A DNA stretch of 20,000 nucleotides from IMG/VR virus record IMGVR_UViG_3300025652_000051; one strand, 5' to 3'. Made by a program: the position numbers and the translations under genes. Positions 1 through 20,000 of this stretch are shown in pieces (position 1 is the stretch's first letter; each line of letters opens with the position of its first letter). The DNA is from an uncultured virus (IMG/VR IMGVR_UViG_3300025652_000051) (lineage: Duplodnaviria > Heunggongvirae > Uroviricota > Caudoviricetes). Below the pieces are notes generated by a model. That model had not been told where the DNA came from and did no database searches. It saw only the letters and a program-made list of their open reading frames with translations.

Positions 1-261
1 GACGATCAAAAGGTCGATGGGTTGACTGAGTTTGATACTAAAAAGATAAAATTAGAAATGAATCTTTCTGATTTAGACGCTCGTGAGACTATAATACACG
101 AGATATATCATTGTATGCTTGAAGCTGTGGGTTTAGATGAACGAAACTTTGACACACAGCGAATGTTCTTAACTAACGAGCAATTAGTGGTATGCTTATC
201 CAAGCAGACTATGACTCTGCATCATCTTAACCCAAAACTATTCTCAACGATTTATGCTTGA
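1..261 (+). CDS. HExxH zinc-metallopeptidase-like protein (ImmA/IrrE-like), 5'-truncated by the window edge
   Basis: Frame is open from base 1 (DDQKVDGLTEFD...). ARETIIHEIYHC motif with a downstream E (NEQLV). Stop overlaps the next ATG. Confidence 0.6.
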   Translation, partial: DDQKVDGLTEFDTKKIKLEMNLSDLDARETIIHEIYHCMLEAVGLDERNFDTQRMFLTNEQLVVCLSKQTMTLHHLNPKLFSTIYA

Positions 262-691
262 TATTGTCAAAATAGACCCCGCGTCATTAACCCACGATAT
301 TTATGATGATGTTGTGAGCGTTGTATCTACGGTTGCTCGCGACCCTGATAAGGCTGCTGATCAACTTTCTTATATTTCCTCACAATACGGTTACTACTAT
401 GGTATAATGATCCGGGCCAAGAGACTTTTAGATAATGCTGTAGAGACATTAGAAAGCTTCAAGGCCGAGGCAAGAACATCAAAGCGTAATTCAGGAGTTA
501 AACTTACAGTCGCTGCGGCTGAAGATCACGTTAACTCTCTTGAAGAGACGTTTGAATTAAACAGTGAAATAAATCGTCTTAAAGAAGGTTATGGATACGC
601 GAAAGGTATATGTAACAGTCTTGAGATGAAGAAAGACATGCTTATCCAGCTTTCAGCTAACAGCAGGCAGGAAATAAAGCTTAACCAGTAA
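254..691 (+). CDS. uvsY: UvsY-like recombination mediator
   Basis: 145-aa helical/coiled-coil protein (YYYGIM...KLTVAAAEDHV...KGICNSLEMKKDMLIQL). Size, pattern and position next to gp32 fit T4-like UvsY. Confidence 0.65.
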   Translation: MLDIVKIDPASLTHDIYDDVVSVVSTVARDPDKAADQLSYISSQYGYYYGIMIRAKRLLDNAVETLESFKAEARTSKRNSGVKLTVAAAEDHVNSLEETFELNSEINRLKEGYGYAKGICNSLEMKKDMLIQLSANSRQEIKLNQ

Positions 692-720
692 TTTGTTAGC
701 ATTTAGCAATAATCAGCCTA

Positions 721-726
721 AAGGAG
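721..726 (+). promoter_or_regulatory. Shine-Dalgarno site of the gp32 gene
   Basis: AAGGAG, 6 nt before ATG 733. Confidence 0.8.
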
Positions 727-732
727 AAAACA

Positions 733-1548
733 ATGGCAAAAACACTAGCAGAACTTAGAGACATGCATAAGAGAATGATGGCAGAAGAGAAGCCATCCAC
801 CCAAGCTTCCAAATCGTCAGAGTGGGCGACTTTTGAAGACGGTGATAATATTGTAAGGTTCCTTCCTGGAAAGGAAGATCCTTTGGAATTCTTTGTAGAA
901 GGTCATGTTCACAAGTATCAGGATGCTGAAGGAAACTGGCGTAGTTACAAGTGCCGTAAATCACAAGGAGAGAAGTGTCCAGTATGTGACTACTACTTCG
1001 ATCTCTGGGGTCGCCACAAGGAGCTAAACCTGGGTAAGGGTGCCGATGGCAAGAATGTTAAGTCTAAGTTTGGTGATCTAGCTGTAAAGATTAAGTCTAA
1101 GCCTAGATTCTATGCTATTGGGGTTATCAGAAGCTTGCAAGAAGCTGGTGAGAATCCTGTTCGATACATTGCTATGAGTCAGCAGCTTTTCAATCCTGTG
1201 TTTGCAGCCATGGTTAGCGAAGATTTCCAAGATGAGGACAATCCTGACAATACGACTATTATCTCAATTGAGAGAGGTAATGATTTTAACGTGAGGTTGA
1301 CAAAGAATGGAAACTACGTCAACTTCAATGAATCGTCCGCTAAGTATAAGAAGACTCGTGCAGGAACTCCTGCTGAGGTAGCAGAGTGGATGGATAATGA
1401 ACTGAACTTGAAGTCTCTCGTAGAGGTTGACAGTTATGAAAAGGGGAAAGAGGTTGTAATGTCTCTTGAGTCTGCTCTCAACCCTGTTAAGACTGAGAGC
1501 ACGTCGCCTCCTTGGGAGGAGACTACTAGTGAGGATTTACAGGTATGA
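733..1548 (+). CDS. gp32: T4 gp32-type single-stranded DNA-binding protein
   Basis: IVRFLP motif, His/Cys zinc ligands (HVH...KC...CPVC), GNDF motif, acidic C-terminal tail. Confidence 0.88.
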   Translation: MAKTLAELRDMHKRMMAEEKPSTQASKSSEWATFEDGDNIVRFLPGKEDPLEFFVEGHVHKYQDAEGNWRSYKCRKSQGEKCPVCDYYFDLWGRHKELNLGKGADGKNVKSKFGDLAVKIKSKPRFYAIGVIRSLQEAGENPVRYIAMSQQLFNPVFAAMVSEDFQDEDNPDNTTIISIERGNDFNVRLTKNGNYVNFNESSAKYKKTRAGTPAEVAEWMDNELNLKSLVEVDSYEKGKEVVMSLESALNPVKTESTSPPWEETTSEDLQV

Positions 1549-2102
1549 TGAATAGAAAGTTTTTAGTTACAGGTTTGCTCGCCTTGATGATGAGTATGAT
1601 GTTTGCGTCCTGCTCTGTTCTTGAGAGCTTGTTTGAAGATAAGGTCGTTACTACTATTAGCAATGTTAGAGAAGATAGGCGTGCTGAGGCGGTCCCTGCG
1701 GACCTAGGTATGCTTCCTCCTGATGTTGCTGCTAGGATGGCTAAGGATGGTGAGACACTTGTGGTTGTGGATAAGGATGACATTCTAGATCCAATGGGTA
1801 ATGTCGTGGACATTACAGATCCAGGTTCAGAGGCTTTAGATTCTGTTCTTGGAATGGGTCTTGGAGCACTTAATTCGGTATTCCCAGGGGTAGCAGCATT
1901 AGAAGGATTGGGCTTGCTATTTTCAAAGAGGAAGCGAAAGCACTACGGCAAGGCTATGAAGGCTGCTGTCCCAGCTAATGGTAAGGTAGAGTTGAAGGAT
2001 GCTGTATTATCCTTAGGGAAGGCTATTGGTGTTGCACATAGTTCTGGCAACTCAAAGAAGGTCTTCGAGGAAGAAGAGGAGAAGGAAGTTAAGAAGAGTT
2101 AG
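1545..2102 (+). CDS. Predicted lipoprotein with a second Gly-rich hydrophobic helix
   Basis: Basic N-terminus (NRK), hydrophobic stretch, lipobox FASC. Internal VLGMGLGALNSVFPGVAALEGLGLLF followed by SKRKRK. ATGA overlap with gp32. Confidence 0.65.
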   Translation: MMNRKFLVTGLLALMMSMMFASCSVLESLFEDKVVTTISNVREDRRAEAVPADLGMLPPDVAARMAKDGETLVVVDKDDILDPMGNVVDITDPGSEALDSVLGMGLGALNSVFPGVAALEGLGLLFSKRKRKHYGKAMKAAVPANGKVELKDAVLSLGKAIGVAHSSGNSKKVFEEEEEKEVKKS

Positions 2103-2135
2103 GGCTAATCGTTTCGGCCTATAACGTCTTGAGTT

Positions 2136-2172
2136 GGCTAGATCAGGTCTTCGGATCTGATCTAGTTTTTTT
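2136..2172 (+). terminator. Rho-independent terminator with cUUCGg tetraloop
   Basis: Stem ggctagatcaggtc-TTCG-gatctgatctagtt followed by a T-tract (T7 at 2166-2172). UUCG-capped terminators are typical of T4-like phages. Confidence 0.9.
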
Positions 2173-2185
2173 ATACCTACACGGC

Positions 2186-2191
2186 TATAAT
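2186..2191 (+). promoter_or_regulatory. -10 box of a probable leaderless transcript opening the glycan cluster
   Basis: ggcTATAAT-6 nt-ATG(2198), directly after the terminator, no SD. Confidence 0.6.
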
Positions 2192-2197
2192 GATTCA

Positions 2198-3364
2198 ATG
2201 AATCGTAAGCTCAGAATTTTAGTGGTATACGCTAACCATGGAGGCTGTAGTTACTATCGTCAACTATCTCCAATGAAGATGATGGCAGAGGAATTGCATG
2301 ACAAGGTAGAAGTTAAAATTACTGACAACCCTTTAGAGATTGACCCTAAGAAGAATTACGCTCCTCCTAACGATAAGCTTGATGACATGAATTGGGCTGA
2401 TATTGTATTTGTAGCAAACATACTAAAGTTTGGAGGTCCTTACACTGCTCGCGTAATAGGTATTGCAAAGGAGCTTAAGAAGTTTGTTCACTTTGACACT
2501 GATGATTTGCTTACCGAGTTATACGAAGAGCATCATCTTTACGATACTTATAAAGAAAACAAGCTAGATGAGATTACTAAGTTTTGCTATTACAATGCCG
2601 ATTTAGTAACCGTCACTCAAATTAAATTTGCTGAGAGAATCAAGCCTCTCGTAGGTAAGTGTTTAGCTATCGTAAAGAATGTAATAGATTACACTCTCCC
2701 TGCTTGGAATCACCCTAAGACAAAGGCTAAGTTTACTCGCGTAGGATACGCAGCAGGCATTCACCATAGAGGAGACGTAAAGGTATTTAACTCTGTTCCT
2801 CATCTTGTAAACCAAAAGATAGGAAGAGAGAATGTTCAATGGAATTTCTACGGTCATCCTCCACCTGATCCCAATAAGGATAAGAATAGTTGGGAAGCTA
2901 AGGTCTGGCCTGAATACATGTCACAGCTTCTCAGCGGCTTCAAGGGGCAGAAAAACTATAACATACACTATGCTTTGCCTCCTGATATTTACGGTCGTTA
3001 CTACGCAGATATGGACGTTGCCATAGCTCCTTTACAGATGAATAATTTTAATGATTCCAAGTCTGATATTAAGGTTGCTGAGTGTTCACGCTACAAAATT
3101 CCCTTGGTAGCAAGCAATGTAGGATGCTACGATGAAAACATTATAAATGGCGAGACAGGATATTTGATTGATCCTGACGCTCCAAAGAGTGAGTGGGTTA
3201 AGATCCTTGGTAAGCTTTGTAAGGATAAGAAACATCGCATTGAGCTAGGTAAGAACCTCCATGATAAAACTAAAGATTTATTCGATGGCAGAAAGCAATC
3301 TCAACAAAGGTATGATCTTTACATGAGAGCTATTCAGGATTTAGGACATAAGATAGATGATTAA
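2198..3364 (+). CDS. GT-B glycosyltransferase (GT4-like)
   Basis: GGCSYYR, FDTDD, ADLVTVT and DVAIAPL...FNDSKSDIKVAE...PLVASNVGCY...GETGYL motifs. Start moved to ATG 2198 because the track start lies upstream of the terminator and would read through it. Confidence 0.82.
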   Translation: MNRKLRILVVYANHGGCSYYRQLSPMKMMAEELHDKVEVKITDNPLEIDPKKNYAPPNDKLDDMNWADIVFVANILKFGGPYTARVIGIAKELKKFVHFDTDDLLTELYEEHHLYDTYKENKLDEITKFCYYNADLVTVTQIKFAERIKPLVGKCLAIVKNVIDYTLPAWNHPKTKAKFTRVGYAAGIHHRGDVKVFNSVPHLVNQKIGRENVQWNFYGHPPPDPNKDKNSWEAKVWPEYMSQLLSGFKGQKNYNIHYALPPDIYGRYYADMDVAIAPLQMNNFNDSKSDIKVAECSRYKIPLVASNVGCYDENIINGETGYLIDPDAPKSEWVKILGKLCKDKKHRIELGKNLHDKTKDLFDGRKQSQQRYDLYMRAIQDLGHKIDD

Positions 3365-4067
3365 GACTTTCAAGCATAGCGGAGATTTAGGTGACATCAT
3401 TTACTCTCTGCCAACCATTAAAGCGTTGGGGGGCGGTGTGCTATACTTAGACCCTACAGGAGGTTCAAACGATCCATTGGTTTCATGGGGTAAGAGGGTT
3501 AATACCTCTTTAAATGAGGAGCTTATAGGAAGCTTAAAGCCTTTACTTGAACAGCAAGAATATATTAAAGAAATAAAACTTTGGGATAGCTCTGTAGGCG
3601 TTGACTACAATCTAAATGAGTTCAGAAATAATTTGACCAATAATTTGAGTGATTCTCACTTGAAGGCTTTCGGTCTTTCATCATCAAGAAGGGATGATAT
3701 TTGGCTTAGTATTGATGAGCCTTTATACCATAGTTCGGGCAGGAAGACTCTGATGGCTAGGTCCTTAAGGGTTCACTCTAATCACTCATTTTGGGAGACG
3801 CTACCAGATTCAACTATTGAAGACCTTGTATTTGTTGGTAGTAAATTTGAGTATGAAGTATTTTACAAAACCTTCAAATATGATATACCTTTTTGGGATT
3901 TGTCTATTTTGGACTTAGCTAGAGCGATAGCGTGTTGTAAGCTATTTATAAGTAATCAAACTTTTGGTTCTGCGATAGCGGAGGGCTTTAAAAAAGATTT
4001 AATACAAGAGGTTTACCGCTTGTGCCCCTTGGCAATTTTTCAAAGAGAAGGAGCTAGCTATGTATGA
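3357..4067 (+). CDS. GT9 (heptosyltransferase)-like glycosyltransferase
   Basis: HSGDLGDIIYSLPTIKAL N-terminal motif and SILDLARAIACCKLFISNQT...AIAEG C-terminal motif. Confidence 0.62.
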   Translation: MIKTFKHSGDLGDIIYSLPTIKALGGGVLYLDPTGGSNDPLVSWGKRVNTSLNEELIGSLKPLLEQQEYIKEIKLWDSSVGVDYNLNEFRNNLTNNLSDSHLKAFGLSSSRRDDIWLSIDEPLYHSSGRKTLMARSLRVHSNHSFWETLPDSTIEDLVFVGSKFEYEVFYKTFKYDIPFWDLSILDLARAIACCKLFISNQTFGSAIAEGFKKDLIQEVYRLCPLAIFQREGASYV

Positions 4068-4891
4068 GCGTAAAATTCGTATCTGATTTTCTTTTAGAAG
4101 ATTCTCCTGGAGGTGCGGAGCATGTTGATGATACTGTTATTACTGCGCTTGGACTCGAAGCGGTGAGGTCTAGGGACTTTACGCCAAACGAAGAAGACTT
4201 TTATATTATATCCAACATCTCTCTTCTCCCTCAGAGTAGCATTGATTACTTAGCAGCTAAGTGTAAGTACATCATACTGGAGCACGACTATAAGTTTCAC
4301 CCTACAAGGCACCCGTGGAGGTACCCTAACAACATAGTCGATTCTGGTGAGTTGATTAATCTCAGTCTATACGAGAATGCGATAATGACTTTCGTTCAGA
4401 CCGATGATCACTTAGAAGTATTCAAGCTAAACAATATTAAAGGTAATTTTGAAAGTTTGAATTGTAGCATTTGGTCTACTGAAGAGTTGGATAATCTCGT
4501 TGATCTTCATCGTTTGAGTAGATTGAAAGAAAGTTCTTTTGCGATTATTAATTCAGAAAACTGGATAAAGAATACAAAACAAGCAGTTGAGTTTTGTCAT
4601 AGCATGAAGATAACTTATGAATTAATTGAGAGTCAAGACTATAATATATTTCTAAGATCGTTGTCTAGATACTCCGCTCTTGTATTCTTCCCTATTGCTA
4701 GGGAAACCTGTTGTAGACTATTAGTAGAAGCAAAATGTCTGGGTTTAAATGTTATAACGTCTCAAAATTCTGGAGCATTTCAAGCAGATTGGTTTAGATT
4801 AAATGGGACTGATCTTATCAGCTATCTTAGAGAGCAGTCTTTGAAAAATTTGAGATCTATAGAAGGTTTATTAAATGAAAATAAAAATTAA
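4064..4891 (+). CDS. GT-B glycosyltransferase-like protein (GT4-like)
   Basis: GGAE near the N-terminus, EHDY, and LVFFPIARETCCRLLVEAKCLGLNVI (E-x7-E nucleotide-sugar motif). Confidence 0.65.
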   Translation: MSVKFVSDFLLEDSPGGAEHVDDTVITALGLEAVRSRDFTPNEEDFYIISNISLLPQSSIDYLAAKCKYIILEHDYKFHPTRHPWRYPNNIVDSGELINLSLYENAIMTFVQTDDHLEVFKLNNIKGNFESLNCSIWSTEELDNLVDLHRLSRLKESSFAIINSENWIKNTKQAVEFCHSMKITYELIESQDYNIFLRSLSRYSALVFFPIARETCCRLLVEAKCLGLNVITSQNSGAFQADWFRLNGTDLISYLREQSLKNLRSIEGLLNENKN

Positions 4892-5486
4892 AGATATGAA
4901 CATAGCTTATCTTACCTCTGAAAAATACCCTAAGAGGGACAAGGACACTAAAGAACTTTTACAGATTTCTAACTTAAGTTTTGAAAGGTATGATGGAGGG
5001 ATTACAACCCCTTATACAATTGGGGTTGCAAAAGGTCATCTTCAAGCTTTGAAGTCTTTATCACTTCCGTCTCTTCTATTGGAAGATGATATAAAAGTTT
5101 TAAATGGTTCTTCAATTGAAGTTGATCAAGAGTTTGAAGTTCCCGACGATGCTGATGCTTTATATTTAGGTACAAGCATGTATGGTCGGTTAGAGGGGAA
5201 AACCGTTCTTAACGGAGTCTTGGCAACGACCACTTCTAACCCTAGCGTCAACTCTGTGTATAACATGCTAAGTATGCACGCAATAGTTTACTTGTCCGAT
5301 AGATATAGAAATCATATTATGAATCTCTTGCAAATCCATATTGAAGATCCTACTGGAGGAGTTGATGATCCTATAGCCGAACACATGAGTGAATATAACG
5401 TATACGCAGTTGCTGATCCTGTATTTTATCAAGCTGACGGGCATAGTGAACAAGCGACAATGAATAGGATTCCTTTAAAGATATGA
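4875..5486 (+). CDS. GT-A glycosyltransferase (GT25-like)
   Basis: GVAKGHLQAL, LLLEDD, DALYLG, HAIVYLS, GVDD pattern typical of GT25/LOS transferases. Confidence 0.62.
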   Translation: MKIKIKDMNIAYLTSEKYPKRDKDTKELLQISNLSFERYDGGITTPYTIGVAKGHLQALKSLSLPSLLLEDDIKVLNGSSIEVDQEFEVPDDADALYLGTSMYGRLEGKTVLNGVLATTTSNPSVNSVYNMLSMHAIVYLSDRYRNHIMNLLQIHIEDPTGGVDDPIAEHMSEYNVYAVADPVFYQADGHSEQATMNRIPLKI

Positions 5487-6043
5487 AACTTTCAATATTA
5501 GTTCCAACGATGCCCACCAGGGTTGATTATTTAAAAAGATTAAAAAGATCTTTTAAAGGTCAATTAACTCCTGATGTAGAGTTAATAGTGTTTGAGGGGG
5601 ATGTTGGACAATCCATCGGTAGCAAGCGTAATAAACTTCTTGAGATGGCGAAGGGGGATTACATAGCTTTTGTGGATGATGATGATATTGTATCTCATCA
5701 CTACATCTCCAGAGTATTAAAAGCTATTGAATCGAATCCTGACGTTGTAGGTATCCACTTACTTCATTACGAAGACTATGGGTTAAGGGGTTTGACGTAT
5801 CATTCTCTTCGTTTCAAGGAATGGTCTGATGAGCCTAATCCTCAATATCCACAATTAAGAAATTACTATAGGAATCCAAACCATATTAATCCTGTAAGAA
5901 GAGAGTTAGCTATTCAAGTTAAGTTTCCAGAGATAAACATGGGAGAAGATAAAGATTACTCAATGCGTTTGAAGCCTTTATTGAGTAGCGAAGTTTATAT
6001 AAGCGATCCCATATACGCATATTTATTTAGGAGTATGAAATAA
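5483..6043 (+). CDS. GT2 glycosyltransferase
   Basis: LSILVPT...R, GSKRN...AKGDYIAFVDDDD, GEDKDY motifs. Confidence 0.88.
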   Translation: MKLSILVPTMPTRVDYLKRLKRSFKGQLTPDVELIVFEGDVGQSIGSKRNKLLEMAKGDYIAFVDDDDIVSHHYISRVLKAIESNPDVVGIHLLHYEDYGLRGLTYHSLRFKEWSDEPNPQYPQLRNYYRNPNHINPVRRELAIQVKFPEINMGEDKDYSMRLKPLLSSEVYISDPIYAYLFRSMK

Positions 6044-6582
6044 TGTCACACAAAGAAGAAAGAGACTTTTGCACTTCGGTTAAACACAAATTTCCGTATT
6101 CTTTTAAGGGTAAAAGAGTATTGGAAGTGGGTAGTGGAGATATAAATGGTAACAACAACTACTTATTTGAAGACTGTTGTTTAACCCGTGTAGATGTCTG
6201 TAAAGGACCTAACGTCGATATTGTATCCTACGCTCATGATTTAACTTTTGTTGACGATCTTTTTGATACAGTAATATCCACTGAGTGTTTTGAGCATGAC
6301 AAGCATTATGTTAAATCTTTACAAAACATGGTACGTATGCTTAGACCGGGTGGATTGCTTCTCTTTACTTGCGCGACAACTGGAAGACCTGAGCATGGCA
6401 CAAGTAGAAGTAAGCCTTGGCAAGTTCTTTCAACACGCATGGAAAACTCAGAAGATTACTACAAGAACCTAACTGAGCAAGATATTCGAGAAGTTATCGA
6501 TGTTGATAAAGTTTTCATAGAGCACGAATTTTCTGCTGAATTAAATCATTGCGATCTTTTCTTCTGGGGTATAAAGAAGTGA
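6043..6582 (+). CDS. Class I SAM-dependent methyltransferase
   Basis: VLEVGSG motif I, FDTVISTECFEH, LRPGGLLLF. Confidence 0.88.
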   Translation: MSHKEERDFCTSVKHKFPYSFKGKRVLEVGSGDINGNNNYLFEDCCLTRVDVCKGPNVDIVSYAHDLTFVDDLFDTVISTECFEHDKHYVKSLQNMVRMLRPGGLLLFTCATTGRPEHGTSRSKPWQVLSTRMENSEDYYKNLTEQDIREVIDVDKVFIEHEFSAELNHCDLFFWGIKK

Positions 6583-7529
6583 AGATTAATGTGATACCTG
6601 GGAGAGATCCTCACTATACTAGGTTAACTCAATCCCTACAGGCTTTAGGCCATGAAGTTCTTGTGGGTGAACCTGAGACTGGTGTTAAGTTTGACATGGC
6701 TTTTGTTAGTCCTAGTTACGACAAAGGTTACAATCAATCAGATAATATTCTATTCTTTGATGCTGAAGATGATCATAAGCATTTTGATCCTGGCGTAGCT
6801 TACCATGAGTTAAAAGATAAAGTAATCGCATACGCAAAAATGCATTACGTGGATGATGACAGAGGTGACGGAATTAAAAACGTGGCCTTCCCCATCATTC
6901 CCTACCTTACACATATACAAGCAGCATCGGTGCAGATACCTGATTTTTCTGCAAAAAATGCAGTGCCCTTTATGGCGGTAAGTCCGACGTTTATAGGTAA
7001 TTATAAGGGAACTGCACCGCGAGACCCTAGGTTCACCGCAGAGTTTGCCCCAGGGGATCTAATGTATAATCAAAGGTATCAATGGCTCTACAGCCTTGAA
7101 GAAAACAACATATTTTATCAAGGTGGTGTTGTTTTTTGGAAAGATAATGTCAGCTTTGAAGAACAAAGAAAATACTACGGCGACGTAATTAAAACATTTG
7201 AAGTGAGTAGGGTTGAAAATTATCTTGAAAAATTGGCATATTGTCGAATAGGTCTTTGCCCAACCGGCCACGATAGATTGAGTTGGAGAGTTTTTGATAT
7301 CATGGCAATGGGATCAATTTTAATATCAACTGACCGTCAAGATCAGAAGCATCTCTACAATCCAAAGGCTATTATAGAGATAAAGGATGATGAGGATTTG
7401 GGAATGACTTTGCACAAGTTGCAACCTGATTACAAAGAGATTTGGAAAGAACACAATGAGAACAGGAAGGTTCTTTCCCAGCTAACCCCGGACATCATCT
7501 GGAAAGATTTTAAGGAACAATTGATATGA
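6579..7529 (+). CDS. GT-B glycosyltransferase-like protein (exostosin/CgeB-like C-terminus)
   Basis: YLEKLAYCRIGLCPTG...SWRVFDIMAMGSILI motif. Start set at GTG 6579 (GTGA overlap with the upstream stop). Confidence 0.58.
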   Translation: MKINVIPGRDPHYTRLTQSLQALGHEVLVGEPETGVKFDMAFVSPSYDKGYNQSDNILFFDAEDDHKHFDPGVAYHELKDKVIAYAKMHYVDDDRGDGIKNVAFPIIPYLTHIQAASVQIPDFSAKNAVPFMAVSPTFIGNYKGTAPRDPRFTAEFAPGDLMYNQRYQWLYSLEENNIFYQGGVVFWKDNVSFEEQRKYYGDVIKTFEVSRVENYLEKLAYCRIGLCPTGHDRLSWRVFDIMAMGSILISTDRQDQKHLYNPKAIIEIKDDEDLGMTLHKLQPDYKEIWKEHNENRKVLSQLTPDIIWKDFKEQLI

Positions 7530-7531
7530 CC

Positions 7532-7537
7532 TATTAT
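7532..7537 (+). promoter_or_regulatory. Possible -10 box (leaderless-type)
   Basis: cTATTAT-8 nt-ATG(7546) in the largest gap inside the cluster, no SD. Confidence 0.35.
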
Positions 7538-7545
7538 TACCCACG

Positions 7546-8247
7546 ATGAAAAAACTATTACTAATTCAACCAGGGGCTTTTGGAGACATTATAGTGTGTG
7601 CTCCTATAGCAAAATGGTACGCGGACAGGGGGTATGAGGTGACTTACCCTGCGAGAGAGAAGTATCATTCTCTTCTTAATAAGTTGAGCTACATTAAACC
7701 AGTCATATTAAATGAAGATGAGTTAGACTCCGATTGGCTTCGCTCTGATGTCATGAAAATATTACCAGAGTGTAGTAATTATGATTTGATTATTAATTTA
7801 GCAGATAGGGGTCCACACTCCACTGCACAACGACCTTGGGAGAAGAATCAAGAAGCTAAGTATAGATTATCTCGTGTCCCTCGTGAAGAGCAGTATAATT
7901 TAGTATGGGATAGGGATATTGAAAAAGAGAATTTAATATATGATAAGTATGTAACTTCAACTCCTTATGCATTCGTTCACAATACTTCTTCCGATGGTGA
8001 AGATATTGATTTACCTGCTACCTCTCTACCAATAATTAAGAATGATACCCCCTTGGGCTATAATATATTTGATTGGTACAAGGTAATCTGCCAAGCTGAA
8101 GAGATCTACTGCACAGAAAGTGCTCTTCATTGCTTTTGCGACGGTATCTCTAAAGATATCACCAGTAAACGATTCTTGCTCTCAAGAGTGGCGGGTAACG
8201 GGCATCTACTGACTACTTCTAAATTTTGGGATAAAAGGTATTTATAG
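7546..8247 (+). CDS. GT9-like glycosyltransferase
   Basis: LLIQPGAFGDIIVCAPIAKWYADRGYEV N-terminal motif and IFDWYKVICQAEEIYCTESALH C-terminal motif. Confidence 0.62.
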   Translation: MKKLLLIQPGAFGDIIVCAPIAKWYADRGYEVTYPAREKYHSLLNKLSYIKPVILNEDELDSDWLRSDVMKILPECSNYDLIINLADRGPHSTAQRPWEKNQEAKYRLSRVPREEQYNLVWDRDIEKENLIYDKYVTSTPYAFVHNTSSDGEDIDLPATSLPIIKNDTPLGYNIFDWYKVICQAEEIYCTESALHCFCDGISKDITSKRFLLSRVAGNGHLLTTSKFWDKRYL

Positions 8248-8248
8248 T

Positions 8249-8632
8249 ATGGAGATTAAAATAACTATATCAGTTGGGGAACTTCTCGATAAAATTTCTA
8301 TATTAAAGATTAAATCAAGTAAATTCTCGTGTTCTAAAAAACTTGAATACGTCAATCGTGAGTTAAGTAAGTTGATTGATTGTGCTGAGACTCACGAGGT
8401 TTTTGATGAATCTTTACTTCATGAATTAGAGGATGTTAACAGGAGGTTGTGGGACATCGAAGATGAGATTAGGGTATTAGAAAAGTCTAAAGATTTCTCA
8501 GACAATTTTATTGAGTTAGCTCGGAAAGTATACATCACTAATGATAAAAGATTTATCCTAAAGTGCAACGCAGATGAGAAGTATGAGTCTATTATAAGGG
8601 AACAAAAGGATTATATAAATTACGATGGGTGA
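8249..8632 (+). CDS. DUF6165-like helical protein
   Basis: ISVGELLDKISILKIK...VNRRLWDIEDEIR...FIELARKVYITNDKR...EQKDY signature. Confidence 0.72.
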   Translation: MEIKITISVGELLDKISILKIKSSKFSCSKKLEYVNRELSKLIDCAETHEVFDESLLHELEDVNRRLWDIEDEIRVLEKSKDFSDNFIELARKVYITNDKRFILKCNADEKYESIIREQKDYINYDG

Positions 8633-9221
8633 TCTTCAACAACACAATCTTCAAAGTTTTATTCAAGACTATAACTGTAAACAGTTTGTAGAGACGGGAA
8701 CTGGTAAGGGGACAGGATTAAGTTACGCCTGCTCTTTCCCTTTTGAAAGCCTACACAGTATTGAGATAGTTCCTGAGCTTTACGAACACTGCGTTCAGGT
8801 TTTCAAATCTGATGAGAGAGTGTCCTTAATTCACGATAACTCTCTTGATGGGTTAAGGACCATTTTGAGTTCACTAAGTGATGATCCGACCTTCTTTTGG
8901 CTAGATGCACACTTCCCAGGAGCAGATTTTCATTTTAATGATTATGATCATATGAAAGATGAGAAACATCTGCATATGCCCTTAGTCGATGAGATAAAAC
9001 TAATACACTCTAGTAGACCTAACTGCGCTGATGTTTATATCATTGACGATCTTCACCTGTATGAGGATGGACCCTTTGAAATTCACATGCCTGAGTTTAT
9101 AGAAAAGTATGGAAACAAGAACATCACTCCCGCAACTGATCTTTTAAAAGACACTCATGTCTTTATTAGAGATCCTAGACATCAAGGTTTCTTGATATTA
9201 GTCCCTAAAAAAAATGGATAA
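8625..9221 (+). CDS. Class I SAM-dependent methyltransferase-like protein
   Basis: FVETGT.KG.G, SIEI, FFWLDAH, IIDD motifs. Confidence 0.68.
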   Translation: MGDLQQHNLQSFIQDYNCKQFVETGTGKGTGLSYACSFPFESLHSIEIVPELYEHCVQVFKSDERVSLIHDNSLDGLRTILSSLSDDPTFFWLDAHFPGADFHFNDYDHMKDEKHLHMPLVDEIKLIHSSRPNCADVYIIDDLHLYEDGPFEIHMPEFIEKYGNKNITPATDLLKDTHVFIRDPRHQGFLILVPKKNG

Positions 9222-9224
9222 AAA

Positions 9225-10049
9225 ATGGATAAACAAATAAAAATTAAGCATTTAGCAGACTACCACAATTGGGAACGTGTAAATGATTGTATTCCTAAAG
9301 GCGTTTACGCAGGGGCTTTACCCTTCGAGGATGGTTATGTGGCCGCTTGTAGGGTTGGTAACGTAGGCTTTGAAGATAAAATTCATGCGGTGACTTATGA
9401 CTCAAATTTAAATTTATTAACCTCAGAAGAGGTTTGTAAAGGCGAGGATCCTAGGGGCTTTCTATTAAATGAAATTCCTTTTGCTCTTTTCTGGTCTCCA
9501 AGACTCGCTTCTCGATTTGCTGATTTCCCGATGTCCTACAGTCTTGTTAACCTTAAGACTAAGCAGGTTGTAGATCTTTCCATAGACGGTGTGAAAGAAA
9601 CTCGAATGGAGGTTCTAGGTAAAAATTGGATGCCTCTGGTTAAAGACGGTGAGTTGTTTATAGTTGTTTCGATAGAGCCTAGAATTTGTGTTTTAAAGGT
9701 AAATGTAGACAACGGTATTTGTAATTGGTTAGAGGGCTTTGCTCCTGTAGGTAACATAGAAGTTACACATAGTAGAGGAGGAACTCCGTTTGTTTATAAT
9801 GAAACTCTTGAAAGGTATGTTGGATTTGGGCATAGGACATACTCTACTACTCATCATAACATATATTTTTACACCATAAGTAAAGACTTTGATGATGTTT
9901 ATATCGGCCCCGATATTAATACGGGTAAGGGTTGCGTGCAGGATCCTATGTCTATTTTTACGAAAAATGGTAAGACTTTCTTTACCGTTGGTCGATGGAA
10001 TTTCCCTAACGAAGGTGAAATGGGTATTTACGAACTAATTATTGATTAA
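9225..10049 (+). CDS. Beta-propeller glycosidase/phosphorylase-like protein (GH130/GH43-like)
   Basis: GEDPR, KNWMP, RGGTP, QDP motifs, beta-rich repeats. Confidence 0.55.
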   Translation: MDKQIKIKHLADYHNWERVNDCIPKGVYAGALPFEDGYVAACRVGNVGFEDKIHAVTYDSNLNLLTSEEVCKGEDPRGFLLNEIPFALFWSPRLASRFADFPMSYSLVNLKTKQVVDLSIDGVKETRMEVLGKNWMPLVKDGELFIVVSIEPRICVLKVNVDNGICNWLEGFAPVGNIEVTHSRGGTPFVYNETLERYVGFGHRTYSTTHHNIYFYTISKDFDDVYIGPDINTGKGCVQDPMSIFTKNGKTFFTVGRWNFPNEGEMGIYELIID

Positions 10050-10050
10050 A

Positions 10051-11010
10051 ATGAAGACTATATTAATTTGTGGCGGAGCGGGATTTATAGGTCATCACCT
10101 TGCTCGTAAGTTGAAGTCTGAGGGTCATTATGTGGTTGTGGCTGATATAAAGACTCGTAATGAATACTGCGAGGATAATGAATACTGCCATCAGTATTTA
10201 CAGTTGGACCTGTGTAAGGATGATAGTTGGGCTGCTATCCATGATCAGTTTAAGGAGTTTGATGAGGTATACCAACTAGCAGCCGACATGGGAGGAGCGG
10301 GTTATATCTTTACGGGGGATAATGATGCAAACGTAATGACTAACTCGTCATTAGTAAACTTGCATTGTGTTCAGTTTGCTACTAAATGGAAGGCTAAGGT
10401 GTTCTACTCCAGTTCTGCTTGCATGTACCCCAGCCACAATCAGGAAGATCCAAATAATCCTAATTGTAAAGAAGACTCTGCATACCCCGCTAACCCAGAT
10501 TCGGAGTATGGGTGGGAGAAGTTATTCAGCGAGAGACTTTATCTTGCTGCGGCTAGGAACTATGGCCTAGATGTTAGAGTAGCTAGGTTCCATAACATCT
10601 TTGGTCCTGAAGGAATTTATGACGGGGGTAAGGAGAAAGCTCCTGCTGCTTTGTGTCGTAAGGTTGCTAAGTCTGAAGGCAGTATTGAAGTGTGGGGTCC
10701 AGGAACTCAGACTCGCTCCTTCCTCTTCATTGATGAGTGCATAGAGGCAGTTCAAAGATTAATGGAATCAGATTTTAAAGATCCAGTAAATATAGGTTCC
10801 GATGAGATGATATCAATTAATGATCTTGCTAAAATGGTTATTGAAATATCAGGTAAAAGGTGTATTATTAACAACATCGAAGGCCCTTTAGGTGTGATGG
10901 GTAGGAATTCAGACAATGAGCTTATTCAAGATAAGCTTGGATGGTCTCCCTCCATGCCCCTTCGAGACGGTATTCAGAAAACATACGAATGGATTAGTAA
11001 TGAACTTTAA
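10051..11010 (+). CDS. GDP-mannose 3,5-epimerase-like NAD-dependent epimerase
   Basis: GGAGFIG, QLAADMGGAGYI, SSACMYP, YGWEK, RFHNIFGP, GGKEKAPAALCRK, VMGRNSDN, all diagnostic of the GME subfamily. ATG 10051 follows the upstream stop at 10049. Confidence 0.88.
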   Translation: MKTILICGGAGFIGHHLARKLKSEGHYVVVADIKTRNEYCEDNEYCHQYLQLDLCKDDSWAAIHDQFKEFDEVYQLAADMGGAGYIFTGDNDANVMTNSSLVNLHCVQFATKWKAKVFYSSSACMYPSHNQEDPNNPNCKEDSAYPANPDSEYGWEKLFSERLYLAAARNYGLDVRVARFHNIFGPEGIYDGGKEKAPAALCRKVAKSEGSIEVWGPGTQTRSFLFIDECIEAVQRLMESDFKDPVNIGSDEMISINDLAKMVIEISGKRCIINNIEGPLGVMGRNSDNELIQDKLGWSPSMPLRDGIQKTYEWISNEL

Positions 11011-11344
11011 CGAATTTCAACAAGAATGTACCCGCACTGCTAACCCTAACATCAGTCGCCAGGACGCAAACCTTAATTGGGCTTTGGGGATTGCAGGGGA
11101 AGCTGGAGAATACTGTGAGCTTATTAAAAAGCACACATTCCACGGGAAGGATCTAGATTTAGATGCCGCTAAGAAGGAGCTAGGAGACGTTCTATTCTAC
11201 GTTGCCATGGCTGCTAAGAATCTACACCTTAGTTTAGAAGAGGTTGCTAAAGCCAACCTACAGAAGCTGAGAGCTAGGTATCCTAGAGGGTTTGAAGAAG
11301 GCGGTGGCATCCGCAACAACGATAAAGATAACGATGGGTGTTAA
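11000..11344 (+). CDS. mazG: MazG-like nucleoside triphosphate pyrophosphohydrolase
   Basis: LGIAGEAGEYCELIKK...KELGDVLFYVA...NLQKLRARYP. Start at ATG 11000 overlapping the epimerase end. Confidence 0.85.
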   Translation: MNFNEFQQECTRTANPNISRQDANLNWALGIAGEAGEYCELIKKHTFHGKDLDLDAAKKELGDVLFYVAMAAKNLHLSLEEVAKANLQKLRARYPRGFEEGGGIRNNDKDNDGC

Positions 11345-11526
11345 ATCGCCCTATTTCGATTTCGTTTTAAGTGATTGATCGTATCGTCTAGCTCGTAACT
11401 CAAAGTTTCAATCTCTTTGTCGTATTTGCTTTTGTAATACCCTTCGGAGTAATCATCAGGGACATCATATTCGTTGTTCTTGATTTTATCAATTCTCTGC
11501 AACAGGTCCTCTTGGTCTTTGGGCAT
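11341..11526 (-). CDS. Hypothetical 61-aa protein
   Basis: ATG start with GGAG upstream on the minus strand. Follows the 88-aa minus-strand ORF and converges on mazG with a shared TTAA. Confidence 0.55.
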   Translation of the reverse strand: MPKDQEDLLQRIDKIKNNEYDVPDDYSEGYYKSKYDKEIETLSYELDDTINHLKRNRNRAI

Positions 11527-11538
11527 TGTGGTTAACTC

Positions 11539-11805
11539 CTAAATTTTACTCCAAGCAACTCCCAAAGAGGAGAGCAGTGAGAAGATCATACCCCAGAAGA
11601 GCCATCCCTGCTTCCAGGTTCTCTTGTCTAAGGTATCCAATATCTTTTTATGCTCTACATGAGAGATATTGCAGTCCTCTAGCTTTTCTAGAATTTCCTC
11701 CTGTTGCTTGCTTAACTCTATTTGAAGTTCAATAGCTTTAGCATGAATCTCTAATTGTTGATTGAGATCTGCTCTAGTCACAGCATCGTTTGGATTTTCG
11801 GCCAT
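11539..11805 (-). CDS. Coiled-coil protein with a C-terminal transmembrane helix (XhlA/holin-like architecture)
   Basis: Heptad-rich N-terminal part, then GWLFWGMIFSLLSSLGVAW. Confidence 0.6.
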   Translation of the reverse strand: MAENPNDAVTRADLNQQLEIHAKAIELQIELSKQQEEILEKLEDCNISHVEHKKILDTLDKRTWKQGWLFWGMIFSLLSSLGVAWSKI

Positions 11806-11816
11806 TGGTGTATTAA

Positions 11817-11824
11817 TATTTATG
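11817..11824 (-). promoter_or_regulatory. T4 late-promoter-like element
   Basis: CATAAATA on the minus strand (7/8 match to TATAAATA), 11 nt before ATG 11805. Confidence 0.35.
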
Positions 11825-11865
11825 CCTATTCTTCAACTTTTCGTAGTAAAATGATTATCAACTAG

Positions 11866-11871
11866 TATAGT
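11866..11871 (+). promoter_or_regulatory. -10 box, leaderless-type
   Basis: TATAGT-7 nt-ATG(11879), no SD. Confidence 0.5.
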
Positions 11872-11878
11872 TTAACAC

Positions 11879-12376
11879 ATGAACATATTCGTCCTACATA
11901 CAGACCCTATGATTGCCGCTCAGATGCATTGTGACAAGCATTGCGTAAAGATGATCCTTGAGACTGCACAGATGCTCTCTACTGCTCATCATGTGTACGA
12001 GACACCAGAAGCGGACAAGGTCTACAAGAAAGCTCACCTTAACCATCCTTGCACTAAGTGGATCCGTGAATCTAAGGCTAACTACACTTGGGCCTTTGAT
12101 CTATACTTCGCTCTTCTGTTAGAGTTTAGGAGTCGTAGAGGCAAGAGTCATAAGTCGGCAGAACTTATGCATTACTTATTTAAGGTTCCTAAGGATATGC
12201 CCGACGTTGGCCTTACTCCTTTCGCACAAGCTATGCCTGACGAGTACAAGAGATCGTGCCCTGTAGAGGCTTACAGGGCTTACTACCAGGGCGATAAGGC
12301 TAGTATTGCAGAGTGGAACTGGGGTACTCCTGCTCCTGCATGGTTCAATAAATTAACATGCGTTAATTCCGCGTAA
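11879..12376 (+). CDS. Pyrimidine-dimer DNA glycosylase / endonuclease V-like protein
   Basis: MNIF.L...AAQMHCDKHCVKMILETAQMLST, HLNHPCTKW, FAQAMPDEYK, VEAYRAYY signature. Confidence 0.72.
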   Translation: MNIFVLHTDPMIAAQMHCDKHCVKMILETAQMLSTAHHVYETPEADKVYKKAHLNHPCTKWIRESKANYTWAFDLYFALLLEFRSRRGKSHKSAELMHYLFKVPKDMPDVGLTPFAQAMPDEYKRSCPVEAYRAYYQGDKASIAEWNWGTPAPAWFNKLTCVNSA

Positions 12377-12380
12377 AGGC

Positions 12381-12386
12381 TATAAT
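12381..12386 (+). promoter_or_regulatory. -10 box, leaderless-type
   Basis: ggcTATAAT-6 nt-ATG(12393). ATGCGT lies 17 nt upstream as a possible -35. Confidence 0.6.
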
Positions 12387-12392
12387 GTCTAT

Positions 12393-13397
12393 ATGAATAT
12401 TGATGTCTTAAATAAGCTTAAGGGTAAAGCAACTCTAAGCGACGAGCCAATTGCTGAGTTTATTTCAACAGGATGTTACGCTCTTAACAGAGTTCTTACA
12501 GGGCTTTACGATAAAGGATTGCCGGTAGGAGGTATCCTTCAACTGCAAGGTAATTCAAGCACTGGCAAAACCTTGTTTGCTACTACCTTCCTAACAGCCG
12601 CTCAAAAAGAAGGCTGGTATGTTAAGCTTCTTGATGCGGAAAATACTTTTTCTAAGGATTTCGGGTCTAAGCTTGGTGTAAATTCAGATACTCTTTTGTA
12701 CTCGTGTCCTGAAACTCTTGAACAAGCGTTCAATGATGTTGTTGATACCATTGATGACATCAGACAACACGATAAGAAGACTCCTATATTACTGGTTATT
12801 GATTCTGTAGCTGTATTAGCTACTGATGAGGAATTAAGTAGAGATAAGATAGGTAACACCTCGGTGACGGATGGTGCTAGAAGAGCACTTGTATTCGGAT
12901 CTATGCTTAGGAAAGTTAATACTGTTCTTAAAAAGAACAGAGCAACTCTGGTGGTCATTAACCAGATACGAAGTAAGATTAATGTAATGTATGGTAACCC
13001 TGAAACTACTGCTGCTGGAGGTAAGGCGTTAGAGTTTTATCTTTCGGCTGACATGAAGTGTAAGTCTAATAAGACTAGTGATGTTGTTAAGGATGAGGAC
13101 AAGAAGCCTAAAGGTATTGTAGGTGAAGTTCAGATAGTTAAGAATAAATTAGGTGTTCCTTTTCAGCAATGTGCTTTTAGAGTCTTGTTTGATAAAGGTC
13201 TAGATCCATATTATGGACTTGAGGAACTTCTCAAGGAAGATGGTCTGATTGAGATCTCTTCATCAGGTAGAAGATCAGTTGGAGACATCGGCTTTAAGAA
13301 GAATACTTTGTCTGAGCTATTATTCAATACTACCTCATCCAATCCTGAGCTAGATAAGATTAGAAGTATGTTTGGTATAAAGAGTAAGACACTATGA
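12393..13397 (+). CDS. uvsX: RecA/UvsX recombinase
   Basis: ISTG, Walker A GNSSTGKT, LDAE, Walker B LVIDSV, INQIR, YGNPETTAAGGKALEFY, VKNK. Confidence 0.92.
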   Translation: MNIDVLNKLKGKATLSDEPIAEFISTGCYALNRVLTGLYDKGLPVGGILQLQGNSSTGKTLFATTFLTAAQKEGWYVKLLDAENTFSKDFGSKLGVNSDTLLYSCPETLEQAFNDVVDTIDDIRQHDKKTPILLVIDSVAVLATDEELSRDKIGNTSVTDGARRALVFGSMLRKVNTVLKKNRATLVVINQIRSKINVMYGNPETTAAGGKALEFYLSADMKCKSNKTSDVVKDEDKKPKGIVGEVQIVKNKLGVPFQQCAFRVLFDKGLDPYYGLEELLKEDGLIEISSSGRRSVGDIGFKKNTLSELLFNTTSSNPELDKIRSMFGIKSKTL

Positions 13398-13609
13398 TTA
13401 ATATCGAAGACAGGTTAAGTATTGTAATCGACGAGGCTATGAAGAAGCAGCTTTCAAACAGGAATGATGTAAATGCTCCCTTCATGGATATAGAAGACTA
13501 CAAGAAAAAGACTAGAAAAAGGTTTAGAATGACTAAGGCTCAAAGAGATAGTGGGCTTACTAGAGAGCAAGCCTTCCAGGAATACATGGAAAAACTAATG
13601 GATAAATAA
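13394..13609 (+). CDS. Hypothetical protein
   Basis: ATGA overlap with uvsX and TAATG coupling to the next gene. Confidence 0.7.
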   Translation: MINIEDRLSIVIDEAMKKQLSNRNDVNAPFMDIEDYKKKTRKRFRMTKAQRDSGLTREQAFQEYMEKLMDK

Positions 13610-13821
13610 TGCATTTTATACTTAAAAGAATTGGCTTGTTTATTTACGGGACTCTATCAATTTTAGAGTCTTCGATAAACATGTTGCTTTACGTTACGTT
13701 CTTAGATACTGTTGTAACTCCTGTAGATTGGGCTTTCCCTTTCTACTTTAAATACGTCGATCAACTACTGAAGGGTAATTACCTGTCTAACTTAAAAGAT
13801 AACCATGGGAAAGACATTTAG
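13609..13821 (+). CDS. Small predicted membrane protein
   Basis: Hydrophobic N-terminal two-thirds, translationally coupled. Confidence 0.6.
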   Translation: MHFILKRIGLFIYGTLSILESSINMLLYVTFLDTVVTPVDWAFPFYFKYVDQLLKGNYLSNLKDNHGKDI

Positions 13822-14017
13822 AAGAGAGAAAAGCTTTACCCCTAAGGCGGGAAAGCTACATACACATAGGGACCTTCCTGATATTCAAGAGGGTCTTTAC
13901 GACGATGATGATTTGTCGTTGGATGATGAGGATTATTTTTATGGCGAATTACATACTAAAAAACAAACTATGGTCAGACGAGAAGATGAATCGTCTGGTA
14001 AAGTCGATAAAGGATAA
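13805..14017 (+). CDS. Hypothetical protein, basic N-terminus and acidic core
   Basis: MGKTFRR start overlapping the previous stop region. Overlaps the next gene by 77 nt. Confidence 0.5.
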   Translation: MGKTFRREKSFTPKAGKLHTHRDLPDIQEGLYDDDDLSLDDEDYFYGELHTKKQTMVRREDESSGKVDKG

Positions 14018-14339
14018 CGCAATTTCCGATAGGAAGTCTGCTTCTGAGTTATTTAATGAGTGTAAGGAAGCCCTAACTGAGTTAGGGGGAAGGGTACATT
14101 TTGATGATCAGGGTAATGCGTCTGTAGATGCATTTACAAAGATTATTTCCACTTCCACTCAAGCATTGAATCAAATGGGGACTGCCAATGAAAAGCTTTT
14201 AAAGCTGGCGCAGACCATGCAGAAGTATCAACTAAAAGAGATGGATTTGGAGAATAAATCTGGTCCTGGTTCACAAGAGTTGAAGGGATCTGTGTTTAGT
14301 AACCTAACTTCAATGTTACATAAAAACGATAATGCCTAG
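13941..14339 (+). CDS. Helical hypothetical protein (weak small-terminase-like pattern)
   Basis: ATG 13941 with GAGGA upstream. Two long amphipathic helices. Coupled to the Clp gene. Confidence 0.6.
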   Translation: MANYILKNKLWSDEKMNRLVKSIKDNAISDRKSASELFNECKEALTELGGRVHFDDQGNASVDAFTKIISTSTQALNQMGTANEKLLKLAQTMQKYQLKEMDLENKSGPGSQELKGSVFSNLTSMLHKNDNA

Positions 14340-15726
14340 AAAACCCAACAGTATTAAAGCTTACTCATCTGAATTAAACTCTATTATTCACGTTAGAAGA
14401 CTTACTGAAAAGCAATTAGAAAAGGTATATAACAAGCTTAAGAAGTTTATAAAAACTTCTGAATCTGGTAAGTTTAATTTCGTAAGCTATGTTAAGATAG
14501 TTATAGTTGATTGCTTAACACCTTCCGAACAGAAGACGTTTATTGCTAGAGTAGCTGAGGTTCAGGATTTAAAGGATAGTATTAGTGATCCATTGTTGGA
14601 ATATAAGCTATTAGGGGCTTACTACCAGACGATCTCTGAATACTATCCCGAGTTTAGAATTGAGCATGTTTGTTACGACATAAACGAGCTTATTCCTGAT
14701 TCTGTTATATTAGATTCTATTATTAGGGACGCGAAGCAGGATCCTGAATTCCAGAAGAAGATAGAGGAGAATTTACCTAAGCCTAAACCTAAACAAAAGC
14801 CTTCACCTCCTACGAACAAGTATAATCTAAAGACCATAGAAGATATTAATAACTTGGATAAGTTCTTGAAAAAGAACATTGTGGGCCAAGACGAGGCGAT
14901 ACAAACCGTATGCAACTCTATAAAGTTAAGAGCCGCTAAGTTTAGTAGCCATGTTAATCTATTCTTCATCGGAAAGACTGGTAGAGGTAAGACTCAACTT
15001 GCTAGAAAGCTTGGAGAGAAGTTTTCTCCTAACTTTTGGGTTATTAACTGTGCTGAGTTTACAAATGGACATGAGGTATCTAAAATCCTAGGCTCTCCTC
15101 CAGGTTACATAGGGCATTCTGAGTCTTCAATAATGAAGGAAAAGGCCGAGAAGTCTAACAGGTGGACGATTGTTTTTGATGAGATTGAGAAAGCACACTC
15201 GAAATTCTTTAATATACTTTTGAGTCTTTTGGACACTGGTACAGTTACCGATAATTCAGGCAATGAAATAGACTTTACAGATTCTATGTTTGTTATGACC
15301 TCTAACTGTGGATTGAAAGACTTGAAAACTAATCTACTTGGATTTGGGGGATCTGCCACTGCCGATGGTCACAAAGAGGAAATCATGAAGTCTTTGGAAA
15401 GAGAGTTCTCTCCTGAGTTCAGAGGTAGAATAGATGACTTTGTGTTCTTTAATGACCTTAACGATTCTAACATTAAGGATATTGCTAAGATGACCCTCGC
15501 TAAGTATCCTGTGAAGTCTACTCCTGAGTTGCTAAATCATATAGTTAGCAAAGGTTATAGCGATGAGTTTGGTGCTAGAGATATTCAAAGGGTCGTTAAA
15601 AATCTAGTTGCACTGCCGCTTGCCGATGAGATATTGTCTAACCGCCATCCTGATGATGGTTCTAGCAAGTATGAAGCTGCTGTTGTGGAAGATAAAGTAG
15701 AGATAATTAACACTATCCCGCTTTAG
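14332..15726 (+). CDS. Single-module Clp/Hsp100 AAA+ ATPase (ClpA/B/C D2-type) with an unrecognised N-terminal domain
   Basis: IVGQDEAI, Walker A GKTGRGKT, pore loop GSPPGYIG, Walker B VFDEIEKAH, TSN, LGF loop, FSPEFRGRID, GAR sensor 2. Confidence 0.88.
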   Translation: MPRKPNSIKAYSSELNSIIHVRRLTEKQLEKVYNKLKKFIKTSESGKFNFVSYVKIVIVDCLTPSEQKTFIARVAEVQDLKDSISDPLLEYKLLGAYYQTISEYYPEFRIEHVCYDINELIPDSVILDSIIRDAKQDPEFQKKIEENLPKPKPKQKPSPPTNKYNLKTIEDINNLDKFLKKNIVGQDEAIQTVCNSIKLRAAKFSSHVNLFFIGKTGRGKTQLARKLGEKFSPNFWVINCAEFTNGHEVSKILGSPPGYIGHSESSIMKEKAEKSNRWTIVFDEIEKAHSKFFNILLSLLDTGTVTDNSGNEIDFTDSMFVMTSNCGLKDLKTNLLGFGGSATADGHKEEIMKSLEREFSPEFRGRIDDFVFFNDLNDSNIKDIAKMTLAKYPVKSTPELLNHIVSKGYSDEFGARDIQRVVKNLVALPLADEILSNRHPDDGSSKYEAAVVEDKVEIINTIPL

Positions 15727-15751
15727 GTGTTGTTTTCATCGGAACATGCGC

Positions 15752-15757
15752 TATGAT
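15752..15757 (+). promoter_or_regulatory. -10 box, leaderless-type
   Basis: gcTATGAT-6 nt-ATG(15764), TTGTTT 16 nt upstream. Confidence 0.5.
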
Positions 15758-15763
15758 GGTGGC

Positions 15764-16030
15764 ATGTTAAATGAGCATTCAGAACTTATAACCTATCTTG
15801 GGTATGCTATTGAAAAGTTGCGAGGATTAACTTCCGAGGCTAAACTTAGGAACAAGACTAAGAAAGTAAAAGCGATACTATCCATCTTAACTGTTGTAGA
15901 GGGGAGGATACTAGCCACTCTTCAATACGCAAAGGCGGGAGGATTTTCTTCTAACACATCTTCCGTAGTAATTCAAAAGCACCTATATGATCCCATGATT
16001 GATTGGTTAGGAACGGAACTTAGAAAGTAA
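15764..16030 (+). CDS. Hypothetical protein
   Basis: ORF filling the gap. Start chosen from the -10/ATG spacing pattern (track start 15746). Confidence 0.6.
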   Translation: MLNEHSELITYLGYAIEKLRGLTSEAKLRNKTKKVKAILSILTVVEGRILATLQYAKAGGFSSNTSSVVIQKHLYDPMIDWLGTELRK

Positions 16031-16038
16031 TCATTAGC

Positions 16039-16044
16039 TATAAT
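16039..16044 (+). promoter_or_regulatory. -10 box, leaderless-type
   Basis: gcTATAAT-7 nt-ATG(16052). Confidence 0.55.
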
Positions 16045-16051
16045 ACTGGTG

Positions 16052-16252
16052 ATGAGAATATTGCCAGAGAAGGGTAAATGCCAGTCTTGCGGAGATATAG
16101 ACTTGCTTTACATTTACAATAATGCTAAAACATGTTCAGAGTGTCTAGGAATGGACCGAAGAGGTGTTAGCAGAGAAAGAATATTAAAAGGAAACTTAGG
16201 AAAAAGAAATGACGAAAGCAAATTACGAAAGCCTTGGAAAGGGCGTAGGTAA
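16052..16252 (+). CDS. Small Cys4 zinc-ribbon protein
   Basis: CQSC...CSEC followed by a basic tail. Confidence 0.6.
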   Translation: MRILPEKGKCQSCGDIDLLYIYNNAKTCSECLGMDRRGVSRERILKGNLGKRNDESKLRKPWKGRR

Positions 16253-16532
16253 GCTGGTTGCAGAGAAGCAGTCGGCTTATGGTGATTCATTTGGTAAATC
16301 ACATAAGATATTAAAAGTTCTATACCCTGAAGGAATTAAACCCGACCAGTATATGGACGTTCTTACAATTTGTCGTGTAGTAGATAAATTGTTTAGACTA
16401 GCTACAGACCCTACCTACGGAGATGAAAGTCCTTGGCGTGATATTTGTGGGTATAGTTTACTAAGCATGGGCAAAGACTCTAGGGAGGTGAGCAGAGATG
16501 ATCCTGACCCTTCAGTAAGATTAGATGATTAA
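16209..16532 (+). CDS. All-alpha NTP-pyrophosphatase-superfamily protein (nucleotide modification associated domain 1-like)
   Basis: KQSAYGDSF...RVVDKLFRL...ESPWRDICGYSLL matches the K..YG.SF / DK..R / D...Y pattern. Confidence 0.58.
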   Translation: MTKANYESLGKGVGKLVAEKQSAYGDSFGKSHKILKVLYPEGIKPDQYMDVLTICRVVDKLFRLATDPTYGDESPWRDICGYSLLSMGKDSREVSRDDPDPSVRLDD

Positions 16533-16569
16533 CACTACCTTAAATCCTTCAAAAACTACGATAACAAGC

Positions 16570-16575
16570 TATAAT
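16570..16575 (+). promoter_or_regulatory. -10 box, leaderless-type
   Basis: gcTATAAT-7 nt-ATG(16583). Confidence 0.5.
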
Positions 16576-16582
16576 GGAACAA

Positions 16583-17173
16583 ATGGATAAACTAACTAAC
16601 GAGCAGTGGGAAAGATACGAAGCCAAGTATGGAAAGTTGATGCATAGTATATCTCTGAAAATTTCAGGTGATAAAATGACAGCTTCCCCTGAGGATAACT
16701 ATTCGGAGCTTTGTATAGCTGCTCTTGAGTCTATAAACGGGTTCTTCAAGAAGACTGGGCTAACATTCGATGAGTCCTTTGATACTAAGCTATTTGATCA
16801 ATACACGAAAACGGTATTGTGGAATAGGAAGGCTAAAAAGGGAATCCCATTATCAAAGAAGATGGACTTCAGAAAGAAGAATAAGTCTTTAGATGCACCA
16901 ATGTTTTCCAATAGTGAAGCTTCCTTAGCCCATTTGATTGAGGATCCTAGATCTCATATCGATGTCTCTTCTGTAGACTTCAATGATTTTATGAAGGATC
17001 AGAATGATGATGTTAAGACGGTTATGAATGCTGTACTTAAAGATCCTTCCTTGCTATCTAAGCAAGGGTTTATTAAGACTAGCGCGATTTGCAGGTCAAC
17101 ACCTTTGAGTATTCACTTTGTAAACCAAGCTGTGGACAAAATTAAGAGTATCATGAAGGGGTACAATGACTAG
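16583..17173 (+). CDS. Sigma70-family-like RNA polymerase sigma factor (regions 2 and 4 only)
   Basis: KYGKLMHSIS, EDNYSELCIAALESINGF, FDQYTKTVLWN (region 2), SLDAPM...LAHLIED linker, C-terminal HTH-like segment. Start may be 16574. Confidence 0.6.
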   Translation: MDKLTNEQWERYEAKYGKLMHSISLKISGDKMTASPEDNYSELCIAALESINGFFKKTGLTFDESFDTKLFDQYTKTVLWNRKAKKGIPLSKKMDFRKKNKSLDAPMFSNSEASLAHLIEDPRSHIDVSSVDFNDFMKDQNDDVKTVMNAVLKDPSLLSKQGFIKTSAICRSTPLSIHFVNQAVDKIKSIMKGYND

Positions 17174-17375
17174 AGATGAATTTCTAGATACTGCCGTCAG
17201 CCAGTCTTTAAAGAAGTATCGTAGCATATCTCCCTGGCCGTATATGGCAGAGTTTGTACCGGGAACTATGCTAGACTTTGAATCTTACAATTCTTTTGAT
17301 GTACTGTCTTTTGAATTGATGGCTATATCCGCTAGGAAAAAATATGGTTTCACCGACGAATCTAGTAAAGATTGA
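17166..17375 (+). CDS. Hypothetical protein
   Basis: Overlaps the sigma stop, AAGGG upstream. Confidence 0.55.
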   Translation: MTRDEFLDTAVSQSLKKYRSISPWPYMAEFVPGTMLDFESYNSFDVLSFELMAISARKKYGFTDESSKD

Positions 17376-18072
17376 GGAGTATCTTGAGCATCTATTTGAT
17401 GTTCACGATATTGATATTGGAAAAACTACTGACCTACCAGTGGCTGAGTCCATAGACAAGCTAATTAGTTTAGTTTGCAAACGATTCAACCTCAACGTAG
17501 TGTCCAAGGATGGAACTACTAGAATAGTTCTTAAGTCTCCTAGGTCTAAGACCGTTATCAAGATAGGTATGCCTTGGAACAATCAACCTGAATACTCACT
17601 TTACAAGGCTCTAGAGCATTCTTCATTGGGTGATCTGTTTGCTGAGTGTATACAGATCAGCCCCAAGGGTTATGTTCTAGAGATGGAGTATATAAGTAAG
17701 CCTTTTCCCTCTGCAAAAGGGGATTATCATTGGGTCAATCCTTCTTTAAATAAGATTAGGAATGAATTAGAGAAGCACTTCTCATTTATTAAGGGTTATA
17801 ACACTTACAATTGGGGTGCAGACTTTCATGAAGATAACATGAGGATGGATTCCTTCGGGGACATAAAGCTTGTTGATTACAGTAGTTTACTGTCAGACAT
17901 GTTCTTTAGACGTAAATCCACCACCGTAAAGTCTGCTATTAAAGGAGTTCTCAAGTTAGACTTTCCAAAGGTTAAGTTAAACTTGTATTGCAGAGACAGA
18001 GTTATATACTACACCAACAATACGAAGCTAATGAAGGCTGACATAGACTATGTATCTAAGGAGTCTTATTAG
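17344..18072 (+). CDS. Protein-kinase-like fold enzyme (atypical Ser/Thr kinase or small-molecule kinase)
   Basis: GTTRIV P-loop, VIK lysine, NQPE helix-C Glu, LEMEYI hinge, DFHEDN catalytic loop, LVDYS metal-binding loop. Confidence 0.7.
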   Translation: MVSPTNLVKIEEYLEHLFDVHDIDIGKTTDLPVAESIDKLISLVCKRFNLNVVSKDGTTRIVLKSPRSKTVIKIGMPWNNQPEYSLYKALEHSSLGDLFAECIQISPKGYVLEMEYISKPFPSAKGDYHWVNPSLNKIRNELEKHFSFIKGYNTYNWGADFHEDNMRMDSFGDIKLVDYSSLLSDMFFRRKSTTVKSAIKGVLKLDFPKVKLNLYCRDRVIYYTNNTKLMKADIDYVSKESY

Positions 18073-18087
18073 GTGTAGTATCCGTAT

Positions 18088-18164
18088 GGCGCATTAACTC
18101 AGTTGGTTAGAGTGCGGGTCTTATATGCCTGAAGTCGTTGGTTCAAGTCCAACATGCGCTACCA
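18088..18164 (+). tRNA. tRNA-Ile(UAU)
   Basis: Acceptor GGCGCAT/ATGCGCT, D arm ACTC/GAGT, anticodon arm CGGGT-CT TAT AT-GCCTG, T arm GTTGG-TTCAAGT-CCAAC, A73, encoded CCA. Confidence 0.92.
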
Positions 18165-18266
18165 AGCAGTATAGTAATAAAGGTAAAATACTCCCATATG
18201 CACCGTCAGCGGCCTAATACCTTAGAGCAGGGAGAGATACTGGTTCAAGTCCAGTTACTGCTACCA
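18165..18266 (+). ncRNA. tRNA-like RNA with a 34-nt structured insert in place of the anticodon loop
   Basis: Perfect acceptor AGCAGTA/TACTGCT, U8-A9, D-loop GG, stem CTCCC/GGGAG, T arm ACTGG-TTCAAGT-CCAGT, ACCA end. The loop at 18196-18229 is 34 nt instead of 7. Confidence 0.8.
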
Positions 18267-18281
18267 TTTTATTCAAACTAG

Positions 18282-18289
18282 TATAAATA
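18282..18289 (+). promoter_or_regulatory. T4-type late promoter consensus
   Basis: Exact TATAAATA in an intergenic gap, 13 nt before ATG 18303. Confidence 0.5.
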
Positions 18290-18302
18290 GATAAAAGAAA
18301 TC

Positions 18303-18434
18303 ATGTTTATGAATATTGCAAGACAGATGGGAGATCCTAATTTTTATGAAAAATTTGGTTATGCAGTTGCTGTGGGATCTCTCTGTCTTTTATTTCAACT
18401 GTATTGTGTTTATCTGATGACAAGGGGTCTATAA
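18303..18434 (+). CDS. 43-aa single-pass membrane protein (absent from the ORF track)
   Basis: MFMNIARQMGDPNFYEKFGYAVAVGSLCLLFQLYCVYLMTRGL*. TAATG coupling to the next ORF. Confidence 0.6.
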   Translation: MFMNIARQMGDPNFYEKFGYAVAVGSLCLLFQLYCVYLMTRGL

Positions 18435-18592
18435 TGAAATCAGAAGACTTCATAAGTCGCATAGAAGACCTTAAGTCTCAGAATCCAGATGATGATATGG
18501 AGATTGTTGTGTTCGATGATAGCAAGAGGTATGTAGAGCCTGTTGCTACTATCTTGCATGTCCAAGGTGTTAAAAAAATAGTAATAATGTAG
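18434..18592 (+). CDS. Hypothetical 52-aa protein
   Basis: ATG 18434 with AAGGGG upstream and TAATG overlap (track start 18404 is less likely). Confidence 0.62.
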   Translation: MKSEDFISRIEDLKSQNPDDDMEIVVFDDSKRYVEPVATILHVQGVKKIVIM

Positions 18593-18600
18593 GAGATATA

Positions 18601-18861
18601 ATGGCTGGTAAGGGAGATAAGCGTAGACAGGGAGATAGCGAAAAGCTAATTTCAAATTGGGATCGTATCTTTAATAAAGGTAAGAAGAGTAGTAAAGTTG
18701 ATACCTCTGAGGTAGAGCCTTACCATATTCAGAATGCTCGCCACCTAAAGATGAAGGATATTGCTCTTCAAGAGAAGAAGGCAGAGGAAAAGCGTAGGCG
18801 TGAGCAAGAACTATTCGACCGTTTAGATAGAGAGGTTGAAGAAGAGAATAAGAGCAAGTAA
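18601..18861 (+). CDS. Hypothetical charged protein
   Basis: AGGAG SD. N-terminal GKGDKRR...NWDRIF pattern that I recall from small phage proteins of unknown function. Confidence 0.72.
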   Translation: MAGKGDKRRQGDSEKLISNWDRIFNKGKKSSKVDTSEVEPYHIQNARHLKMKDIALQEKKAEEKRRREQELFDRLDREVEEENKSK

Positions 18862-18877
18862 GCTCTTCCGTGTTTCT

Positions 18878-18960
18878 GCCAGATTTGTGGTGTTTTTTCA
18901 ACATCGCATTGCGTATTAAACCAGTGTGTAGGTATATTATACTCGCACCACAAATCTGGC
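18878..18960. repeat. Perfect 15-bp inverted repeat with a 53-nt spacer
   Basis: GCCAGATTTGTGGTG (18878-18892) and CACCACAAATCTGGC (18946-18960). Confidence 0.95.
18909..18938 (+). promoter_or_regulatory. Sigma70-like promoter for tRNA-Leu, inside the inverted repeat
   Basis: TTGCGT-18 nt-TATATT, with overlapping TATTAT and TATACT alternatives. TATAAT on the minus strand at 18936-18941. Confidence 0.45.
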
Positions 18961-18964
18961 TTTT

Positions 18965-19040
18965 GGTCCGGTAGCCCAAGGGCAGAGGCAACAGACTTAA
19001 AATCTGTACAGTGTGGGTTCGAATCCCACTCGGACTACCA
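18965..19040 (+). tRNA. tRNA-Leu(UAA), short variable loop
   Basis: Acceptor GGTCCGG/TCGGACT, D stem GCC/GGC, anticodon arm ACAGA-CT TAA AA-TCTGT, 5-nt variable loop, T arm GTGGG-TTCGAAT-CCCAC, ACCA. Confidence 0.92.
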
Positions 19041-19092
19041 TTAATTTTAAGAATCGACACTTTGTTGATTCAGTTTTGAAAGGGTTAGTAAA

Positions 19093-19752
19093 ATGAAAAA
19101 AACAGTAAATAGTAGTGATTTCAGCGAGTGGAGTGAGGGCGAGGAGATGTTCTTTCCGTTAGCAGATAGGAGTAAGTCTACTACCTACTCCCATAACGGT
19201 GTTAAAACATCAGGGGGATCTCAGTGTAAGCTTTTGACTTGGGGTAGTAAATGTAACTACGATTCGTATGATTTCGATAAAATGCAATTAAGTGTGCTTA
19301 AAATTAGGAGACTTTATAGAGAGGAGACTGGAAGTACTATTAGGGGTATGGTGAGAAGTAAGTTCGCTGAGAAGTTAGGATTTTCCAGTGGTCCGTCAAC
19401 AGACTGGCAACGTAAGTGGCTTAAACTAGTAGATCATAGAGTAGTTGATGTATTTAAGACTTTTGAATTGTGGATCAAGATTGCAAAATCCCAAGAGGAG
19501 GCAAGGAACAATAAAGAAAAGGAGGTAAGGAACAATAAAGAAAAGGAGGATTCAAAAGAGAAAAAGCTTGTATTTAAAAAGCCTTCAGGTGATGTTGATA
19601 GGATCCCTATCCATATTGGTTACACTAGACTAGAAGTTGATCACATGTTAGCTAAGTTGAAGAGTGAATTGATGGAAGAAATAAAGTTCCGTTCGCACTC
19701 TAAAATTAACCGTCAAGGTAGCTTTCAAGACCATCTAAATAGCAAACGATGA
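19093..19752 (+). CDS. Hypothetical protein with a possible helix-turn-helix
   Basis: 219-aa ORF. RSKFAEKLGFSSGPSTDWQ resembles an HTH. ATGA coupling to the SET gene. Confidence 0.6.
   Translation: MKKTVNSSDFSEWSEGEEMFFPLADRSKSTTYSHNGVKTSGGSQCKLLTWGSKCNYDSYDFDKMQLSVLKIRRLYREETGSTIRGMVRSKFAEKLGFSSGPSTDWQRKWLKLVDHRVVDVFKTFELWIKIAKSQEEARNNKEKEVRNNKEKEDSKEKKLVFKKPSGDVDRIPIHIGYTRLEVDHMLAKLKSELMEEIKFRSHSKINRQGSFQDHLNSKR
19498..19549 (+). repeat. In-frame 24-bp tandem duplication
   Basis: gaggcaaggaacaataaagaaaag / gaggtaaggaacaataaagaaaag / gagg, one mismatch, encoding E(A/V)RNNKEK twice. Confidence 0.9.
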
Positions 19753-20000
19753 CATATAATCCCCTACCCTCTTACCTGACCATTAAAGAATCCAGTGTTC
19801 ATGGGTTGGGGTTATTTGCAACTAAACGCATCCTAAAGGGTCAGTTTATAGGAACGTCACATTACATTAGTAATCATGGAAGCCTCCTTAGAACGCCTTT
19901 GGGAGGCTTCTACAACCACTCTGATGACCCTAACGTCATTGCAAGATTAGCCCCAAGCAGTTACAAGCAACATGGCATGAGATTTGTAGATATGAAGGCT
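19749..20000 (+). CDS. SET-domain protein-lysine methyltransferase, 3'-truncated by the window edge (absent from the ORF track)
   Basis: Hand translation MTYNPLPSYLTIKESSVHGLGLFATKRILKGQFIG...RTPLGGFYNHSDDPNV..., giving SET motif I (G.GLFA) and the NHS..PN motif. Confidence 0.85.
   Translation, partial: MTYNPLPSYLTIKESSVHGLGLFATKRILKGQFIGTSHYISNHGSLLRTPLGGFYNHSDDPNVIARLAPSSYKQHGMRFVDMKA

Follow-up and report, generated by a model that had tools for sequence, protein, structure and literature searches.

What an otherwise complete tRNA gene does when it lacks an anticodon loop is the question raised by a locus in the window, by which we mean the whole 20,000-nt stretch of uncultured marine phage DNA that was analysed. 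The gene occupies positions 18165–18266 of the plus strand and specifies a predicted tRNA-shaped RNA of 102 nt, including the terminal ACCA. Its first base is the base right after the CCA of a tRNA-Ile(UAU) gene. Since the last base of the tRNA-Ile directly abuts the element, the two probably share one precursor.

A tRNA-shaped RNA gene with an exchanged anticodon loop

The original prediction, made from the sequence alone, listed a 7/7 acceptor stem, 5/5 pairs in the T and anticodon stems, the GG of the D loop and an encoded ACCA, and all of these are present in the sequence (Table 1). Where a normal tRNA has an anticodon loop of 7 nt, the element holds 34 nt (18196–18229). In the minimum-free-energy fold, these form an ATA bulge, a short TGC/GCA helix (P1) and two hairpins (H1 and H2), which equals the folded module that had been claimed. 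The energy of the single-sequence fold is −24.1 kcal/mol (z = −1.07), and 29 of 200 shuffled sequences were equally stable. The fold energy is therefore not below that of shuffles and alone proves nothing; support for the structure comes from comparison.

Table 1. Coordinates of the tRNA-shaped RNA gene, its parts and its conserved upstream neighbours in the window
Feature	Position	Strand	Support
Conserved upstream 242-aa protein, no known family	17344..18072	+	homologues in G002, G003, G004
tRNA-Ile(UAU) with encoded CCA	18088..18164	+	ARAGORN; Rfam 65.3 bits
Whole tRNA-shaped RNA gene	18165..18266	+	RF00005 40.2 bits; model R1 119 bits; 14 distinct family sequences
Acceptor stem, 5′ strand (pairs with 18256–18262)	18165..18171	+	7/7 pairs
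Positions 8–9 and D arm, GG in D loop	18172..18190	+	Rfam alignment; D stem 2/4 pairs here
Anticodon stem, 5′ strand (pairs with 18230–18234)	18191..18195	+	5/5 pairs
ATA bulge or hinge between anticodon stem and module	18196..18198	+	all 4 alignment columns variable
Conserved module (P1, A18202, H1, C18213, H2, A18226)	18199..18229	+	conservation; RNAalifold
Basal helix P1 (TGC/GCA)	18199–18201 with 18227–18229	+	
Hairpin H1, CCG-TCAG-CGG	18203–18212	+	
Hairpin H2, CTAA-TACC-TTAG	18214–18225	+	
Anticodon stem, 3′ strand (18230–18234), then 4-nt variable region (18235–18238)	18230..18238	+	Rfam alignment
T arm ACTGG / TTCAAGT / CCAGT (stems 18239–18243, 18251–18255)	18239..18255	+	5/5 pairs
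Acceptor stem, 3′ strand, discriminator A18263, encoded CCA	18256..18266	+	sequence

ARAGORN and Rfam with default filters listed the same two tRNAs in the window, the tRNA-Ile and a tRNA-Leu at 18965–19040, and both missed the element. A permissive Rfam scan of 18100–18330 assigned 18165–18263 to RF00005 (tRNA) with 40.2 bits and an E-value of 1.8e-7. The gathering cut-off of this family is 29 bits, which the element passes under permissive filters only. A check with tRNA finders and Rfam, as had been proposed, was thus negative with ARAGORN and with default Rfam settings and positive with the permissive scan, and genes of this kind are missed by standard tRNA finders and default Rfam filters. 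The check for another known RNA family came out as anticipated: besides tRNA, no Rfam family was assigned to the element in the permissive scan (E ≤ 10), the rest being weak, chance-level matches to unrelated families. On neither strand does an open reading frame of at least 50 aa overlap the element.

The element recurs in uncultured marine phages

The family comprises 14 distinct sequences on uncultured marine phage contigs. They fall into about five diverged lineages: the window type (with L137 and L139), L152, a type made up of L144, L145, L150 and L154, L155, and L141. A search pattern for the core of the insert matched 7 IMG/VR contigs and had no match in 185,579 prokaryote species, each represented by one genome. 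With a pattern for the 3′ half of the element, the same 7 viral contigs were recovered, and none of its four matches in the species genomes fitted R1, a covariance model built from the 14 sequences. Metagenomes were scanned with the 3′ end of the neighbouring tRNA-Ile as anchor, a search that is blind to the element itself. Fourteen loci were returned, overlapping in part with the IMG/VR contig set, and 13 of them contain the element. In 11 of the 14, a version of it starts 0–3 nt after the tRNA-Ile; in L137 and L139 a gene intervenes, and the element is found about 500 nt further downstream. The remaining locus, L142 (1.4 kb), has other tRNAs after the tRNA-Ile and no element. Every record carries one copy. 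The original prediction had suggested looking for homologues with a normal loop: none of the 14 sequences has a 7-nt loop and all of them carry the insert.

Further searches did not enlarge the family. When the window element and the elements of L141 and L150 were compared by blastn with 50,697 phage records, only partial matches to the T arm and acceptor stem were obtained, and no homologue was found in cultured phages. A generic T-arm pattern returned ordinary tRNAs and att-like sites only. With a tRNA-body pattern that leaves the loop free at 7–37 nt, three contigs already known and L134 were found, and with a loop-specified pattern the three known contigs only. L134 holds no tRNA and was rejected as a chance match. 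L129 contains no tRNA, and neither does L122, a contig that carries a relative of the upstream gene (61% identity) and stops 200 nt past it. In the open-access literature that was searched, we found no description of an anticodon-less, tRNA-shaped family. As far as sequence comparison can tell, the elements appear to form a previously undescribed RNA family that is carried by one group of uncultured marine bacteriophages.

The tRNA stems covary and the module stems are invariant

Realignment of the 14 sequences to R1 gave an alignment, A6, in which 99.7% of the 378 cells of the proposed structure are paired, a value to be read with A6 being fitted to the model structure and so favouring it. 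Compensatory changes were observed in 10 of the 28 pairs. Shuffled alignments had a mean of 4.2 such pairs and in none of 500 shuffles was the number of 10 reached; controls in which the structure was slid gave 1–3. The compensatory pairs are spread over the acceptor stem (4/7), the anticodon stem (2/5, the other three pairs being invariant C-G), the T stem (3/5) and P1 (1/3). In P1, a G-C pair is replaced by A-U in L141 (TAC/GTA) and a C-G pair by U-G in L155 (TGT/GCA). RNAalifold, run independently, returned the same helices with 26 pairs. G-U wobbles occur in five pairs, and U-G wobbles are found in the T stem of five sequences; such wobbles show selection at the level of the plus-strand RNA.

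The two hairpins of the module behave differently from the tRNA stems. No column is variable in the stem of H1 (0/6) or H2 (0/6), compared with 8 of 14 in the acceptor stem, 6 of 10 in the T stem and 4 of 10 in the anticodon stem. The H1 stem CCG/CGG and the H2 stem CUAA/UUAG are identical in all 14 sequences. Their loops vary: that of H1 is UCAG, UCAA or UCAUA, and that of H2 has four to six variable letters and ends with CC. The region of the ATA bulge varies in sequence and in length (3–4 nt). Over the family, the module measures 27–31 nt and the whole loop 34–38 nt. Covariation within the insert, which had been proposed as a check, is therefore found for P1 and not for H1 and H2. As their stems are invariant, the pairing of the two hairpins is a thermodynamic prediction. 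Invariance of these 7–8 pairs could partly reflect the sampling of about five lineages.

Among the 15 pairs of lineage representatives, identity in the module is at least as high as in the tRNA body in 14, the exception being L155 and L141 (0.74 in the module, 0.78 in the body). L152 has a different acceptor sequence, no GG in the D loop and TGCAACT as T loop, and keeps the module. Because the module is more conserved than the body and is kept in L152 despite the changes around it, it is the constrained part of the RNA, with the tRNA body acting as its frame. That the module stems stay invariant while the tRNA stems drift and compensate points to sequence-specific recognition of H1 and H2, as judged from these alignments. 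The original prediction of a non-decoding tRNA mimic that serves as scaffold for a folded domain fits these data, in which every sequence keeps the insert and both the tRNA helices and P1 covary. The candidate functions named there were a decoy for anticodon nucleases or for sensors of uncharged tRNA and the display of an aptamer-like domain.

Two details of that prediction have to be changed. The weak D stem exists in the window lineage and in L152 only, the other lineages having D stems of four pairs; it is a property of these two lineages and not of the family. A GCA repeat with a spacing of 27 nt had been pointed out together with the removal of 27 nt that restores a 7-nt loop. This repeat is a by-product of the TGC/GCA helix and indicates neither a splice site nor the border of a duplication: L141 and L155 alter it and the pairing is retained. 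Its interpretation as a target-site duplication was likewise dropped, the repeat being lost in these two lineages.

A tRNA pseudogene in decay that had gained its insertion by chance, or a tRNA-like sequence that arose by chance, could be proposed on account of the weak D stem in the window lineage and of a fold no better than that of shuffles. Conservation with compensatory changes over about five lineages, together with the invariant stems of the insert, speaks against decay, as the original prediction had argued from the perfect stems. Close relatives of the window add to this. L001 differs from the window in a single base of the element, T18189 to C, which converts G10-U25 of the D stem to G10-C25. 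L127 and L128 encode a nearby 464-aa protein that is 91% identical to that of the window, and the spacers on both sides of the element have diverged, while the element itself has two changes among its 102 positions, none of them in the 34-nt insert. One of the two changes is again T18189C; the other, an A to G, turns a T-stem pair into a U-G wobble. We regard a pseudogene or a chance sequence as extremely unlikely.

Several other structural readings of the module were examined and discarded. On reading the sequences we saw neither a hammerhead nor the core of any other small ribozyme. A kink-turn would need G-A pairs after the bulge, and there are none. Pairing of the H2 loop with another loop or with the D loop was inconsistent among lineages and geometrically remote. 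Apart from these discarded readings, the element could in principle mimic a host CRISPR repeat, as an RNA anti-CRISPR would; the comparison covered Rfam, in which no CRISPR-DR family was matched up to E 10, and the 185,579 species genomes, which lack the module core.

Splicing and decoding

The same RNA would be expected if the gene encoded an intron-bearing tRNA precursor, from which the module of 27–31 nt is excised before the halves are ligated to a decoding tRNA of about 75 nt. In favour of this, the insert occupies precisely the place of the anticodon loop in a tRNA that is complete in all else and passes the Rfam cut-off, and 27–31 nt is a typical size of protein-spliced tRNA introns. 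Extra sequence in the anticodon loop is common to the element and to the intron-bearing tRNAs, both the archaeal and eukaryal ones with a bulge-helix-bulge motif and the bacterial ones with group I introns. We tried all single contiguous excisions that leave a 7-nt loop, and in none of the 14 sequences (0/14) did one yield U33 together with a purine at position 37, which bears out the earlier remark that a spliced loop would be poor for decoding. The element has a single bulge of 3–4 nt, which lies in the 5′ strand beside the anticodon stem. As had been noticed, this is the wrong strand for a bulge-helix-bulge motif; a partner bulge is absent as well.

The host is bacterial. This assignment follows from the relative G002 (102.7 kb, 87% complete), whose tRNA-Tyr of 88 nt, encoded among 15 ordinary tRNAs, is too long for a tRNA with a short variable arm; bacterial tRNA-Tyr belongs to the class with a long variable arm. 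In the three relatives G002–G004, no splicing endonuclease (tRNA_int_endo, PF01974), RtcB (PF01139) or Rnl2-type RNA ligase (PF09414) was detected, and neither was a CCA-adding enzyme family; the control genomes were positive for each. The corresponding search of the relatives for the T4 Rnl1 family (PF09511) was uninformative because its control also gave nothing. Moreover, the insert is more conserved than the putative exons, which is the opposite of ordinary tRNA introns. A group I intron would require a ribozyme core of about 200 nt or more, for which an insert of 27–31 nt is far too small, and no Rfam intron family was matched up to E 10. Beyond the position of the insert, nothing favours splicing, and we consider it very unlikely.

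Aminoacylation and known tRNA-like RNAs

An RNA without an anticodon could still be aminoacylated, and could then act as a non-ribosomal amino-acid donor or, like tmRNA, enter the ribosome with the aid of a helper protein. The acceptor stem, the discriminator A73 and the T arm are intact, CCA is encoded in 12 of the 14 sequences, and some synthetases ignore the anticodon, namely AlaRS, SerRS and bacterial LeuRS. On the other hand, two of the about five lineages have lost the CCA (L141 has TCA, L155 has TTA), and the elbow is degraded in L152, with its altered D and T loops. Pair 3:70 is C-G in 14 of 14 sequences and not G-U, so that the alanine identity of tmRNA is absent. The element shares with the tRNA-like domain of tmRNA that it is a mimic without anticodon; a tag reading frame is missing, and no tmRNA is listed by ARAGORN or by the permissive Rfam scan, in agreement with the original prediction. 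Altogether, aminoacylation seems unlikely.

With canonical tRNA (RF00005), the element shares the acceptor, D, anticodon and T stems, the T loop, the discriminator and the CCA. It differs in that the 7-nt loop, the U33/purine-37 context and the anticodon are missing. Y RNAs of the YrlA type are also tRNA mimics without an anticodon. In YrlA, the RNA ends form a Ro-binding helix opposite the tRNA-like part; in the element, they form the acceptor stem. No match to RF02553 was obtained, and a TROVE/Ro gene was not detected in G002–G004, with positive control genomes.

Closer in setting are the small stable RNAs of T4 and T5. The rnaC and rnaD genes of T4 (NC_000866) are annotated beside the T4 tRNAs, just as the element adjoins a tRNA-Ile, and rnaC has a T arm like the element. 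According to a review, RNAC and RNAD have unknown roles (PMC3014915). RNA1 (144 nt) and RNA2 (125 nt) of T5 carry the label ‘tRNA-like stable RNA with unknown functions’ in NC_005859. In their folds, an over-long arm takes the anticodon position beside the acceptor, D and T arms, comparable to the element. RNA1 reaches 24 bits on RF00005 and stays under the cut-off that the element exceeds with its 40.2 bits. More generally, the T4 and T5 RNAs are 119–144 nt long and lie below the tRNA cut-off, whereas members of the element family are complete type-I tRNAs above this cut-off, in which only the 7-nt loop has been exchanged, its place being taken by the compact, invariant pair of hairpins. Model R1 gives 21.2 bits for rnaC and at most 9.6 bits for RNA1 and RNA2. 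As these scores are no better than those of ordinary tRNAs, the T4 and T5 RNAs are, by this measure, analogues and not relatives of the element family.

A laboratory design provides another parallel. In the engineered tRNA scaffold, a foreign module replaces the anticodon loop, and the tRNA-processing enzymes of the cell mature and stabilise the RNA. By analogy, the element family would be its natural counterpart and could serve as a natural model for tRNA-scaffolded RNA tools.

A proposed role for the module

We propose that the element encodes a non-decoding small RNA that uses the tRNA shape as a frame and whose working, probably protein-binding surface is the invariant module. On the evidence of the sequences compared, we assign this reading a probability of roughly 60%. 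Without an anticodon loop, the RNA cannot read codons. It also does not look like simply one more decoder of a tRNA cluster, because in G002 it stands alone, on the strand opposite to 15 clustered tRNAs. The element would be transcribed together with the upstream genes and the tRNA-Ile. A cut by RNase P at the 3′ end of the tRNA-Ile would free the 5′ end of the element, and the 3′ end would be trimmed back to the encoded CCA. The tRNA body would thus provide a frame for processing and stability, and the two-hairpin module of 27–31 nt in place of the anticodon loop would be the working part. Recognition of this module would depend on its sequence, and the partner would most likely be a protein, encoded by either the host or the phage. 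A more specific guess is that the RNA binds a factor that normally handles tRNAs and blocks or redirects it.

Invariance could also be explained by base pairing. The RNA would then be a regulator in which the invariant CCUUAGAG (or CCGUCA) is the seed for a host or phage RNA and the frame gives stability. An invariant run of 8 nt is present in 14 of 14 sequences, and stems that open to pair in trans would likewise keep their sequence. On the other side, the run lies mostly within predicted helices (the 3′ strand of H2 and P1), and its intramolecular partner CUAA is equally invariant. We identified no target, and the 185,579 species genomes searched lack the module core. A base-pairing regulator is therefore in our view improbable.

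The protein-binding reading can be carried one step further to anti-defence or takeover of the host. The frame might lure a host factor that inspects tRNAs or attacks them, such as an immune nuclease directed at the anticodon, and the module in place of the target loop would bind this factor tightly as a non-substrate. Seen in this way, the element might belong to a wide and so far unrecognised group of phage RNAs that share a tRNA frame and carry exchangeable working ends, the T4 and T5 RNAs included. We offer this extension as a speculation that is doubtful, though worth stating. If it is true, the tRNA-like stable RNAs of T4 and T5 would at last have a function. Whatever its role, the element is a cleaner case than these RNAs, since a complete tRNA has only its anticodon loop swapped for a short, near-invariant module. 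Invariance of the module marks the candidate working surface, and the RNA, already on a tRNA frame, has a handle for pull-downs. The identity of the partner would show what role such RNAs have in infection.

Genomic context of the element

The window is phage DNA with a GC content of about 39%. Its identified genes, which all lie on the plus strand, include those for a gp32-type SSB, a RecA/UvsX-like recombinase, MazG, an ATPase/protease and several glycosyltransferases. By megablast, the whole window had no match in phage records, and no protein in the 50,697 records exceeds 36% identity to its recombinase. The four lineages for which flanking sequence was read share one gene order, in which a sigma-like protein (about 200 aa) and a small protein precede a protein of 231–242 aa and then the element, with or without the tRNA-Ile. 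In G003 and G004, a protein of 84–93 aa and a membrane peptide of 41 aa follow the element. The window keeps only the peptide downstream, as an open reading frame of 43 aa with a hydrophobic stretch (18303–18434). No Pfam family was assigned to these conserved neighbours.

The element could also be a t-element acting in cis, that is, a tRNA-like fold that recruits RNase P or RNase Z to cut a polycistron and thereby defines the end of the downstream mRNA. In the printed sequences of L137, L144, L145, L150 and L154, an ATG is found 6 nt past the CCA (an open reading frame starting at an ATG after the CCA is listed for G004 only), and directly upstream of the element in the window there is no promoter-like site. 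A role in cis leaves unexplained that the module is more conserved than the frame, and the neighbouring ordinary tRNAs could do the same job. We therefore rate a t-element as quite improbable compared with a module that acts as a binding surface.

The 242-aa protein encoded upstream of the tRNA-Ile was seen in the four lineages whose upstream flank was read, and we treat it as context only. Its identity between the window and G002 is 36%. No match was obtained in Pfam, in PHROG or among PDB sequences, and the AlphaFold model, with a mean pLDDT of 50.6, was too poor for a fold search. A weak lead came from the Atlas, where Phage_T7_kinase is assigned to 13% of one cluster. The invariant residues begin with a Lys in a strand and a Glu in the helix after it, followed by D-F-H-x-x-N-M and then D-Y-S. 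They may recall a minimal protein-kinase-like fold, a weakly supported reading.

The element of G002 (L158) lies at 15647–15754 on the minus strand, within a block of minus-strand genes, and about 5.6 kb from a cluster of 15 tRNAs that includes Leu(UAG) and Leu(UAA) and is encoded on the opposite strand. The T loop of this element is TGCAACT and its D loop has no GG, so that both usual partners of the elbow contact are changed; the module is intact. Within the tRNA cluster, ARAGORN reports a ‘tRNA-???’ with a two-letter anticodon at 5530–5601, which scores 29.7 bits on RF00005, just above the cut-off.

In G004 (L160), the region 14786–15254 upstream of the element begins with a tRNA-Ile-like 5′ part, whose first 26 letters match the tRNA-Ile of the window with one change. 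An open reading frame with a weak Pfam HNH match follows at 14844–15203 (20.4 bits, cut-off 21.4), and the region closes with a T-arm-like piece that ends in ACCA. No intact tRNA was reported in this region by ARAGORN or Rfam. It appears that the tRNA-Ile gene was disrupted or displaced here by an HNH gene. In G003 (L159), the stretch between tRNA-Ile and element (about 6850–7720) contains overlapping low-complexity open reading frames rich in Gly, Ser, Arg and Trp and looks like a tandem DNA repeat. Elsewhere in the window, positions 2129–11010 encode three glycosyltransferase-family genes, a SAM-dependent methyltransferase and a nucleotide-sugar epimerase, which together look like a phage sugar-modification cluster.
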